Of a DNA stretch of 64,000 bases, positions 1-64,000 are shown one piece after another. The translations under genes were made by a program, and so were the position numbers. The DNA is from an uncultured archaeon (GTDB lineage Archaea; Thermoplasmatota; Penumbrarchaeia; JASLWR01), in the NCBI GenBank assembly GCA_964342815.1, contig CAYFHS010000012.1, positions 56,600 through 120,599 on the forward strand. The letters are read 5' to 3'. The notes below the pieces were generated by a model. It did not search any database. It was given only the letters and a program-made list of their open reading frames with translations, and was not told where the DNA came from. Positions within the stretch are counted from its first letter, which is position 1; each line of letters starts with the position of its first letter.

Positions 1-1
1 G

Positions 2-310
2 CTGCCCTATAGAGAAAAAAAAATCAAGATCGACAGATTACCCAAGGATTTTTGGGGTTCGTTCAAAATCAAAGGGGACGGCGCTCTTATCAAAAAATTC
101 AATAAGGTACATTTTTTCGCAGATGTAAAAAGAAAAAATGATGACTACCTGATCATCAGAGTGGAAGTGGTGATTCCCGCACCGATCTTCGGCCATGGAT
201 CCTTAAAGATATTAACGAGGTGCATCCTTCTTCTGGCAGGATATTTTCAACGTCGAAACATCGAGGTTGAAAGCGTACGTCAGTTGTTCGGACCGACACT
301 GAAGTTGTGA
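2..310 (+). CDS. 3' end of a hypothetical protein, truncated by the window edge
   Basis: Frame 2 is open from the window start to TGA at 308-310 (LPYREKKIKIDRLPKDFWGSF...LFGPTLKL). It is not in the ORF track because it has no start codon in the window. Confidence 0.5.
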   Translation: MPYREKKIKIDRLPKDFWGSFKIKGDGALIKKFNKVHFFADVKRKNDDYLIIRVEVVIPAPIFGHGSLKILTRCILLLAGYFQRRNIEVESVRQLFGPTLKL

Positions 311-418
311 AGTGTTTACAAAGAGTTAAATATTTTGGCAAAGAACGTACAAATAGTCTTAATTATGCTCTATACTTTTCTGTGATACTCATTGGAGTGT
401 ATATGGGGGGTGTAATCT

Positions 419-1057
419 ATGAAAAAAAGACTGTGTATTGGAATATTCCTCACCCTTTTTTTTATATTCCACCCACGCATGGTAATAAGCGAGAATTCAA
501 TAAACTATATTCAGATCAACATAAGCAATTATAATAGATGCGAATCCCGAGCGACTGCGGTTTACATTACCCCTGCCGAGAACACGAGTTATGAATACCA
601 AGCGGATACAGAGAACAAGACCATAGCGAGGATATGGATGAAGATAGTTTGTGAAAAATACAATCCATTGGAGACTGTAACTATAGAACCGGAGGCGGAA
701 ACTGGCGGTTGGGAGCATTCATTGGTTCCGGATACCATAGAGGTCACAGAGAACGGCCAAAGCGAACATCCGTTCGTTCTCATATTGATTGTACCTCCAA
801 TGGAGAAGAACACAACCAAGGAGATTATGTTCAGTGGGTCCTACATAGCTCTTGGAGGAGGAACGTATAAACTACCCGAAACTGGGGCAGAATATACGTT
901 TTTTGTCAATGAGACACTTGATATAAGGGAAGAATCCAAAAACGAGGTGAAAACGAATGGTGGATTTTCCACAGTAGCGGTAATCACGATCATCGGGATC
1001 GCCTTGATACTGGTACTTATATCCATCGAAATCTTCTGGCGCAGGAAGAGGAAATAG
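419..1057 (+). CDS. Secreted or membrane-anchored hypothetical protein, probably with a single Ig-like domain
   Basis: N-terminal hydrophobic signal, C-terminal TM followed by RRKRK, and a G-rich RBS upstream. Confidence 0.75.
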   Translation: MKKRLCIGIFLTLFFIFHPRMVISENSINYIQINISNYNRCESRATAVYITPAENTSYEYQADTENKTIARIWMKIVCEKYNPLETVTIEPEAETGGWEHSLVPDTIEVTENGQSEHPFVLILIVPPMEKNTTKEIMFSGSYIALGGGTYKLPETGAEYTFFVNETLDIREESKNEVKTNGGFSTVAVITIIGIALILVLISIEIFWRRKRK

Positions 1058-1067
1058 TAAACTCAGT

Positions 1068-1868
1068 TCAATCCAATATTTTGTTTACCTGCTCCATCAC
1101 ACTTTGCCTAACGCTCTCAGGAGTAAATACCTCCAGATGACCAGGGACAGACAATATCTTCAAATTATGATTTTTTAGATATTCTATGGCAGGTTCCGTT
1201 TTCTCGGTGAACTCGTTCAATCTCGAACGAATCTTTTCTTCGGTATCATCCGATCGGATTATCACCTCGGTTCCACACATCCTGCAGAATCTGCCATTGG
1301 TGGGTGGTTCGAACTCCAAATGAAAAACCTTTTTGCATTTGGGGCAAATCCTACGGCCCATTAGCCTCTTTATGATGGATTCATCCCTGTTGTACACATG
1401 GATAGCAAAGTCGACGGTGAAGTTCTTTCGGGTTGCAAGCTCCAGAAGGAATTTGGCCTGTCCCGGCGTCCGGGGAAATCCGTCCATCACCTTGCCACGG
1501 TAATTCGACCGTGACAAATAAGCTTTGAATAAAGAGTTCGTAATTCGATCCGGAACGTATTTTCCGCTGTCTACAAAATATTTGGCCTTCAAACCCATGA
1601 GCACTTCTTTCATACGGCCTTTGCAATTCCCCCCGAGCATTTCCACCAGCACTACGACATCCTTGAACCAATCAAGGTCATTATCCCAGAACTGAGCGAG
1701 ATCACCCTTGAAACCGCATTCATTGAATATCCCCATGTAGTACCTGAAGATTTCACCTGTGGATAGCTGCTCCAAACCGAATTCTTCCAGTAGTACGTCG
1801 ATCCGGGATTGTTTTCCTGCACCACTCTTTCCCATGACAAGAACATTCTGAACATCCTCGCGTTTCAT
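1068..1868 (-). CDS. adk: Adenylate kinase, bacterial-type with a Zn-binding LID and an NMP-domain insertion
   Basis: P-loop GKSGAGK, LSTGEIFR, G-K-Y-VPD, DGFPRT, LID GRRICPKC...CRMC, RSDD. Confidence 0.9.
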   Translation of the reverse strand: MKREDVQNVLVMGKSGAGKQSRIDVLLEEFGLEQLSTGEIFRYYMGIFNECGFKGDLAQFWDNDLDWFKDVVVLVEMLGGNCKGRMKEVLMGLKAKYFVDSGKYVPDRITNSLFKAYLSRSNYRGKVMDGFPRTPGQAKFLLELATRKNFTVDFAIHVYNRDESIIKRLMGRRICPKCKKVFHLEFEPPTNGRFCRMCGTEVIIRSDDTEEKIRSRLNEFTEKTEPAIEYLKNHNLKILSVPGHLEVFTPESVRQSVMEQVNKILD

Positions 1869-2017
1869 TGTACCACCTGTGGATTTTATACCTTATCCCT
1901 ATCTGATTAAATTAATTTATCCCAAATCCTCAAAAATCTAAAAATAAATCCACAATGTATATCAATAATTAACAGTTACGTAAGTAGAAAGCAATTATGA
2001 TCACGGGGTCTCGAAAT

Positions 2018-2473
2018 ATGATCAGCGGTGTAGAACTAAAATCCTTGAAGATCAATCTAGATGACAGAGGATATTTGATGGAGATCCTCCGCAATGACGA
2101 ACCCTTTTTCAGCGGTTTCGGCCAATGTTATATTACCAGCTGCTTTCCAGGTATTGTCAAAGCCTGGCATATGCATGAACGCCAGGAAGATAATATCTGT
2201 GCTATCAAGGGAAACATAAAATTGGTCCTCTCTGACCTGAGAAAGAAATCTCCAACATTGGCTGATATTAACGAATTCTTCATTGGCGAACAAAATCCAC
2301 TGCTCATCAAGGTACCACCGGGAGTATACCACGGGTTCACCTCTCTAGGTGGTGAAACGGCGTTTCTTCTGAACATACCCTCGGAACCTTTCAACAGGAA
2401 GAAACCGGATGAGCATCGACTTCCTTATGACACCCGAAAGATCGATTATTCATGGTCAGATATCAATCGTTAA
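2018..2473 (+). CDS. rfbC: dTDP-4-dehydrorhamnose 3,5-epimerase (RmlC) family cupin
   Basis: DDRGYLME, GIVKAWHMH, VPPGVYHGF. ATG 2018 chosen for the upstream GGGGT; ATG 1997 is an alternative. Confidence 0.8.
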   Translation: MISGVELKSLKINLDDRGYLMEILRNDEPFFSGFGQCYITSCFPGIVKAWHMHERQEDNICAIKGNIKLVLSDLRKKSPTLADINEFFIGEQNPLLIKVPPGVYHGFTSLGGETAFLLNIPSEPFNRKKPDEHRLPYDTRKIDYSWSDINR

Positions 2474-2507
2474 CCAGCAGATTTATCATTTACAAAGGAG
2501 ACAATAG

Positions 2508-3671
2508 ATGGGAAGGTCCTCCCGTGGAAAAGAGGCAAGAACACATTACCAGATACTAGGTGTTCAGTTCAATGCCACCAAGGCGGAGATCAAAAAAGCT
2601 TACCGAAGATTGGCGGAGAAATATCATCCAGACCGGACTCGGGACCTACCGGAACACATACGTAAAAAATACGAAAAAGAAATGAAATTGATAAACATGG
2701 CTAAAGACGTTGTTCTAAATCCCACCAGCCGTTCATTTTACAACTACAAACTAGGTTTTTGCGACAGCGTGGAGGTTTTTGAAGAAGAGATCGAGGAAGT
2801 AGAACCCTTGTCAGGTGAAGGTGACCCTGCTGGCTCGCCACACTTTCAAGCCGAGCCAGAAGGCGACATAGAAACGAATGTTTCTATTAGCCCTAATAGA
2901 ATCTATGATTCTATGTCGGGACTCGACTTGTCAGGTAAAGGCGATTCGGATGGTTCCCATTTCATTCCGACGCATCAAGATGCGCCTAAACCCTCGGTTG
3001 GAAAGCCAGCTGGATCACAACACAGGACGGGTAGAGACTTGTCAAATGATAAGGGTAACATAGACGGGATCGATAGGTCATATGTTTCTTTCGGAACCAA
3101 CCCCGAAAGGGAGAACTCTGAAGAAGAATTATCTTCTGAAGATATAGACGAGGATTACGAAATCGCCGCAGAAGTGGTGGAGTTCTTCAGGGAAGAAAAC
3201 GAAGGTTTGGAAGAACCCGAATTGGTTGCCGAAGTGGTAGATATTATCGATGATTCATCCGATTATACCTCACAAGATATGTACCATGAGGATATTGATC
3301 CGATTTCCAACGGTAGTCTGAATGATGAAAAAAATGATTCCAATGAACGGGAGATTACAGAGATCAATAATAATTACGAGGAAGCAAACTTAGAAGACAG
3401 AATTCCTTTCTGGGATGAAGAACCGGTCCGGAAAAGACCAGTTAATGAATTCAAAAAGATCCATCCCCCCCTACCAAAACAAAATAATCCCGATACCGGT
3501 AGCCAGAATTTATTTATCAGAGGAACGGGTTATCACTTGGAGGTACGCCCGGTCAGTCTGTATCAGGACGACAATGTCACAATCGAGGTTACGGCGTCCG
3601 GCCTCAAGTACCGGGACCTGAAGAAGAGAACTCGAAACAGAAAAAAGGGGGATAAAAACCATCACGGATAA
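2508..3671 (+). CDS. J-domain protein (class C-like) with a long acidic low-complexity tail
   Basis: HYQILGV...[16 protein letters not shown]-domain with an intact HPD motif. There is no G/F region or Zn finger. Confidence 0.85.
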
Positions 3672-3792
3672 ACGAGTATTTCCCGGTGCAAGCGAACAGA
3701 TGTTCCAAGATTATCGGCAGAGGCGTATATATAAGAAAAATATAGATACTTTATTAAATTTCAGTTCCTAAGGTTTATCGAAGGTGTCCTCG

Positions 3793-6700
3793 ATGTTAGA
3801 GTTTACCAACAGCTCTCTAAAAAAGGCCCTACTCGGGTTTGTCGTAGCCCTGCTATTTCTGATACCAATTATAATAGACGCTGAATCTCCGACATCCGGT
3901 GGAAAATTGCATGTACATATAGAAAACGTACAAGAAAATGACCCAATTTCGAATGTAAATGGCGAACCGACCAGCGGCATTACAGGAACCAGGAGTATAT
4001 TGATCGAGGAGAGTTTCGAGAGCTACGATAATCTGGACAATACCAGCACCACTGCATTATTGTCCGATGGCAAGGCAATGCTATCGAGAACCCCGGCACC
4101 CGATAAAAAGACAACAATAAGCATTGACCTTGACTGGCTTTCGAATCCTGTCCATACTTATCCCTTTCATCCCAACGCCATGACCTATGATCCAATGATT
4201 CCATGTCTGGTTCTATCACTCCAGGGTCCAAAGGTACTGTACCGTGTAAATCTGGACAATGGAGACAAGCTCGATGAGATTCCAACCATAAGCAACAATA
4301 ATAGCGGGATTGCGTACAACGGGGATTATTACTATTACTCTGTGGGTGCTGACTCCGATTCCAGTAAACCTGACGTATATAAATATCAAAAGGGCCAGGA
4401 TAAGACCGCTGAATTTATTTCCAGTAAATCCAGCAAGGATGGATATCCCCTTACAGTGGTGGGCAATTATATTTACAGGGGAAAGGGCTATGAAGACGGA
4501 AGCAAGGATTGGGGGAAAATAAACCAGTTAGAAAAGGTGTCTTTGGCGGAACCAGACAAGGTATTGAGCACCTTCCAGCTGGGATTTACGGGGATGACCG
4601 ATCTCGCTTTCGATGGCAAATACATCTGGGTGCTTGTTAACAGCTCTGATAAAGTCTCTTTATATCAATTTGATACGGATGGGAACAGCATTGGGACCTT
4701 CAAGGACTTTTATACTCCGAGAGCCGGGCTCAAACCATGCGGCCTTGCTTACGTTGATGGTACGGGGGATGAAGAAGATTCCCTGTATGTACTACTATAC
4801 AAGGAGAGGGGCGAACCCGATAACAGCCAATTGTTAAGGGTGAAGATGACAAGTCGTTATCAGTTAGAAGACACGATAATTTCGAAAACCTATGATGATT
4901 TCGAGGAACCATTATATGCAGTAAAATTCGAAGCTGTAACAACGACAACATCCTCAACCACTCTAGAATATTTCTATTCCAAAGAGAATGGAATAAATTG
5001 GGAGGAGGCAAATCTGAACGAATGGATCGATTTCGAAGAACCGGTGAACAAACTTTCCTATAAGATAATATTGGGTACACGAAATCACGAAAAAACTCCT
5101 ACATTATCCAACCTGAAAGTGCTGAAGAACGAGGTAGAAACTCCCGTTGCCAACTCCCCCACACATAATTTTTGGGCCAACACAGCGAACGTGAATTTCA
5201 AATGGACCTTCAATGATCCAAACGAAGGTGACGCACAGGCGGCATTCGAGATTGAATTAGCTGAAAGTGACACGTTCAGCACGATTTACCGGGAACAGAC
5301 CGTAACAAGCTTGGAAAGAAGCCATACTTTCACCGAAAATTTAAAAGACGGATTATTTTACTGGAGAGTTCGAACAAAGGACGATCACAATCAATGGAGC
5401 GCCTTTTCCGACCCATTCCTCGTCAATGTAAATTGGATATCTCCAGTGGGAAGTGTGATCATTAACAATGACAACCTTACCACCGATGACCGGAAAGTAG
5501 AATTGACCCTCGCTGCAGATGGTACCTACCCAGGCGTCATAGAGATGTATATCAGCAATAACCCCGCGGCTCCCAAAGACGGATCAGCATGGGAAATTTA
5601 CGTGACAAGTTTCAACTGGACCTTGGATAAGGAACTTGGTGAGAAAACAGTCCATGTCTGGTACCGTGACGAAAACGATCTGAAAAGTACTGTTGCAAAG
5701 GCCACCATCACTCTAGAAGAAAAAGCCGTCGATGTCGATACGGGAATTCTGGGTTGGGGAAAGATCGGAGCGGATTCAAAGGGGTATGGGGGCGTTGATA
5801 TTTTTTACATCGTTCTCATCTTGGTTTTAATCGTTATCGTAGTAGTAGTGATCTTTGTAATAAAGAACAGAGGTGGAGGAGATTATTACGACGATGACTA
5901 TGACGATGATGATGAAGAGGAGGAAGATGATCTGGATGTTCTGGAACAGATCCGTCGGAAGCGGAAGAAGGAAATGGGTGCGGAAATAAAGGAAGAGAAA
6001 GAGGACGTGATAGAGGAGGAAGAAGAGGAGGAAGAGAAATTCGAGAAAAAAGCCCACGGCCGCTATACCGACCTTTCAACGGAAGACGATTTTTCCATGG
6101 GCACCAGTCGTTACGGTGTTCCAGAAGAAGAAGAAAAAAAAGAAGAAAAGGAACTCAGCGGTCCGTATTCCATGAAATCATTGGAGGACGATTTCTCATT
6201 GGAACCCCAGAGATACGGGGGCCCTCCTTCCTTGGATGATTTCATGAAGAATATCGAGGACATGAGTGAAGAACCTCAAGCAGAAGAGAAAAAGTCCGCA
6301 TCCATGCCCAAGGAAAAAGAAAAGACGCTCTCAAAAGAGGAAGCAAAGAAAGCCAGGGAACAGATAGAAATGCTGAAAAAACGCCGCCTGGACATTCTGG
6401 ATTCATTGAGGTCAACTACAGACAGCCGCAGACAGAAAGCACTTGAGCAGCAAATGGACGATATTCAGCAGCTGATTATTGGATTGAGAAAACATCTTCC
6501 CGCTGACGAAGAAGTGGACGAAGTCACTGAAGAGGAAGCCCCACCCACGGTAGAGGCGGAAAAGATTGAGGTAATGGATGTACCCAGCGATATAAAGGAC
6601 CAGTTGAAAGAGGGAGCGAGACGAGATAAAAAACGCGGGGTTGGCTTTGGATTTCTGGACCAAGAAGTAGCAGACACGGAAGAAAAAACCTCGCAACAAC

Positions 6701-7890
6701 AACCGATATCTCCGGAAGTCCAAGCGAGGTTGGCACAGATACTCCAACAGTTACAGGTACTTCAACAGCAGCAGCTTGCGGTGCAGAACCAGATGCGGCA
6801 AACATCCGAACCCGGACAGCAGAGATTATTGAATCAACAGGTACAGGTGATGGCACAACAACAGCAGGCATTGCAGCAGGAAGCTCAAAGACTTCAACAA
6901 CAGTCACAGCAAAAGTCACCCACGGAGGAAAAGACCGCAATATCACCCGAAGTGGAAGCTAAACTGGCACAGATTCTTCAACAGCTGCAGGTCCTGGCTC
7001 AACAGAAAATGGCAGTACAGAACCAGATGCGGCAGACTGCGGATCCTCAGATGCAGCAGACACTTAACCAGCAGTACCAGACCATAACGCAGCAACAACA
7101 GACATTGCAGCAGCAGGCGCAGTTACTTCAACAACAGGCTGCAGCGCTTCAACCTGAAGCAGCAGCACCACAGCCCGAACCGGCGGTAGCACCTTCGGAC
7201 GTGGAGGCAAAGGCAAGACAGATACTTCAGCAACTTCAGGCACTTGCTCAACAGCAGATAGCGATACAGAATCAGATGCGGCAGACCACAGACCCGGCGC
7301 AAAAACTGACATTGGCTCAGCAGGATCAAGCTTGCAAACAGCAGATGGAAGCTCTGAAAGCACAGGCTGCAGCGCTTCATCAGCAGTCTCAGTACCAACC
7401 ACCGGCTCCTCCCCAGGAAGAGGCGCCGCCACCTGCTCCGACTCCCGAGATGGAGGCAAAGTTGAGACAGATACTAGGACAGCTACAGGCAATTCAGGAG
7501 CAGCAGGCAGTGGTACAAAATCAACTTTCACAGACACAAGACCCGGGACAACAACAGGCTTTAAGTTCACATTATCAGTCACTTCAGCAGCAAGCTATGG
7601 CATTGAAACAGCAAGCGGAAGCAGTACAACAACAGGCAGCGGGAACCCCTGCACCACCAGCCCAAGCACCGGCTCCGCAACCTGCACCACAGAATGCACA
7701 GGCACAATATAACGCCGTGGCCCAACAGTACCAGACCCTGCAGCAGCAGAGTGCCGCCATCCAGCAGCAGCTTCAGCAGGCCAGGGATCCCGGGCAGCAG
7801 CAGGCCCTTATGCAGCAGTATCAGGCCGTACAACAGCAGCTCGGCCCACTGGGCCAGCAGCTTCAACAGCTGCAGGCTGCACAACGATAG
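3793..7890 (+). CDS. Large single-pass membrane protein: extracellular propeller-like and Ig/Fn3-like domains, cytoplasmic acidic region and Gln-rich hairpin repeats
   Basis: Signal peptide; blade-like motifs GIAYNG, DLAFDG, GLAYVDG; YWRVRTKD Fn3-like motif; TM IFYIVLILVLIVIVVVVIFVI. ATG 3793 follows AAGGTG; the ORF-track GTG at 3784 lies inside that RBS. Confidence 0.85.
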   Translation: MLEFTNSSLKKALLGFVVALLFLIPIIIDAESPTSGGKLHVHIENVQENDPISNVNGEPTSGITGTRSILIEESFESYDNLDNTSTTALLSDGKAMLSRTPAPDKKTTISIDLDWLSNPVHTYPFHPNAMTYDPMIPCLVLSLQGPKVLYRVNLDNGDKLDEIPTISNNNSGIAYNGDYYYYSVGADSDSSKPDVYKYQKGQDKTAEFISSKSSKDGYPLTVVGNYIYRGKGYEDGSKDWGKINQLEKVSLAEPDKVLSTFQLGFTGMTDLAFDGKYIWVLVNSSDKVSLYQFDTDGNSIGTFKDFYTPRAGLKPCGLAYVDGTGDEEDSLYVLLYKERGEPDNSQLLRVKMTSRYQLEDTIISKTYDDFEEPLYAVKFEAVTTTTSSTTLEYFYSKENGINWEEANLNEWIDFEEPVNKLSYKIILGTRNHEKTPTLSNLKVLKNEVETPVANSPTHNFWANTANVNFKWTFNDPNEGDAQAAFEIELAESDTFSTIYREQTVTSLERSHTFTENLKDGLFYWRVRTKDDHNQWSAFSDPFLVNVNWISPVGSVIINNDNLTTDDRKVELTLAADGTYPGVIEMYISNNPAAPKDGSAWEIYVTSFNWTLDKELGEKTVHVWYRDENDLKSTVAKATITLEEKAVDVDTGILGWGKIGADSKGYGGVDIFYIVLILVLIVIVVVVIFVIKNRGGGDYYDDDYDDDDEEEEDDLDVLEQIRRKRKKEMGAEIKEEKEDVIEEEEEEEEKFEKKAHGRYTDLSTEDDFSMGTSRYGVPEEEEKKEEKELSGPYSMKSLEDDFSLEPQRYGGPPSLDDFMKNIEDMSEEPQAEEKKSASMPKEKEKTLSKEEAKKAREQIEMLKKRRLDILDSLRSTTDSRRQKALEQQMDDIQQLIIGLRKHLPADEEVDEVTEEEAPPTVEAEKIEVMDVPSDIKDQLKEGARRDKKRGVGFGFLDQEVADTEEKTSQQQPISPEVQARLAQILQQLQVLQQQQLAVQNQMRQTSEPGQQRLLNQQVQVMAQQQQALQQEAQRLQQQSQQKSPTEEKTAISPEVEAKLAQILQQLQVLAQQKMAVQNQMRQTADPQMQQTLNQQYQTITQQQQTLQQQAQLLQQQAAALQPEAAAPQPEPAVAPSDVEAKARQILQQLQALAQQQIAIQNQMRQTTDPAQKLTLAQQDQACKQQMEALKAQAAALHQQSQYQPPAPPQEEAPPPAPTPEMEAKLRQILGQLQAIQEQQAVVQNQLSQTQDPGQQQALSSHYQSLQQQAMALKQQAEAVQQQAAGTPAPPAQAPAPQPAPQNAQAQYNAVAQQYQTLQQQSAAIQQQLQQARDPGQQQALMQQYQAVQQQLGPLGQQLQQLQAAQR
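6706..7887 (+). repeat. Five tandem ~65-85 aa Gln-rich helix-DP-helix repeats (coding)
   Basis: Repeated (S/T)PE(V/M)EAKL.QILQQLQ.L.QQ..A.QNQMRQT.DP.QQ..L.QQ. The DNA core CAGAA(C/T)CAGATGCGGCA recurs three times. Confidence 0.9.
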
Positions 7891-7952
7891 AATGTCCCTT
7901 TCGACCTATTCAATATCGTAGATATTTTCCATATATCACTTGGGGGAATTAA

Positions 7953-8903
7953 ATGAAGGATAATAAAAAGGTCTTCAGAAAGACCGAATCCGGTCTGAAC
8001 TGCCCGAACTGCAGCCAGTTCATGGGCCCGTTCAAAGTTTGCCCATACTGCAGGACAAAGGTAAAGAACCGCCTGGATATCAGGACCTTCAAGGCTATTA
8101 GCGTTGTTGTTGCCGTAGTGGGGATCGCCTTCTTATTGGTCTGGGCCAACATGAAAGATCGGGAAAAGTGGGATATTGAGGATCTGACCAAACGCCAGAA
8201 TTACGCGTACCTAGAATTCAACGGTACCGTGGTGGAAGATTCTCGTTATTATGTTTCATTCGGAGCGGAAGGGGAAAGACTCCCCGGTTCCCTAAGTTTC
8301 CGTTTTGACGATGGAACCGGGATAATGGAGGTAAAAGCATACCAGGAGGTTGCCAAGGACCTTGTCAAAGAAAAGATGATCCCTGTTAGAGGCGACAGCA
8401 TAAAAATTTCCGGCCCCGTCAACTATCGCGGCAACGACATGACGCTGCTGCTGCAGGATTGGACAGCCCTCGAGATCGAGAGACCCGATCCCGATATTAC
8501 CGTAACTATCGCAGACATTTATGAGAATCCGGATGAAGATGCCTTTCCATTTGGAAAGATGATAAAAGTATCCGGTCTTTTAACTGGAGCGGTATTTGTG
8601 GCAGAAGATCTTGAAACGGATTTTGCTGACAAGGTCGGTAATATGAAAATTCTGATAAAGGACGAGAATGACAACACAGCCATTATTCATGTGGCCCAAT
8701 CTCTCTACTCACCATATTATCTCTATAACGAAGAAGTTGGCGCTGGAGAATATAACTTATATGAAGTGGGGACTGAACTCATAACGGTTACCGGTCATCT
8801 CGTCTGGGACAAGTATGCGCCCAACGAGGTTACGGGCGGGAAGGGGAACTGGGTTATTGAACCACAGAGACTGGAAGACGTACATCTGGAGGTGGTTTCA
8901 TAG
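7953..8903 (+). CDS. Zn-ribbon + TM + two extracytoplasmic OB-fold domains
   Basis: CPNC...CPYC, one TM, then OB-like F-DDGTG-MEV...GDSIKISG and a C-terminal W-IEPQRLEDV motif. Confidence 0.8.
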   Translation: MKDNKKVFRKTESGLNCPNCSQFMGPFKVCPYCRTKVKNRLDIRTFKAISVVVAVVGIAFLLVWANMKDREKWDIEDLTKRQNYAYLEFNGTVVEDSRYYVSFGAEGERLPGSLSFRFDDGTGIMEVKAYQEVAKDLVKEKMIPVRGDSIKISGPVNYRGNDMTLLLQDWTALEIERPDPDITVTIADIYENPDEDAFPFGKMIKVSGLLTGAVFVAEDLETDFADKVGNMKILIKDENDNTAIIHVAQSLYSPYYLYNEEVGAGEYNLYEVGTELITVTGHLVWDKYAPNEVTGGKGNWVIEPQRLEDVHLEVVS

Positions 8904-8950
8904 CCGAGAAGATCGAAGAAACCGAGAAAAAGCCAGTTGGGAAGGAAGAA

Positions 8951-10201
8951 GTGCTGGCCGCAGGCAAGAAACAATGTCCCGCTTGCGGTAAATACGTTGA
9001 CAAGGAACGCCGTATCTGCCCCGAGTGTACCGCACATTTCAGCTACCGCATAAAGGAATCTACCCTGGTGAAATTCTCATCTATATTTGTTGTAATAGGC
9101 GTCGTATTCTTTCTGATAGCAGCATATTGGCCAACAGGTATAACCGACGTGGAAGACATGGACCGATATGACAATTTCTCAATCATGACTTTCAAGGGAA
9201 AGGTGGTTGAAGCACCCGACTACGACGTTTATCCTTACCAGGAATACGGTGAGATGAAATTAAATATAAGCGACGAGACAGGTTATTTACAAGTACTATG
9301 CAACAGCGGGGTGACCGAGAGTCTGATAAAGAGCGGAAAGATACCAGCCGTTGGCGACACCGTGGAAGTGACAGGGCGAGTTCTTTTCATTGAGTCCGTG
9401 TCCCCCGGGGCATGGAAAAACATCACTCTTTCAAATCAAGGCCTCAAATTATATCTTAAAGGGGAAGCAGAACTAAAGGGGCGGGAAGATGCGTTCAAAC
9501 GGGTGGAGGTGATGTACGAGGATAACATCAAGATATTTCCCAACAAATACACGAAAAAGTCGATTTCCAATATTGCCGGAAAACCCAAAGAAACCTTTGA
9601 AATTGGCACAAAAGTTGTGGTGAGCGGAAAAGTTGTTTCTGTTTTAACAGATTACCCCACTGCTTATCAGTTCCATATCGGTGACGAAGATAATGCAAAA
9701 AATCTCATGGTATATGTTCCAAAGGGTCTCGTTCAACTATCTGGCATTGAATTAGAATCGGAAGAAGATATCATTTTCAATATAAAACCGGGTTCGGATG
9801 TTACAATAATCGGTGCTTTGATATATTATGACAATAAAGAGATATGGGAATTGGTACCAACATCTGTGGGGACGAAAATCAAAGTGGGTGGAAATCCGTG
9901 TTTCGAAGTTACTCAAGAGGATTCTTCGTTTACATTTACCGTGGACAAAATAATGTCCAACAAGGGATTGTACGAGAATGCACGCGTAGGATTGAATAAT
10001 GTCAAAATAGTAAATAAAAACTATAAATTGTATGTTAAAGACCAGGGTGGTACGGATGAAATTGTTCTTTTCAGCTATGGAAGTTTAGGAGAATATAATA
10101 CAGGTGACATCGTTAACGTCGAAGGGCAATTTATATATTATGAAGGAAAAAAGATATGGGAAATTAAACTAAATGCCGATGATATCAGGGAGGTGGTCTG
10201 A
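8951..10201 (+). CDS. Zn-ribbon + TM + about three OB-fold domains; paralog of the upstream gene
   Basis: CPAC...CPEC, TM, ISDETGYLQV...IPAVGDTVEVTG, and repeated G-x-IYY...IWE(L/I) motifs. GTG start. Confidence 0.8.
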   Translation: MLAAGKKQCPACGKYVDKERRICPECTAHFSYRIKESTLVKFSSIFVVIGVVFFLIAAYWPTGITDVEDMDRYDNFSIMTFKGKVVEAPDYDVYPYQEYGEMKLNISDETGYLQVLCNSGVTESLIKSGKIPAVGDTVEVTGRVLFIESVSPGAWKNITLSNQGLKLYLKGEAELKGREDAFKRVEVMYEDNIKIFPNKYTKKSISNIAGKPKETFEIGTKVVVSGKVVSVLTDYPTAYQFHIGDEDNAKNLMVYVPKGLVQLSGIELESEEDIIFNIKPGSDVTIIGALIYYDNKEIWELVPTSVGTKIKVGGNPCFEVTQEDSSFTFTVDKIMSNKGLYENARVGLNNVKIVNKNYKLYVKDQGGTDEIVLFSYGSLGEYNTGDIVNVEGQFIYYEGKKIWEIKLNADDIREVV

Positions 10202-11545
10202 GTGAACATGCCGCTTGATCTGATGCTTTTTACCATTGCAATTACCACAGTTGCCGCCGTGGTCGGGGGTCTCATTACAATGATGTTCCCTGGAATGCAC
10301 GTTTACAACCTTTTGGGATTCATGATGATATTTTCCATGGCCACGGTGGAGAGCATTAACCCGATCTATCTGGCGTCTATCATAGTTGGATTGATGCTGG
10401 GTTACATCATGACCTTCTCTTCCATAAGTACTCTTTATTTCCAGGCACCCGACGACTCCACAATGTTCTTCATGATGCCTTCCCAGAAATACATGATGAA
10501 GGGAAAGGGGCATGCAGCTGCCGTGCTGGGTGCTGTTGGCTCGCTTGTTGGAGTTCTCATCGTGGTGGTGGGTCTCCCACTGGGAGGATTCATAATCAAG
10601 ATATTTTACGATGTGTTCAAAGAAGCAATGTTCTTTCTCACCGGTATCGTGATCTGCTTCATCCTCATGTCCGAATGGCCCAAGGATTTCGGACAGGGAC
10701 AGACCAAGTGGCAGCGGATGAGGGACGGGTGGTCCACTCTCATGTGGGGATATCTGGTGTTCTTCCTGGCCTCAATACTCGGTATAATAAACTTCAATAA
10801 ACCGCTCATTCCGGCATCCAACGCCTTTCAGAGTCTGGCGCCCATCTTTATCGGTCTTTTTGCCATTCCCTCCATGATCACCAACGTGATATCGAAGACA
10901 AACATTCCGCCGCAGTTCGTTTCCAAAAGCGTCCATCTAAGAGCCCATCATATTATTCAGAGCGGGGTATCCGGTGCGGCAGGAGGTCTGTACGGCGCTG
11001 TAACACCTGGAGTGACCCCGGGCCCATCTGGTTATATGGCGGGCCACGCGACAGCACAGAGCGGAGAGACGAATTTTCTAATGTCTATGAACGTGAACAG
11101 GATAGTGTATTACGTTGGGGCGGCCACGCTGCTGCTGCACCCCGACGTTCACCTAAGGAGAGGCGGGGTATCCATGTTCATTGACCTTTTCGGCTACTCT
11201 CCCAAGAGCTCCGCGGATTACTATCTCGTAATCTCAGCCCTATGTTTCGCAGCATTTTTCTCGTTCATTCTGATACTTGGTTTGTCCAGGGTGGCGGGGA
11301 AATTCGTGAGAAAGCTCGACTTCAGAATAATATCAATAATCAGTATCGTGGTGCTTGTGATCATTGTGGTGCTGTTCACCTCATGGCAGGGCCTGATAGT
11401 CCTCACCGTTGCTTCCGGACTCGGTCTCTTACCGGTTCTTTTCCAGACTCGCAGGATGAATCTTCTCGCAGTTCTGCTGACACCCATGTTCCTCAATATG
11501 AGCGGTGCCGGCGGTACCGTTGCAAAATTACTGGGGTTGATATAG
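10202..11545 (+). CDS. TctA-like (tripartite tricarboxylate transporter permease / DUF112) polytopic membrane protein
   Basis: About 12 hydrophobic segments; FPGMHVYN, QAPDDST, PGVTPG motifs. It abuts the upstream stop codon. Confidence 0.75.
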   Translation: MNMPLDLMLFTIAITTVAAVVGGLITMMFPGMHVYNLLGFMMIFSMATVESINPIYLASIIVGLMLGYIMTFSSISTLYFQAPDDSTMFFMMPSQKYMMKGKGHAAAVLGAVGSLVGVLIVVVGLPLGGFIIKIFYDVFKEAMFFLTGIVICFILMSEWPKDFGQGQTKWQRMRDGWSTLMWGYLVFFLASILGIINFNKPLIPASNAFQSLAPIFIGLFAIPSMITNVISKTNIPPQFVSKSVHLRAHHIIQSGVSGAAGGLYGAVTPGVTPGPSGYMAGHATAQSGETNFLMSMNVNRIVYYVGAATLLLHPDVHLRRGGVSMFIDLFGYSPKSSADYYLVISALCFAAFFSFILILGLSRVAGKFVRKLDFRIISIISIVVLVIIVVLFTSWQGLIVLTVASGLGLLPVLFQTRRMNLLAVLLTPMFLNMSGAGGTVAKLLGLI

Positions 11546-12633
11546 TGAAAGGCCTCACACATTACATCGTAGGGGTCGCCGTGGCGACATTCTTCATTGA
11601 CGCAGTCCAGATGACGCTTATCGACAAGTCCTGGATAATACTTCTGGGCGGTATCTTCGGAATACTTCCCGATTTCATGGATTTCCGCTTCGCAAGATAC
11701 TTGATAGTACACGATTACGAAGTTACACCCGGTCACAAGGAGCTGAATCCGCGCGTTGTGGCCGATACCATAGTAAAGGCCATCGACGAAGCGGCCCAGA
11801 CCGGGAAATCCGTAAAGATAAAACTTCACTCCATGAAGGTAACCCAGGACCTCTGGAGGCAGTATTCCGTCCAGTTCGATACGGACCGTAAGGAAGTTAT
11901 TGCAAGGATCGGACCTCTCGTGACCACTGGTCAGACAGAACAACCGGACACGGCACCAAAGGGAGACAAGGCAATGGCGGTTGCGAAGTACAAGAGCGAC
12001 ATCAACCACACTTACCACCTGGCAACTAACATAGATATCTGGCACGGGAACGATTACGAGTTCGTCCCCGAGGGCGATAAGGTTCGAGTGGATTTCATAC
12101 CATGGCACAGAAAGATATGGCATTCTCTCACAGCCGCTTTCCTCTTCGCCCCAATAGGACTGCTTCTATATGGTCTGGATTACGAGGGAATTCTAGCCGC
12201 CATAATAATAATCGTGGCATTCTGGTCCCATGTTCTCGCGGACCAGATGGGTAATCTCGGATCGAACTTGATCTATCCATTCACTAAAAAGAGGTCAAGG
12301 GGTTTGAAGCTCACCAGCGCAGCGGACCCATTTTCAAATATCTCTTTCGTTTGGGGTGCCATCGCGATAATCATCTTCAATTTCAACGCGTTCAATTTCA
12401 CCCATACCTTCATGATGTGGGGGATCGACGATTATCATGGTCTGAATTACTTCATAGGATTTGGGGAGTATTTTCTGCTGATTGTGGTGATACCCATGGT
12501 CCTTCTGAAACTGGGGATAACGTTTTACAAAAAGAAATTCATTACACGGACGGTAAAGGAAGAGCCCTTATCGGATGAGGAAAAGGAGGCCCTTGAGTCA
12601 CTGGCGGAGATAAGCGACGTGGTAAGGGGGTAA
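11545..12633 (+). CDS. YdjM-like membrane-bound metal-dependent hydrolase with an inserted soluble domain
   Basis: Start reassigned to GTG 11545 (MKGLTHY), overlapping the upstream TAG by 1 nt. Motifs THxxxG, LPDFMD, HRxxWHS, SHVLAD. Confidence 0.8.
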   Translation: MKGLTHYIVGVAVATFFIDAVQMTLIDKSWIILLGGIFGILPDFMDFRFARYLIVHDYEVTPGHKELNPRVVADTIVKAIDEAAQTGKSVKIKLHSMKVTQDLWRQYSVQFDTDRKEVIARIGPLVTTGQTEQPDTAPKGDKAMAVAKYKSDINHTYHLATNIDIWHGNDYEFVPEGDKVRVDFIPWHRKIWHSLTAAFLFAPIGLLLYGLDYEGILAAIIIIVAFWSHVLADQMGNLGSNLIYPFTKKRSRGLKLTSAADPFSNISFVWGAIAIIIFNFNAFNFTHTFMMWGIDDYHGLNYFIGFGEYFLLIVVIPMVLLKLGITFYKKKFITRTVKEEPLSDEEKEALESLAEISDVVRG

Positions 12634-12636
12634 TAA

Positions 12637-15600
12637 ATGAATGCCGAGCCGAATATTATTTATAAAAGGGCCTTTACAGCCATCGTATCCGTCGTTCTGC
12701 TGACAAGCGCTTTACTGAGCTTGCTTCCATTGGCAGGATCATCACCCGATAGAGAAAGCAGATCGGTACTGGAAATAGTTATCAGCGAGGTCGCGCCTCA
12801 CGGTGGCGGTTTTCAGGGTGAGGACTGGCTCGAACTTCTTGTGGTCTCGGGCAGCGGGGACATCTCGGATTACGTGGTGACGAGTTTCGACAGCCAGGAT
12901 GATGACGAGAGCTTCGCGAATTCCACAGTTACGGTGAATGAGGGCGAACGCCTCTTGGTACATTACAACGGTAGCTTAGCGGACGAAACGGATATAACGG
13001 GAGACACTAACGGGAACGGATACATCGATCTGTACATTGCTTCGTCCGAGCTCTCACGTACTCATGAACAGGCCGCTCTCTATACAGCTTCAGATTATTC
13101 CGTTATGGTGGACGCCGTATGCTGGAGCAAAGGGGATATCACCGCAAGCGAGGCGGCAGATGCCCAGAACCTTGTTGACCTGGGAATGTGGCCCTCGAAC
13201 TCTGCATCAGACATGGTTTACTCGGGTGACATAGACAAAGGGATAAGCATAGCAAGAAAGGAGGGGAGGAATGACACCGACAAGCAAAGTGATTGGTACG
13301 TGGAACCGAAAAGTTCTCCAGGGGCCGAAAACAAATTTTTTAACTTTACTGGAGAGGTGCTAATAACCGGGGTATACCTTTCCGGATCCCCCAAGGCACT
13401 TACAATAAAGGTGATCACCGGAGGTGGTGATGTTTCCTGCCTGTCCGTATCCGATCTCGATCGTGCCCCAATCTTTCTCGCCACCGAACCGGTCAGTCTC
13501 ACTCAAGGTGATGAGCTTATATTATATTTCGGAACGGGAACGAATGAAACAGACTCCATAGGGGATATAAATCAGAACAATCTTTGGGAACTGTTTATCG
13601 ATCCAAAGATTTCTCCCACAGGTACCACGGATGCAGTTGCACTCTTCAACGGACTGGACGTAATGGACGCTGTTGCATGGTGTACCGATGGAAAGCTCAG
13701 TTCAGGTGAAATATCCGACCTGGAGTTCCTAATTTCCCAAAACGCATGGGACGGAAATACCAGTGAACACTGTGTGAATATCTCCTTGATGGGCTCACGA
13801 AATGAGCTTGTTCGATCAGAACTAAACGACACGAATACCAGTGCCGACTGGACCATCAGCGGTGAGATAAACAAAGAGATCGATCTCAAGAAATTCGACC
13901 TTGAGACCTTCCGGAACGTGGATTCTGTTACATGTGGTGTTTCCCCCGATTCGAGCTTTTGGTTATTGGCCGGGTTAATTGAGAATGCAACGGAAAGTAT
14001 CCATATCGAGGTTTACCAGTTCGATAATTTTAAAATCGCTGAGAAAGTATTTGCCGCTCAAGAAAGGGGCGTTGAGGTGAAGGTATTGCTGGAGGGAGCG
14101 CCGGTTGCCGGTATACCTGACATGGAAAAATATGTTATGAAAGTAATAACTGATAAGGGAGGGGAGGTCCGTTATATAATCACGGATTCGGATGCTGGTA
14201 TAAAGGAGAGGTACACAAACGTTCACTCTAAATTCATGGTTGTTGATGGGGAGAAATCTTTCATTACTTCCGAGAATTTCAGGGATGACGCTATTCCCTA
14301 CTACGGTACCAAGGGAAACAGAGGATGGTCGGTTCTCATCGAATCGGTTGAGGTTGCGGAATACTTTGAAGGGGTTTTCTCATATGATTTCACACCCAGC
14401 AGCCCAGATACCTTTCCATTTACCGAGAACGATCCTGTTTACGGGGGTCCCCCGGATGGCTTCAACCCGTCATCCAGCCCAAAAAGCGGAAAACACGAAA
14501 AGGTTTTCCACGAACAAAAATTCACGGGTAATATCTATGTAACTCCTATCCTGTGCCCGGACCATACCGGTGATTTGAAGGCCATTTTACCACTTATTGA
14601 AAGCGCAAAAGATTATATCTGGGTAGAGCAACACAGCGTGGGAGTGATATGGGACGACAGTAATAATAAAATTGATAATCAATATTTGGATGCACTTCAC
14701 CAGGCGGCAAGGCGGGGCGTGGAGGTGAGGGTTATCCTCGATTCCAAGTTTGAGTTCGATAATAAACATGAGGAGATCGTCAATAATTTAAATGAGCTTG
14801 CCAAGACAGAAAGACTAAACATGGTAGCAAAGTTATCCTCCAATAAACGAATCGAAGTGGAAAAGGTTCATAATAAAGGAATCATAGTGGACGGTATGAA
14901 AGTACTGGTATCGTCTATCAACTGGGCCACCAATTCCATCTATAACAACCGCGAGGCCGGGGTCATTATAGAGAACGAAGAGGTTGCCGATTATTATTCA
15001 AAGGCATTCCTTCTGGATTGGGGTGAGAACAATACAGGGGTCATAGAGGGAATCGTCACGAACCCGGATGGCAACTATATCTCAGGGGCCGATGTGAAGA
15101 TTGAAGGCACGGGCTTCAATACGATAACAGAATCGGATGGTAGTTTCATCATAACCGGCGTTCCGGTGGGAACCTATATTTTGAAGGTCACTGCCGTGGG
15201 ATTCGAAGAGCATTCCCAGGGTGTCACGGTGGAATTATGGGTGCCAGCCAATGTCACATGCATCATAGGTTCCTGGGGAGCTATTGAGGGAATTGTAAAA
15301 GATATCAATGGAAACCCAATGAAAGGAGCGAAGGTGATAATCGACGATACCGATATAGTCGTTTACACAGACGATAAAGGCCGTTATCTTATAGAGAAAG
15401 CCCCGGTTGGCAGTTATTATCTGAACATAACAATGAAAAAATACCGGAATCTTCTCACCCAGGTTGAAGTGGAGATGGGTAAGATTTATCAGGCAGAGTC
15501 GACCATTACTAAGGAAAGCTCAACCGGGACCGATGGAGAAGATTCCAATAAACCACCCCTTTATCTTCTGGTAATTCTAGGAGTTATCCTTGTGCTGGTA

Positions 15601-15723
15601 TTGGTTATTTTTTCAGCGATTGTACTAAACGCAAAAAAAGTAAGCAAATTGGAAAAGGGAAAGAAAGTAACCCGCATCAGCGGAGATCAGCATCCCTTTG
15701 ACGATAAGATCGAAAAGGAATAA
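12637..15723 (+). CDS. Membrane-anchored exoenzyme: two lamin-tail-like domains, phospholipase D (2x HKD), two carboxypeptidase-regulatory-like domains, C-terminal TM
   Basis: IVISEV...DWLEL and VLITGV LTD-like starts; HSKFMVVD (14224-14247) and HNKGIIVD (14869-14892); IEGIV...GA.V.I repeats. Confidence 0.85.
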   Translation: MNAEPNIIYKRAFTAIVSVVLLTSALLSLLPLAGSSPDRESRSVLEIVISEVAPHGGGFQGEDWLELLVVSGSGDISDYVVTSFDSQDDDESFANSTVTVNEGERLLVHYNGSLADETDITGDTNGNGYIDLYIASSELSRTHEQAALYTASDYSVMVDAVCWSKGDITASEAADAQNLVDLGMWPSNSASDMVYSGDIDKGISIARKEGRNDTDKQSDWYVEPKSSPGAENKFFNFTGEVLITGVYLSGSPKALTIKVITGGGDVSCLSVSDLDRAPIFLATEPVSLTQGDELILYFGTGTNETDSIGDINQNNLWELFIDPKISPTGTTDAVALFNGLDVMDAVAWCTDGKLSSGEISDLEFLISQNAWDGNTSEHCVNISLMGSRNELVRSELNDTNTSADWTISGEINKEIDLKKFDLETFRNVDSVTCGVSPDSSFWLLAGLIENATESIHIEVYQFDNFKIAEKVFAAQERGVEVKVLLEGAPVAGIPDMEKYVMKVITDKGGEVRYIITDSDAGIKERYTNVHSKFMVVDGEKSFITSENFRDDAIPYYGTKGNRGWSVLIESVEVAEYFEGVFSYDFTPSSPDTFPFTENDPVYGGPPDGFNPSSSPKSGKHEKVFHEQKFTGNIYVTPILCPDHTGDLKAILPLIESAKDYIWVEQHSVGVIWDDSNNKIDNQYLDALHQAARRGVEVRVILDSKFEFDNKHEEIVNNLNELAKTERLNMVAKLSSNKRIEVEKVHNKGIIVDGMKVLVSSINWATNSIYNNREAGVIIENEEVADYYSKAFLLDWGENNTGVIEGIVTNPDGNYISGADVKIEGTGFNTITESDGSFIITGVPVGTYILKVTAVGFEEHSQGVTVELWVPANVTCIIGSWGAIEGIVKDINGNPMKGAKVIIDDTDIVVYTDDKGRYLIEKAPVGSYYLNITMKKYRNLLTQVEVEMGKIYQAESTITKESSTGTDGEDSNKPPLYLLVILGVILVLVLVIFSAIVLNAKKVSKLEKGKKVTRISGDQHPFDDKIEKE

Positions 15724-15839
15724 TGATAAGGTAAAAATTAAATTTCACCACTGGATATTTATGATAACAAGAACAATGATAAAATATTAATCGTAAGAAA
15801 TCCCTTTGCCTAATATTAGATCGTTCCGCGGGTGTAAAA

Positions 15840-17039
15840 ATGAGCTTGAAAATTATCCATTCTCCAAAGCCGATACTATTCGCAATTATTGCAGTAATAA
15901 TCATTTTCCTACCAATTTTTTCTGTTACACAACCAGCAAGATCACAAGCCGTGGCCACCGGGACCGCGCTGCGGGAAGTTAACCTGAGGATGAATGCAAA
16001 CGGACTTACGCCCATCACTCCTCCGGAAGACGAGACGACAAGAAAAAGATCGACGCCAAGTGGACTAATGCCTTTCCCGGTCCCTGGAATATCTCTTATA
16101 AACCCGAATTTTCAGAAAGTGGGAACGTGGGAGCTGGATAATATCGCGGATGTTATTTCTATTCAGCAGCCGGTGAAATTCATAATATGGTTGTCCACAT
16201 CCAGTGCCACAAGCGGGGATATAAAGTTCACCCTGAAATACGGTACTGTAGTTGTGGCCGGACCAACCGTGCTCGATGCCAACAATATCGATACCTCAGC
16301 AAAGCGGTACGAGGTTTCCTCACATGCGAACCTCACCACCACGGATAGCGGAAAACCGTTGGGATTAGAGATTGAGTCCAAAATAAACGGGGACGGGGTT
16401 ATGATCCATTATGGAGGTTATCAAGAGGATTCGGGGGTTAGTTTCATGAGCGATGCGGTGAAATTCAAGTATTTGCATGCAGGACCGAAGGAATTTTGTG
16501 TGGAATTCAGCGATGCTTTTCGGGCTCCCGTAAACGACATCTACCCCATAATCTTCGTAGATGATATGGCTGTGTATGACGAGGATGGAAACGTTCTCGA
16601 GCGGACAATATCAGAGAACGGTAACAATTTATTCAAATGGAAATTGAAGCTCCTTCCGGGAGTACATACCTTTCTCGTGGGGATCGCTTATGCTAAAAAC
16701 AGGGACATCAACCTTACCTGGAACACACAGGTGAGTCTCAAGGTCGTATTAGAAGATAATGACCGAAGTTGGTTACAAGGTATGGGTACTGGAGATATTA
16801 TCGTCATGTTCTTGTTGATGATAGGAGTGCTGGTATTTTTCATATCCATTTTCGCGGTTCTATCGTCCCGAAGTTCCGCAAAAAATGTATACGTGCGCAG
16901 ATCACCAATACCAGATCGGTATCGGTTGATCGTAAAAAAGAAGATGGACCGCTTCCATATGAAGCCAAGACCCGCTGTAAGGTCCGCAAGGCAAACCGGG
17001 GGAAAGAGGGCTTTTCATAAAGCGAAAAAAAAGAAGTAA
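15840..17039 (+). CDS. Secreted or membrane-anchored hypothetical protein with a basic cytoplasmic tail
   Basis: Signal peptide, beta-rich body, C-terminal TM, K/R-rich tail. Confidence 0.75.
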   Translation: MSLKIIHSPKPILFAIIAVIIIFLPIFSVTQPARSQAVATGTALREVNLRMNANGLTPITPPEDETTRKRSTPSGLMPFPVPGISLINPNFQKVGTWELDNIADVISIQQPVKFIIWLSTSSATSGDIKFTLKYGTVVVAGPTVLDANNIDTSAKRYEVSSHANLTTTDSGKPLGLEIESKINGDGVMIHYGGYQEDSGVSFMSDAVKFKYLHAGPKEFCVEFSDAFRAPVNDIYPIIFVDDMAVYDEDGNVLERTISENGNNLFKWKLKLLPGVHTFLVGIAYAKNRDINLTWNTQVSLKVVLEDNDRSWLQGMGTGDIIVMFLLMIGVLVFFISIFAVLSSRSSAKNVYVRRSPIPDRYRLIVKKKMDRFHMKPRPAVRSARQTGGKRAFHKAKKKK

Positions 17040-17052
17040 ATTTTCCTTTTTT

Positions 17053-17832
17053 TTATTTATCCTGGGATTCATTTCCCGTCTTTTTCTGAATAGCTATCGC
17101 CTCAAGAAGATCAAGTTCACCTATGGCCACCCGGGCTGCCAGCGTACGTGATATCGTCACAAATGAGCCGCTTCTTATCCGGCTGATCCTCTGAATATCT
17201 TTTAATTCACCCGGGGTGGGATTGATATTCATATAACTCTCCACGGGGGAGCCGGGCATAGAAGATATTTCGATAGCAGCATTGATATGAGGATCGTGCT
17301 TCAAGCGTGTCGTGCTGGTCTCATCTGCGATCTCAAGGATAAACTCATTTTTTTTCCTCAGCTCCAAAAGGTCGTTTATGATACGATTCCGGATAGTTAC
17401 AGCCTGGTGACCCACCTTGACCTTTCTATTTTCCGCATCATATGTGTAAAAGACCTTCTCGACGATAACAGAAACCTCTTGGGGTGAATAACATTTGTAC
17501 TGGTTAATCAACTCACCGTCCCCAATTACCGCCACACCGGGAGACTTGCCCGGATCCACTCCTATCACCAAATACTTGATCCTAACGCGACCGCGGAGTA
17601 TCTCAAGGGCCCGATCAACCATTCGAGGGATATCACCCTCTGTTTCCACTATGATCTTTCGTGGAAAATCGATCTCTTCCATGCAGGACCGGGTTGTGAT
17701 AACCACACCAACATTGTAGGGGATCGGCTCGCCCCCCGCAAGGGATATAAAACTGATATTTTTCCTCTTCAATTCCCTTATCAATCCGTAATACAGTCGA
17801 AATTCATCTGTAATAAGGGCCATTATCTTCAT
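17053..17832 (-). CDS. Conserved archaeal hypothetical protein with an RNase H-like (RuvC/YqgF-type) domain
   Basis: VIGVDPGKSPGVAVI beta-strand/Asp motif, IADETSTT, NAAIEI. Confidence 0.6.
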   Translation of the reverse strand: MKIMALITDEFRLYYGLIRELKRKNISFISLAGGEPIPYNVGVVITTRSCMEEIDFPRKIIVETEGDIPRMVDRALEILRGRVRIKYLVIGVDPGKSPGVAVIGDGELINQYKCYSPQEVSVIVEKVFYTYDAENRKVKVGHQAVTIRNRIINDLLELRKKNEFILEIADETSTTRLKHDPHINAAIEISSMPGSPVESYMNINPTPGELKDIQRISRIRSGSFVTISRTLAARVAIGELDLLEAIAIQKKTGNESQDK

Positions 17833-17874
17833 GGTGCATCCCGGCGGTCAATGGAATCAACTCAAACTTTTACA

Positions 17875-19737
17875 TCACTCACCCCAGTCAACCGCGCCTT
17901 CCACGATATAATCCTCGTCAAAGAACTCCTCCTGGGAACCTACGAAAACGTTGGTCTTTTCCTTTAGCTGAAACGCCCTTCCATCCATGGCCCGCATTCC
18001 CCTGGTGGCAAAGGTAAGTCGGTTCTGCCCGAGGTTCTGGAATCTAAGTTTCATTCTCTCGCTGTGGGAAGCCTGACCCTTTATTTCCGCTATCTTCCTG
18101 AAACCTTTCTGGTCCACCACTCCGGAGACCTTTAACATGATCTCTTTTATATGGGTATTCGAATTGTTCTTAATAGTTATCTCCGCAGGTACCCAATCCT
18201 CAACCCTTGAGGCCTCCTCCAGTAGATTAATATTAACGTCGATATCTATCTCCTTCATCTCCATTTCCCTGAAGAATTGTTCGATCTGACCAACTTCCCT
18301 TTTGACATCCATTGCTTTCCCTTTCTTGTAGGCATTCATAGCCTTCTCCAAATGGTCTGTAATATCCTTTGGAACCATGCAAACCTTTTCGAAGCTCTTC
18401 AACTTTTCCTTGAGAGCCTTGAGTTCGATGCCCCCTTCCCGCTTCTCCTGTTCCTTCCGAGAATGTCTCGCTCGGGCTCTGGATAATGCGGAATATGTGG
18501 CCGTGATGTATTCCTGTATCTTTTTGTAATCTTCCGCGGTCTTTGCTTGTTCCATCTTCTCGATGATCTTCTCCACCAGGTTCTCAGCATCCTCGATATC
18601 CACGCCCTTTGAGCGGTCCTGCTGAAGCTCGCCGTTTAGAGCCATGAGGGCATTTCTAACGTTGGCGTACATATTCTCCATATTGGAGCGCTGCCTCCAA
18701 TCGATCTCGTCCTTTACAATATCCAACTCGACACTGGACTGCCGGGCATATTCCTCGGCCATCTTGAAATCCGATGCCAAGAGCATGCGGTTGGCTTCCC
18801 CCAGTATCGATTCAGCTTGGTAAACGTTCACTCCCAGGTTCTTGGCGAGGTATAACCGGGAAGAAACTCCCTCAACCTTATTCAATGTCTTCTGGTAAGT
18901 CTTGACGTGGGATTCGATCAAGGGTCCAGCTTTTTGTGCGAGATCTATGGCTGTGAAGAAATCTGCATTGTAAACCGCATATTCCGCCTGAGATAGGGTT
19001 TCCTGGACGTTGGAAAAGATAATATCCGGTTGGAGCGATATCTCGTAATAGGAATCCTGAATCAATTTATTGACGTATTCGGTCTGGGCTACATCTAGTA
19101 GTTTCGTAAAATTCTCCATTTCCTTGTAAGCGTTATTCAGGTCATTTGCCTTGATATGGACGTTTATAATTTCCAGTTTATCAGGCATTTCCGGATTTTC
19201 TATCTCAAGTTTTTTGCACTGCTCATACCTGCGTATCAATTCATCTAGATAGGTCGATATCTGAGAATATCTCTGATATATATCCTCAGTCAGAGTCCAT
19301 GCCTGACTTGCGTATAACATAGCTGCCTCATGGTCGTGCAGTTTCATCTTGCTACGCAGTGCTGCCAGCAGCCTCAGGGGTTTTTTCATATCCATACCCA
19401 GCTCCGTATATTTCTTGATATTAGCGAGGCTCTGTTCAACCGTTGCGATTATTTCCTGGACTTTCAGATCGATATTATGAGCAGTATTCTTTGCCTTATT
19501 CAGACGATTTCCCACCGCAATGTAGTCCTTCATACCCCTGCAACGCGTGAACTGGCTCTTGGCGGACAACAATTCCTGTTTCGAAGCACTGACGTCCACA
19601 CCGTCTGCGGCCAAAGACAAGAGATATGCATCCATCTCGACAAATTCGTTCTCCAGGTACTCCTTGAACTTTTTTGTCTTTGCAAGTATCTCCATAGTTT
19701 TCGTAACCTTTGCACGAAATTCATCGCTCTCATCCAT
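17875..19737 (-). CDS. Helical-repeat/coiled-coil protein with a C-terminal Ig/CARDB-like domain
   Basis: Recurrent G(V/M)(D/N)(V/I/M)xxA..LL helical units; C-terminal EITIKNNSN...F-beta sandwich. Confidence 0.75.
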   Translation of the reverse strand: MDESDEFRAKVTKTMEILAKTKKFKEYLENEFVEMDAYLLSLAADGVDVSASKQELLSAKSQFTRCRGMKDYIAVGNRLNKAKNTAHNIDLKVQEIIATVEQSLANIKKYTELGMDMKKPLRLLAALRSKMKLHDHEAAMLYASQAWTLTEDIYQRYSQISTYLDELIRRYEQCKKLEIENPEMPDKLEIINVHIKANDLNNAYKEMENFTKLLDVAQTEYVNKLIQDSYYEISLQPDIIFSNVQETLSQAEYAVYNADFFTAIDLAQKAGPLIESHVKTYQKTLNKVEGVSSRLYLAKNLGVNVYQAESILGEANRMLLASDFKMAEEYARQSSVELDIVKDEIDWRQRSNMENMYANVRNALMALNGELQQDRSKGVDIEDAENLVEKIIEKMEQAKTAEDYKKIQEYITATYSALSRARARHSRKEQEKREGGIELKALKEKLKSFEKVCMVPKDITDHLEKAMNAYKKGKAMDVKREVGQIEQFFREMEMKEIDIDVNINLLEEASRVEDWVPAEITIKNNSNTHIKEIMLKVSGVVDQKGFRKIAEIKGQASHSERMKLRFQNLGQNRLTFATRGMRAMDGRAFQLKEKTNVFVGSQEEFFDEDYIVEGAVDWGE

Positions 19738-19750
19738 AAAAAAGCTCCCT

Positions 19751-22700
19751 CTACTTCAGCTTGATCCTAAACTCGTTTTCGATATCTTCCAGCATGTTCT
19801 CCGCCTCCTGCACACCAACACCCTTGCCGGTAGCCTCCTTAATGGTCTTTTTAACCTCTTGGAGGACCTTTTTCCTTCTTCTTTTCCTTAAAAATACAGA
19901 GATTACAAAGAAAGCGATAATAATTATGAAAGCAAAGGCAATGGAGAGCAAAAACACCCAGGAGCTGGCATCCTGTTTCACTTCAAGGTCCATATTCAGT
20001 TTCCCGCCGTCCAGGATCGTAACGGTGGAGTATTTTGAATCCTTCACAATAATCGAGATATTATGTTTTCCTGACTGGGCTTCCCATATTGCAGTTGCAG
20101 TCCTCGTTTCCCCGGGGAATATATGTGGGAACCAGATAACCCGAATCCTGGTTCCGTCCACCATGAAAGTAACGTTCACGTTCCTCGCTGCAGCGGTACC
20201 ATTGTTCTTGATATGAACATTCAAGTGGACATCATCCCCTTCCATATACTCCCCTTGGTCCACGGGGACGAAGATGAGCTCCAACAGCGGGGCAGTGATG
20301 AAAATCTCGATATTTCTTATCTCTGACCAGGCACCGTCATCGTCCTCGACGCTGAATGTAATAATATGAAGACCCAGTGAGATATTGTGCCTGGAACGCA
20401 GATCCAGGTTCGAAAAATTTCCCAATTTACCGTCGACGCTCGAAACCCACAAATAGTCTCGGATATAACCTTTTTCGTACACCGCCTCATCAACTCCCCA
20501 CCCTGATATCTTCATATTGCTTCCTCCCTTTTCCATTTCCCTCGATCGGGATTGGATAAAAGCAACTGGAATGTCATTGACCTCAAGGACCTTCAACGTG
20601 AACGTAAAGCTGCTCATCTCACCAGATGGGTCAACCGCGGATACGGTTATCTCTATTTCCCCGAACCAGTTGAGGGTGGGTTCCAACCTCAGCGAGTTGT
20701 TCTCCATTATTGAAAGGTTGATCTCTGCAAATCCTGATTGGGCAACATACAACAGTTCCAGGTCATCGGGATCGGAAAAACAATCACCAACATCCAAATA
20801 ACCCGTAGTATCCTCTTTTATGGTTACGATTTTCTCAAAACCGATGATGTCCGGTTTATCATTTACAAGGCTTACCATGAAAGAGATTGTATGATGAGCT
20901 TCGTCCTGTCCGTCGCTGGCTGTAAAAGTAATATTCTCCTTACCGTACCAGTTGTGAGCGGTTGTAATATTCACGATTCCAGACGAAATGATATTAATGA
21001 TAATATTGGATGAATTGGTAAAGTTAACAGCAAGAATATCCTCGTCTATATCATAGAATATATCCGTCATATCGATTTGGTATATGGTATCATTATCCTC
21101 CTCGAGTTGAATTTCTTTTGGAGCTCCGTCGAATACCATGGGTGGATCATTCACATTCTCCCAGCTGAAGTTGAAAAATTCCTCCACGTAATCTCCGTCC
21201 TTGTCCGTGAACTTCATTAGAACGCTTGAGTTTCCGTGAAAATTATTAATAGGATTGAAAACGAATTTGTTCGGCCCATCACCTGGCGTTACCGAGCCTA
21301 TCTTGAATTTATTGAAGGTCTCAAGAGTCCAAGTTGTTTGAAGTGGATCTCTCCCGTCCTCCACGTCCCACCCGTATACGTTGAAATCCACGTTGATGGC
21401 GTGGTCTTCGAGAGAAGTAAAGGTCGGCGTAGAATTGATCATGGGAAAATTATTCACTGCCTTGAATGCTCTCAATTTCCAATCCGAGATGAAACCACTA
21501 GGATTGGTATATCTAAGCCGGAGGTCCAGTATGGTATTTATGGGTATATCCAGCGGTGGGGTGTAGCTAGAGTAGAAGTAAACCAATTCTCCATCGTCAT
21601 AGAGTTCAACGGGCAATTCATTCCAACCGCCCTCGGTATCGCCAAGCCAGATCTGGAGAGTGAGGTTCAGACCGCTTTCCCCGAATACGACATCGGTAAG
21701 ATTCATTGTAATGGGAATGGCTTTTCCACGGTAGGCTATGGGTTCATGGCTGATGTCCAGCACTTTTGGATATATTACTTCGATGGTATCATTGATCGTA
21801 GTTCCTCTGTTACCCGCAACGTCTTCTGCCCATACGTAAATGTGATGTTTCCCTTCAGGGGCATCTAAAATATAATTCGTTTTATTGGTCCAGATGCCGT
21901 TATCGGTTCCACTACCATCGAAAAAGGAGATGTAATATCCCTTTATCTGTGAAGATGGAGCCGCATCGGAAAATCCGCTCCAGTTGAGGTAGATTGTCTT
22001 GTCCGAGCAATACTCGGATTTGTTCTCTATCTCAAGGGAAGCAGACGTTGACGAGGGTGCAATGGTATCAATGAAAATATCGTCCGATACGGCATCACCA
22101 ATATTGAAAGAATAATCCTGTGCCCAGGCGTAAACCGTTGTGGGACCCTGATTAGGGAGTGAAATGTAATCGGTAGGCTGCCCGCCCCACAACCTGCTTG
22201 CGGGGATGACCGGTGGGGCCCCTGCGGTCCCCCATTTTTCCCATTTTGCTGCAACAGCGGCTCCACCATTGTGTTCGTAATAGTGCATTTCGAATCTATG
22301 GAAACCGCGTTCTAGATAGACGCTGACGGTGTTTTCCGTATAGGCCCTGCTGTACCAATGGCTCAGTAACCTGACGTCATCGATATAAAGGCGTGCACCG
22401 TCGTCAGATCCTATGGTGAAATTGTATGTAGTGGATTCATCCGCGAAAATGGAGCCGTTCCAGATTATCGAATATTGGTTGTTGCCGCAGCCGCCTCCGG
22501 GCCCGCCGTTGCCGAAATTCCGATTTATTGTGCCATCATACCTGCTGAACTTGTACTCGTTGAAGTTCATTCCATTAAAATAATGGCCCCTTATGCCGCC
22601 ATTGGATATCTGACCGCTCATTGTACCTTCATTATTTGTCGTCCCGAAATAATATCCTGCCAAACCCCTGGTGGCATCGTTATTGTCTGAAAAACCTGAC

Positions 22701-25504
22701 CATCGGACCTGAGCAACTGTAGAATTCCAATACGTTAGATCGTTCTGAAGTACTATACTACCGGTAGAAGGTTCAACCAAATCAATTAAAATATTTCTGT
22801 AGAGTGCACGGTTTTGAATATTACCTGCCCGGTCCACACCCCAAACCCAGAAATTCACCCATCCCGTCTCAGCGGTATTTATAACGCCAGTTGCCCCTTG
22901 AATGAAAAATCCGTTGCTCGTTCCACTGTTATTAACATGATTATAGTAATAACCGGATAGGCCGGATTGGTCTACCCCTGAATCAACTATATTGGAAATG
23001 CGATAATAAACATTTTTGTCATTTGTATATCGGCTCCCGTTCTCCAACCTTAAACTTGCTCCACCGGTAAATGTTGGACGGACAGTATCAATATGAATTG
23101 AATCCGAAACTGCAATGCTGTAATGCCCGTATGCATCCTTGGCCCACACGTAAACCACGACATTCTTCCGGACCGGGGCATTGTGAATATCCACGTTGGT
23201 TTCAGTGGTATAATTGGCATCCGGTCCGCCGGACCCGTTCACGAACGAATAATAGTAACCGGTCAGCGTTGGATCGCTGAAACCTCCCCAGCTGAGATGA
23301 AGTGTCCTATCATTGGTCCATTCGTCCCCGTTGTTTATCAACAGCCACGCATTCGAGATGTCGGGAACAAAGGCATCGATATAGATAGAGTCCTCCGTTG
23401 CATTTCCGATATTACCAGCATTATCCACCGCCCAGACGTAAATTGTGACGGTCCCGTTTACTGCCGAAGCGGCGGTAGCATTGGTGCTGGCCGTGTAGAC
23501 TCCGTTTGGCGTCCCGCTTCCATTGGTGAAATTATAATAATATCCTTTTATACCTGCTCCCCCGGAATCGGTAAAATTGCTCCACTCGAAAAAAATATTG
23601 TTGCTACCGACATTTTCAGCGCCGCTCTCGATGATGACGTTGGCATTGGAGTTATCGGGATTCTCAAAATCCACCTGTACGGTATATTTCTGTGATGCCG
23701 TCGGGCCGTTGGTGATATCATCGGTTCCCCGCCACTGTATGTAATTGCTGCCCCCCGCGGCGAATTCCACATTGGCCGAGGCTGAAAAAAGCTGCTGGGC
23801 AGCGCCTGCGTCACCTGTTGAGATCCACTGGCTGAGCGTCCCGTTGAAATATCGGTATTCAATGGTATTCAAGCGTACTCCCGAGGTATTGTCCCTTATA
23901 TCGATCCCGCAAGTAACCATACTTTCGTTCACCCAGTCATTTGGCGATGGGGACGGGTTCTCGAAGAATATTTCAGACGTATCCACCATTATCGTATCCG
24001 TAGCCGAAATTCCGATATTACCTGCCTTGTCAATGGCCCATACATACACGTTCACAGTCCCGTCCTGTGCATTGGAAAGGACACCTGGACTGGAGTAATC
24101 CACGGTTCCGTTGGTGCTTCCCTGATTATTATCGAATGAATAGTAATAATGATCAATACCTGAGATTTCCGCTCCCTGGTCGATAAAGCTGGACCAAGTG
24201 AATGCCAGGTTAGAAACGTTTGTTCCGGCCGCACCGCCGTTAATTATGACATTATTGGGAGGAATGTAGGATGGTGCGCTGGTATCGAGTATTATTGTAT
24301 CATTTTTCGATGATCCTATGTTACCCACATTATCCTCGGCCCATAGGTACACTGTGATTATACCCTCAACTAGGTTAGAATCAGCAATGGAAGATTGGTT
24401 TCCGTTCGTTGTATTGGTGTCCACCTTCCCCTCGTCATTGGTAAACGAATAGTAATATCGTTTTGTTCCCGAATCCGAATCCACGCTGGCATTCCAGGTT
24501 ACATAGAAGGTTGTGTCGTTATCCGCCAGAGTCCGGTTGTCTCCGAAGGAATCTGCGTGAATGGTAATATTCCCGGGCCCCGGTGGAGCCTCACCGTCCA
24601 CCCTGATAATAAATGTCTGATTTGCAGGTACGTTACCGGCTCTTCCCACAGGTAGCTTGTTTACCGAAACATTGTAATTGTTCGAGTTTTCCGAAACTGG
24701 GGCCGAGCTCATGAGGATGCTGAAGGCCTGACCCGAGGAACTGTTATTGTATGCAACAGCTCCAGTATCGTTTGTTACCGATACATTGAAATATTGATTT
24801 GATGGATAAAATACCGGAAAACCGGTGTAATGGACCTTTGGGCCGGAAAAGGTCAGATTCTCATTGGTTCGTACCCAATCCCCACTAGCAATGGAACCCT
24901 GGTGCTGAGCAGCCACAGTCAGTGTTCCAGACATATCGAGTCCGGTTTCCACCCTAAATAGATTTGGAAAATTCGTGCTGTTTGTATTGTTCGAGGCGTC
25001 CGTTATATTCAACCTTATATCACATAATGCCGCGTCAGGGAAGGTCCAGTTGAAATCCACATGGAAATTTACGAAGGTGTTGTTAGCATCAGTATCTCCC
25101 CAATGGGTATCGTTGGAACTCAGATTTATATAGTCTTGAGTATCTCCGCCATCCAGCTCGTAAAAATGTGTTGCGTTATCCCTTGACCAGCAAAGGGTGA
25201 TGTTCTCGTCTCCAGGCTCGATGGTGATATTCACATATTTGATATCATTGGCTCCATCGGTATCATTGATGGTGGCGTTGAAGTGGTATGATTTGAATCT
25301 TGCGAGGCATACGTCTCCCAGCTCGCCGTTCTCGAGAACGAGATCCTCGATGTCCGGCTCGGCCTGTCCCAGTTGCGGACCAATATCTGCAATTGAAAGA
25401 AATGATAGAATATCCAATCCGGAAAGGAGAAAAAGAACCGTAACCGACAAGATGAGAATAGGTTTCACAGTGGAAAAGCAATAGGATTTTTTTTTCGTCA
25501 TCAT
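19751..25504 (-). CDS. Giant surface protein: seven Ig/Fn3-like repeats, PA14 domain, cadherin-like, PKD-like and CARDB domains, C-terminal TM
   Basis: Repeated W..F.D...GYYY.F....VYVWA.D.AGNIG....D.I.ID; PA14 hallmark F-IGSDDGARLYIDD. ATG 25504 is preferred over TTG 25516. Confidence 0.88.
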   Translation of the reverse strand: MMTKKKSYCFSTVKPILILSVTVLFLLSGLDILSFLSIADIGPQLGQAEPDIEDLVLENGELGDVCLARFKSYHFNATINDTDGANDIKYVNITIEPGDENITLCWSRDNATHFYELDGGDTQDYINLSSNDTHWGDTDANNTFVNFHVDFNWTFPDAALCDIRLNITDASNNTNSTNFPNLFRVETGLDMSGTLTVAAQHQGSIASGDWVRTNENLTFSGPKVHYTGFPVFYPSNQYFNVSVTNDTGAVAYNNSSSGQAFSILMSSAPVSENSNNYNVSVNKLPVGRAGNVPANQTFIIRVDGEAPPGPGNITIHADSFGDNRTLADNDTTFYVTWNASVDSDSGTKRYYYSFTNDEGKVDTNTTNGNQSSIADSNLVEGIITVYLWAEDNVGNIGSSKNDTIILDTSAPSYIPPNNVIINGGAAGTNVSNLAFTWSSFIDQGAEISGIDHYYYSFDNNQGSTNGTVDYSSPGVLSNAQDGTVNVYVWAIDKAGNIGISATDTIMVDTSEIFFENPSPSPNDWVNESMVTCGIDIRDNTSGVRLNTIEYRYFNGTLSQWISTGDAGAAQQLFSASANVEFAAGGSNYIQWRGTDDITNGPTASQKYTVQVDFENPDNSNANVIIESGAENVGSNNIFFEWSNFTDSGGAGIKGYYYNFTNGSGTPNGVYTASTNATAASAVNGTVTIYVWAVDNAGNIGNATEDSIYIDAFVPDISNAWLLINNGDEWTNDRTLHLSWGGFSDPTLTGYYYSFVNGSGGPDANYTTETNVDIHNAPVRKNVVVYVWAKDAYGHYSIAVSDSIHIDTVRPTFTGGASLRLENGSRYTNDKNVYYRISNIVDSGVDQSGLSGYYYNHVNNSGTSNGFFIQGATGVINTAETGWVNFWVWGVDRAGNIQNRALYRNILIDLVEPSTGSIVLQNDLTYWNSTVAQVRWSGFSDNNDATRGLAGYYFGTTNNEGTMSGQISNGGIRGHYFNGMNFNEYKFSRYDGTINRNFGNGGPGGGCGNNQYSIIWNGSIFADESTTYNFTIGSDDGARLYIDDVRLLSHWYSRAYTENTVSVYLERGFHRFEMHYYEHNGGAAVAAKWEKWGTAGAPPVIPASRLWGGQPTDYISLPNQGPTTVYAWAQDYSFNIGDAVSDDIFIDTIAPSSTSASLEIENKSEYCSDKTIYLNWSGFSDAAPSSQIKGYYISFFDGSGTDNGIWTNKTNYILDAPEGKHHIYVWAEDVAGNRGTTINDTIEVIYPKVLDISHEPIAYRGKAIPITMNLTDVVFGESGLNLTLQIWLGDTEGGWNELPVELYDDGELVYFYSSYTPPLDIPINTILDLRLRYTNPSGFISDWKLRAFKAVNNFPMINSTPTFTSLEDHAINVDFNVYGWDVEDGRDPLQTTWTLETFNKFKIGSVTPGDGPNKFVFNPINNFHGNSSVLMKFTDKDGDYVEEFFNFSWENVNDPPMVFDGAPKEIQLEEDNDTIYQIDMTDIFYDIDEDILAVNFTNSSNIIINIISSGIVNITTAHNWYGKENITFTASDGQDEAHHTISFMVSLVNDKPDIIGFEKIVTIKEDTTGYLDVGDCFSDPDDLELLYVAQSGFAEINLSIMENNSLRLEPTLNWFGEIEITVSAVDPSGEMSSFTFTLKVLEVNDIPVAFIQSRSREMEKGGSNMKISGWGVDEAVYEKGYIRDYLWVSSVDGKLGNFSNLDLRSRHNISLGLHIITFSVEDDDGAWSEIRNIEIFITAPLLELIFVPVDQGEYMEGDDVHLNVHIKNNGTAAARNVNVTFMVDGTRIRVIWFPHIFPGETRTATAIWEAQSGKHNISIIVKDSKYSTVTILDGGKLNMDLEVKQDASSWVFLLSIAFAFIIIIAFFVISVFLRKRRRKKVLQEVKKTIKEATGKGVGVQEAENMLEDIENEFRIKLK

Positions 25505-25761
25505 ATGTACACCCAAAAAATCTGGAAATGGTAGAGACCTATGAATACATGTTACAATGTTGCTGCTGTTTATCTACTATTATCAGACAATATTTCGATT
25601 CCAGTAATACAATCGGTATATAAAATATCTGGTATATTATATATTAATTGTTGAACAAATTCTAAATCCATATCCCTTTTATTTTCTCGTTCATTATATA
25701 CTTCAAAATTTTAGGGAAAGTGGATTTCAATGATGGGCCAATTTTTCAATTCAGCATTGCG

Positions 25762-27201
25762 TCATAAACGGCGCTCATGGATCGATTCCTCTACCATCTC
25801 CCTGCCCAATTCAAGCAGTTCATCGGCCCTGGCTTGTGTCATGGCATCCGAATAGAGGCGGAAAAGGGGTTCCGTTCCAGAAGGCCGCAGCAGAAGCCAT
25901 GAATCGTCATTGAATAAACGTTTCAGTCCGTCTACAGTGAGATCCTTCACACACCCCTTCAGCAAAGCAGGGGAATTATGAAAACGCCTAATAACACTTT
26001 CATATACCTTATCCTTCACGTCATCCGGACACCTGAACTGCCCCTTTGCCTGATAGAATCGAGGAAACTCTTCCGTGAGCTCCCTAAGAGTCTTCTCTCT
26101 CTCAGCCATTATCTGCAGCAGGAAAAGCGTGGCCAATATCCCATCGCACCAATGCACGTGCTTGGCAAAATAGTACTTTCCGCTCTCCTCGTAGGCAAAT
26201 ACCGCTCTGCTTTCATGAACTGATAGAACCCTTTCTGTATCCGGTTGACCGATCCTGCAGTATTCCACAGCGACCCCATACTGTTTAGCGAGATAATCTA
26301 TAAGACCAGAAGAGTTTACAGGAGTTACACAAACTGGATTTTCTTGACCATTATTTAGGCATTTCTCGAATATCCATTTTCCAAAAACCGCACCCATGAC
26401 ATCCTCAGATACCACTTCCCCTGTTTCGTCCACGAATAACACCCGATCGGCATCCAGGTCGGTAGCGGCAGCGAGGGACGCGTTGCTGTTAAGAAGCGAG
26501 TTTACCGTAGTACCAAGAGTATGCTTTCTCGGTTCGGGAGGGCGTTCGGGGTCTCCACTGTGATGGTCATGCAACCTTATTACCTCGATGCCGCACTTCT
26601 CTATAATGGAAGGCAGGATACCTGAGGCTGTCCCGTTCCCGGGATCCATCACAACCCTGAAATTATCTCGCTTTGCCAACTTGGCAATTGATTCTTGATC
26701 AACCAGATTTAAAAGGAATCGTTCGTAGCGATCCAAAACACCGCAGTCTGTTTCCACGGTCCCGATGGATTGCATCACGATCTTTTTTCGTTCTTCGAGC
26801 CCGTTGAAATACCGATCCTCGACTTCCAATGCCTGATCATCGCCGATATAAGACGCGGTAGAATCCATGTAGATAAGACCCACTCTATCGGGAGGCATAT
26901 GAGAACCGGTCACCATCACCCCACCGGCCGCTTCCATTACCTTCAATGCATAACCCAATGCAGGGGTAGGAACAATTCCGCAATCAATTACTTTCAAACC
27001 CATTGACTGCAGCCCCGCCGATATGGCGCAGCAGAGCATGGAAGTACCAAAACGGGTATCCCGGCCCATTACGACCTTCCCGGAGCCCAGCCAATCAGCA
27101 AAAGCCATGGACAATTTCATAGCCAGTTCCGGTGTAATCTCAGTATTTGTTGCTCCCCTGACTCCACTGGTACCGAACATTCTCGGTTTTCTTTTTATCA
27201 T
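25762..27201 (-). CDS. Alpha-D-phosphohexomutase (phosphomannomutase/phosphoglucosamine mutase family)
   Basis: FGTSGVRG, phosphoserine loop TGSHMP, metal loop DLDADR, YEESG, RPSGTEP. Start reassigned to ATG 27201 (AGGTG RBS). Confidence 0.9.
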   Translation of the reverse strand: MIKRKPRMFGTSGVRGATNTEITPELAMKLSMAFADWLGSGKVVMGRDTRFGTSMLCCAISAGLQSMGLKVIDCGIVPTPALGYALKVMEAAGGVMVTGSHMPPDRVGLIYMDSTASYIGDDQALEVEDRYFNGLEERKKIVMQSIGTVETDCGVLDRYERFLLNLVDQESIAKLAKRDNFRVVMDPGNGTASGILPSIIEKCGIEVIRLHDHHSGDPERPPEPRKHTLGTTVNSLLNSNASLAAATDLDADRVLFVDETGEVVSEDVMGAVFGKWIFEKCLNNGQENPVCVTPVNSSGLIDYLAKQYGVAVEYCRIGQPDTERVLSVHESRAVFAYEESGKYYFAKHVHWCDGILATLFLLQIMAEREKTLRELTEEFPRFYQAKGQFRCPDDVKDKVYESVIRRFHNSPALLKGCVKDLTVDGLKRLFNDDSWLLLRPSGTEPLFRLYSDAMTQARADELLELGREMVEESIHERRL

Positions 27202-27223
27202 TATGAGCACCTGTCGAAAAAAT

Positions 27224-28678
27224 TCACACCCTGAACAATATTTTCTCGCTTTTGAACATCTTAACACAGAGATAAATCAAAATGGCGGCTGCCAATACCG
27301 TGACAATAATATTCAGCAGAAGCAGGCTGACGGTCAATTTCCCAAGCAGCAGGTCTTTCATTGCGAAAACAGAAGAAGCGATGGGGATCAAATATACCTT
27401 TTTCGATATATCGAAATTAATGCTCATTGTCATTATCCCCAGAAATATTACTATGAAGAATACCGGTGTCATATAGCTGCTGGCTTCTTTGAGATTCCGT
27501 GCAAAGGTACCGACTAAAATTATTATAGAGACCAACACGGTTGAAAGGGGAATAAGTATCAGGAAAAGGCCGACTACGACCCAAGGAGTGAAGACCGCAA
27601 AGGCCGAGCTTGTGCCTCCACCTCCGAAAATAATTCCGAAAGTAAGGATTATTCCAAGACCACCGATGGTGAAAAGAGCTGATACAAAGGAGACCACCAT
27701 TACAGAAATGATTTTTCCTATTACTATGGACGTCCGGGCAACTTTGTTAACGAGGAGTGTTCCAAGTGTGTTCCGCTCCTTTTCTCCTGCAACGGCGTCA
27801 AGACCGATGCTCATTGCACCGCTCATGAGGTATATGACCACGAAATAAGGCAGAATCATACCTAGGATGGAGCCTGATTTCTCCTCAGTTGTGGCTGTAT
27901 CGACATATTCATGATCCACCACATTGAGGATGTCATCATCAATCGTGCGGAAAAAATTCAGCTCGCCACTGGCGTTTCGTATCCGATAAGCATGCAGTCC
28001 ATCGGCGATACTCCACCATTCTTCTGAAACTTTTGTTACGGCTGAATCTTCGCCAAGTTTGATGTTATGATTCATAAGAATTCCTTTTAATGTAGTGTTC
28101 AGGCTGCCGTTGCCGAGGAATCTTATATATTCAGCAGGGAGAGAGAATAAAAAAACCTCTTTTTGGTCCAGGCGGCGCCCGCGCTCATCCAGTATGAAAT
28201 CCCAGATGAGATTGATAAATGTGTCCTTGGCCCTCGCTGACGCCGGTACCGCCGAAGAATAGGAAATTGTTATATTGCCTGTGAGATAATCCTCCACGTT
28301 ATCGGTGAAATTATCCGGGAACTGAACGTAAAGTTCCAGCTTTTCGCTGGAAATGTCCTGTACCGGATGGGATGAATTGATAATGGTAAAATTTTCCGAT
28401 CTTTCGATATACAACACGAAATCCTGGGCATGGCTGCCGTTCTCTACTGCGACATTGAATATTCTCTCCTGCAGCTTCTGCTCCGAGATATAAAAGAAAC
28501 TTCCCATGCCCAGCAGGAAAAGGGGTAACAGTAAAAGAGGAACCAGGGTAACTGTTATAACAACTCTCTTCTGTCGAATGATGCCTCTAAGTTCATTGGC
28601 GGCAATGACCATGAAATCGGGCATATCAAGCAGATTCTCACGAGGTCGGGGAATTTCAGGCTTGGGTTTTTCGGCCAT
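27224..28678 (-). CDS. ABC-2 type exporter permease, NatB-like
   Basis: ANELRGIIR N-terminus, large extracellular loop, DAVAGEKERNTLGTLL, five C-terminal TMs. Confidence 0.85.
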   Translation of the reverse strand: MAEKPKPEIPRPRENLLDMPDFMVIAANELRGIIRQKRVVITVTLVPLLLLPLFLLGMGSFFYISEQKLQERIFNVAVENGSHAQDFVLYIERSENFTIINSSHPVQDISSEKLELYVQFPDNFTDNVEDYLTGNITISYSSAVPASARAKDTFINLIWDFILDERGRRLDQKEVFLFSLPAEYIRFLGNGSLNTTLKGILMNHNIKLGEDSAVTKVSEEWWSIADGLHAYRIRNASGELNFFRTIDDDILNVVDHEYVDTATTEEKSGSILGMILPYFVVIYLMSGAMSIGLDAVAGEKERNTLGTLLVNKVARTSIVIGKIISVMVVSFVSALFTIGGLGIILTFGIIFGGGGTSSAFAVFTPWVVVGLFLILIPLSTVLVSIIILVGTFARNLKEASSYMTPVFFIVIFLGIMTMSINFDISKKVYLIPIASSVFAMKDLLLGKLTVSLLLLNIIVTVLAAAILIYLCVKMFKSEKILFRV

Positions 28679-28679
28679 A

Positions 28680-29429
28680 TCAGGCAGCCTCCCTTATGTT
28701 AACCTTTTCCGCAAGCTTGAAAAAGGTTTCCTCAAGTGAATTTACTTGATATTTCTCGTTCAATTCCTCAACTGTTCCGCTGGCCATCAATTTACCATTG
28801 AGAAGAATGCCTATGCGGTCGCACAATTTCTCCGCAATTGCCATGTAATGGGTTGAAATTATTATGGTCTTACCCCTGGTCTTCTCGGCCAATAGAAGAT
28901 CAGTAACGGATTTGGCGGTCATGATATCCAAACCGGAAGTAGGCTCGTCAAAGATTATTACCTTTGGATCGTGGATCAGGGCCACGGCTATAGCGGCCTT
29001 CTGAGCGTTTCCGTGGGACAGTTTATCTATGAGCAGGTCTCTGTATTCGTCGATCTTGAAGCGTGAGAAAAGAAAGTTCTCCCTTGCTGTTATTATTTTC
29101 TTGGGCATGCGGTTGAGCTTGCCGTAGAAAGTAACGAGTTCATGAGGGGTGAAATTGGGGCTGAGTTTCATCTGAGCCGTGAGGAAACCCAAAGAACCCC
29201 TGACCTTCCCCGACTCCTTTTCGGTGGAAAATCCGTTAACGGTTATTTTACCCTTGGTAGGTTTCAACAATGTTGCCAGCATTCTCAATGAAGTGGTCTT
29301 TCCCGCACCATTGGGACCCAGGAGACCGTATATCTCACCCGGACGTACCGTAAAGGATACGTCATTCACTGCTGTTAGCGAACCGCTTTTGGTCTCGAAT
29401 ATTTTTGTAATCTGCTCGCTTTTAATCAC
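28680..29429 (-). CDS. ABC exporter ATP-binding protein, NatA-like
   Basis: Walker A GPNGAGKTT, signature-like LSHG, Walker B IIFDEPTSGLD, H-loop ISTH. Confidence 0.92.
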   Translation of the reverse strand: MIKSEQITKIFETKSGSLTAVNDVSFTVRPGEIYGLLGPNGAGKTTSLRMLATLLKPTKGKITVNGFSTEKESGKVRGSLGFLTAQMKLSPNFTPHELVTFYGKLNRMPKKIITARENFLFSRFKIDEYRDLLIDKLSHGNAQKAAIAVALIHDPKVIIFDEPTSGLDIMTAKSVTDLLLAEKTRGKTIIISTHYMAIAEKLCDRIGILLNGKLMASGTVEELNEKYQVNSLEETFFKLAEKVNIREAA

Positions 29430-29618
29430 TCTATCGCCTACGGAGGTTTATCTGGAATACGGAGCGATAGTGGGATTTGGATAAATCAATGTTTCCTTGT
29501 TATTGGATTTTTGGTCAATAGATTAGTAGGGTCAATTAACATATATGGATCAATTAGCGAAATATAAATTCTAATGAAAGTTGGGTTCGGCCTCGATGAT
29601 TGATTAATCTCATATGCC

Positions 29619-29640
29619 TCCAAAAACTATATGAAAGTCT
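29619..29640 (+). promoter_or_regulatory. Candidate BRE/TATA-like promoter for the phosphatase gene
   Basis: TCCAAAAACTATA at 29619-29631 recurs exactly at 63221-63233. Both lie upstream of + strand genes. Confidence 0.3.
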
Positions 29641-29812
29641 AAGCTATTCATGAATGAAATGAGTCTGTAGTGAGATTTCAAATCGTCGCTTTGAAAAAGA
29701 TCAGGCGTGATCCAGAGAAAAAATGAACGCTATATAATCACTGAACCGATAGTGAAAATGATAAGAACGAGAATCGAGAGGTGAATTGGCTCATCTGTCA
29801 TGAAATAATATA

Positions 29813-32800
29813 ATGGTGGTCTGGAATATCAAAGAGAGTTCAATCCACATTCCTTGGTCCCACAAGACCTATTCCCTATTTGGTTTTGTAGTGGTCACAC
29901 TGCTTTTGCTGACCAGCATGGGGGTGATCATACCATATCATTTAAAATCCGCCTCAGAAAATAATATATTTCTTTTACAGACCATTAATAAATACAATGG
30001 AAAAGAAAGGGGTGCTGCTGGAATAATCAAAGGCCCGTATCTCCAGAACGTGACTGCCAACAGCATATACATAATGTGGGAGACCCAGGGAGAGGGAGAC
30101 AGTAAGGTGGAGTATGGTCTCACCTCTTCGTATGATCGATGGGTTCACCAGATTGATGCAAAGACGATCCATGAGGTCAATCTAACCGGGTTGAATTCGG
30201 GGGCGATCTACCACTATCGAGTAAGTTCTTCCGGTATTCTGAGCGATGATTATACATTCACCACAGCTCCGCATCCCGCAGAAACTTATACCTTTTTAGC
30301 ACTAGGTGATACCCGAACACTTCACAACCAGCACAGGGCGGTAGTGAATTCCATGAGACAAGAAGCAGCGGATTTCGTCATAAATACGGGTGATCTTGTG
30401 GAATCCGGGGAAGAACAAGAACAATGGGATACCTTCTTTAATATCTCAGATGGGATAATGCATTCTTGGGTATACTGGCCCGTCCTCGGTAACCATGAAC
30501 ATCACGGCGAACCGTATTTCAGATATTTTTCATTACCGGGGAACGAGTACTGGTATGCGTTCGACTACGGCAATCTTCGTTTTATCGCACTGGATTCGAC
30601 ACAGAATTGGAGGAAGGGAACCGACCAGTACAATTGGCTTATAACAGAACTTCAGAATGCTAGTATTGGACGCCGTTTCATAATTGTGGCTTTTCACCAT
30701 CCGATCTACAATACCGGAGTGGGACACGGTGAGAGTAATCCAACGGGCCCCGATGACGATTACTATGAAATGAGGGAAACGCTGGCCCCGCTTTTCGAGA
30801 CCTACGGGGTAGAACTTGTGCTCAATGGTCATGAGCATATATATGAGCACAATCTTGTGAACGATGTTCATTATGTGGTAACAGGAGGCGGTGGGGCGCC
30901 TTTGAGCCTGCCAGGATTCAGCAAGGAGTGGACCGTATCCAATGCAAGAGCATATCATTATATGCGAATAGAGATGAGTCCCTTCTCAGCCAAGGTGACC
31001 GCCCAAGGAATTGACGGTTCCGTTCTTGACAGTTTTGTTATTTCGATTCCCTTCTTCGATTTTCCTCCCGCCAACGTCACAGACCTGAATGCCGTAGATA
31101 CGCCTAATGACAACGGCGGAAGCATAACCTTGACCTGGAATTTGTCGGCAGATGATGGGGGGGGTTGGGACGATGTTTCCCACTATGCATTGGAGAGGGC
31201 CACTGGAGAATCCGGACCATGGTCTCTTATTGACATTCTACCTGCAGGCACACTTTCCTATATCGATACCACCACCGACGGTACAGAATACTTCTACCGT
31301 ATGATAACGAAGGATAGGAATAAAACCAATACTGGCCCGGTCGGTGGTCCCGCCAGATCCCTTGATAACGTTCCCCCGCACCCTCCATCTCTTCTCCATG
31401 GTTACGATACACCCGGAGACGATGGTTACTCACTGACGCTTGAATGGGTGCCATCTGCCGATGAGGAACATGGAGCCGGATCGGGCGATGTGATAAGATA
31501 TCTAATCGGCAGAGGGGTGATTCCCAGGCAAAGTACCAATATCACATCCAACGAAGATGCTTATGCAAATGTGACTGCAGGCGTTCACTCTTACACTGAT
31601 ACGAATGCGGATATGAATGTTTTTTATTATTACACTGTTTACGCTGATGACGGGACATTTCTTTCCGAACCATCCAATACCGAGGGACCGTTGAGATCAA
31701 GAAATGACAGGGCACCATATAAGCCCCACTCTCTAAAGGCAACAAATATAAAAGGGAACAGTGTGGACCTGACTTGGAACGCTGTGACCGATACGGACCT
31801 GGCTGCTTATGAAGTTTTCATTAGTCCAGATGTAATTTCCGCAGATTATAAAAAACGCAGCAACGGGGATTTTTTCTTTTTTAAATCCACATCTCCGGAG
31901 AATAATTCATGCATGATCACCGGTCTAGCGGATGATACGACTTACAAGTTCAAGGTTAGAGCATTGGATACTGTAAATAACACCTCCCCGTTCTCCAATA
32001 TGGTTGAAGTGAAAACACCGGATATTACGCCCCCTCCAGCCCCGAGAATGGATAATCTCGGAATAACAATCACCAATAATCCCCGTCTTACAGTAACAGG
32101 AGTGAGCATCGATGGTATGATGGTGACGGTCACGATAAATGGTGAGGAGCGAGATCAAATAGAGGTTGACCAAGAAGACGGGACCTTTGCAGCTTCACTG
32201 GTACTGGATGAGGGATTCAACGTCATAAGTTGCTTTGCAGTGGATGCCAGCGGTAATATCGGCCATTTATCCAATACAATAGAGATCACACTTGACACCA
32301 TTCCCCCTTCTGTCAGTAAAGTTACACCCAGGGATAATGAGGCATCCGCTCCTCTGGACTCCTATATCACCATTTTCTTCACGGAACCTGTTAGTATGAT
32401 TGGCATACCTCAACCGGATACCTATTGTAAAAATCACAATATTGAATTTATACCTTCCCTTTCTGGAAACGGGTCAATATTGACGCTGCCTCCAGGGAAT
32501 CTGCTCCGACCAGGAACGCTATATATGGTATCCCTTCAGAACTCGATTCGGGATACAGCAGGAAATCAGATGAAGGAACCCTATAGCTGGTCCTTTACAA
32601 CAACTGCTGAGCCATTATTTTCCGGTCCGGAAATTATTCATTCGATCCCTTCGTCACCATATGGGACAATAATCGGGGAAAAAGTGGAATTGGAAATAGC
32701 AGTTTATGATCCGGATACTCCCAACTCAAAACTATCAATAACGTGGTTCAAGAACGAAAAAGTAATTGCTGAAGTAGATAAAGATATTATGAAATTTGTT

Positions 32801-33253
32801 CTCGGGACAGAGAGAGAAAACCCGGGTTGTTCATACGAAATAAAAGTGGATGTTTCGGATGGAAGAAGCAAAATTTCCCATACTTGGATCATAATTCTTT
32901 TCTCGCCCGAAAGCGATATTGACCGCGACGGTATGGGAGATGCGTGGGAAACAAACAATGGGATGGACTGGACCGACCCGCTGGATGGTGGGCTGGATTA
33001 CGATGGTGATGGGATTAGCAATCTCGAAGAGTTCCTTGGAAAAAGCGACCCATTGAACTCATTATCAATCCCTACCGGTGAGGAGGATGAAGACTCGTCG
33101 GAAAGAAAGGCGAGCTTGTTTTCAAGTTTTTTATTTTGGCTGATTGGAATCATTTTTTTCCTGTTAATATTATTAGTTACATTTATCACTTATAGAAATA
33201 GGGCAAATAAAAATCGAATCAAAGAAGAAAACGACGATTTAGGATCAGGTTAA
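29813..33253 (+). CDS. Membrane-anchored purple acid phosphatase-like metallophosphoesterase with Fn3/Ig repeats and Ca-binding repeats
   Basis: GPYLQ Fn3-like N-domain; GDTR, TGDLV, GNHE, HHP, GHEH motifs; Fn3 repeats; DIDRDGMGDAWE/DYDGDGISNLEEF; C-terminal TM. Confidence 0.9.
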   Translation: MVVWNIKESSIHIPWSHKTYSLFGFVVVTLLLLTSMGVIIPYHLKSASENNIFLLQTINKYNGKERGAAGIIKGPYLQNVTANSIYIMWETQGEGDSKVEYGLTSSYDRWVHQIDAKTIHEVNLTGLNSGAIYHYRVSSSGILSDDYTFTTAPHPAETYTFLALGDTRTLHNQHRAVVNSMRQEAADFVINTGDLVESGEEQEQWDTFFNISDGIMHSWVYWPVLGNHEHHGEPYFRYFSLPGNEYWYAFDYGNLRFIALDSTQNWRKGTDQYNWLITELQNASIGRRFIIVAFHHPIYNTGVGHGESNPTGPDDDYYEMRETLAPLFETYGVELVLNGHEHIYEHNLVNDVHYVVTGGGGAPLSLPGFSKEWTVSNARAYHYMRIEMSPFSAKVTAQGIDGSVLDSFVISIPFFDFPPANVTDLNAVDTPNDNGGSITLTWNLSADDGGGWDDVSHYALERATGESGPWSLIDILPAGTLSYIDTTTDGTEYFYRMITKDRNKTNTGPVGGPARSLDNVPPHPPSLLHGYDTPGDDGYSLTLEWVPSADEEHGAGSGDVIRYLIGRGVIPRQSTNITSNEDAYANVTAGVHSYTDTNADMNVFYYYTVYADDGTFLSEPSNTEGPLRSRNDRAPYKPHSLKATNIKGNSVDLTWNAVTDTDLAAYEVFISPDVISADYKKRSNGDFFFFKSTSPENNSCMITGLADDTTYKFKVRALDTVNNTSPFSNMVEVKTPDITPPPAPRMDNLGITITNNPRLTVTGVSIDGMMVTVTINGEERDQIEVDQEDGTFAASLVLDEGFNVISCFAVDASGNIGHLSNTIEITLDTIPPSVSKVTPRDNEASAPLDSYITIFFTEPVSMIGIPQPDTYCKNHNIEFIPSLSGNGSILTLPPGNLLRPGTLYMVSLQNSIRDTAGNQMKEPYSWSFTTTAEPLFSGPEIIHSIPSSPYGTIIGEKVELEIAVYDPDTPNSKLSITWFKNEKVIAEVDKDIMKFVLGTERENPGCSYEIKVDVSDGRSKISHTWIIILFSPESDIDRDGMGDAWETNNGMDWTDPLDGGLDYDGDGISNLEEFLGKSDPLNSLSIPTGEEDEDSSERKASLFSSFLFWLIGIIFFLLILLVTFITYRNRANKNRIKEENDDLGSG

Positions 33254-33306
33254 GCACAATGCTAAGTCATTAATTCTAACCATCCCGTCAGTTAATATTA
33301 ATTAAC

Positions 33307-33990
33307 TCATTTCAATTCGTCTAAAAGTTCCATTACTTTCGTCTTGATGATATCAAAAGTTTTCCTGTATTCTTCTATGTCCTTCCCTTTAGGGTCCTCA
33401 ATGTCCCACATAATAAGCCTGGACTCTTTATTTGGTAAATTGTCTGCCAGGTCGTCACCCATTCCCAGCTGTTTTCTAATAAGGTCGAGGGAATCGTCGG
33501 GAGCATCATCCGAGAGAAGACATCCGAGATCACATCCGAAAGTTACAACCACGTCAGAATCGATCATTCTCGGGGCCTTCGTCGGCTTCCCCTCCCAATC
33601 AATTCCATTCTCCCGAAGCATATCCACCATGGTGGGATCGACCTTTTCCGCAGGATTGGTACCACCACTTTCGAAGATCAACCTTGAATTCGTATTCAAT
33701 TCAGTTGCCAATGCTTCCGCAATCTGGCTTCTCAATGAGTTCTCCCTGCACATGAAAAGCACCGTAAGTTTCTTCATTTTCCGATAAAGCTCTTCTCCGA
33801 CGCAGTCCTTGGCATATTTGCACCATTGAATGCAGTTCTGCAGGTCGTTGTATACGCTGAAACCGCATTTATCACATTGGATCACAGTATCTATTGAGAA
33901 GAGTTCCACGTCGGACCCGCATTCCGGACATTTTTTTATCTTCAACGTCGGTGTTTTCACATTGAAGGTACCTGGGCATCCCATTACCAT
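33307..33990 (-). CDS. arsC: ArsC/LMW-PTP family reductase with an N-terminal Cys-rich Zn-ribbon domain
   Basis: CX5R loop CRENSLR-SQ.AE, SGGT.PA, WDIEDP; N-terminal CPG...CPEC...CDKC...CIQWC...C. ATG 33990 follows GGTGAG. Confidence 0.78.
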   Translation of the reverse strand: MVMGCPGTFNVKTPTLKIKKCPECGSDVELFSIDTVIQCDKCGFSVYNDLQNCIQWCKYAKDCVGEELYRKMKKLTVLFMCRENSLRSQIAEALATELNTNSRLIFESGGTNPAEKVDPTMVDMLRENGIDWEGKPTKAPRMIDSDVVVTFGCDLGCLLSDDAPDDSLDLIRKQLGMGDDLADNLPNKESRLIMWDIEDPKGKDIEEYRKTFDIIKTKVMELLDELK

Positions 33991-34001
33991 TTTTCTCACC
34001 T

Positions 34002-35624
34002 TTACCTTTCTTTCTTAATCCAATAGGGATGGGAAATATCCTCGAATGCGGCAATGGCAGCAGTCGATCCTTCACCCACCGCAGTTACGATCTGACGTAC
34101 TCCTCCGGTAACATCCCCAGCAGCATATATTCGGGGTATGTTCGTTCTGCATTTTCGGTCAACTTCGATGTAACCGGACCCGTCGAGCTTCACCCCGATC
34201 TCCCCGGCAATCCTGGAATTTGGAATTTCCCCGATGGCCACGAATATTCCCTCCACCTTAAGGTTCTTCACATCACCCGTTACAACGTTTTCGAGTTTCA
34301 CTCCCACCAATTCTTCATCTTTGCCCACAATTTTTGTCACTATAGAATTCCATTTTACATGCATGCCTTCTCTCACAACCGCCTCCTGAAGATACGCTTC
34401 GCCTCTGAACTCATCCCGACGGTGAACAATTGTTACCTTGGCACCAAGGTTCTTAAGATATAGTGCATCAGTCAGGGCGTTATTCCCACCGCCAACAATG
34501 ATCACTTTCTTTTCCTTGTAGAGATATCCGTCGCAGGTTGCGCAATAGCTGACGCCGTGCCCGGAGAACCTTGCTTCACCCGGTACGTCAAGTTTCTTGT
34601 GCGACGCCCCAGTTGCTATAATGAGTGCTTTTCCCACGTAATTATTCCGGTTCGTAATTGCCTCGATATTTCGGCCCACCTTGATCTCGCGAACCCCTTC
34701 CCCCTGACGAATATGTGTATAATTACCTGCCTGTGCGCTTATTATATCCATTAATTTCTTTCCAGGAATATTTGCATAACCCGGATAATTCTCCACAACC
34801 GGAGTGACCGAAACCTGTCCTCCGATGGTCGCTTCTTCCAGAACAACGGTACGCAGCCCGCTTCGCTCCCCGTAGATCGCAGCGGTAAGTCCTGCAGGAC
34901 CCGCACCCGCGATGATCAGGTCAACCTTTACTATCTCTCCCCTCACGTCCGGCTCAAACTCTTCAGCTGGTTCCAAACTCAGTAGTTCTGCCATGAATCT
35001 CTCTTCAGGCTCCAATCCCCTGCTCACAGTAATATCGTTTATAATTGTATGAGGAACCGAGCCAACCTTGTAATTTTTAGCGAGGTCTGGGTTCTCAGTA
35101 GATTCCACACATTCGGCCGAAATGAACTCCGGTCTCTCAATGGCGGCTCTGAAAGCGTTCAATACCTGGCCGGGACAGTATGGGCACCCGGGGGTGACAT
35201 AGACCTGAACATGCCGTTTCTCTGTAATCTCGTCCAAGATCTTGCGGGAATCATCAGATAGACCGCTTTTTCCTTTCGAGATCAGCATAATGGTCTCGAT
35301 GAAAGAGCGCCCTTCCTCGCCCACCGGGGCCCCCGTATAACGTATATTGTATTCCTCGGGATTGATCAGAACGGTAGGCGACCGCGTAACCTTGTATTTT
35401 ACGGATTTTTTATTTCCTAGAATATTTACCCTCGCTTCGATCTTCTCACTAAGCCTAGCAAGATCATTGACAAACATCATCGTCAGAATATTGTAGGGAT
35501 TCTCCGTACCCTCGTCCACAAAGACTTCGAGAATCACCTTACGGTCCAGCTCCCCGAACCTCTCCAGTAACATTTCCCTGCTTTCCTCCGGGATAAACCA
35601 ATTATTCTGTTTATCATCGGTCAT
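34002..35624 (-). CDS. trxB: Thioredoxin reductase fused to an N-terminal protein-disulfide-oxidoreductase (PDO/AhpF-NTD-like) domain
   Basis: CPYC in the second Trx fold, IAGAGPAG, GVSYCATCDG, GGGNNA, IYAAGD. Confidence 0.9.
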   Translation of the reverse strand: MTDDKQNNWFIPEESREMLLERFGELDRKVILEVFVDEGTENPYNILTMMFVNDLARLSEKIEARVNILGNKKSVKYKVTRSPTVLINPEEYNIRYTGAPVGEEGRSFIETIMLISKGKSGLSDDSRKILDEITEKRHVQVYVTPGCPYCPGQVLNAFRAAIERPEFISAECVESTENPDLAKNYKVGSVPHTIINDITVSRGLEPEERFMAELLSLEPAEEFEPDVRGEIVKVDLIIAGAGPAGLTAAIYGERSGLRTVVLEEATIGGQVSVTPVVENYPGYANIPGKKLMDIISAQAGNYTHIRQGEGVREIKVGRNIEAITNRNNYVGKALIIATGASHKKLDVPGEARFSGHGVSYCATCDGYLYKEKKVIIVGGGNNALTDALYLKNLGAKVTIVHRRDEFRGEAYLQEAVVREGMHVKWNSIVTKIVGKDEELVGVKLENVVTGDVKNLKVEGIFVAIGEIPNSRIAGEIGVKLDGSGYIEVDRKCRTNIPRIYAAGDVTGGVRQIVTAVGEGSTAAIAAFEDISHPYWIKKER

Positions 35625-35694
35625 CCGACTCACCTTTTTTTTAGCTTATAACCTATTAATCCTGTCCCAAAAGTCGACACGAAAAAACCGAGAA

Positions 35695-36234
35695 CTAACC
35701 AAAACTGAACTGTTGGAATCGATCGGCCTTCACCTTGCATATGGGACAGATGGGAGGAGGATATTCCCTGGCACATAGATAACCGCATACCTCACATCGC
35801 CATACTTTTATTGAAGTTTTCTTTCGGTCAACCGGGACTGCATCACTTTCCAATAAAGGCGTTTCCCGCACGGAATCATCCCCGTCACATTCATAGTCAT
35901 TGGCAGCTTTCTGAACCTCTGGGGGTCGCCGTTCAGGGATCGGTCCCATGAGTGAAGGATCGTCGGTAATTTCTTTCGAGACAAAAAGCGCGCAGTAACA
36001 CATCCCGAACTCGTCGACATCTGCATCACGGTACTCACAGGGGCACATGATATCCCCGTCATAGATCTTGCTGCCCACTGCCACCCTGCAAGGACAGGAA
36101 CCGTAACCGTAGCGCTCCTCGTTCGTCGAGAGACCATCAATCAGATCATCGAGAAGCTCCTTGTCCGGGCAAAGAAAATAACCGTTATTGGCAGCATTTT
36201 TCTTCATACGCGAGAGGACATTGGCAGTACTCAT
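35695..36234 (-). CDS. Ferredoxin:thioredoxin (disulfide) reductase catalytic subunit with a C-terminal rubredoxin-like domain
   Basis: CPCR, CPC, CYC cluster motifs; WRCEVCGY...CPICK. Confidence 0.9.
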   Translation of the reverse strand: MSTANVLSRMKKNAANNGYFLCPDKELLDDLIDGLSTNEERYGYGSCPCRVAVGSKIYDGDIMCPCEYRDADVDEFGMCYCALFVSKEITDDPSLMGPIPERRPPEVQKAANDYECDGDDSVRETPLLESDAVPVDRKKTSIKVWRCEVCGYLCAREYPPPICPICKVKADRFQQFSFG

Positions 36235-36521
36235 TTAACAAGCACCTCACGGATCCGGTCTTCTTTGAATCCCACGATTACTTCTGTGCCGTTGTCCACA
36301 ACCAAAGTGGGAAAACTCCTCCGCGGATTATGTTTTCTGGCCTCTTCCATGACCTTCTTCTTCTCATCACCGTGAAGAAGGTCCACATCAACATACTCGT
36401 ATTCGATATTGAGAGCCTGCAGCAGTCTTTTCAGCTTTTTGCACCAGCCACAGGTGCTGAGAGTATAGATCGAAACGTGATGTTCACAATTCTTTCCCGG
36501 GACATTTTTCATACATTTCAT
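36231..36521 (-). CDS. Glutaredoxin/NrdH-like redoxin
   Basis: YTLSTCGWC, SFPTLVV, IVGF. Start ATG 36521 (or 36512) lies just after the iscU stop; ATGA overlap with FTR. Confidence 0.88.
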   Translation of the reverse strand: MKCMKNVPGKNCEHHVSIYTLSTCGWCKKLKRLLQALNIEYEYVDVDLLHGDEKKKVMEEARKHNPRRSFPTLVVDNGTEVIVGFKEDRIREVLVK

Positions 36522-36522
36522 T

Positions 36523-36963
36523 TCACTCACACTCCATATCATAGGTTTCGGGGATCGAGCTGGATATATCCGAACCGTCCCCCTCCCCATTCTTCTCTTT
36601 GAAGTTCTTTATCGCTGCGTGCAGAGCGTCTGCTGCCAAGTTAGAACAGTGCATTTTCAAGGGAGGCAGGCCGTCAAGCTCGTTGGCAACATCATTGCGT
36701 GTGATTTTCAATGCCTCGTCCACATTCATTCCGGTGGCCAATTCAGTAACCATACTGCTAGTAGCAATGGCTGATCCGCATCCAAAGGTTCTGAACTTAA
36801 TATCGGTGATTATTTCGTCCTCCACCTTGATGAATATCTCCATGACGTCTCCGCAAACGGGATTGCCAACCTTCCCGTAACCGTCATTGTCCTCGATGAC
36901 CCCCACGTTTCTCGGGTTCATGAAATGGTCCATGACCTTCTTGGTGTATCCTACTTGTGCCAT
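36523..36963 (-). CDS. iscU: Fe-S cluster scaffold IscU/NifU
   Basis: DHFMNPRNVG, GNPVCGD, FGCGSAIA, KMHCSNL. Confidence 0.95.
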   Translation of the reverse strand: MAQVGYTKKVMDHFMNPRNVGVIEDNDGYGKVGNPVCGDVMEIFIKVEDEIITDIKFRTFGCGSAIATSSMVTELATGMNVDEALKITRNDVANELDGLPPLKMHCSNLAADALHAAIKNFKEKNGEGDGSDISSSIPETYDMECE

Positions 36964-36990
36964 ATCTTTTCACCTCCATATTATTTATCA

Positions 36991-38142
36991 TTACAACGGT
37001 GACAACATTCTGAGTCTATTTACAGTATTCTTTGACGCTTCCACCACCCGCAGTACTTCATCCATCGTATTTCCACGCCCCAACGTCAAGACCATGGAGC
37101 CATGGGCTTCCTCGTGCTTCAGCCCGATGGCCAGTAGAACATGGGAGGGCTCGAGAGTCTTCGAGGAGCATGCCGAACCTGTGGAAACTGGTATACCGTA
37201 CATGTCCATTGACAGCAAGATGCTTTCGCCCTCGATCCTGCTGAAGCGGAAACTTGCATGATTCGGTAGACGCTTTGAGGGATGCCCCGTGAGATACGAC
37301 TCATCTATTTTTAATATTCCCTTTATCAGTTCGTCCCTAATAAGGGTCAACCGACGGCTTTCCGCATTCATTTCACTTTTCACGATACGTGCAGCTTCGC
37401 CCATACCGGCTATTGCGAATAGGTTCTCCGTGCCTGATCGAATCCCACGCTCCTGCCCCCCGCCCGGTAGTATGGATTGGATCTTCACCCCTGGTTTAAC
37501 ATACAGGGCACCGGCGCCCGGGGGACCATAGATATCGTTCGAGGAGATGGTGAGAAGATCTATCCCGTCATCTTGCACATCCACGGGTATTCGTCCCACG
37601 GCAGCAGTTGCATCCACATGCAGGTAAGAGCCTTTCTCATGAACGATCTCGCTTATTTCCTTTATGGGTTCTATGGTACCGATCTCGTTGTTCGCATACA
37701 TTATGGAGGTCAAAACGGTTTCCTCGCTCAAAGTATTTCTAAGTGATTTGATATCCAAGATACCGGTAGAATCCACAGGGATCAATTTCAATTCATATCC
37801 ATTCTTCTGAAGCTCTTTCATGGGATTGAGGACTGACATGTGATCAATTGCACTTGCAGCAAGCTTCTTTCCCTTTACCGGATTCCGAAGAGCCGTTCCC
37901 TTGATAGCCAGGTTATTGGCTTCGGTTGCACCGGAAGTAAATATGATACATTTTTCACTTTCGGCATTGATTAGCTCGGCGATACTCGCCCTGGCTTCTT
38001 CCAGCTCCCTTCGCGCCTCGAGACCTGATGAATGAAGCGAAGAGGGATTGCCGAAATCGATCATTAAAAAGCGTTTCGCATATTCAAGTACCCGGGGGTC
38101 CACCGGCATGGATGATGCATGATCCAGATATATACGTTCCAT
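36991..38142 (-). CDS. iscS: Cysteine desulfurase (IscS/NifS type)
   Basis: IYLDHAS, FTSGATE, HVDA, RSGTEN, STGSACSS. Start reassigned to ATG 38142. Confidence 0.93.
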   Translation of the reverse strand: MERIYLDHASSMPVDPRVLEYAKRFLMIDFGNPSSLHSSGLEARRELEEARASIAELINAESEKCIIFTSGATEANNLAIKGTALRNPVKGKKLAASAIDHMSVLNPMKELQKNGYELKLIPVDSTGILDIKSLRNTLSEETVLTSIMYANNEIGTIEPIKEISEIVHEKGSYLHVDATAAVGRIPVDVQDDGIDLLTISSNDIYGPPGAGALYVKPGVKIQSILPGGGQERGIRSGTENLFAIAGMGEAARIVKSEMNAESRRLTLIRDELIKGILKIDESYLTGHPSKRLPNHASFRFSRIEGESILLSMDMYGIPVSTGSACSSKTLEPSHVLLAIGLKHEEAHGSMVLTLGRGNTMDEVLRVVEASKNTVNRLRMLSPL

Positions 38143-38152
38143 AGGCTCATCT

Positions 38153-38521
38153 CTAAAACCACATTGTTGCACCGGCATCGAGGGACAGGTCGTTCAAGGT
38201 ACCGGCTCCCACGATTTTAACTCCGGGGATAAATTCCACCTTATCAAGTCCCAGCATCTGCTTTGATGCCTCGCATACATATATCGTTATTCCCATTTCG
38301 AGGGTTTTTTGAATCATCTCCGCAACACTTGGAAATGATCCGAGTTTTATCTTCTCGGCTTCGCCTGGCATCAATAATTTGAGGCCAGTACCGAGATAAT
38401 AGACTTCCGCTTTTATATCCATCATCTTTGCAGTCTGCGCCAACACCAGCGGCGAATACTGTTTTTCAGGATTGTCGGTGGTCTGCACATACAGAATATA
38501 GTTCTCATCTTTCATATTCAT
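38153..38521 (-). CDS. DsrE/F-like family protein
   Basis: YVQTT..PEK.YSPLVLAQTA, YYLGTG, IYVCEAS, GAGTL. Confidence 0.8.
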   Translation of the reverse strand: MNMKDENYILYVQTTDNPEKQYSPLVLAQTAKMMDIKAEVYYLGTGLKLLMPGEAEKIKLGSFPSVAEMIQKTLEMGITIYVCEASKQMLGLDKVEFIPGVKIVGAGTLNDLSLDAGATMWF

Positions 38522-38578
38522 ATACCTCCCATATACTTTCCTTCTTTCAAATTAAGAAATATAACAGCAGTATCCACG

Positions 38579-38821
38579 TCATTTCATTCGTCTGATAAAA
38601 AAGGTCATTATTGATCCTTCTTTTTCAAATTTCAGCACATCGTGACCGGTTCTTTTGGCCCATCGTTTGATATCCTCTTCCGCAGCTGGATCGTCGGCTT
38701 CAATTTTCAATACTTGACCCACCTCTATCTTGTCTATTCCCTCCTTAGTCATTGAGATGGGCATAGGACAGTAAAAACCCACGCAGTCCAATTCCGCGTC
38801 AATTGCGATATCCGATGACAT
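38579..38821 (-). CDS. tusA: TusA/SirA family sulfur carrier
   Basis: LDCVGFYCPMP, ADDP...DI..WA...GH. Start reassigned to ATG 38821 after GGAGG. Confidence 0.9.
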   Translation of the reverse strand: MSSDIAIDAELDCVGFYCPMPISMTKEGIDKIEVGQVLKIEADDPAAEEDIKRWAKRTGHDVLKFEKEGSIMTFFIRRMK

Positions 38822-38882
38822 TTTCAATTCCTCCAATTGCTTTTCGTACATTGCCCTGGCTATTTCGATTAATCTAGGTGGC

Positions 38883-38899
38883 AGACCTGTGTCAGGTCT
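38883..38899. promoter_or_regulatory. 7-3-7 palindrome upstream of tusA, candidate operator or hairpin
   Basis: AGACCTG-TGT-CAGGTCT, immediately downstream of an AT-rich TTTCATAAAT on the minus strand. Confidence 0.4.
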
Positions 38900-38916
38900 A
38901 TTTATGAAAGAGAGAA

Positions 38917-39372
38917 TCAATTCTCGGTCAGGATCTGTTCATCATATTCTATCTCAAAGCGCAGCTTGTGTTTTGCTTCTTCCTGGGCAAGGTCAAGAAA
39001 CAGAGTGGACAGGCTCTCATCATCCATTGCGGTTGCTAGATCGGAATACATCTTGAATGCCGCTTTTTCTTTCTTCATTGCAACGATAAGAGCTTCCTGA
39101 TAATCCATCCCGGGATATGGTTCAATATCAACTAGGTAATCACCAATTTTCAAGTCCGGGACCTTTTTCCCCCCGGTCTTTCCGATGGTTCCGGTCTTTA
39201 TCCCAATTAACTTCTTTTTGTGGCCAAGCTCCTCACGGGCGAAATCCTCGAAGACCTTTCGCATGGACGGACGCTCCATATTTTGAGCAAGATCCATGTA
39301 GAATCCATGAGCTTCCTCTTCACCCTTGATAGCAAAATCGAGTATGTCATCCACCGAGTCAAAGTTGATCAT
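38917..39372 (-). CDS. Ferritin-like (rubrerythrin di-iron domain only) protein
   Basis: AIKGEEEAHGFY...EELGHK and AMKKEKAAFKMY...EEAKHK duplicated ExxH motifs. ATG 39372 follows AGGAGG. Confidence 0.88.
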   Translation of the reverse strand: MINFDSVDDILDFAIKGEEEAHGFYMDLAQNMERPSMRKVFEDFAREELGHKKKLIGIKTGTIGKTGGKKVPDLKIGDYLVDIEPYPGMDYQEALIVAMKKEKAAFKMYSDLATAMDDESLSTLFLDLAQEEAKHKLRFEIEYDEQILTEN

Positions 39373-39401
39373 GGTTTTTTCCTCCTGCATTGATAATTGT
39401 A

Positions 39402-39977
39402 TTACCAGTTTTCTGCGGCGACCTCAAAATACTTTTGAGGGTGATCGCAAGCGGGACATTTCGGAGGTGCATTTGTTCCCTCGAAAACATATCCGCAATT
39501 GAGACAACGCCATACAACGGGTTTTTCTTTTACGAAAGCTGTACCGTTCCGTACATTCTCGAGGAGTCCCCGATACCTTTTCTCATGTTGTTTCTCGGCA
39601 ACCGCTATGGACTCGAAAGTGGAAGCGATCTCGTCGAAACCCTCGTCCCATGCAATTTCGGCAAAACCAGGATACATCTCTGTCCACTCGTAATTCTCAC
39701 CTGCTGCTGAATTTGTTAAATTTTCCGCAGTGCCCTCGATCATACCTGCAGGGAAAGCCCCGCTGATCTCCACCTCGCCGCCCTCGAGGAATTTGAACAA
39801 CCTCTTTGCGTGTTCCCTTTCCTGATTGGCGGTCTCATCGAATATCTGTGAAATCTGTACAAATCCCTCTTTCTTTGCCTTGGCACTGTAGTATGTATAG
39901 CGGTTTCGGGCTTGGGATTCTCCAGCGAATGCCGTTAATAAATTCTTTTCCGTTTGTGTTCCTTTCAAACTCTTCAT
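39402..39977 (-). CDS. rbr: Rubrerythrin
   Basis: [34 protein letters not shown]-terminal CLNCGY...CPAC. Confidence 0.96.
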
Positions 39978-39998
39978 TTAATTCCTCCGTATTTTCCA

Positions 39999-40175
39999 TT
40001 ATAAAGGTGCATAATAACATCTTTTCGGTGAATGCAGTTTACCCCGCATTCTTAATTCTTTTATTATTTTTGAAACTTCTTTGCTCTCAATTCCTGTTAT
40101 CTTGGCAACGTCCCCGGGTCTCATGGGTTTATCTGCATCTACAAATGCTTTTAGTACCTTTTCCTGGTCACTCAT
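39999..40175 (-). CDS. Small winged-HTH protein (MarR-like)
   Basis: KPMRPGDVAKITG...VSKIIKEL...SPKRCYY. ATG 40175 follows GAGGTG. Confidence 0.75.
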   Translation of the reverse strand: MSDQEKVLKAFVDADKPMRPGDVAKITGIESKEVSKIIKELRMRGKLHSPKRCYYAPL

Positions 40176-40189
40176 AATAATCACCTCTT

Positions 40190-40675
40190 TCATTTCGGGT
40201 CGATCCTTCCCTTAAGCAATAAGAGATTTTCTTTTGATAGTTTATGACGTACAAACGGATAAAAGGTATCATCCTCTTCATCAGCATGTTCAAGAAGATC
40301 TCTCAGTAATATCCGGGATTCTTCCGAAAATTCTCTGATCATTCCATAATCAAGTTCATCCTGAGATATTAATTTTTTTAATTTGTAAAATCCATTCCGC
40401 AGTTCTTTATGTTTGCGCAGGATATTGGACATGATCCTTTGTTCTTCCGCAGTAATATCAACATTTTCTTCGATGAGATCGATAAGTATCTCCTCCTGCT
40501 TGAAGTGAACTAATAAATTTTCCGATAGATATCTCATAACATTATTGAAATTTACCGTGGTTACTTTATTATTTTCGTGGGTCGGCCCAAACATTGAAGA
40601 ATATTCTATACCGAGAGCGATATTTTCTCTTAGATTGTTATGTGCGTTGGAAATAAGACCTATTATATCGATCAT
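40190..40675 (-). CDS. Hemerythrin/HHE cation-binding domain protein
   Basis: HFKQEE, HKEL, HADEEDD...YP. Strong GGAGG RBS. Confidence 0.75.
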   Translation of the reverse strand: MIDIIGLISNAHNNLRENIALGIEYSSMFGPTHENNKVTTVNFNNVMRYLSENLLVHFKQEEILIDLIEENVDITAEEQRIMSNILRKHKELRNGFYKLKKLISQDELDYGMIREFSEESRILLRDLLEHADEEDDTFYPFVRHKLSKENLLLLKGRIDPK

Positions 40676-40711
40676 GTCTCACAACCTCCTGTGGGCGATA
40701 TACTTTTTCCA

Positions 40712-41206
40712 TTATTTATATTTCCAGTCACCCGTCCTTTCCAAACTCTTTAGATTATCCGTTAGAAGGGCGATATGATCCTTTTCGAAATCGGCCAGTC
40801 TCCCGAATAGATTCCTCGTTTCATAGTCATCAATGATCTTTTGGTTTTTCTTATAGAATTCAACTGATCTTTTCTCGATGTCAATGGCGAATTTTATTGC
40901 TTTCACTGCATCGAAATCGGAAAATATTTCCGGGAGTCTCCTGTGATCGAGGAATATCTCACCTTTTGCAATAATGGAAATTGGCTGAGCCCCCGACTCA
41001 TTGAGCACATCTGAATTTTGCAGGGTTCGTTTATATTCCTCTTCAAGCCATTTCATATGCTCCAATTCCATTTCTGCCAGATGAGAAATTATGCTCTGAG
41101 CGCTACGATCATTTACAAAGTCTCTCATAGTGTTGTAGAAACCGTAACCGAAGTTCTCGATCTCTATGGCCTGGCGAATTGTTCCCATTGTAATGTCGAT
41201 TTGCAC
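40712..41206 (-). CDS. Ferritin-like (rubrerythrin-domain) protein
   Basis: AIEIE...FY...ELEH and AIDIE...FY...EKDH duplicated motifs. Confidence 0.85.
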   Translation of the reverse strand: MQIDITMGTIRQAIEIENFGYGFYNTMRDFVNDRSAQSIISHLAEMELEHMKWLEEEYKRTLQNSDVLNESGAQPISIIAKGEIFLDHRRLPEIFSDFDAVKAIKFAIDIEKRSVEFYKKNQKIIDDYETRNLFGRLADFEKDHIALLTDNLKSLERTGDWKYK

Positions 41207-41271
41207 GATATCATTCCTCGTAACAGTTTTGCGTCATCGCTGATTTTTTTATTCTTATCATTTCTCCAGTT

Positions 41272-41763
41272 CTATTTGCCGCGCTGCCCGAGGTCCCGGT
41301 CCAGTACGAAGAGCCCGGGACCGTTATTACCTATGAGCCTAGCCTTGTCCAATATTTCGCGGGAATGGTCCTCTTCCTCAACCTGCTCTTTCACGAACCA
41401 CTGGAGAAAGTTCTGGGTAGAATGATCTTTTTCCCCGGAAGCGAGATCCACAAGTTTGTGTATCAAGCCTGTCACTTTCTGCTCGTGGGCATACACATGC
41501 TCGAAGACCGCTAGAGCCGAATCCCATTGATCCGGAGTGGCTTCAATATTGAACAAGGTCACCCTACCGCCGGAATCTATCACGTAATCGTATATCTTCA
41601 TGGCGTGCTCCATCTCTTCCTCCGCCTGTTTCCTCATCCAGTGTGCCATTCCTGAGAGACCCTTGTCACTCAGGGAGGCGGACATGGAAAGATAGAGATA
41701 TGCAGAGTACATTTCGGCATTAGTCTGCGCATTCAAAGCTTCTTCCACGGATTTATTTAACAT
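41272..41763 (-). CDS. ftnA: Non-heme ferritin
   Basis: EMYSAYLYLSM, QAEEEMEHA, HEQKVT, FLQWFVKEQVEEE. Confidence 0.95.
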   Translation of the reverse strand: MLNKSVEEALNAQTNAEMYSAYLYLSMSASLSDKGLSGMAHWMRKQAEEEMEHAMKIYDYVIDSGGRVTLFNIEATPDQWDSALAVFEHVYAHEQKVTGLIHKLVDLASGEKDHSTQNFLQWFVKEQVEEEDHSREILDKARLIGNNGPGLFVLDRDLGQRGK

Positions 41764-41826
41764 TTCTACAACCCTCCAAAGAATTTTTCGTTTTCAATTT
41801 ACTATTTTCATGGGGCCGTTATCCTT

Positions 41827-42198
41827 TCAAGCGGACCACAGGCCGTGTAATGAGCAATATTCCCTGACCTGAATGATCTCCTCGGTGTTTTTAAAGAAGG
41901 CCTGGGGCGCATCACCCGGTTTTAAAAACTTTCGTTGCACTCCACCGGCGGTGATGACCTCGATCCATTCGATGTAATGGTTGGACTCCATTGGGTGCTG
42001 CACGGCGCCCACGGTAACCTTCACACCTTCATCGGTCTTTTCCACCACGGGGACATGCTTCTCCATGCCCTGATCTTCTGTTTTTGCTTCCTGTAATTGC
42101 ATCGATTGCCCGCAGCACACCAATCGTCCTCCTCCGGCATGCAGCACACTCACGATGTTCCCACAGATATTACATTTGTATACTCCTGTCCTCTTCAT
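41827..42198 (-). CDS. dfx: Desulfoferrodoxin (2Fe superoxide reductase)
   Basis: CNICGN...CCG centre I; EKHVP, HPM, HYI, CSLHG centre II. Confidence 0.95.
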   Translation of the reverse strand: MKRTGVYKCNICGNIVSVLHAGGGRLVCCGQSMQLQEAKTEDQGMEKHVPVVEKTDEGVKVTVGAVQHPMESNHYIEWIEVITAGGVQRKFLKPGDAPQAFFKNTEEIIQVREYCSLHGLWSA

Positions 42199-42219
42199 TG
42201 TTTTTCACCTCTATATTGA

Positions 42220-42510
42220 TCAGATTTCGAGATTTCGTCCAGTACATTCCGGGATGTAACAGGTCACGTCGATAAATTGACATTTTTCCTTGCATCCCGG
42301 ACATATCTCAGGTGGAACGGAGCCGCTGAGAGCATACCCGCAGCTAGAGCATTTCCATTCCATTTTTGGGTTTTGACTTTTATTTAGCAGGATCTTTCCT
42401 TCGGGTACCTTGCCGAATTTGGATTTTAGCGCGCCGCATTCAGGGCATGTTTCCGGAGATTCATTGCCCATGTGCTCGTAACCGCAAACTACACATCGCC
42501 ATTTTATCAT
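42220..42510 (-). CDS. Tandem rubredoxin-like domain protein
   Basis: WRCVVCGY...CPECG and WKCSSCGY...CPGC...C...DVTCYIPEC. Confidence 0.85.
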
Positions 42511-42519
42511 CTTTTCACC

Positions 42520-42843
42520 TCAATTGGTCCTTTTCATGTAATTTTCGCGGATGTTGATTAGAGAGCCGTGTTCTTGATAAGCTTCAATAAGATCATGAGA
42601 GTAATTATCGGAACAATACCATATAAACGGATTGGTTTTCCGATATCTGCTTTCCGGCGTATTGTGTACTTTTTTTTCAAGCTCTGTGTATCTCGATTTC
42701 CATCCGGCGGGTTCTTTCTCACGACCAAGAAAGACTCCATTCTCATTTTTATACATATTTATTAATCTTTGGTTGAGATATTTTATTTCTTTCTCAGAAA
42801 GGTTTTTTATTATCAACACGCGTAAGACCTCACGATACGTCAT
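42520..42843 (-). CDS. Hypothetical protein
   Basis: ATG directly follows the cupin stop with a GAAGGTGA RBS; it ends 9 nt before the next gene. Confidence 0.6.
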   Translation of the reverse strand: MTYREVLRVLIIKNLSEKEIKYLNQRLINMYKNENGVFLGREKEPAGWKSRYTELEKKVHNTPESRYRKTNPFIWYCSDNYSHDLIEAYQEHGSLINIRENYMKRTN

Positions 42844-43209
42844 CTATTCACCTTCTTTCAAATTGTTATTATTTAACTCGACCCCCATCTTCCCGTTCGG
42901 TATTATCGGACAAAACGAGAGCAAAGTCATTCCATTTTTTGATGCGGATAAGAAGTGAGAGTTTCCTTTTGGAACGAGAATCAACATACCTTTACTTATA
43001 TTCTTACTAGATTCATCAATCGTAATTAGACCATTTCCATCCACTATATAATGTATCTCATCGATATCGGTGTGGATATGGCGGGGTAACGTTCTATCGG
43101 GACCAATGAAATATACTGAGGCTATGACCTGATCGGTAATTATCGGGACTTTTTTGATCACCTTTGCTTGTTCTATTTCTTTCATGTCATCAATATTTAT
43201 CAATTCCAT
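42844..43209 (-). CDS. Cupin-2 domain protein
   Basis: PRHIH...DEIHYIVDGNG...G.LILVPKGNSH. Confidence 0.85.
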   Translation of the reverse strand: MELINIDDMKEIEQAKVIKKVPIITDQVIASVYFIGPDRTLPRHIHTDIDEIHYIVDGNGLITIDESSKNISKGMLILVPKGNSHFLSASKNGMTLLSFCPIIPNGKMGVELNNNNLKEGE

Positions 43210-43288
43210 TGTATACCCTTACGGCTTCCGCTATATATATCGAAATTTCAAATTTCTTTATAAAATAAGTGAATATCTTCTATAATTA

Positions 43289-43340
43289 ATATGCAAATCA
43301 TATGCAAATCACAGATAATACATTCATTATTGTATCATCT
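43289..43340. promoter_or_regulatory. Tandem 11-bp direct repeat plus an imperfect 10-8-10 inverted repeat in the divergent promoter region
   Basis: ATATGCAAATC x2 (43289-43310); AGATAATACA-TTCATTAT-TGTATCATCT (43313-43340, one mismatch). Confidence 0.55.
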
Positions 43341-43409
43341 TATTTAATAGGCAAATAATGGGGTGCAAAAAAGTTTAATAACCAGGATACCATTTGAAGT
43401 ACCGATCAG

Positions 43410-44879
43410 ATGCTTCCGTTAAAGAGAAAGCTGTCCTATCTCATTCTCGGTCAAAAGGGCGGTAAGAATAGGATAAAAATCATCGAGATATTGAAAGACC
43501 GACCATATAACTTGAACCAGCTAGCCGGATTATTAAACGTAAACTATCGTACCGTAAAACACCATATAGACGTATTATTGAAAAACGAACTGATAAGCTC
43601 ATCAAGGACAGGGGGATACGGGGAAGTATATTTTCTGACTCCAGAAATGGAAGGAAATATGGATATCTTCCAGGACGTAATCAAGAAATTGACCGACTTT
43701 ACATCATCAAAAAAGTTTTTCAAAAATATAATGGAACAGACCACCGATGCAGTGATGATAATCAACGAGGAGGGGGATGTGTATTTCTGGAATAACGGCG
43801 CAAAAAAGATTTACGGTTATAGCGAGGAGGAGGTATTGGGTAAAACAATCACAATCTTTCCTGATCTCGGAACCTATGAAAAATTGATTAAGCAAATCGC
43901 TGACGGTGAACAAATTGTGGCTTTGGAAGCAGAGCTTAGGCACAGATCCGGAAAACTCATTGATGTCAGTCTGACCATAGACGGAATTAAGGATGAGAAC
44001 GGGAGCATTATAGGTTATTCTATAATGTCACAAGATATTACAGAACGGAGGCGCGCGGCAGAGAAACTGAAAATCAGCGAGGAGCGTTATGCACTAGCAC
44101 AGCGGACGGCCAATATCGGGAGCTGGGACTGGGATATTACCACCGGAGATCTTCATTGGTCTGATACCATCGAGCCGATGTTCGGTTTTAGCCCCGGAAA
44201 ATTCAGGCGCAGCTACGAAGCATTCCTGGATTGTGTACACCCCGACGACCGCCAGTTCGTGATCAACAGTGTGAATGCTTGTGTGGAAAAGGGCGATGAA
44301 TACGATATCGAGCACCGTATCATTTGGCCCGATGGTACAATAAGAATAGTATCCGAGACCGGGGACGTGTTCCGGGATGAGCAGGAAAATGCCGTCCGAA
44401 TGGTGGGAATCGTGCAGGACATTACCGACCGCAAAAGAGTGGAAGAGGAACTCAGGAAAAATGAGGTCGAAATGACCGCCATACTCAAGAATGTACCGAT
44501 ACCCATGATACTGGTGGACGGGGAAAGACGGATACATGAGGTCAATGACGAAGCCATAAAATTCGCTGGAAACGCTGAAGAAATGATGATCGGTCAACTG
44601 GAAGGCAACGGGCTCGGATGTCTCTATTCACTGGACGACCCAAAGGGCTGCGGGTTCGGACCTAACTGTGGATTTTGTGAGATACGCACAACCGTACTGG
44701 ACACTCTTGATACAGGAACGAACCATTACAGGGTAAAAGCCCGGATCACAAGGGGAACCGAGGAAAACAGAGAAGTACTGGATATTCTGCTTTCAACGAC
44801 ACTACTTCACGTCATGGGGGAGCGAAAAGTATTGGTCTGCATTGAGCCGTTGAATGGCGGTTCCAAGTGTGGGGAGTAA
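43410..44879 (+). CDS. One-component regulator: archaeal ArsR-type wHTH plus three PAS/PAC domains
   Basis: KGGKNRIKII..L..RPYN.NQLA..L..NYRTVKHH; PAS motifs FWNNGA.KIYGY.EEEVLGK, GSWDWD...W-S...MFG, VHPDDR. Confidence 0.88.
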   Translation: MLPLKRKLSYLILGQKGGKNRIKIIEILKDRPYNLNQLAGLLNVNYRTVKHHIDVLLKNELISSSRTGGYGEVYFLTPEMEGNMDIFQDVIKKLTDFTSSKKFFKNIMEQTTDAVMIINEEGDVYFWNNGAKKIYGYSEEEVLGKTITIFPDLGTYEKLIKQIADGEQIVALEAELRHRSGKLIDVSLTIDGIKDENGSIIGYSIMSQDITERRRAAEKLKISEERYALAQRTANIGSWDWDITTGDLHWSDTIEPMFGFSPGKFRRSYEAFLDCVHPDDRQFVINSVNACVEKGDEYDIEHRIIWPDGTIRIVSETGDVFRDEQENAVRMVGIVQDITDRKRVEEELRKNEVEMTAILKNVPIPMILVDGERRIHEVNDEAIKFAGNAEEMMIGQLEGNGLGCLYSLDDPKGCGFGPNCGFCEIRTTVLDTLDTGTNHYRVKARITRGTEENREVLDILLSTTLLHVMGERKVLVCIEPLNGGSKCGE

Positions 44880-44900
44880 GAATTTTTCTGCGATGAAAAA

Positions 44901-45662
44901 TCAATTTCTTCTTATCAATCTCTCAATATTATCCACTACACTTTTCAACTCACCGATATTCTTCACGATATATTCTCTCGAGGCATCGTAGATATTCCCT
45001 ACCTCGAATGGACATTTCGTTTTCCTTATAAAGAGGGCATCCACCACTCCGCCCTTGTGGATTATTAAATGCCTCAGTTCTATAAAGTTTTTAAGATTCT
45101 TCTTCTGTTTTTCACAGACAAATATCGTGAATCGGTCGCTCCGTTCATCGAGAACCCTCTTGAATGCCTGATCCACCTTGCTCATTTTAAAAAAGGAAAA
45201 GCGGTGTATGGATAATATTTCACCAATGGTGTATTTGTTGATATTGAGTTTTTTTATTACTTCGAAATCAATTTCTTTTTGGTATTTTCGATTTATTTTT
45301 TTTGCGATCTTTCCATCGTTAAGCATCAATTCAATCAGCCGATTCTTTAGATAAGCCTCGAATGACGTCACAGCCGATACCACTGCATCGTGATATAACG
45401 GGTGTTCAAAGGAGATTTCCGAAGTTTTAAATGCTTCGCTCAGAGCTGATATTGAATTGTAAAATGACAATATCGTGGTCTTTTCTTCATCAAAGGATTT
45501 TGTGTTGATATAATCCTGGAGAGTTTTTTTGTCTTGGATCATGATGTCGATCAAATTCTGAACCTCGAGTAGAGCCTTTGCCCGTGAGATGTTGCTTAGG
45601 AAGATATCGTAGATTTCGGTACGGTGTTTCAAGTGAATAACTCCTTTCACATCATCTTTCAC
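44901..45662 (-). CDS. Putative HEPN-domain protein
   Basis: AVVSAVTSFEAYL helix and an Rx4H motif RHLIIH-KGGVVD; locally very AT-rich. Start codon uncertain. Confidence 0.6.
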   Translation of the reverse strand: MKDDVKGVIHLKHRTEIYDIFLSNISRAKALLEVQNLIDIMIQDKKTLQDYINTKSFDEEKTTILSFYNSISALSEAFKTSEISFEHPLYHDAVVSAVTSFEAYLKNRLIELMLNDGKIAKKINRKYQKEIDFEVIKKLNINKYTIGEILSIHRFSFFKMSKVDQAFKRVLDERSDRFTIFVCEKQKKNLKNFIELRHLIIHKGGVVDALFIRKTKCPFEVGNIYDASREYIVKNIGELKSVVDNIERLIRRN

Positions 45663-45677
45663 TGTAATGAAATGTTA

Positions 45678-48600
45678 TTATTTTAGATTTCCTGATTCAG
45701 CGGAATCGGTCCCTTTTCTAATGCTCTTCATATTGGTATACATCTCGAGATGGGCATTAATATCGTCAATAGGTACTTCCTCAAAAGGGAGCGCCAAATC
45801 CTCCGGTAAATTATCACTTTTTTCTTTACGTCTTCTTCTGGATATAAAAAAAAACACCAGACTGCCAATAACAACAATGGCAACGAGACCGAGTAACAGG
45901 TAAATGAAAACTGAAGCGGATGTTTCTTTATTGGTATCCACATCTTTATCACCATTGTCGATGGGTACCAAAGGCTCGCTAGATGTGATAATCACAGGAA
46001 TGTTGATCGTTTCATACCCGCCGGGATAACTCAACTCGATGACCAATTCAAAATCCCCAGGATTGAGCGTGGATGTATCATTGATAGTTACGAGTACTTT
46101 TATAAGCTCTGAGACGGGAATGCTAACATTTCTCGGTACGTCGATTACGCTTGACATATCCCCTGATGAAATCAGCTTGACCGTTGTGAGTACATTCCCG
46201 TTGTTTGTGAGAGTTATGTTGAATTCTGCTCCTTCGCCGTGTGCGATCTCAAGTCTCTCCACATCTACTAGCATGGTGATATTGTAAACCCGCTCAGGAG
46301 GAACATCTACGGTAAATTGCCATACTCCCGTATAGCAGATGCCATTAACAAAGCCGTCATTGGGAATCACTGACCAGTAATATGTTTCATTCAACAAAAA
46401 AGTAGCATTATATATTGTAGATTCTTGGGATTTTGATACCAGAGCAGATGGTTCCCTCCAGGCTACGGACGTGAACATCGTTCCCAAATAGACATCATAA
46501 TGGATGGGAAAATCGCCATTGGCATCTCTCCCTTCCCATAAAAGGCTAACCGAGGATCTATTCACTAATTTGTGATTTGTTGGGGACAGTAATAACACCG
46601 TTGGCTGAACATTTATTGTAACATTGAACGAGGCTACGTGAGAAACGGCTGTAGTAAATCCGTCAAAGGCTTCGACCCTCCAGTAATAGGTCCCGTTATC
46701 GCTAAGACCGGTCAAGATCGTTGAGCGGTCTTCGGAATAAGCTTCTATCAAGGTAGCGGGGTCCGGGTTGTTCAGCTCGCCATAAACTGTATAATATATC
46801 ACGTCCCCGGCATCCGGATCAACCGAAGATGACCAGTTAGCCGTGATCTCACTATTTTCAAAAAGGGTGATCATATCTAGCGATGGATTCAGCCCGGTAG
46901 GTTTTGTAGGAGCGGTGTTATTGATCCGCACATGGGAAGATTCAATTTCCATGCCGAAACTTTCCCCATCGCTCGGCCTTAATGAAAACCACCACTCTTC
47001 CCCTTTGTAAGTAGCATTTGACGGTATCACCGACCGATTATTGTGGCTCGATTGGAGCTCACCATCCCTATACCACCTGATCACGGAGCCATTCTCCGTA
47101 TCATCATCCAGATCGGCAAAGGTGTAGACGACAGTCAGGTTATCTTCTGTTTTTGGTGTTGATGGTACAATGTATAAATTATCTATTGTTGGTATGGAAT
47201 TCGTTATGAAAACCGAACGCGACGTTTGGATTTTACCAAATTCGATCCCGTCTCTCGGTCTAACGGTGAAAAACCATTTTTCATGCTTTCTGGTGGAATT
47301 CCTTGGAATGACCAGTTCGTCGTTATATTCAGGTTGCTGTGTTTCATTCTTGTACCATCGTATCTCGGTGCCCGACTCCGTTTCAGAATCGGTATATGTA
47401 TAATTTGCATGCAGGTCATCTATGGTGATGGGATATGTGGGCGATAGTTTCAGGTTTTCAGCAAAGGGAACGTCATTAGCGTCGTAGGTGATGATGAGGG
47501 AATCCAGAACAGGAGTATAGTAAGTACTATTCTCCGTTTCAAGCAGAACGCGGTACTGAAACCAGCGCTGATTGTCATGCAGGGCAGGAATATCAGAAAT
47601 GCTCGCAGTGTAGAAATCCGTCTCGGTCCCGGCGGGTCCCTTGAACGTCTCCGCTGAGAGTCCCGCCTCGGTAGTTGCAGTACGGAACTGGAATTTGACC
47701 GTGGTGTTCGTAACCATCTGTCGTGTGAACCTGAGCTGCCCGTATTCAACCTGTGAGGAAGGTATCTCGTAGGGTCGTGAGACCAGAGAGCCATTGGATT
47801 CATAGGTCGCGGCATATAAACGGGCGGGGCTCGATCCGGCCCGGTCCCCCCCCGTACCTACGTAGAGCCTGCCTAACCAGCTGTAAACGCTCAACGCTTC
47901 GTCCTCGTCGAATGCGAAAACCTCCTGCCAGTCGTTCCCATTCCTGGTAGACCAGAGCTTGGCGTTATTGATTCCATCGGTGTAGATAGGTGCGACTGGG
48001 AAAAGTTTGCGAAAGGCATTGTCGTCCCCGATGAGGTCGTCCCTATACACCTGGCCGGTCACAGCGAAAAATTCTCCATCCTGCTCTGCAAACTCGTAGG
48101 TGACATGGTCCATATGTTTGACTTCTGTGACAGTATCGGTAACGTCGTTATAGCGGAATATGGACTCCATTGCGCCCAGATATAACTGGTCCTGATAGAT
48201 ACCGAAACCGGCAATGGCATCCCACTCCTGACGAGGGTTTCCTATGTTCTTCTCCTGCCAGGAGTTACCGTCGTACTTCACTATTTTGTTCTTATAGACC
48301 ACGGCTGCGTCCGGATATCGATAAAGGGAGTTTCCCAGATACAGGTTCCCGTTATATGCCTTTAATTTGTCGATACCCCATTGTGAATAGGAATATGATT
48401 GACTCCAGTTCTCGCCCCCGTCGTAGGATACCCACACTCCGGATTGAGAGTTGATCTGGCAATTTGAAATGTACAATCGATTTTGGTATTTCTCCATGTC
48501 CATATTGTGGTCAGCGCTGAACTGGGTTACGTAATGCCAGTTCCAGGTTTTTGTCGTACCGTCGTAGATATGGACACGACCCCGCTTGTCTCCCAGTGCA

Positions 48601-49553
48601 GTGTCGTGGCCGGGTACGTAGAGTTTGTCGTCGAAGGTGCGGATCTTCCACATGCCGTCCTCGTTCAATTCCTTGACCATCACCGGGAGCCCGGTGCCGT
48701 TATAGGCGTAGACGTAACCCCTGTTACCGGATTCCATGGCGCTTTTGCAGACCGAGATGTATAGTTGATCCCGGTACTCCGTCATACCCCACAGTTGGTA
48801 GAACGGGCGGTGTGCCCCATCGGTGTCGAAATCGTAGAGCATGACCATCTTTGATGGGTCGGAGGCCAAGCGCAGTTCAGGTCCAAGGCTTTCCACAAGA
48901 CCGGACTTTGATTCGTACCCTCCTTCAGACCAATGGGTCTGGACGAATGAGCCATGTGGAGAGTTTGTCCGCACCGTCCATGTGTCCGTGCTCACGTCAC
49001 CATCCCCGTCCCCATCGCCTGAAATGCACGGAAGTGGGTCGGGATTGGCGGAATCATCGAGTGTCGAAGTGAAGTTCAGCCCCCAGTCCACGCCCTCCGG
49101 CGTATCGGCGGCAAAGCTCACCTGGAGTACCGTGCCATTAGTTGTTATTTTTACGGCCAGAACCGCCTCTATCAAATTGCTTTCTGTGTTGTCGGTATAA
49201 GCCACCAACATATCATCAACCCTGATATTGCTAACGGTGACATTGGAATAGACACCCGGAATTTCTATTCGAACAGTATCGAAACCCGTGTCTCCCGGGT
49301 CAATGACCGGTCGTATAAAATAGATAAAGGACATGTTCTTCATATTCGTCCCCACAATGGCAGGACTGATCTCCGCATAAGCGGTCAGTCCCACGCCTCT
49401 TCCCCCTCGGCCCACCACGTTACCAACAGAGACGGCGAACTCAAGATCATTTTCCAAGGGGATGGATTCTTTCATTTCCATATTCAAGAATAATCCTGAA
49501 ACGGAACTTAGCAGAAGAATGGAAATAACCGCGATGATCTTCTTTTTTATCAT
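45678..49553 (-). CDS. Large membrane-anchored exoprotein: Ig-like, beta-propeller-like, tandem Ig repeats, Fn3-like, C-terminal TM
   Basis: Signal peptide; blade motifs (YRDQLY, FDDKLY, YQNRLY, YNGNLY, YQDQLY, WLGRLY); two WY(K/R)...W.F..RP.DG repeats; TM followed by RRRRK. Confidence 0.85.
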   Translation of the reverse strand: MIKKKIIAVISILLLSSVSGLFLNMEMKESIPLENDLEFAVSVGNVVGRGGRGVGLTAYAEISPAIVGTNMKNMSFIYFIRPVIDPGDTGFDTVRIEIPGVYSNVTVSNIRVDDMLVAYTDNTESNLIEAVLAVKITTNGTVLQVSFAADTPEGVDWGLNFTSTLDDSANPDPLPCISGDGDGDGDVSTDTWTVRTNSPHGSFVQTHWSEGGYESKSGLVESLGPELRLASDPSKMVMLYDFDTDGAHRPFYQLWGMTEYRDQLYISVCKSAMESGNRGYVYAYNGTGLPVMVKELNEDGMWKIRTFDDKLYVPGHDTALGDKRGRVHIYDGTTKTWNWHYVTQFSADHNMDMEKYQNRLYISNCQINSQSGVWVSYDGGENWSQSYSYSQWGIDKLKAYNGNLYLGNSLYRYPDAAVVYKNKIVKYDGNSWQEKNIGNPRQEWDAIAGFGIYQDQLYLGAMESIFRYNDVTDTVTEVKHMDHVTYEFAEQDGEFFAVTGQVYRDDLIGDDNAFRKLFPVAPIYTDGINNAKLWSTRNGNDWQEVFAFDEDEALSVYSWLGRLYVGTGGDRAGSSPARLYAATYESNGSLVSRPYEIPSSQVEYGQLRFTRQMVTNTTVKFQFRTATTEAGLSAETFKGPAGTETDFYTASISDIPALHDNQRWFQYRVLLETENSTYYTPVLDSLIITYDANDVPFAENLKLSPTYPITIDDLHANYTYTDSETESGTEIRWYKNETQQPEYNDELVIPRNSTRKHEKWFFTVRPRDGIEFGKIQTSRSVFITNSIPTIDNLYIVPSTPKTEDNLTVVYTFADLDDDTENGSVIRWYRDGELQSSHNNRSVIPSNATYKGEEWWFSLRPSDGESFGMEIESSHVRINNTAPTKPTGLNPSLDMITLFENSEITANWSSSVDPDAGDVIYYTVYGELNNPDPATLIEAYSEDRSTILTGLSDNGTYYWRVEAFDGFTTAVSHVASFNVTINVQPTVLLLSPTNHKLVNRSSVSLLWEGRDANGDFPIHYDVYLGTMFTSVAWREPSALVSKSQESTIYNATFLLNETYYWSVIPNDGFVNGICYTGVWQFTVDVPPERVYNITMLVDVERLEIAHGEGAEFNITLTNNGNVLTTVKLISSGDMSSVIDVPRNVSIPVSELIKVLVTINDTSTLNPGDFELVIELSYPGGYETINIPVIITSSEPLVPIDNGDKDVDTNKETSASVFIYLLLGLVAIVVIGSLVFFFISRRRRKEKSDNLPEDLALPFEEVPIDDINAHLEMYTNMKSIRKGTDSAESGNLK

Positions 49554-49630
49554 ATAGAATCACCTCTTCAAGACCACAGATTACTCAATATTTTCACCCA
49601 TTTCTACATTAACTCTATGTCCCTGACAAC

Positions 49631-52567
49631 TTAAGACCTCTTGTAGACATAATCTTGGCATGGGTCACACCAAAAACAATCGTATTCAGGATAATGCTGA
49701 GATAGCTGGCCACATTTCAGGCAGAGTGGAGAACTACTTTGAGCAGGGAGTAATGTTTCCGTATCCTGTTGGAAACTTTCATCCAATTTCGGCGGGTTTT
49801 TTTCGTGTACTGCTTTTCCTTCATCATTCTCCTGAATGACAGCTTTATCATCCGTTCTCGCCCCCTCATTTTTTTTCTTCTTTTTAATTATTAGAACAAG
49901 TGCTATTACGGCCCCTACGACAATAATGATTATCCCTATAATTGCGATCTGTTTAACACCCATCGCCTGAGCATCAGCCGTATTCACGGTAACCGGCTTC
50001 ACCGTTACTGTTAAAGTATCACTATGCTCCTTGCCCAGCTCATCTGTGACCGTCAAAGTCACCGTGTAGCTGCCAGGTTTACTATATGTATGAGTTGCCG
50101 TCTCCCCCGTTCCATTCGTTCCATCCCCGAAGTCCCATAGATATGAAACGATGGCCCCAGCTGATGACGATTCCGACCCGTCGAACTTTACCGTTCCTCC
50201 TTCATCGATGTTCTTGTTCTTTCCCGCCATGGCAGTAGGTTCCTCTCGTTCACTTACGGTTAATTTCAGCGTGAAGTTCCCACCGTCGGCAAACGACATT
50301 TTTATTGTATGTTTCCCCGGCCTGGAGGCATTGAACGCACATTTGATCGCATGATTCTCTCCTACTGCCAGTTGTGGGATCATCTCCGTTTTCAATATCA
50401 CGTCATCGAGAAGAATTCTTACATCGACTCCCAGGGCCGGAGCATCGCCGGTATTGCGAATGGTAGCCACAACGGAGATCTCCTGCCCCTCCACAGGCTT
50501 GACGGGATTGGCAGTGATGGTGGCCTCCAGATTCGGTCGCAAACGGATTACCTTCACGTATATCTCCGTTGTTGAATTCCCGTCGAATATGTCCCGGACG
50601 GTCAATGTTATCTCGTGGGTACCTTCCGAGAGATTCGTATCCAGTATCATCCCGGTGCCAAGCACGCCGTCGATATCGGATGTCCATTGGAACGTCAGCT
50701 CGTCATTTTCAGGGTCCTCGCTGGATGACCCATCCAGCACCACCAGTTCATCGGTTGTAAATTCATCACCGTCCTCCGGCAAATCAATCTCGGCCTCGGG
50801 TATCATATTGTCCACGACCGGCCCGTATAGCTCGGTTCCGGGCTCAAGGGGTACTCTCACGTCGAACTCGCCGTCACTGAATTCGAAATGGTATTCATGA
50901 TGTCCAACACTGAGATTGGTTGCGTAGGTGAATCGGGCACCACTCGCGTAATCCACACCCGATGTTTCCATATCGAATCCTATCCCGTCTATGAAGACCC
51001 TGGCAACAGCGGGAGGATCATTCTCCCCGTCCTCGAACTCCACTGAATAGACATACTGGTCCAGACGTGTCCCCTTCACCGGGCTTACTCCCCATTCATC
51101 CAGTTCCGGTTCATGGTTGGCCAGGAGAACGTCCGGGCCATCGAGCTCCCCTACCTGAGGGAAACGGGCTTCCCGCCTACCATCGTTGAAGACGAAATAA
51201 TACTTGTGAGAACCTTCATCAAGCACGGTCGAATATGTGAACACCGCGCCGGCGGTATAGGTATTGTCGGTGGAGGACATGGAGAACGCTTCGCCGTCAA
51301 TGTAAACTTTTTTCTGTAATGGAGGATCGTTGTCACCGTCGGTATATGTGATATTGAACGAAAAGATCGTTTCGGAGTCTCCCTCCGCCGGAGAAAAGTT
51401 TCCCAAAGATAGGATCGGTATGGCATTTACCTGGGGTCCTTGTAGCTCACCGGATGTGGGCAGCCTGACATGTTTTCCATCAACGGAAAAGTTGAAATGA
51501 TATTCATGCGTGCCTGCCGATAGCTTCTTTGTATGGCTAAAGTCGACCCCGTTCCTCCATCCGCTACTGGCTTCGGTACTCATCTCGTATGCGTTGCCGT
51601 CGATCACTACTTGACTCAATGTAGGAGGCACATCCGGAACAAATCGGTAGTTCACCTTATAGCTAAAGTTCGTCCCGGTATCTCCAGCCGTTGGTTCTAG
51701 CTGAGGGGTGGAAAGCTCTGGTTCGTAATCGGGCATGACGTATTCATATGTGTCGTTGTGGTTTAACTGCTGTGAGCCACCAGGATAGTTGTCCCATACC
51801 GTCGCCCTGCCTGTCTGGTAATCATGAACCTTCATGAGAACCTCGGGATAAAACTCGGTATCTATCTGAGTGAAATCATGCTCGTAATCGAGGATCATCG
51901 TATTGAGTCCGTAGAACTCCTGGTGTCCCTTCATGTAACTGTTCATAGATGATTTTGACGTGCAGCCCCCGTGATAGAAGGTGATGCCTGAGGGCATCTC
52001 CACTATGAAACTGTCGGTCTGTCCACCCGTGGCCGTATGGACCATGCGGAAGGCTGTGACATTCACTCCGAGGACCTGGGCGCTTATGTTCTGCCCAAGG
52101 GAAGGGGCGATCTCCGCGATCTTGCCAGCATTTACCCCACGGGCAAGCATGTCGTTCTTGAGCTGGGTGTTTCCCACCACGTACGCACCGGTGTTCTGCT
52201 GTACCATGGCAACCGTATCGGCGTCATAATGGCTGATGTGGCCATGGGGGGCCTGTATGATAATATCGGCCTTCGTAACCGTGGCCGGATCCCACTGGGT
52301 ACCGGAACCGGGGAAAGCTTCGATAAATATGTCCAGATTTCCGTCATCGATTCGGAATGCCGTGGAGCCGAAATTCACAGCATCAGCTATCAGATATGTG
52401 AAATTAAGCCTTGCTTGGGCCCTGGTATCCTTCCCAATCGAACCGGTATGTATTTGAATAGGTTGCCCAGAAAGGTTTATTTCTGTTTCGAAAGTATTAT
52501 CCATCATAGTATTCGATGCCATTAAGAGCACGAATAAAATAGACAACGTATAAATCCAACTTCTCAT
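49631..52567 (-). CDS. Membrane-anchored MBL-fold hydrolase-like protein with three Ig repeats, PKD and CARDB domains, TM and a cytoplasmic Zn ribbon
   Basis: HGHISH, HTA, YHGGC, KVH; three repeats of ..P....V.IDG..(Y/F).M...Y..G..F; SYLWDFGDG PKD; CLKC...CFWCDPC. Confidence 0.82.
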   Translation of the reverse strand: MRSWIYTLSILFVLLMASNTMMDNTFETEINLSGQPIQIHTGSIGKDTRAQARLNFTYLIADAVNFGSTAFRIDDGNLDIFIEAFPGSGTQWDPATVTKADIIIQAPHGHISHYDADTVAMVQQNTGAYVVGNTQLKNDMLARGVNAGKIAEIAPSLGQNISAQVLGVNVTAFRMVHTATGGQTDSFIVEMPSGITFYHGGCTSKSSMNSYMKGHQEFYGLNTMILDYEHDFTQIDTEFYPEVLMKVHDYQTGRATVWDNYPGGSQQLNHNDTYEYVMPDYEPELSTPQLEPTAGDTGTNFSYKVNYRFVPDVPPTLSQVVIDGNAYEMSTEASSGWRNGVDFSHTKKLSAGTHEYHFNFSVDGKHVRLPTSGELQGPQVNAIPILSLGNFSPAEGDSETIFSFNITYTDGDNDPPLQKKVYIDGEAFSMSSTDNTYTAGAVFTYSTVLDEGSHKYYFVFNDGRREARFPQVGELDGPDVLLANHEPELDEWGVSPVKGTRLDQYVYSVEFEDGENDPPAVARVFIDGIGFDMETSGVDYASGARFTYATNLSVGHHEYHFEFSDGEFDVRVPLEPGTELYGPVVDNMIPEAEIDLPEDGDEFTTDELVVLDGSSSEDPENDELTFQWTSDIDGVLGTGMILDTNLSEGTHEITLTVRDIFDGNSTTEIYVKVIRLRPNLEATITANPVKPVEGQEISVVATIRNTGDAPALGVDVRILLDDVILKTEMIPQLAVGENHAIKCAFNASRPGKHTIKMSFADGGNFTLKLTVSEREEPTAMAGKNKNIDEGGTVKFDGSESSSAGAIVSYLWDFGDGTNGTGETATHTYSKPGSYTVTLTVTDELGKEHSDTLTVTVKPVTVNTADAQAMGVKQIAIIGIIIIVVGAVIALVLIIKKKKKNEGARTDDKAVIQENDEGKAVHEKNPPKLDESFQQDTETLLPAQSSSPLCLKCGQLSQHYPEYDCFWCDPCQDYVYKRS

Positions 52568-52795
52568 GGTTCATCACCTTGTATAATAGATAAACAACAT
52601 CGAAATGATTAGTTAATATTATTTCCCCTTTTTTTATAAACGATATGTATGCTATTAAGTCAATCGCCGCTCTCATATAGATGAAGGTCCACCATACTTG
52701 GAAATTCATAAATATTACATATTTGAAAACAGTGGAAAACCTATTAGACATATGCAGTTGATTAATTCCATGGAACATGAAACAGAGGGACTCCC

Positions 52796-54271
52796 ATGAA
52801 AAAGTATGACGTTATCGCTATCGGTACCGGTTCATCAATGAACATTGTTAGCGCAATGATGCAGAGAAATCCATCTTTAAAGGTTGCAATAATCGACAAG
52901 GACGAACCGGGTGGAATTTGCCTTACACGGGGATGCATTCCTTCCAAGTTGTTACTCTATCCCGCAGAATTGGTCCGAACGGTACAGGACACCGCAAGGT
53001 TCGGGATAGAGAACCGCATAGAAAAGATAGATTTTGCCAGGGTTATGAAACGGATGAGGGACTACATCGACAAGGACATAAACATGATCCGAGCAGGCCT
53101 CTCCCAGGGAGGAAACCTGGATTATTACAATTCAACAGCCGAGTTCACGGCTCCCTATACCCTCACTGTGGAAGGCGAGACCATAAAAGGCGATATGATA
53201 CTGCTTTGTACCGGCTCAAAGATATTCATACCCCCCATTGAGGGTCTCGACGACGTGAAATACCATACGAGCGATACTGTGCTCCACATGACAGAACTCC
53301 CAAAAAGCATTGCTATTGTGGGAGGTGGCTACATTGCCGCGGAATACGGCCATTTCTTTTCTGCAATGGGATCACGAGTGGTTATAATAGGGAGAAATCC
53401 CCAGTTCCTGCCACAGGAAGAACCCGAGATATCGGCCCTGGCAAAGCAGAAGCTCGACAAGCATATGAAGATAATCACAGGCCATGAAGTAAAAAGGGTG
53501 AAAAAAACAGATGACGGGCGTATAAAGGTAATTGCGGACCACAAAAAATCGGGTAAGATGGAAGCTATAACCGCTCATGAATTGTTGGTAGCCTCCAGCA
53601 GATCCTCCAATTCCGACATTTTGCATCCGGAAAGAGCGGGAATCGAGACTGACTCCCGTGGGTGGATAAAGGTAAACGAATACATGGAGACCAGCCAAGC
53701 AAATATATGGGCCTTCGGAGATGCCACCGGCAAAAATCTGTTCAAACATGCCGCGAACTATGAGTCGACGGTAGTATATTACAATGCCGTAAAAGGGGCA
53801 AAGGTCAAGGTGGATTACCATGCTGTACCTCATGCCGTTTTCACATATCCCGAGATAGCGGGAGTTGGTATGAGGGAGAAAGATGCAATTGACAAATATG
53901 GTGAGCGACAAATTTTGATTGGATTCCAGAGGTTCGAGGATACGGCAAAGGGCAGCGCAATGGGCGTTATAGACTGTTTTGCAAAGGTTATCTGTAAAAG
54001 GGAAAATTTGGAGATCCTCGGGAGCCATATAATTGGACCAAATGCCTCCATACTGATCCAGGAAATCGTCAATCTTATGTACACTGAGGACAGGTCTGCG
54101 GAACCGATTATGAACGGTATGCACATTCATCCTGCCTTATCTGAAGTTATTGAGCGGGCTTTCGGAAATCTAAATCCTCCAGGGCATTATCAACATACTC
54201 TGTCTCATCAACTGGGGCATATATTGGGTGAAGCGGACGGTAGTCATGGTACAAAACACGGGCATCATTGA
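52796..54271 (+). CDS. Class I pyridine nucleotide-disulfide oxidoreductase (dihydrolipoamide dehydrogenase/mycothione reductase-like)
   Basis: GGICLTRGCIPSK redox disulfide, GGGYIAAE, WAFGD, C-terminal HPALSE His-Glu dyad. No C-terminal Cys-Cys pair. Confidence 0.9.
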   Translation: MKKYDVIAIGTGSSMNIVSAMMQRNPSLKVAIIDKDEPGGICLTRGCIPSKLLLYPAELVRTVQDTARFGIENRIEKIDFARVMKRMRDYIDKDINMIRAGLSQGGNLDYYNSTAEFTAPYTLTVEGETIKGDMILLCTGSKIFIPPIEGLDDVKYHTSDTVLHMTELPKSIAIVGGGYIAAEYGHFFSAMGSRVVIIGRNPQFLPQEEPEISALAKQKLDKHMKIITGHEVKRVKKTDDGRIKVIADHKKSGKMEAITAHELLVASSRSSNSDILHPERAGIETDSRGWIKVNEYMETSQANIWAFGDATGKNLFKHAANYESTVVYYNAVKGAKVKVDYHAVPHAVFTYPEIAGVGMREKDAIDKYGERQILIGFQRFEDTAKGSAMGVIDCFAKVICKRENLEILGSHIIGPNASILIQEIVNLMYTEDRSAEPIMNGMHIHPALSEVIERAFGNLNPPGHYQHTLSHQLGHILGEADGSHGTKHGHH

Positions 54272-54292
54272 TTCCAAAAACGACTAAAAAAC

Positions 54293-55006
54293 TCATTGTT
54301 TGCAGGTTGCCTCTGTTAATAGTTGTACACGGTCTTTACTAAAGAATTCCTCTAAAAACTTCATCGTTCTGGACATTGAAAAATCAGTTTTTCGATTTTT
54401 TTCATACAACATTTTCAGGTCTTCATATCTATCAATATCATACCACTCGGGTAGAAGCTGAACAACTGCCCTTATTTCTTCCAACTTATTCATAGTATCC
54501 CTGAATTCGGATCCACTGCTCCACTTTACTCCATCGAATATATACGGTACGAATGTATCGGTGCGAAAGCCGACGAGATAATAACCACCGTCTATAGCCG
54601 GGCCTATGACCACATCATTCAAGCTGAGAAACTCGAAAGATTTTTTTATAAAACCAGTAGGTAGATCCGGAGAATCACTGCCTATAAGAATTACGTTTTC
54701 ATATCCATCGGAAAATGACTTGATAAAACTGTTCTTGATTCGATCACCCAGATCATTTCCCTCCTGTACGTGATAGCGGTAGTCTTTCCCGATCCAGTTT
54801 ATCATTGTTTCCTCACATGAGTCAATGGTGTAATAAATGACAAATGGAATATTCGTTCTTTCCAGTGATTCAATAATGTCAAGAACGAACAGCTTGTACA
54901 GCTCCTGGGCCATTTTCTCGCCGATTGTTTTGGACAGACGTGTTTTCACGGTCCCCATGAGAGGACATTTGATGAAAATAATGACAATATTTTCTTTTTC
55001 GTTCAT
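54293..55006 (-). CDS. TIGR04282/DUF2064-like (CofC-like) transferase
   Basis: F.K.P..G.VKTRL, Q.G.DLGDRI, LIGSDSP, IGPAIDGGYYL, WYDIDR. ATGA overlap with the upstream gene. Confidence 0.88.
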   Translation of the reverse strand: MNEKENIVIIFIKCPLMGTVKTRLSKTIGEKMAQELYKLFVLDIIESLERTNIPFVIYYTIDSCEETMINWIGKDYRYHVQEGNDLGDRIKNSFIKSFSDGYENVILIGSDSPDLPTGFIKKSFEFLSLNDVVIGPAIDGGYYLVGFRTDTFVPYIFDGVKWSSGSEFRDTMNKLEEIRAVVQLLPEWYDIDRYEDLKMLYEKNRKTDFSMSRTMKFLEEFFSKDRVQLLTEATCKQ

Positions 55007-56232
55007 AAGTACCACAACCTCTCCATGTCGAAATCATCATCCAACAACTGGTTGAATCCACCCGGGATCTTCTTTCCTGATCTCATCAAATGTACAAACG
55101 GAGGTGGAGCCGGTCGGCCCCCCATGAAGGAAGCTCCCACTAATGAGCCGTTCTTTATTACGAGGTCCCTGTACTCTTTATCTGTTTTTCTAATAATTCG
55201 ATGATAATCTTCCCCTACTGCATCAAAATCCCCGAAAAAACCCAGCGGTACCCCAAAAAGGTATGTATGGTAAAATGACGGATACGGGTTGAAAGTTTCA
55301 TCACCACCAGCCATATTTGCCCCAGCTACCCGACCCATGCGTCTTGATGGTTCCCACAATCGAAGTGTTTTTCGGGAGTTCCAATCCATTACGGCGCAAT
55401 CACCCGCTGCGAAAATATTTTCTTTAGAAGTTCGCATTGAGGGATTCACATGAATTCCCTTCGATATTTCCAGATCGGCATCCTGAGCCAGTTTCAGATC
55501 CGGCGATATTCCAGTACAGGCTATGCATAAGTCTAATTTGAGAACCTTACCATCATCAAGAACCAAAGCGGTTAATCGGTCCTCCGTCGTTCGGATATCC
55601 GTTACCTTTTTGCTGGTCAGTATTTCCACACCGTTCTTTTCAAATAAATTTCTAACTCTATGTTTCATGTCTTTTGGAATACCGTGAAAAACAAGATTTT
55701 CACTCCTTGAAAGCAGTGTGACCTTGCGGCCCATACGGCTCAACAGTTCCGCCGTCTCGACCCCGAGAACACCTCCGCCAATAACAACGCATGGACCGTT
55801 TGATTTTTTTAAAAATGATTTGATCCGGTTGGTGTCCTTTACGGATTTGAATTGAAAAACATTTCTGAAATCATGATCCGTAAGATACGGTGGAAGATTT
55901 GGTTTCCCTCCTATTGCCAGCAATAATTTATCGAATTTCTTGATGCTCTTTCGTCCATTTTTTTCCATGGTTATTATGGAATTTCTAACATCCAAAGATA
56001 CAATCTTCCCATTTAGAAAGTCGATTCGATTATCATAAAAAAAATCTATCGGCAACCCTTTCAGCTCTTCTTCCCAAATCTCACCCATCAGGTATTCCTT
56101 GAGAGCCGGTCTGAATATAAAGTTCTCGCCAGAGTCGTCTACAACGGTTATCTTTCCATCGTTATCCCTACGACGTATCTCTCTTGCTGCCTCGACTCCT
56201 GCACATCCACCGCCTATTATCATGTACTTCAC
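55003..56232 (-). CDS. NAD(P)H/FAD-dependent oxidoreductase (NADH:rubredoxin oxidoreductase/NirB-N-like)
   Basis: IIGGGCAG, LLLAIGG, VIGGGVLGVE, IFAAGDCA. Confidence 0.85.
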   Translation of the reverse strand: MKYMIIGGGCAGVEAAREIRRRDNDGKITVVDDSGENFIFRPALKEYLMGEIWEEELKGLPIDFFYDNRIDFLNGKIVSLDVRNSIITMEKNGRKSIKKFDKLLLAIGGKPNLPPYLTDHDFRNVFQFKSVKDTNRIKSFLKKSNGPCVVIGGGVLGVETAELLSRMGRKVTLLSRSENLVFHGIPKDMKHRVRNLFEKNGVEILTSKKVTDIRTTEDRLTALVLDDGKVLKLDLCIACTGISPDLKLAQDADLEISKGIHVNPSMRTSKENIFAAGDCAVMDWNSRKTLRLWEPSRRMGRVAGANMAGGDETFNPYPSFYHTYLFGVPLGFFGDFDAVGEDYHRIIRKTDKEYRDLVIKNGSLVGASFMGGRPAPPPFVHLMRSGKKIPGGFNQLLDDDFDMERLWYL

Positions 56233-57317
56233 CGGCCACCACCTCCCTTGTCCATGGCTTCCTCGAACAGCTCAAGTATATCTATAACTTCGATTCGATC
56301 ATCCAATCCTACGTATTTTCCGTAACAGGTGATGCAATCGCAAGCCATGGTCTTGGCCTTGCCCCGGGCCTCATTCAACCTCTTTTTTCTGTTTCGATCG
56401 TTAGCCCCATCGTAACCAAAGTTCCAGTAATAACAACATGATGTTTTCTTTTTCGAATTTCCCATCTCCACAAGGCTTGAAAACTTATTTATTGCCTTTC
56501 TTGATGCCTCGCCCCGGTTATATCTTCTCGTTATTCGGCAGGAATCATGAAGGGTGATACTAGGTCTAAGTAAAACTTCCGAAAATTTATCACTGTGGGT
56601 TAAAAGAAATTCAGTCACTGTAAGGACTTCGTAATCCGTTTCATATTTGGCCTTGATCCTGACTATTGCCTCAAAACATTCCGCACAACCAGTAATAACA
56701 ATTTTCGGCTTACTTCTAATGATCTTGCCATGCAACAAATCCAAGTTCTTTTCCGCAAGCTCAAACTCTCCAATAAGCAGATGAGGAATCCCGCAGCAGG
56801 TATTCAGACCTCCCAGAATATTGTAGGGAGTTCCAACAAAATTCAATAGTTTCATGGTTCGCCGGATCACTTCCGGAGAATGAATATAACAGCCAGGATA
56901 GAATAATAATTCTTTCTTTTCCGAGGGAACGGATCCCATATACTGGCGGAGGTTGCGATGCTTCAATTTCATATATGTCGTATAGAGCTTCTGTTTCATC
57001 AGCTCGAGGCTGCGCTTATCCTGACCCTTGATCCGGATGTATTTGTCATATTCCCCCGGTTTTTGTGCTCTCAGCTTGTATTTAATAAATAATACCATAT
57101 AGTCCCTTCTGGCACCAGCGGGGCAAACCGGGACGCATCTGCCGCATTGGACACAATTGAACGAAAAGTCGATCATATTTTGCGGAACTTCAGTTTCGGG
57201 CTCAGTTGCCATGTTCAGATCGGCGATTCGAATGTGTTTTTTTGTAACCGGGCATGCTTCCATACACCTGTTGCAGCCGATACAAAGGTCGATATCTCGT
57301 GAAACCCATTTCCGCAT
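56229..57317 (-). CDS. HdrD/GlpC-like Fe-S oxidoreductase (2x[4Fe-4S] plus CCG domains)
   Basis: CIGCNRCMEACP, CVQCGRCVPVCP, FYPGC, TCCG, GCAEC, HDSC, CDCITC. Confidence 0.85.
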   Translation of the reverse strand: MRKWVSRDIDLCIGCNRCMEACPVTKKHIRIADLNMATEPETEVPQNMIDFSFNCVQCGRCVPVCPAGARRDYMVLFIKYKLRAQKPGEYDKYIRIKGQDKRSLELMKQKLYTTYMKLKHRNLRQYMGSVPSEKKELLFYPGCYIHSPEVIRRTMKLLNFVGTPYNILGGLNTCCGIPHLLIGEFELAEKNLDLLHGKIIRSKPKIVITGCAECFEAIVRIKAKYETDYEVLTVTEFLLTHSDKFSEVLLRPSITLHDSCRITRRYNRGEASRKAINKFSSLVEMGNSKKKTSCCYYWNFGYDGANDRNRKKRLNEARGKAKTMACDCITCYGKYVGLDDRIEVIDILELFEEAMDKGGGGR

Positions 57318-57337
57318 GTACTCTTCTATGCTTGGTA

Positions 57338-58105
57338 TTATCCTCTCTTTTCCGATATTTTTTCCTCCTTGTTGAGCTGGGTTTCAGATTTACCAAGTTT
57401 ATTTTCTTTCATGACTTTTCGGGTATGCCTTATGAGTAAAGTCAAGATCGTCGCGATAACAACAATAACAATGATCAATGTCCAGGGAATTTCACCCTTC
57501 GTGATTCCACTTGTAACCGCATCCGCCCCAACCACGTAGATGATCGTCACCGGAAGCATGCACAGCCACGTCCATAGAACGTACGTCCGAAATTTCACTC
57601 GAGTGAGTCCAAAGCCGTAATTTACCAGATTGTAAGGAAATAATGGAATCAAACGAACTATGGCAACGGAAAGTTGTCCGTGGGATTCGATGAACTCCTC
57701 CAGTTTGCGGAATTTCTCGTTTTTACTCATCCATCGTTCCACGGCATCCTTTGCAAAATACCTTCCGATGAGAAATGAAAGCGAGGCCCCTATGGTAGAA
57801 CCGACGCTAACCACGATGACACCCAGAAAAGACCCGAAAAGGATACCGGCAGCAATGGTTATCAATGAACCAGGTATAATCGCGATGGTGGCAATAATAT
57901 ATATTAAAATATAGACCAACATACCCAGAACTCCCAGTGAACCGATCCAATCGCGAAGTTCACCCAATCTATCATCGAGGCCAAATAGCTCAACTATGAC
58001 GAAAACCGTGAGAATCAATAAAATGAAAACTAATGGTTTGATAAGATAATGTCTGCTCCGGTCTTGTCTTACCGGTTCTTCCTTTCTTGGGTTATCATTA
58101 TCCAT
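57338..58105 (-). CDS. TVP38/TMEM64 (VTT/DedA family) membrane protein
   Basis: IPGSLITIAAGILFG, RLIPLFPYNLVNY.FGLT. Confidence 0.9.
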   Translation of the reverse strand: MDNDNPRKEEPVRQDRSRHYLIKPLVFILLILTVFVIVELFGLDDRLGELRDWIGSLGVLGMLVYILIYIIATIAIIPGSLITIAAGILFGSFLGVIVVSVGSTIGASLSFLIGRYFAKDAVERWMSKNEKFRKLEEFIESHGQLSVAIVRLIPLFPYNLVNYGFGLTRVKFRTYVLWTWLCMLPVTIIYVVGADAVTSGITKGEIPWTLIIVIVVIATILTLLIRHTRKVMKENKLGKSETQLNKEEKISEKRG

Positions 58106-58129
58106 ATTAATCCGTAATCCATAATAGTT

Positions 58130-59101
58130 TCATTCCGTCAACGCCCCACGACACGACGAACCGAAACCGGCGGTACATCCGAAACAATGTTCCCCCGTAA
58201 TGATCTTGCGCGGAACAAATCCTTTATCCGAAATTTCCGAAATATTACCAGGGACATCGGAATGCACTCCGAGACCCAGGGCAAGATTGAAATCACAATC
58301 GTATATATTGCCGTCCCAACCGATGCTGATCTGAGATCTGCACATCAGGCCATGGAGAGTATCGGAATTGAATGAATCGGACAAGAGATTTTGGTATTCA
58401 TCGAGCTGTTTATTTTCTTCGAGAAATATACGAAAATTTCCCAGAACCATGTTTGTAATGATATAAAGATTATTGAATTTTATTCCGAATCGATCATAAA
58501 GCTCCCTTTTATAATCACTTTCAAGTGACGATTGATCGGGAGGAAGAACGGGCCCCCCGGGATTGTAAACCAGGTCCAAGATCAGACCGGGCTCGATCCC
58601 ATACCCCAGAGAATTTAATTTTTTCAACGCTTTAATGCTTTTTTCATAGGTCCCCGGTCCACGCTGAGCTGATACGTTCTCCTCGAGATAACAGGGCATG
58701 GATGCTACTAGTTTCACCCTGTTATCCCTAAAAAAAGAGGGGAGGTGATCCAATCCGGGCTCTAAAAGGGCTGTGAGATTCGTTCTTAACTGCACCTCAG
58801 TCCCTAATGATTTCAACTCCTTTACGAAACGTTGGATATTAGAATTCAATTCCGGGGCCCCACCTGTGATATCCACCAGTTTCGGGTGAATTTTTTTTAC
58901 CAGTTCCAGAATAGATTCCATAACGTCCCATTCCATAATCTCCTCTCTGTCTGGAGACGCCTCGAGGTGACAGTGCGCGCACTGCTGGTTGCACAAATAG
59001 CCAACATTTACCTGGATAATTTCAATTTTTTCCGCAAAAAGCTCTGTATTCAGAGCATTTAGAACATTTCTATCAAAATCGTTCATCTTAACAATCCTCA
59101 A
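58130..59101 (-). CDS. arsS: ArsS-like radical SAM protein (TIGR04167-type, with DUF3641 C-terminus)
   Basis: QVNVGYLCNQQCAHCH, DITGGAPE, ASMPCY, LVYNP.G, YDCDFN, HCFGCTAG.GSSC.G. Confidence 0.88.
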   Translation of the reverse strand: MRIVKMNDFDRNVLNALNTELFAEKIEIIQVNVGYLCNQQCAHCHLEASPDREEIMEWDVMESILELVKKIHPKLVDITGGAPELNSNIQRFVKELKSLGTEVQLRTNLTALLEPGLDHLPSFFRDNRVKLVASMPCYLEENVSAQRGPGTYEKSIKALKKLNSLGYGIEPGLILDLVYNPGGPVLPPDQSSLESDYKRELYDRFGIKFNNLYIITNMVLGNFRIFLEENKQLDEYQNLLSDSFNSDTLHGLMCRSQISIGWDGNIYDCDFNLALGLGVHSDVPGNISEISDKGFVPRKIITGEHCFGCTAGFGSSCRGALTE

Positions 59102-59113
59102 ATCATGGTTTAT

Positions 59114-59875
59114 TTAATTGTCCTTATAGTACTTAATCAAACTCTCCGGTTCCACACCCATGTGATATAACAAGCGGATGATCCAGTTTCTAAATGTACC
59201 ATACAGCGGCCCTTCCTTTTCCCACCTTCTAGGTGACGATATGACCTTTCGAGGTATTATTTTCATCGAATGACCGCTTTTACGTATACGTTCCATCAGC
59301 TCGAGGTCTTCCATTATAGGGATCTCCCTGAAACTTCCAATATTAATAAAGATTTTTTTACGTATGAAGATGGCCTGGTCCCCATAGGGTATTCCTGTCA
59401 CATTAGAACGATAGTTGGCGAACCTTTCGATCAATTTCAACATGAATTTTTCCGAATCGATCCCAAGCTGGAATGCACCTGCGACATTATCCTCGTCCGC
59501 GAGTGCTTCTTCGATACAGGAAAGTGCGTCGCGGGGGATGATTACATCCGCATGAAGAAACAGGAGAATTTCACCTCTTGCGATCCTGCTGCCTGCATTC
59601 ATCTGTACAGCCCGCCCCTTTTCCGAACCCATAGTTATGACCTCTTCGGATCTGATCAACTCAATGGTATCCTTCTCGGGGCTACCGTCCACTACTATAA
59701 TCTCAGCACTTTCGATGTCATGGATGGTCTGAAGAAAATCGATTATTTTGTTGATATTATCTCCTTCATGTAGGACCGGAATCACGATTGAATATCGGCA
59801 TGTAGTACTTTGAGAATTGTTCTTAAAAGTAAAACCTCCTGATTTCCATGCTTTATCAACTGCTTTGATCATCAA
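59114..59875 (-). CDS. TIGR04283-like GT2 glycosyltransferase
   Basis: SIVIPVLHE, GRAVQMNAG, LLFLHAD, PYGDQAIF, MEDLEL, SPRRW. The start may be further downstream. Confidence 0.9.
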   Translation of the reverse strand: MMIKAVDKAWKSGGFTFKNNSQSTTCRYSIVIPVLHEGDNINKIIDFLQTIHDIESAEIIVVDGSPEKDTIELIRSEEVITMGSEKGRAVQMNAGSRIARGEILLFLHADVIIPRDALSCIEEALADEDNVAGAFQLGIDSEKFMLKLIERFANYRSNVTGIPYGDQAIFIRKKIFINIGSFREIPIMEDLELMERIRKSGHSMKIIPRKVISSPRRWEKEGPLYGTFRNWIIRLLYHMGVEPESLIKYYKDN

Positions 59876-60458
59876 CTATCTTTTTCCCAAACTCATAGGA
59901 TTCGTTCAGTATTTCGGGATAATTCCGAATTTTGCCTTTCTCCTCGATCTTCGGATAAAATAATCCGTTCTGGTAACTCATATCCAAAGCATCGAAAAAG
60001 TAGCGAGCTGTGAGCTTGACGCCATGAAATAGGTTCTTACCCCAGGTTGCTCCCACCGCCAGCAGATACCCTTTTCCGCTATCATATGTCTTCAATCCTT
60101 CGGGATCCTTTGTGAGTTTCCTTCGGTTCCATTCTGCCTGAGACCGGTCTATAAACGCTTTTAGCTGGGAGGGAAATCCATAAAAGAAGATCGACGAAGC
60201 CAATAATATCACGTCGGCATCTTGCAGTTGTGGATATATTTCCTGCATGTCATCCTTGATTATGCAATTACCCGTAGTATCGCACCCAGCGCACTCAGTG
60301 CATCCGGAGATATCGAGATCGCATACCCGTATGGTTTTTATCGCTGCACCATTGTCCACGGCTCCCTTGAGAGCCTCGTCCAGTAGAATCGAACTGTTAC
60401 CGTTCACACGGGGACTTCCGTATATGCCAATAATCTTCAATTTCAATTCAACTCCCAT
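59856..60458 (-). CDS. Iron-sulfur flavoprotein (Isf) / NADPH-dependent FMN reductase family
   Basis: GSPR.NGNS, CTECAGC...C, ASSIFF...SQLKAFIDR. Confidence 0.88.
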   Translation of the reverse strand: MGVELKLKIIGIYGSPRVNGNSSILLDEALKGAVDNGAAIKTIRVCDLDISGCTECAGCDTTGNCIIKDDMQEIYPQLQDADVILLASSIFFYGFPSQLKAFIDRSQAEWNRRKLTKDPEGLKTYDSGKGYLLAVGATWGKNLFHGVKLTARYFFDALDMSYQNGLFYPKIEEKGKIRNYPEILNESYEFGKKIVDDQSS

Positions 60459-60470
60459 TTAATACCGTCA

Positions 60471-61157
60471 TCACAGTTTCACGAATATTCGTTTATTGGC
60501 CCCACATCCCGGACATCTCCAGTTTTTCGGAAGGTCCTCGAAAACCGTCCCCGGATCGATTCCCTGATCGGGGATGCCCCTTGCGGGATCATAGACATAA
60601 CCGCATACTCTGCACTCGTACATCCCGGTTCGATCAATAAGCTTCTCATCTTCTTCCCGGTAATAGGTTGGAGCGTTCTTGGGGGATACTCCTCCCTTTT
60701 TCATGCGGTAATAATCATAGGTCATAGGCGGGTCTTTAATGAGGACCTTTGCATCTTTTATTTTACCAACGAATATCGTGTGCGATCCCACATTCATATT
60801 GTCGATCACTTTCGCTTCCATGTAGGCAACGCAATTTTCCTTGATCAGAGGTGAACCGGTTACTCCAATATTATAATCAACGTTCTCGAACTTGTCCCTA
60901 TCTCTCCCAGAATTGAACCCGAAATTCCGGATGAAATCCATAGGCGTTTTCTTCGATAGTGCGTGAACCGTAAAAACACCGCTTTCTTCGATGAATCCAT
61001 GAGTATAATTATCTTTATTTATACTGACTGCAAGGATCTTTGGGTCCGAGGTAACCTGGAAAATAGCGTTGGCGATCTGTGCATTTGGTCTGGACCCGCT
61101 TCTTGAAGAAATTAAATACAGTCCGTATGATATCTTATGCAATGATCTGGGATCCAT
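60471..61157 (-). CDS. hrb: Flavin reductase-like domain plus rubredoxin (high-molecular-weight rubredoxin, Hrb-like)
   Basis: [20 protein letters not shown]...[19 protein letters not shown]...WRCPGC. Confidence 0.85.
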
Positions 61158-61186
61158 ATATTCATCTCTCCTTCGTGCAAATACAG

Positions 61187-61732
61187 TTATTTCGTCATCG
61201 ATATTTTTTCCAGAGCTAATCGGGCGGGTCGATCCAATTCCGAAGCAACCTGATGTGAGGATAAAATCGGGTTCACAGTTTCCGTTCTCTTTGATATAAT
61301 AAGAAGAGTGATCAGAGTCTCATGGGCTGAAATTCCAAGTTTTTCTTTTACCAGATCCGAGTCGTATCCCGCAATAGGGTGCGCTACCAGACCCAGCTCG
61401 GTAGCTCGCAAGAGCAGGAAGGCCGTGGCAATGCCGGTATCGAACAGATAATATTCCCTCTCGTCGATAATACAGTCCACGTCCCTTTGACTGTAAACGG
61501 CAACGATAAGGGATGCCGAATTGGCCCAGGCATTTCCCGGTGATAAAGATAATTTCAATTTTTCAAGAATTTCATCTTCGCGGACGAAAATAAATCTCCA
61601 GGGCTGATTGTTGTAACAAGATGGGGCAAGTTGTGCGGCACTGGCAAGCTCTTTGATCAGCTCATCAGTGACCGTAAAGGGTACGAGGGAACGATAAGCT
61701 CTTCTAGCGTCAATTGCTTCGCTGACTTCCAT
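61187..61732 (-). CDS. Nitroreductase family protein
   Basis: [29 protein letters not shown]. Confidence 0.9.
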
Positions 61733-61837
61733 TTTTCCCACTCGCTAAATTAAGACCCGTTGCATCGGGGAATTCAAATTTAGTTTCCCATGGTGATAAG
61801 TACACTTGAGCGATACTTTTACCGGGAACCAATAATA

Positions 61838-62053
61838 TCAACAGGAACTGTGGTCGATAGCCTCTTCGGGACAGGCGGCAACGCATGCGCAGCACTCGAT
61901 GCATTCCGCGATATTGGGCGGCGTTGCCTTTCCGTCAACCAGCTCGTAAACGCTCATTGGACAGACATCCACGCATTCCGAGTGCCCGGCACATTTTTCA
62001 TAGTCGATCTTTATCGTGATCCCTGAATCATTTTCCCACTTCATGACAGTCAT
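61838..62053 (-). CDS. Small ferredoxin (2x[4Fe-4S]-type; first motif atypical, with His)
   Basis: CAGHSECVDVCP and CIECCACVAACP. ATG 62053 follows AAGGAGG. Confidence 0.9.
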   Translation of the reverse strand: MTVMKWENDSGITIKIDYEKCAGHSECVDVCPMSVYELVDGKATPPNIAECIECCACVAACPEEAIDHSSC

Positions 62054-62054
62054 T

Positions 62055-62187
62055 TTATTCCTCCTTAACAATTAATTTTCCAAGCTCAATACCCGTAACT
62101 TTCGCAGATAAAAGCTCATCAGCATCAAGTATATATTTGAGATCCGCCGACCCAATACACGCCAGGTTTGATCTCGACTTTCTTCAT
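62055..62187 (-). pseudogene. fprA: Internally deleted flavodiiron protein (FprA) remnant
   Basis: ATG 62187 reads MKKVEIKPGVYWVG (an FprA-like N-terminus) and stops at 62125. A +1 frame then reads DLKYILDADELLSAKVTGIELGKLIVKEE* (resembling FprA C-termini) to TAA 62055. Confidence 0.7.
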
Positions 62188-62191
62188 GGTA

Positions 62192-62350
62192 TCATTCCTT
62201 AGAAAAGTCTTCCTTGCCGGCGCCGCAGACAGGACAGACCCAATCATCGGGCAAATCCTCGAAAGAGGTTCCCGGAGATATCCCGCCGTCGGGATCTCCA
62301 ACCGAAGGGTCGTAAACATATCCGCACAAATCGCAAACGTAGTTGTCCAT
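62192..62350 (-). CDS. rub: Rubredoxin
   Basis: [37 protein letters not shown] 62350 follows GGAGG. Confidence 0.97.
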
Positions 62351-62388
62351 TTTTGTTGCCTCCTTTTTTTTATCAGTGGTATTTTGAC

Positions 62389-62453
62389 CAGGGGAGGAGA
62401 ACCTCCCCTGACACCCCTCCATTTTTCTTTCTGTACAGGGGGAGTACCCCCTG
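62389..62453. repeat. Two GC-rich hairpins (REP-like) between perR and rubredoxin
   Basis: CAGGGGAGG-AGAA-CCTCCCCTG (62389-62410) and CAGGGGG-AGTA-CCCCCTG (62436-62453). Confidence 0.7.
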
Positions 62454-62532
62454 GAAATAAAGAAAAAAACCATCAGGTTTTAGAAAGGGAGTTCCTATCG
62501 ATTACTATTCATATATTATCGAATTATCTTTC

Positions 62533-62937
62533 TCACTCACTATAGCATGTCTCACACACGCCCTTGAAATAACCGTGGATCTCCTCGATACTGTGCCCGT
62601 CCACCATTTTGCTTTCCTGGTGCTTGCACACGATATCCACGTCGATAATCGAGCCGCATTTCCTGCAGAGAAAATGGTGATGCGGGTCCGTGTGATAATC
62701 ATATCGGTTCTCCGTCTTCGATATGGTCAATTCCTGAATGACCCCTATCTCGCGGAGCTTGTCGAGAGTGTTGTAGACGGTTGTCCGTGACAAGGACGGA
62801 TTTGTGCTTTTAAGGTCGTTGTAAATAGTATCCGCATCGGGGTGAGTACGGTTCTCGTCGAGATATTTCAGAATCGTTAGTCGTTGTGGCGTTATCTTCA
62901 GACCCTTTCCCTTGAGGATACGGACATATTTTTCCAT
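62533..62937 (-). CDS. perR: Fur-family regulator, PerR-like
   Basis: ITPQR, HPDAD, SRTTVYNTL, RYD...HHHFLCRKC, CETC. PerR rather than Fur is inferred from gene context. Confidence 0.8.
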   Translation of the reverse strand: MEKYVRILKGKGLKITPQRLTILKYLDENRTHPDADTIYNDLKSTNPSLSRTTVYNTLDKLREIGVIQELTISKTENRYDYHTDPHHHFLCRKCGSIIDVDIVCKHQESKMVDGHSIEEIHGYFKGVCETCYSE

Positions 62938-62968
62938 AGATTCCCTCCAAAATATTTTCGTTACCAGT

Positions 62969-62983
62969 TTGTAATGATTACCA
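62969..62983. promoter_or_regulatory. Per/Fur-box-like 7-1-7 inverted repeat upstream of perR
   Basis: TTGTAAT-G-ATTACCA, one mismatch from a perfect palindrome, about 30 bp before the ATG. Confidence 0.6.
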
Positions 62984-63220
62984 ATTGGGACATAAACATG
63001 AACGAATATATAATATTTGCTGGTGAATTTTTTAAAGAGGAAAAATTACGCAAATGATGCTAAAAAAACCTGCCTTGTGAAACTTTTTTCAATATTTCTT
63101 TCACTAAGACAATTTTTTCGAGCTATCTTACGACACCTGGCTAAATTTCGATTAATTTCGGTGATTTTCATTATGAAAATTCGATGGTTGAAATTTAAAA
63201 TTTTACCCTAGATAATTGAA

Positions 63221-63240
63221 TCCAAAAACTATAAAGCCTA
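63221..63240 (+). promoter_or_regulatory. Candidate BRE/TATA-like promoter
   Basis: TCCAAAAACTATAAAG about 70 bp upstream of ATG 63306; the same 13-mer occurs at 29619. Confidence 0.35.
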
Positions 63241-63305
63241 GTGTAAAACTTATCATTCTTTAACTGGCTTATTCGCTGTAATTCTTTTTCCCCGACGGTG
63301 TCTCC

Positions 63306-63758
63306 ATGCCCAGCCCATGCCCACACCAAACGTGCAACCCAAGCGACGCCCTTTGGCTACCAAGATTGCATGAAGATGATAATACGCCTCACATGGAAAA
63401 GGGACTTCTTTCGATCCACCACTACTGCAGGAAATGCGGTCTTATCAAGGTGGACGGCGACGGTAGGGGACGAAAAGCCGGTTTCTATATTTCGCTTCTA
63501 TCGGCCTTTTGTGCGTTTCTGAAGCACAACCGTTCGAGCCAAAAGTTGACTAAGGTGGATATACGGCTTATTTGTCAGGAGATCCGAAGCCGTGATATAT
63601 TTGGGGATCCGTATGGAACGCGGCGGACGGCACAGGATAAAATTTTCATCGAGATAGTGTTAGCGAGGAGGAGGGATCTCGACCGAAAGATAGTGAGGGA
63701 ATTCGTGGAGGATTTTAGGATAGGGTGTAAGAAGCGAAAACGGCCCCGATCTACCTGA
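63306..63758 (+). CDS. Conserved archaeal hypothetical protein, probably Zn-binding
   Basis: CPHQTC...WLP...HHYCRKCG...K.DIRLI..EI...F.D.Y. Confidence 0.7.
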   Translation: MPSPCPHQTCNPSDALWLPRLHEDDNTPHMEKGLLSIHHYCRKCGLIKVDGDGRGRKAGFYISLLSAFCAFLKHNRSSQKLTKVDIRLICQEIRSRDIFGDPYGTRRTAQDKIFIEIVLARRRDLDRKIVREFVEDFRIGCKKRKRPRST

Positions 63759-64000
63759 CTTTTCTTGTTAGTCAAGGGAAGGATGATGGAGTGAACGAGG
63801 GTTGAGGTAGTGTGAGGATTGGGGATCGACAATACTGTGTTAGTTATTTTACGATCATTTAGCAAAATAGTATGTCATAAAAGTAAATGCAGCTAAAGCC
63901 AAGTTATATCCCAATTTAATATTCAATACAATCCTTTTTTGATTATAATAGGCCTTGACGCTAAACTCGAATTAGAATAACATTTTTTACTTTTTTTGAT

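Follow-up and report, generated by a model that had tools for sequence, protein, structure and literature searches.

To our knowledge, the route by which DNA crosses the archaeal membrane is not known, and the sole genetic lead is a Methanococcus pair consisting of an OB-fold protein and a TctA-like protein. In Methanococcus maripaludis, deletion of MMJJ_13020 or MMJJ_13030 abolishes natural transformation and complementation restores it (PMC10133366). The two genes are adjacent and encode an OB-fold protein that has one TM helix and a TctA-like one that has 11 TM helices, respectively, and a TctA homologue is required for transformation in Methanoculleus thermophilus too (PMC10133366).

The five-gene operon described here lies in a window of 64,000 nucleotides, the whole stretch of DNA that was analysed, from an uncultured marine archaeon. 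It resembles the M. maripaludis pair at the level of family and architecture, which suggests that it is an enlarged relative. In both, the gene directly upstream of the one for a PF01970 protein codes for a single-pass OB protein of the PF01336 type, TctB, TctC and ComEC are lacking (for the window, as far as the 88.9%-complete genome shows), and a secreted nuclease is implicated, namely a thermonuclease in M. maripaludis and a PLD-type enzyme in the window. The window differs in that its TctA-like protein is of a divergent subtype and its OB genes number two, both coding for a Zn ribbon at the N-terminus. It adds an obligatory partner of the YdjM-like kind and, in the same operon, a PLD enzyme with LTD-like modules, neither of which is mentioned in PMC10133366. 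What appears to be new in the window is a nuclease-type PLD within the operon. The earlier note had put the system forward as a candidate undescribed one; it is not entirely uncharacterised, as an adjacent OB-fold/TctA-like pair is already essential for M. maripaludis transformation (PMC10133366).

The five genes are co-oriented on the + strand at positions 7953–15723, with junctions of 47, 0, −1 and 3 nt by ORF calling, so that the spacing given in the earlier note is reproduced from the ORF coordinates. The stop of OB2 abuts the start of the TctA-like gene, placing a single-TM OB gene directly upstream of it, and the GTG start of gene 4 has one base in common with the TAG stop of gene 3. The five genes are tightly coupled. 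All five are syntenic in three related genomes (G001 to G003), and a fourth (G005) carries the first four genes and an LTD gene. We surveyed 80 loci holding the TctA subtype of the window, many of them incomplete; an OB gene adjoins the subtype in 69 of these and a YdjM-like gene in 57. Their archaeal hosts belong to Thermoplasmatota, Hadarchaeota and Aenigmatarchaeota, their bacterial hosts to Verrucomicrobiota, Kiritimatiellota, Lentisphaerota, Myxococcota, Planctomycetota, Wallbacteria and Riflebacteria. One or two OB genes, the TctA-like gene and the YdjM-like gene are thus a core conserved across several archaeal and many bacterial phyla. Of 41 related genomes, five carry the TctA subtype, and exactly these five are the ones in which a YdjM-like gene was found. 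The PLD gene occurs in archaeal loci only, in two separate clades, and is missing from all bacterial loci of the survey; it is an archaeal add-on outside the conserved core. The neighbourhood is therefore conserved, with synteny in four related genomes and the core in dozens of archaeal and bacterial loci, and the single system put forward in the earlier note stands for the OB/TctA-like/YdjM-like core in both domains but not for the PLD.

OB1 (316 aa; 7953..8903, +) has a CxxC...CxxC Zn ribbon at residues 18–34, a TM helix at about 41–67 and OB folds at 78–178 and 184–314. OB2 (416 aa; 8951..10201, +) carries a Zn ribbon, a TM helix and, by profile scan, some three OB-like modules (69–144, 204–307 and 356–413). 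In Pfam, OB2 matches the tRNA_anti-codon OB fold (4.6e-9) and the Zn-ribbon models Zn_ribbon_3 and DZR_2, OB1 matches the same OB family below threshold (1.5e-3), and PF01336 scores in members of the OB family reach 6.9e-16 and 6.7e-23. OB1 and OB2 are paralogues, with cross-matches of 1e-14 to 1e-17. The AF2 model of OB1 (pLDDT 84) begins with a CxxC...CxxC knuckle, which is followed by one TM helix (41–67) and two OB barrels. Its best Foldseek matches are RPA70, Teb1, SSB and HIN (E 3e-8 to 1e-5), so that the model is closest to tandem-OB binders of ssDNA. Pfam, model, cross-matches and module scan together bear out a pair of paralogous Zn-ribbon/single-TM proteins with two to three OB folds. 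Basic residues precede the TM helix of OB1, which predicts a cytoplasmic Zn ribbon and OB folds outside. Conservation of the Zn ribbon extends from archaea to bacteria; some Kiritimatiellales OB proteins are without it while the module is kept. The OB ectodomains of the window are acidic (pI 4.4–4.8); the host's whole exoproteome looks acidic as well.

The TctA-like polytopic membrane protein (447 aa; 10202..11545, +) matches PF01970 at 99.5 bits (cut-off 28.9), contains the motifs TLYFQAPDDS, SEWPKDFGQGQ and GHATAQ and keeps the Pro/Gly-rich loops of the family. It is about 25% identical to classical archaeal TctA, from which a long branch separates it in the tree, and belongs to a distinct, divergent subtype. 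With the profile of this subtype, classical TctA from the same class reaches 136–184 bits, and the single-TM gene upstream of it matches the OB profile in 10 of 15 loci. A Cylindrospermopsis plasmid carries a classical-type OB/TctA pair followed by a NERD nuclease-related gene, and tblastn of the window protein against 72,556 plasmids returned two archaeal-type OB-linked genes only and no canonical tctA. As the earlier note had observed for the operon, TctB (PF07331) and TctC (PF03401) had no match there, nor in the 88.9%-complete genome, where control profiles matched; a canonical TctC partner encoded elsewhere in that genome, as a plain explanation of the permease, was thus not found.

The YdjM-like membrane metal hydrolase (362 aa; 11545..12633, +) matches PF04307 at 54.6 bits (cut-off 29), and H6, D43, D46, H188, H193, H229 and D233 are invariant in an alignment of 38 sequences. 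As in the YdjM/DUF457 inner-membrane metal-dependent hydrolases, the His/Asp motifs stand at helix ends, but the window protein adds a soluble, beta-rich insert of about 140 aa (residues 54–194; nt 11704–12126, +) between the second and third motif and always goes with one TctA subtype. The AF2 model has a pLDDT of 86.5, and no PDB match was found by sequence profile, Foldseek or VIA-align. The subfamily is small and sharply bounded: a search of 1.84 billion representatives gives 199 clusters at E ≤ 1e-30. By the positive-inside rule, applied to 38 homologues, the His/Asp ligands and the insert are on the cytoplasmic side, which makes extracellular cleavage by this enzyme, as the earlier note had envisaged, unlikely. 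Co-folding with the TctA-like protein, a check which that note had proposed, gave a confident predicted complex in which helices of the YdjM-like protein pack against the TctA-like protein. The ipSAE was 0.80, against 0.00 for the best control; this mark is reached by 58 of 80 solved complexes and by 2 of 110 mismatched pairs, counts that apply here only roughly, as the prediction used alignments of our own. The runs share at least 80% of contacts, with a partner pLDDT of at least 74. The two proteins are thus confidently predicted to bind each other, and we know of no complex like it.

The last gene (12637..15723, +) encodes a surface-anchored PLD-superfamily enzyme of 1028 aa with a signal/anchor, two CarboxypepD_reg domains, a C-terminal TM helix (975–997) and a basic tail. 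Pfam finds two PLDc_2 halves (5.1e-38) besides the CarboxypepD_reg domains. Both HxK(x)4D motifs are intact (HKD1, residues 530–548, nt 14224–14280, +; HKD2, residues 745–763, nt 14869–14925, +), and six orthologues all retain H530/K532/D537 and H745/K747/D752. The best PDB profile matches are the Nuc endonuclease (2.4e-11), Zucchini, NucT, the poxvirus nicking-joining enzyme and the PLD3/4 exonucleases, and two "phospholipase" chains (7e0m, OPG057) are also among the matches; the closest solved relatives thus appear to be mostly nucleases. Among the NCBIfam models, DrmC scores higher than NucT, and NucT higher than ClsB, each of them falling far short of its own cut-off. At the N-terminal end are two degenerate LTD-like modules (residues ~44–235 and ~240–410, +). 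No Pfam LTD (PF00932) match at E < 0.1 was found in the window's PLD protein, whereas same-position proteins of other archaeal loci have LTD (7.5e-45, 2.3e-9, 2.8e-9 and 1.6e-17); hhalign of the window module against those LTDs gives a weak match (E 0.0022, probability 13%), although the two align colinearly from end to end. In archaea, LTD-PLD genes come after the module in two TctA clades that are separate from each other. Of the LTD-PLD exoenzyme claimed earlier, the anchored double-HKD PLD is upheld, while the LTD is sub-threshold in the window protein and is seen in its orthologues.

We read the operon, with a probability of about 0.5, as a membrane-spanning module for nucleic-acid capture and import that is an enlarged relative of the M. 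maripaludis pair. The C-terminally anchored, LTD-like double-HKD enzyme would act as an extracellular nuclease on DNA outside the cell. OB1 and OB2, anchored by single helices with their Zn ribbons in the cytoplasm, would hold nucleic acid, probably single-stranded, at the membrane by their outside OB folds. The TctA-like protein may provide membrane passage or be the energising part, a genetic requirement being established for its methanogen relatives only. The YdjM-like protein, bound to it with the active site at the cytoplasmic face, would process the incoming material. The cargo may be either whole strands, as in transformation, or fragments and nucleotides, as in feeding. The earlier note had allowed capture, cleavage and import of nucleic acid or of phospholipid-derived products; we favour the nucleic-acid side over the lipid side because of the OB family, the nearest solved relatives of the PLD and the published genetics. 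Several points count against nucleic acid, however. Tandem-OB fold matches are to be expected for any double OB, and the OB ectodomains are acidic. TctA-family proteins are secondary transporters of small anions, and we know of no way for one to pass a polymer. ComEC is also present in all five bacterial carriers tested, and a cytoplasm-facing hydrolase is without counterpart in ComEC-type uptake.

That TctA-family background would suit a solute transporter of the TTT type, in which the tethered OB proteins would replace TctC, an analogy already drawn in the earlier note, the YdjM-like protein would replace TctB and the PLD would be a loosely linked exoenzyme, the substrate being a small anion or oligomer other than nucleic acid, e.g. 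an oligosaccharide or organic acid. PF01970 membership with its Pro/Gly-rich loops, the predicted packing of YdjM-like helices in small-subunit fashion and the lack of the PLD in all bacterial loci agree with such a transporter, and OB folds are able to bind oligosaccharides. We nevertheless consider it unlikely: the OB domains match nucleic-acid-binding PF01336 and not the sugar-binding OB families, the invariant metal ligands mark the YdjM-like protein as an enzyme and not a mere scaffold, relatives of the OB/TctA-like pair are needed for DNA uptake, and nuclease-type genes repeatedly adjoin the module.

A role in envelope or lipid homeostasis, with the PLD as phospholipase or lipid synthase, the YdjM-like protein as a lipid head-group phosphodiesterase and the TctA-like protein moving the anionic product, seems improbable. 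The ClsB and cardiolipin synthase models match the PLD at 5.5e-13 and 7.3e-11, but DrmC and NucT outscore Cls. Its solved matches include a "phospholipase" chain and an envelope phospholipase of poxvirus, but the best of them are nucleases. MlaE, MlaF and MlaD (the MlaFED lipid transporter) lie directly upstream of the module in Kiritimatiellales loci, a link confined to that order. YdjM is placed in the phospholipase C/P1 nuclease clan, as the earlier note states, which suits lipid, whereas PF01336-type OB folds are without known lipid role and LTD domains go with nucleases. Still more remote is sensing, in which the Zn-ribbon/TM/OB proteins would be anti-sigma-type proteins or receptors reporting an outside ligand and the other genes merely co-transcribed. 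Membrane sensors are often built in this way, from a Zn ribbon in the cytoplasm, a single TM helix and a domain outside, and the ribbon's conservation between domains agrees with this, yet the neighbourhood survey of the loci found no regulator conserved beside the module, the Kiritimatiellales proteins keep the module without the ribbon, and the TctA-like and YdjM-like genes are linked to each other by their strict co-occurrence and by the complex predicted for their products.

The operon and its many relatives show that one version of the OB/TctA-like pair comes with a third, obligatory partner: a metal hydrolase of the membrane for which binding to the TctA-like protein is predicted. This trio has a wide distribution among bacteria which possess ComEC as well, and in two archaeal clades it shares an operon with a surface nuclease-type enzyme, which is context evidence for a nucleic-acid substrate independent of the methanogen genetics. 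The operon is a good candidate for a way of importing DNA that does without ComEC, the channel used by bacteria. We suggest, more tentatively, that OB proteins, a TctA-derived protein and a cytoplasm-facing YdjM-derived hydrolase make up a second, ComEC-independent nucleic-acid translocon of archaea and many bacterial phyla, to which Thermoplasmatota add their own substrate-preparing surface PLD-type nuclease. The operon and its relatives supply concrete proteins and cultured carriers, such as the Pontiellaceae isolates among the loci, for such a possible second uptake route, which, if true, would have a bearing on gene transfer and on the marine use of DNA as a nutrient.

Compared with TctABC, the module has a large membrane subunit of the same Pfam family, but this subunit is accompanied by OB proteins and a metal hydrolase, with no TctB or TctC found in operon or genome. 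ComEC consists of the OB domain DUF4131, the Competence domain PF03772 and a metallo-beta-lactamase nuclease domain. The same three kinds of part (an outward OB, a polytopic membrane part and a metal-dependent hydrolase) are separate proteins in the window. PF03772 had no match in the five proteins or the 88.9%-complete genome, and the membrane part has no homology to that of ComEC. DUF4131 matches are sub-threshold in two OB family members (E 0.006 and 0.022), and hhalign of the OB protein against five ComEC N-termini is weak (probability 12%, E 0.0024). In contrast to the nuclease domain of ComEC, which presumably acts outside, the window's hydrolase is of the YdjM type and faces the cytoplasm. 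ExeM, whose activity as an extracellular nuclease is proven, combines LTD with YhcR-type OB folds (PMC6085458). Shewanella ExeM and the window share a surface-exposed enzyme with LTD or LTD-like modules and, alongside, OB folds of the YhcR/PF01336 kind, and HKD chemistry is common to the window PLD, Salmonella Nuc and Helicobacter NucT. Unlike ExeM, Nuc and NucT, the window has two HKD halves in one chain and OB folds on separate membrane proteins, and its PLD carries a C-terminal membrane anchor, CarboxypepD_reg stalk domains and a degenerate LTD.

All five genes lie on the plus strand, and the ORF coordinates confirm the co-orientation and the junctions of 47, 0, -1 and 3 nt that the earlier note had read from the sequence. 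OB1 (7953-8903) gives a sub-threshold Pfam match to the tRNA_anti-codon OB family, and its paralogue by sequence comparison, OB2 (8951-10201), matches the same OB fold at 4.6e-9 together with Zn-ribbon models. The TctA-like gene (10202-11545; Pfam TctA, 99.5 bits) is followed by the YdjM-like hydrolase gene (11545-12633; Pfam YdjM, 54.6 bits), whose GTG start codon overlaps the TAG stop of its predecessor by one base, and then by the PLD enzyme gene (12637-15723), in which Pfam finds two PLDc_2 halves and two CarboxypepD_reg domains. A promoter and terminator scan gave counts close to those of shuffled sequence, and its bacterial-type models make it uninformative for an archaeal host. A gene 62 nt upstream of the operon (3784-7890) encodes a surface protein of 1368 aa whose long cytoplasmic tail is rich in Gln, and its placement there is shared by G001-G003 of the family only.

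These genes make up a genuine, conserved membrane module. The five-gene synteny is complete in the three other genomes of the family; in G005, from further out in the class, genes 1-4 precede an LTD gene that the end of the contig truncates. Scanning one genome per species returned 80 loci with the divergent TctA type of the window (hereafter the subtype) at 28-94% identity, falling to about 35-40% once the window's own family and G005 are set aside. Archaeal carriers belong to Thermoplasmatota, Hadarchaeota and Aenigmatarchaeota, and bacterial ones to Verrucomicrobiota, Kiritimatiellota, Lentisphaerota, Myxococcota, Planctomycetota, Wallbacteria, Riflebacteria and others. An OB gene neighbors the subtype in 69 of the 80 loci and a YdjM-like gene in 57; many loci are incomplete, and the order is always OB(-OB), TctA-like, YdjM-like. 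Of 41 related genomes, exactly five have the YdjM-like gene, the same five that carry the subtype. The core of OB, TctA-like and YdjM-like genes is thus kept across archaea and bacteria, and the full set of five within the family.

Nothing beyond these three core genes is conserved across phyla in the wider neighborhood, where neighbors are lineage specific: MlaFED in Kiritimatiellales, a DnaB-like helicase in Wallbacteria and an amidase in Riflebacteria. In nine Kiritimatiellales loci (L051, L062, L077, L081, L084, L092, L098, L101 and L102), a 430-aa gene, MlaE, an ABC ATPase and MlaD run in the same direction immediately 5' of the OB gene, which may reflect either a link to Mla lipid transport or a lineage-specific gene order. 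Five Wallbacteria/UBP16 loci (L032, L033, L039, L090 and L107) have the DnaB-like helicase and an ABC ATPase ahead of two OB genes, no adjacent YdjM-like gene, and DsbD_2 and SelB downstream; in L035, the YdjM-like gene is 5.5 kb away. A subclade of the subtype with seven loci (L046, L052, L056, L058, L063, L064 and L093) lacks OB and YdjM-like neighbors and adjoins proteins with the Por_Secre_tail sorting domain of type IX secretion. One locus (L074:8876-13892) holds the TctA-like/YdjM-like pair twice in identical copies, a recent duplication or an assembly artefact, and a Lentisphaerae contig (L066:6034-12324) holds two divergent modules back to back.

In a quick FastTree phylogeny with long branches, in which the classical archaeal TctA type served as outgroup, a bacterial clade that likewise has two OB genes is sister (support 99) to that of the window; the topology hints at transfer between domains, and no direction was drawn. 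The other archaeal carriers of the subtype branch apart from the window's clade, and the LTD-PLD association is therefore found in two separate archaeal clades.

The PLD gene is confined to archaeal loci among the 80 and is a lineage-specific addition to the conserved core, which corrects the earlier note's inclusion of it in the system. Its product combines a signal/anchor with two intact HKD motifs and two stalk domains, and closes with a C-terminal TM helix and basic tail. Run against solved structures, the profile built from six orthologues ranked the Nuc endonuclease first (2.4e-11), followed by Zucchini, NucT, a poxvirus nicking-joining enzyme and the PLD3/4 exonucleases, with two chains named as phospholipases also present. 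The description "LTD-PLD exoenzyme" holds for its PLD half, while the LTD is clear only in the same-position proteins of other archaeal loci; in the protein of the window, Pfam finds no LTD, and its profile alignment to true LTDs is colinear but weak. In one archaeal clade, a convergent HD-domain dGTPase-like phosphohydrolase gene lies just past the LTD-PLD gene (L047:11232-12635, L078:8584-9987 and L097:11608-13017, minus strand), and in L047 the YdjM-like gene is separated from the PLD gene by one for an extra protein with LTD and TSP3 repeats.

Seven His/Asp residues are invariant in the YdjM-like protein. Lys and Arg counts in the loops of 38 homologues place these putative metal residues, a 140-aa insert and the C-terminus most likely on the cytoplasmic side, which argues against the proposed cleavage of an extracellular substrate by this enzyme. 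Its fold found no solved relative by sequence profile and no Foldseek match at E ≤ 0.001, and VIA-align against solved structures reached Z ≤ 6.3 over helical hairpins only. Weak Foldseek rows had offered an OB-type barrel for the insert, which comparison with VIA-align did not uphold. The subfamily has few members and sharp limits (199 representative clusters at E ≤ 1e-30 among 1.84 billion); no fusions in longer proteins were found in a search that counts as weak evidence.

Co-folding of the TctA-like protein, which we take to have an elevator-type fold, with the YdjM-like protein supports their binding each other. The predicted complex scored an ipSAE of 0.80 in three runs versus 0.00 in all three controls, a level seen for 58 of 80 solved complexes and for 2 of 110 mismatched pairs, rates that are approximate as our own alignments were used. 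At least 80% of contacts agree between runs, and partner pLDDT is at least 74. On the TctA-like side, the predicted interface takes in the SEWPKDFGQG loop, a cytoplasmic loop of the subtype, and the GHATAQ loop, and on the YdjM-like side residues next to H6, D43 and D46; it is not clearly enriched in invariant TctA residues (8 of about 48, versus 60 of 447 overall).

The AlphaFold model of OB1 (pLDDT 84) has a Zn knuckle, a single long TM helix and two OB barrels, and OB2 contains three OB-like segments. Basic residues ahead of the TM helix suggest that the Zn ribbons lie inside and the OB folds outside, where the ectodomains of the window's proteins are acidic. Among solved structures, the OB1 model best matches DNA-binding proteins with tandem OB folds (RPA70, Teb1, Thermus and Deinococcus SSB, and HIN domains), as is expected of any modeled double OB, yet in agreement with the PF01336 assignment, which is strong in relatives (6.9e-16 and 6.7e-23).

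Of the readings considered, import of nucleic acid, one of the two kinds of substrate proposed in the earlier note, is the best supported. Neither TctC, which would recast the permease as a plain carboxylate transporter, nor TctB or ComEC was found in the window's own genome, a 4.35-Mb MAG that is 88.9% complete. The module is not a general substitute for ComEC in bacteria, as ComEC is present in five of five bacterial carriers tested. Profile alignment of the OB folds with five ComEC N-termini gave a weak match (E 0.0024, probability 12%). A second, classical TctA gene of this genome (L027; contig 1, 4422-5780) has no OB neighbor, unlike most relatives in the class, and is flanked by subtilase and CarboxypepD_reg surface proteins.

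Canonical tctA genes are common on plasmids. A tblastn search of 72,556 plasmids with the window's TctA returned only two genes and no canonical tctA, which suggests for the subtype a closer relation to the archaeal kind than to citrate-type TctA. Both belong to cyanobacterial classical OB-fold/TctA pairs, on Cylindrospermopsis curvispora plasmid NZ_CP060823.1 (L120:3180-7358), where a gene with a NERD nuclease-related domain follows, and on a Pseudanabaena galeata plasmid (L121:3448-5942). Classical TctA proteins of the window's class score 136-184 bits against the subtype profile, and in 10 of 15 loci the gene immediately ahead of the classical TctA encodes a protein with one TM that matches the OB profile. 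Searching with a classical TctA profile found Thermoplasmatota only.

Through these classical proteins, the module appears indirectly linked to an OB/TctA pair of methanogens. In Methanococcus maripaludis, natural transformation requires each of two neighboring genes, MMJJ_13020 (OB fold, one TM helix) and MMJJ_13030 (TctA-like, 11 TM), and complementation restores it; a TctA homologue of Methanoculleus thermophilus is likewise essential. The authors proposed that the TctA-like protein is what transports DNA in archaea, recovered a thermonuclease in their screen as well and did not mention a hydrolase partner (Fonseca et al. 2023, PMC10133366). Our literature search found no later work following that study, and no relevant paper on PF04307 or on TctA together with YdjM. 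The system is thus not wholly uncharacterized, as had been supposed, since a pair of the OB/TctA-like kind already has genetics in M. maripaludis; for the window, the present analysis adds an operonic nuclease-type PLD, a strict co-occurrence test, a topology argument and a predicted TctA-like/YdjM-like complex.

Follow-up and report, generated by a model that had tools for sequence, protein, structure and literature searches.

The locus

The locus lies in a 64,000-nucleotide stretch of DNA from an uncultured marine archaeon (the window) and comprises 13 co-directional genes on the minus strand, running from perR to a DUF2064 transferase gene. The upstream part encodes a Fur-family regulator (perR, 62533–62937), a rubredoxin (rub, 62192–62350), a remnant of fprA (62055–62187), a 2×[4Fe-4S] ferredoxin (fdx, 61838–62053), a nitroreductase-family protein (ntr, 61187–61732), the flavin reductase–rubredoxin protein Hrb (60471–61157) and an ISF-type iron-sulfur flavoprotein with the FMN reductase fold and a C-x2-C-x2-C-x5-C motif (isf, 59856–60458). 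These are followed by a GT2-fold transferase (59114–59872), an ArsS-family radical SAM enzyme (58130–59101; alternative start ATG 59086), a VTT/DedA-family membrane protein (57338–58105), an HdrD-like Fe-S protein that combines two [4Fe-4S] motifs of the ferredoxin type with two CCG-type Cys motifs (the CCG protein, 56229–57317), a 409-residue FAD/NAD(P)H flavoprotein of the ferredoxin/rubredoxin-reductase type (55003–56232) and a DUF2064/CofC-like transferase with a GT-A fold (54293–55015). A class-I flavoprotein disulfide reductase with a CLTRGC motif and a His-rich C-terminal tail (52796–54271, plus strand; NF004947 ‘dihydrolipoyl dehydrogenase’, 747 bits) converges on the run, its stop codon 21 nt from that of the DUF2064 gene. 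The gene content, strand, overlapping junctions and convergence thus agree with the preliminary description.

Junctions across the run are overlaps or very small gaps, and from ntr onward no intergenic gap exceeds 29 nt. The CCG and flavoprotein genes overlap by 4 nt (GTGA), as do the flavoprotein and DUF2064 genes (ATGA). The GT2 gene starts at ATG 59872 (alternatively TTG 59875) and overlaps the isf stop by 17–20 nt; a separate promoter between the two, which the preliminary description had raised as a point against its own proposal, is therefore impossible. Intergenic oligo-T runs occur only after perR and directly after the last gene (a T6 run 3′ of the DUF2064 gene), with none between rub and the last gene. 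A genome of the same genus has the order perR-rub-fprA-fdx-isf-GT2-arsS-VTT-CCG-flavoprotein-DUF2064, again converging on the reductase, and lacks hrb and the nitroreductase gene at the corresponding position. Besides this genome, a related metagenome contig keeps the stretch that starts with isf and ends with the facing reductase; the arrangement is not a product of chance.

The upstream genes resemble the PerR-rubredoxin-FprA-Hrb operons of anaerobes (Moorella-type hrb/fprA; Methanosarcina ISF) in that a Fur/PerR regulator, rubredoxin, flavodiiron protein, ferredoxin, Hrb and ISF are encoded on one strand. They differ in the adjoining ArsS cassette, a feature of this genus only, and in fprA, of which only the two ends are kept, MKKVEIKPGVYWVGG at the N terminus and a tail at the C terminus, whereas the same-genus genome encodes an intact FprA of 394 residues.

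A lineage-specific form of the ArsS cassette

Profile scores place three proteins above curated family cut-offs: ArsS (TIGR04167, 410 bits; cut-off 300), the GT2-fold protein (TIGR04283 ‘arsenosugar biosynthesis glycosyltransferase’, 245 bits; cut-off 182) and the DUF2064 protein (TIGR04282, 181 bits; cut-off 134), for which the nearest solved structure is 3CGX (function unknown). The proposed module of ArsS and two transferases stands. ArsS carries the cluster motif CNQQCAHC and six further cysteines; all nine are kept in 94–95 of 95 homologues, and identity across bacteria and archaea is 52–61%. In the ArsS tree the copy from this archaeon sits within the bacterial radiation, apart from ArsS of archaea of the same class.

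The order isf-GT2-arsS-VTT-CCG-flavoprotein-DUF2064 recurs at loci L117 and L118, where perR is absent, and arsS-VTT-CCG-flavoprotein-DUF2064 at L119. GT2-arsS-VTT-CCG-DUF2064 is found at L121, L127, on one more contig and in 7/7 ArsS-positive genomes of a second family, f19. Family f7 has trio-type cassettes without ISF, CCG protein and flavoprotein, and contig L128 keeps GT2-VTT-CCG-DUF2064 with arsS absent. These conserved cassettes bear out the VTT and CCG proteins as module members and, in this lineage, also the NAD(P)H flavoprotein. The VTT protein is 45–56% identical to its counterparts in bacterial and other archaeal ArsS clusters. All 19 cysteines of the CCG protein, including those of both CCG motifs, are invariant among 24 homologues. 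Homologues with 41–62% identity are all encoded within GT2-ArsS-VTT-CCG-DUF2064 cassettes; the CCG protein is specific to the ArsS cassettes of Thermoplasmatota. It matches NF045663, a fused flavoprotein/dicluster/CCG family, and CCG-flavoprotein pairs are found outside ArsS clusters too. The flavoprotein is missing from most CCG-type cassettes, and NAD(P)H input is therefore no general feature of them. The flavoprotein has no CoADR/Nox redox Cys at approximately position 42.

The CCG protein shares with the HdrD/CCG-domain reductases (HdrDE, TfrB, GlpC, LldF) the arrangement of two [4Fe-4S] followed by two CCG-type motifs and an adjoining membrane-protein gene. However, its NCBIfam scores are far below all family cut-offs (best TfrB, 65 bits against 385), its second motif is CCY rather than CCG, and its membrane neighbour is DedA/VTT, not a cytochrome b.

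We compared the cassette with 79 non-kin ArsS loci (80 loci fetched). For the slot that the CCG protein fills here, the fetched loci gave VTT in 39/80 and a class-I reductase in 40/80 (NF004991, 735 bits); a CCG protein never occupies it among the 79 bacterial and other loci. The bacterial cassette, as defined in NCBIfam, is ArsS-(DUF547)-VTT-class-I flavoprotein reductase (NF004991)-TIGR04282-TIGR04283. ArsS, VTT, both transferases and a reductase gene between VTT and TIGR04282 are common to both forms. In the archaeon, by contrast, an HdrD-like CCG protein and a separate NAD(P)H flavoprotein stand in place of NF004991, the GT2 gene is at the front, and no DUF547 gene was found. GT2, ArsS, VTT, CCG and DUF2064 thus make up the ArsS ‘arsenosugar-type’ cassette in the form that it takes in Thermoplasmatota. 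Its lineage-specific features are the flavoprotein gene joined to the operon behind CCG, isf overlapping the GT2 start and, in this genus only, perR-rub-fprA upstream. ISF is a lineage-specific add-on; its gene is linked to the cassette in this genus and in the relative L117 and not elsewhere.

A probable link to arsenic

As previously described, arsM is absent from the window. A search of the whole genome found a full-length copy on another contig (345 bits; cut-off 263; all conserved Cys present), one of two findings, the other being standard arsenosugar products, that the preliminary description had named as speaking against a novel metabolite. The genome also encodes Acr3 (388 bits); selD was searched for genome-wide and not found. 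Across the phylum, ArsM occurs in 13/17 ArsS-positive compared with 34/184 ArsS-negative genomes, an approximately four-fold enrichment in four separate families (Fisher 1.7e-6; kin are not independent). The four ArsS-positive genomes in which no ArsM was seen are 89–94% complete. Neither here nor in any archaeal relative is arsM linked to the cassette. It adjoins arsS in 8/80 loci, four of them with VTT and reductase and one with a Pit-type transporter, and clusters of the form ArsM-(Pit)-ArsS-DUF547-VTT-reductase occur.

To our knowledge, only ArsS and ArsM have been characterized biochemically, in homologues from cyanobacteria. The reaction of ArsS, reviewed in PMC13598754, is redox-neutral and converts DMAs(III) into DDMAA by adenosylation, and arsS of Synechocystis works on ArsM products, according to the citation of Xue et al. 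(2019) in bioRxiv 10.1101/2022.09.23.509062. The archaeon shares with the pathway of Synechocystis sp. PCC 6803 an ArsS above the TIGR04167 cut-off, a full ArsM in the genome and ArsM/ArsS co-occurrence across the phylum. It differs in being a strictly anaerobe-type host, in the additional VTT protein, CCG Fe-S reductase, NAD(P)H flavoprotein and ISF, and in the unlinked arsM; in Synechocystis the two genes are co-transcribed neighbours.

Competing interpretations

The preliminary description had wired the cassette into the PerR operon and proposed that it may build and recycle a new compound of As, S or Se, linked to an adenosyl or sugar group, for redox defence. In this reading the cassette is under PerR control, and the facing reductase and the flavoenzymes serve in recycling. 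The shared strand of perR, rub, fdx, ntr, hrb, isf and cassette, uninterrupted by a T-run after rub, the isf/GT2 overlap, the order preserved in the same-genus genome and the retention of isf and the facing reductase in L117 are consistent with this proposal, as are Fur/PerR-type stress genes beside ArsS clusters in a planctomycete (L057) and a deltaproteobacterium (L039). We nevertheless regard it as highly improbable. No PerR operon adjoins the cassette in L117, L119, L121, L127 or any f19 or f7 genome; in L117, a close relative, isf and the cassette lie behind a protein kinase gene. Another family has a perR-rub-fprA operon without ArsS, and no oxidative-stress genes were found near the cassette in other families. 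PerR lies within 10 kb in 2/79 non-kin loci, about the chance level. Candidate PerR boxes precede perR and, in this genome only, rub, with none before ntr, isf or GT2. The position of the cassette behind the PerR operon and opposite the disulfide reductase is a local accident of gene order and no new redox pathway. The facing reductase does not belong to NF004991, the bacterial ArsS-partner family (281 bits; cut-off 620); it is single-copy and near-universal in the class, occurs in 34/41 relatives, most of them ArsS-negative, and is 56–71% identical in ArsS-negative genomes. It is probably a housekeeping neighbour outside the module. Because arsM is present elsewhere, ArsM tracks ArsS and selD was not found, a standard organoarsenical role is preferable to the S or Se compound.

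Two further interpretations concern the chemistry of the cassette. All radical SAM enzymes require a one-electron priming step, which in E. coli is served by flavodoxin and flavodoxin reductase. ISF (flavodoxin-like in fold, with an Fe-S cluster), the CCG protein with its two ferredoxin-type clusters and the flavoprotein, of the ferredoxin-reductase type and without redox Cys, could by analogy form an electron chain that only primes the [4Fe-4S] cluster of ArsS and does not act on the metabolite. We find this conceivable, if rather doubtful: once primed, ArsS is redox-neutral (PMC13598754), so a dedicated conserved reductase is stoichiometrically unnecessary, and the f7 cassettes manage without all three proteins. 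Moreover, bacteria fill the conserved slot with class-I CxxxxC flavoenzymes and archaea with CCG. These two catalysts are unrelated, yet both are of the two-electron disulfide type, which indicates chemistry on a substrate; the invariance of both CCG motifs also argues against a priming role. Alternatively, the ‘arsenosugar biosynthesis’ name may be over-extended, and the cassette of these anaerobes may act on a substrate other than arsenic, such as one linked to sulfur or to a lipid. The rarity of arsM beside arsS (never in archaea), the ArsS-positive genomes without a visible ArsM and the grading of TIGR04282 as only a ‘hypothetical equivalog’ suggest this, and a literature search on the later pathway genes found none. 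L128, which keeps accessory genes without arsS, suggests that these may act on something independent of ArsS; sulfur chemistry is suggested by the reductases of disulfide type and by the rhodanese genes that some bacterial clusters contain. However, ArsS scores 110 bits above an equivalog cut-off over the whole model, with (nearly) invariant Cys and 52–61% identity across bacteria and archaea, ArsM is enriched with ArsS in four separate families, and clusters combining ArsM with the bacterial cassette are known from the loci. We consider a non-arsenic substrate unlikely.

Proposed role of the cassette

We favour, with a probability of about 60%, a Thermoplasmatota ArsS-centred organoarsenical (‘arsenosugar-type’) cassette beside an unrelated oxidative-stress operon. 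The unlinked ArsM would methylate As(III) to DMAs(III), on which ArsS, by analogy with its published homologues, would place the 5′-deoxyadenosyl group of SAM, giving 5′-deoxy-5′-dimethylarsinoyl-adenosine. Judging by position and family, the GT-A-fold TIGR04283 and TIGR04282 enzymes may process or transfer the arsenoribosyl moiety, and the VTT/DedA protein may carry substrate, product or a lipid-linked intermediate across the membrane. The CCG Fe-S protein would fill the place that a class-I flavoprotein disulfide reductase has in bacterial cassettes, with electrons from NAD(P)H supplied by the adjoining flavoprotein. Since the ArsS reaction is redox-neutral, the most likely role of the CCG reductase is a two-electron thiol/disulfide-type reduction, for example one that keeps the methylarsenical trivalent; electron supply to ArsS is less likely. 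Read-through from the perR-rub operon into the cassette is possible in this genus, as a local feature and no property of the system.

Gene order and junctions

The genome of this archaeon is 4.35 Mb in size (89% complete, 45% G+C), and its contig, 120.6 kb long, ends with the window. Genes were called from an ORF listing with Pfam and NCBIfam scans, which recovered every gene of the run named in the preliminary description, all on the minus strand. The run opens with perR (62533-62937), whose product has a Fur domain (100 bits) with CxxC...CxxC, followed by genes for rubredoxin (rub, 62192-62350), an FprA of which only the two ends are left (62055-62187), ferredoxin (fdx, 61838-62053), a nitroreductase (ntr, 61187-61732), Hrb (60471-61157) and an ISF-type iron-sulfur flavoprotein (isf, 59856-60458; PF03358 at 74 bits, four-Cys motif C53-x2-C56-x2-C59-x5-C65). 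The cassette itself, on the same strand, encodes a GT2 protein (59114-59872; TIGR04283, 245 bits against a cut-off of 182), ArsS (58130-59101; TIGR04167, 410.5 bits against 300), a VTT/DedA membrane protein (57338-58105), an Fe-S protein with two [4Fe-4S] and two CCG motifs (the CCG protein, 56229-57317), a 409-aa FAD/NAD(P)H flavoprotein (55003-56232) and a DUF2064 protein (54293-55015; TIGR04282, 181 bits against 134). A class-I disulfide reductase (the facing reductase, 52796-54271) converges on it from the plus strand. Gaps from ntr to the DUF2064 gene nowhere exceed 29 nt; isf runs 17 nt into the GT2 start, the CCG and flavoprotein genes share GTGA, and the flavoprotein and DUF2064 genes share ATGA. 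Intergenic oligo-T runs occur at two places only, behind perR and immediately behind the DUF2064 stop, which lies 21 nt from the stop of the facing reductase.

The fprA remnant (62055-62187) retains ∼ 20 N-terminal codons and the C-terminal tail, with an internal deletion of ∼ 1.1 kb. At the same place the other genome of the genus, its congener, has an intact flavodiiron gene of 394 aa (L025:6618-7802). Hrb is the usual partner of FprA, and it is still present in the window despite the reduction of fprA. Both ntr and hrb (60471-61732), between fdx and isf, are missing from that position in the congener, a difference that is a recent insertion or loss.

Genes that travel with arsS

We surveyed the best 80 ArsS loci in a species-level genome collection, 79 of them from outside this genus. 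VTT stands next to ArsS in 39 and a class-I reductase in 40, the typical order being ArsS-(DUF547)-VTT-reductase-TIGR04282-TIGR04283; the reductase of the bacterial clusters belongs to NF004991 (735 bits against a cut-off of 620). Among these 80 loci, the CCG protein and the 409-aa flavoprotein were found only at the same-genus locus. There the order is perR-rub-fprA-fdx-isf-GT2-arsS-VTT-CCG-flavoprotein-DUF2064, without ntr and hrb, converging on the same reductase. A close relative (contigs L117/L118, reductase 85% identical) keeps everything from isf through the facing reductase and has a protein kinase gene, not the perR operon, upstream. With a CCG homologue of 56% identity (contig L119) the order arsS-VTT-CCG-flavoprotein-DUF2064 persists; homologues at 41-45% identity lie in GT2-arsS-VTT-CCG-DUF2064, without the flavoprotein, as do those of all seven ArsS-positive genomes of one family (f19) in a sample of 201 Thermoplasmatota genomes. 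CCG homologues at 40% and 35% identity still have a flavoprotein gene downstream, yet outside any ArsS cluster. Eleven genomes of another family of the same class (f7), and one of a further family, carry only the trio arsS-TIGR04282-TIGR04283.

From the VTT and reductase counts together with the archaeal synteny around the CCG gene, we conclude that ArsS cassettes are repeatedly accompanied by a pair of accessory genes, VTT and a reductase. The Thermoplasmatota have the CCG protein as the reductase partner, to which this lineage has added an NAD(P)H-binding partner and the isf gene. Two unrelated two-electron reductases, a bacterial flavoenzyme and an archaeal Fe-S protein, share one slot beside the DedA protein, a tangible and testable sign that a membrane reduction step is part of the pathway. 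A VTT-reductase fusion was sought in four bacterial loci with the reductase gene before VTT, and in each the genes are separate.

The CCG protein has ferredoxin-type motifs (CX2CX2CX3CP) at C12-C22 and C55-C65 and CCG-type motifs at C143/C174-C175/C211-C214 and C260/C294-C295/C328-C331, the second of which reads CCY. All 19 cysteines are invariant in 24 sequences. It does not belong to a named family (HdrD, TfrB, GlpC, LdhH), its best NCBIfam score being 65 bits against a cut-off of 385, and a sequence search of the PDB gave a single, weak match (9ojn, E 3e-10). The 409-aa flavoprotein is without the CoADR/Nox cysteine and resembles ferredoxin and rubredoxin reductases. Complex prediction for VTT and the CCG protein, from alignments of 18 and 24 rows respectively, scored 0.00 against a mark of 0.32 and gives no verdict on the pair.

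Several features of related clusters were seen in passing. Many bacterial clusters carry a gene for a DUF547 protein of ∼ 300 aa, with no NCBIfam name, between arsS and VTT (for example L066:10993-11892, L057:10976-11962, L041:11438-12394 and L054:10997-11848); a search of our genome gave no match, and control genomes were equally silent. In two deltaproteobacterial ArsS clusters (L039:10987-12506 and L052:11080-12634) the class-I reductase frame is split into two ORFs, which could reflect a selenocysteine codon or a frameshift. Downstream of the flavoprotein-less five-gene cassettes come three further genes: an ORF of 141-143 aa that is conserved but matches no family, a gene for a NosD-like beta-helix protein and a DsrE-like one (L121:9831-11602, L127:7827-9573 and L128:7723-9487).

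ArsS and the nature of the product

The ArsS match spans positions 3-303 of the 303 in TIGR04167, above the curated equivalog cut-off. The radical SAM motif CX3CX2C is C37/C41/C44, and the Cys-rich DUF3641 C-terminal domain is also present. C137, C254, C269 and C306 are kept in all 95 homologues and C309 and C317 in 94 of them, so that all nine cysteines are conserved in 94-95 of the 95. Genes of TIGR04283 and TIGR04282, both above their curated cut-offs, flank ArsS here and in relatives. A structure search found no solved structure for ArsS, and for the TIGR04282 protein the sole match was 3CGX, itself without known function. In a quick IQ-TREE analysis of 95 rows, ArsS from this genome, its congener and L117 form one clade (SH-aLRT 100) within the bacterial radiation, apart from the archaeal clade of f7 (SH-aLRT 100); identities are 52-61% to bacteria and 46-53% to f7. 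The placement and the identities suggest that this ArsS was acquired from a cluster of the VTT type.

ArsS converts DMAs(III) to DDMAA by a redox-neutral adenosylation, an activity established only for the cyanobacterial enzyme (PMC13598754), and a preprint (bioRxiv 10.1101/2022.09.23.509062, citing Xue et al. 2019) describes Synechocystis arsS as working on ArsM products. The preliminary description, which saw no arsM in the window, had left the product as an arsenic, sulfur or selenium compound. A genome search for arsM and selD found a full ArsM with the conserved cysteines (NF008823, 345 bits against 263) on a 4.4-kb contig, C68, and no selD above cut-off in this 89%-complete genome, so the selenium route is rejected on present evidence. 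Acr3 is also encoded. As in the Synechocystis-type pathway, ArsM and ArsS occur in one genome; there, however, arsM is adjacent to and co-transcribed with arsS, whereas here it lies on another contig. In the phylum sample (201 genomes, at least 85% complete; ArsM counted at E 1e-60 or better) ArsS exceeded its cut-off in 17 genomes from four families. ArsM was present in 13 of these 17 compared with 34 of the 184 others (odds ratio 14, Fisher 1.7e-6, overstated since kin are not independent). Eight of the best 80 loci have arsM directly upstream of arsS, four of them also with VTT and reductase, and one reads ArsM-Pit-like transporter-ArsS-DUF547-VTT-reductase. Against an organoarsenical product, arsM is unlinked in the archaeal loci examined (none within 10 kb of arsS in our genome or in 11 same-class loci), and contig L128 keeps GT2-VTT-CCG-DUF2064 without arsS. 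Nevertheless, the presence of ArsM and Acr3, the failure to find selD, the co-occurrence of ArsM and ArsS, the linked loci, the conserved ArsS cysteines and the published work on ArsS favour an organoarsenical, short of proof.

On L128 (L128:4219-7748, Logan SRR5506739) the GT2-VTT gap is 219 bp and the CCG protein is without the ferredoxin-type N-terminus. On C68, arsM is directly followed by an HgcC-type gene (NCBIfam 'HgcAB-associated protein HgcC', 121 bits against 70; AbrB/MazE-type domain); a second gene of the contig matches the AbrB/MazE-type domain weakly and below cut-off (20 against 24.7 bits). These features lie at L138:1212-2455 and 3569-3883.

A possible role for the membrane protein and its reductase

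To our knowledge, characterization of arsenosugar synthesis has reached only its first two enzymes, ArsM and ArsS. By homology, ArsM would supply DMAs(III) and ArsS would form DDMAA (ArsS step: PMC13598754). The two GT-A-fold proteins would then act on the arsenoribosyl nucleoside, and VTT might act at the membrane on substrate, product or a lipid-linked intermediate. The CCG protein would perform a two-electron, disulfide-type reduction, its two [4Fe-4S] clusters probably taking up the electrons from ferredoxin; in this lineage the 409-aa flavoprotein would alternatively pass them on from NAD(P)H. That the redox proteins merely prime ArsS is a live rival. We favour a reaction with the metabolite itself, such as holding methylarsenic in the trivalent state, since ArsS has no stoichiometric need for a reductant and since two disulfide-type catalysts of unrelated families occupy the slot.

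A more specific proposal, which we consider improbable, is that DedA/VTT forms a membrane-associated unit with its partner, in this archaeon the CCG protein plus NAD(P)H flavoprotein and in bacteria the class-I flavoenzyme. Pentavalent methylarsenicals, for instance DMAs(V) from seawater, would be imported or otherwise handled by this unit and reduced to the trivalent species that ArsS requires. If so, anaerobic archaea of oxygen-minimum zones and sediments could convert scavenged methylarsenic to arsenosugar or arsenolipid compounds, the first dedicated methylarsenate reductase would be in hand, enzymes could be named for the later steps of arsenosugar synthesis, and the pathway would be co-expressed with the oxygen-stress response in this genus. 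Apart from this proposal, the shared reductase slot points to a part for uncultured marine and sediment archaea in organoarsenic cycling. The core cassette families are already named in NCBIfam. Our literature search on genes accompanying ArsS/TIGR04167 returned only selenoprotein lists and ArsS/ArsL enzymology, and the archaeal exchange of a CCG protein for the flavoenzyme was not found in it. New here are the NAD(P)H flavoprotein and ISF additions, the genus-level junction with the perR operon and the housekeeping status of the facing reductase.

The perR operon and the facing reductase

The preliminary description had wired the cassette into a PerR-led peroxide operon and proposed a possible use in redox defence. 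A candidate box, TGGTAATCATTACAAA, lies between a TATA-like tract and the perR start and is kept in the congener; a second copy, before rub, is not. No candidate box was found before ntr, isf or GT2. As a shared PerR operator, the pattern TRGTAATCRWTA was rejected: both exact matches are the sites before perR and rub from which it was derived, the rub copy is unconserved, and the 5 hits at ≤ 1 mismatch were equalled by 12 of 100 shuffles. The perR operon adjoins the cassette only in this genus. A Fur/PerR gene occurs within 10 kb at 2 of the 79 non-kin ArsS loci, about the chance expectation given two or three Fur-family genes per genome. At a deltaproteobacterial locus perR-catalase lies downstream; a planctomycete locus (L057) has the single-strand series perR-rubrerythrin-ferritin-fprA-hrb-rrf2-fdx-hcp-arsS, in which stress genes and an ArsS cluster came together independently. 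The same strand of that Planctomycetota MAG (L057:2304-14245), which includes a ferredoxin-domain protein and a hybrid-cluster protein, continues through ArsS, DUF547, VTT and a class-I reductase.

The facing reductase, on which the preliminary description saw the run converge, might stand in for the NF004991 enzyme of bacterial clusters: it is the only class-I enzyme in its genome and is kept beside the cassette in L117. Its score against NF004991 (277-281 bits, cut-off 620) excludes membership; it matches NF004947 instead, a family named dihydrolipoyl dehydrogenase (747 bits against 592), and has the motif CLTRGC. Neither the window nor four relatives have E1/E2 or GCS genes beside it. Irrespective of ArsS, 34 of 41 relatives have the gene, each as a single best hit; it is 56-71% identical in ten genomes without ArsS, with identity tracking taxonomy, and is absent from the cassettes of L119, L121 (another CCG-bearing contig) and f19. 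In same-family genomes it stands without any cassette, and in a further family (f9) the distance to a perR-rub-fprA-ferritin-rubrerythrin block is 4 kb. The stand-in role is therefore rejected as the favoured explanation, with about one chance in four left for an opportunistic part in the pathway; the facing reductase is a housekeeping neighbour. Like the perR operon, it adjoins the cassette by lineage-specific gene order, and the redox-defence angle is not upheld.

The perR-rub spacer contains, at 62389-62467, G+C-rich hairpins of the type CAGGGGG...CCCCCTG beside a T7 run, and the 420-bp spacer of the congener has several more copies (L025:6240-6420); they are perhaps a small repetitive element, perhaps a leader with structure. 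The C-terminus of the facing reductase (54180-54271, residues ∼ 463-491) is His-rich, with nine histidines in the last 29 residues, and may be a metal-binding extension; several relatives match the protein only to residue ∼ 470.
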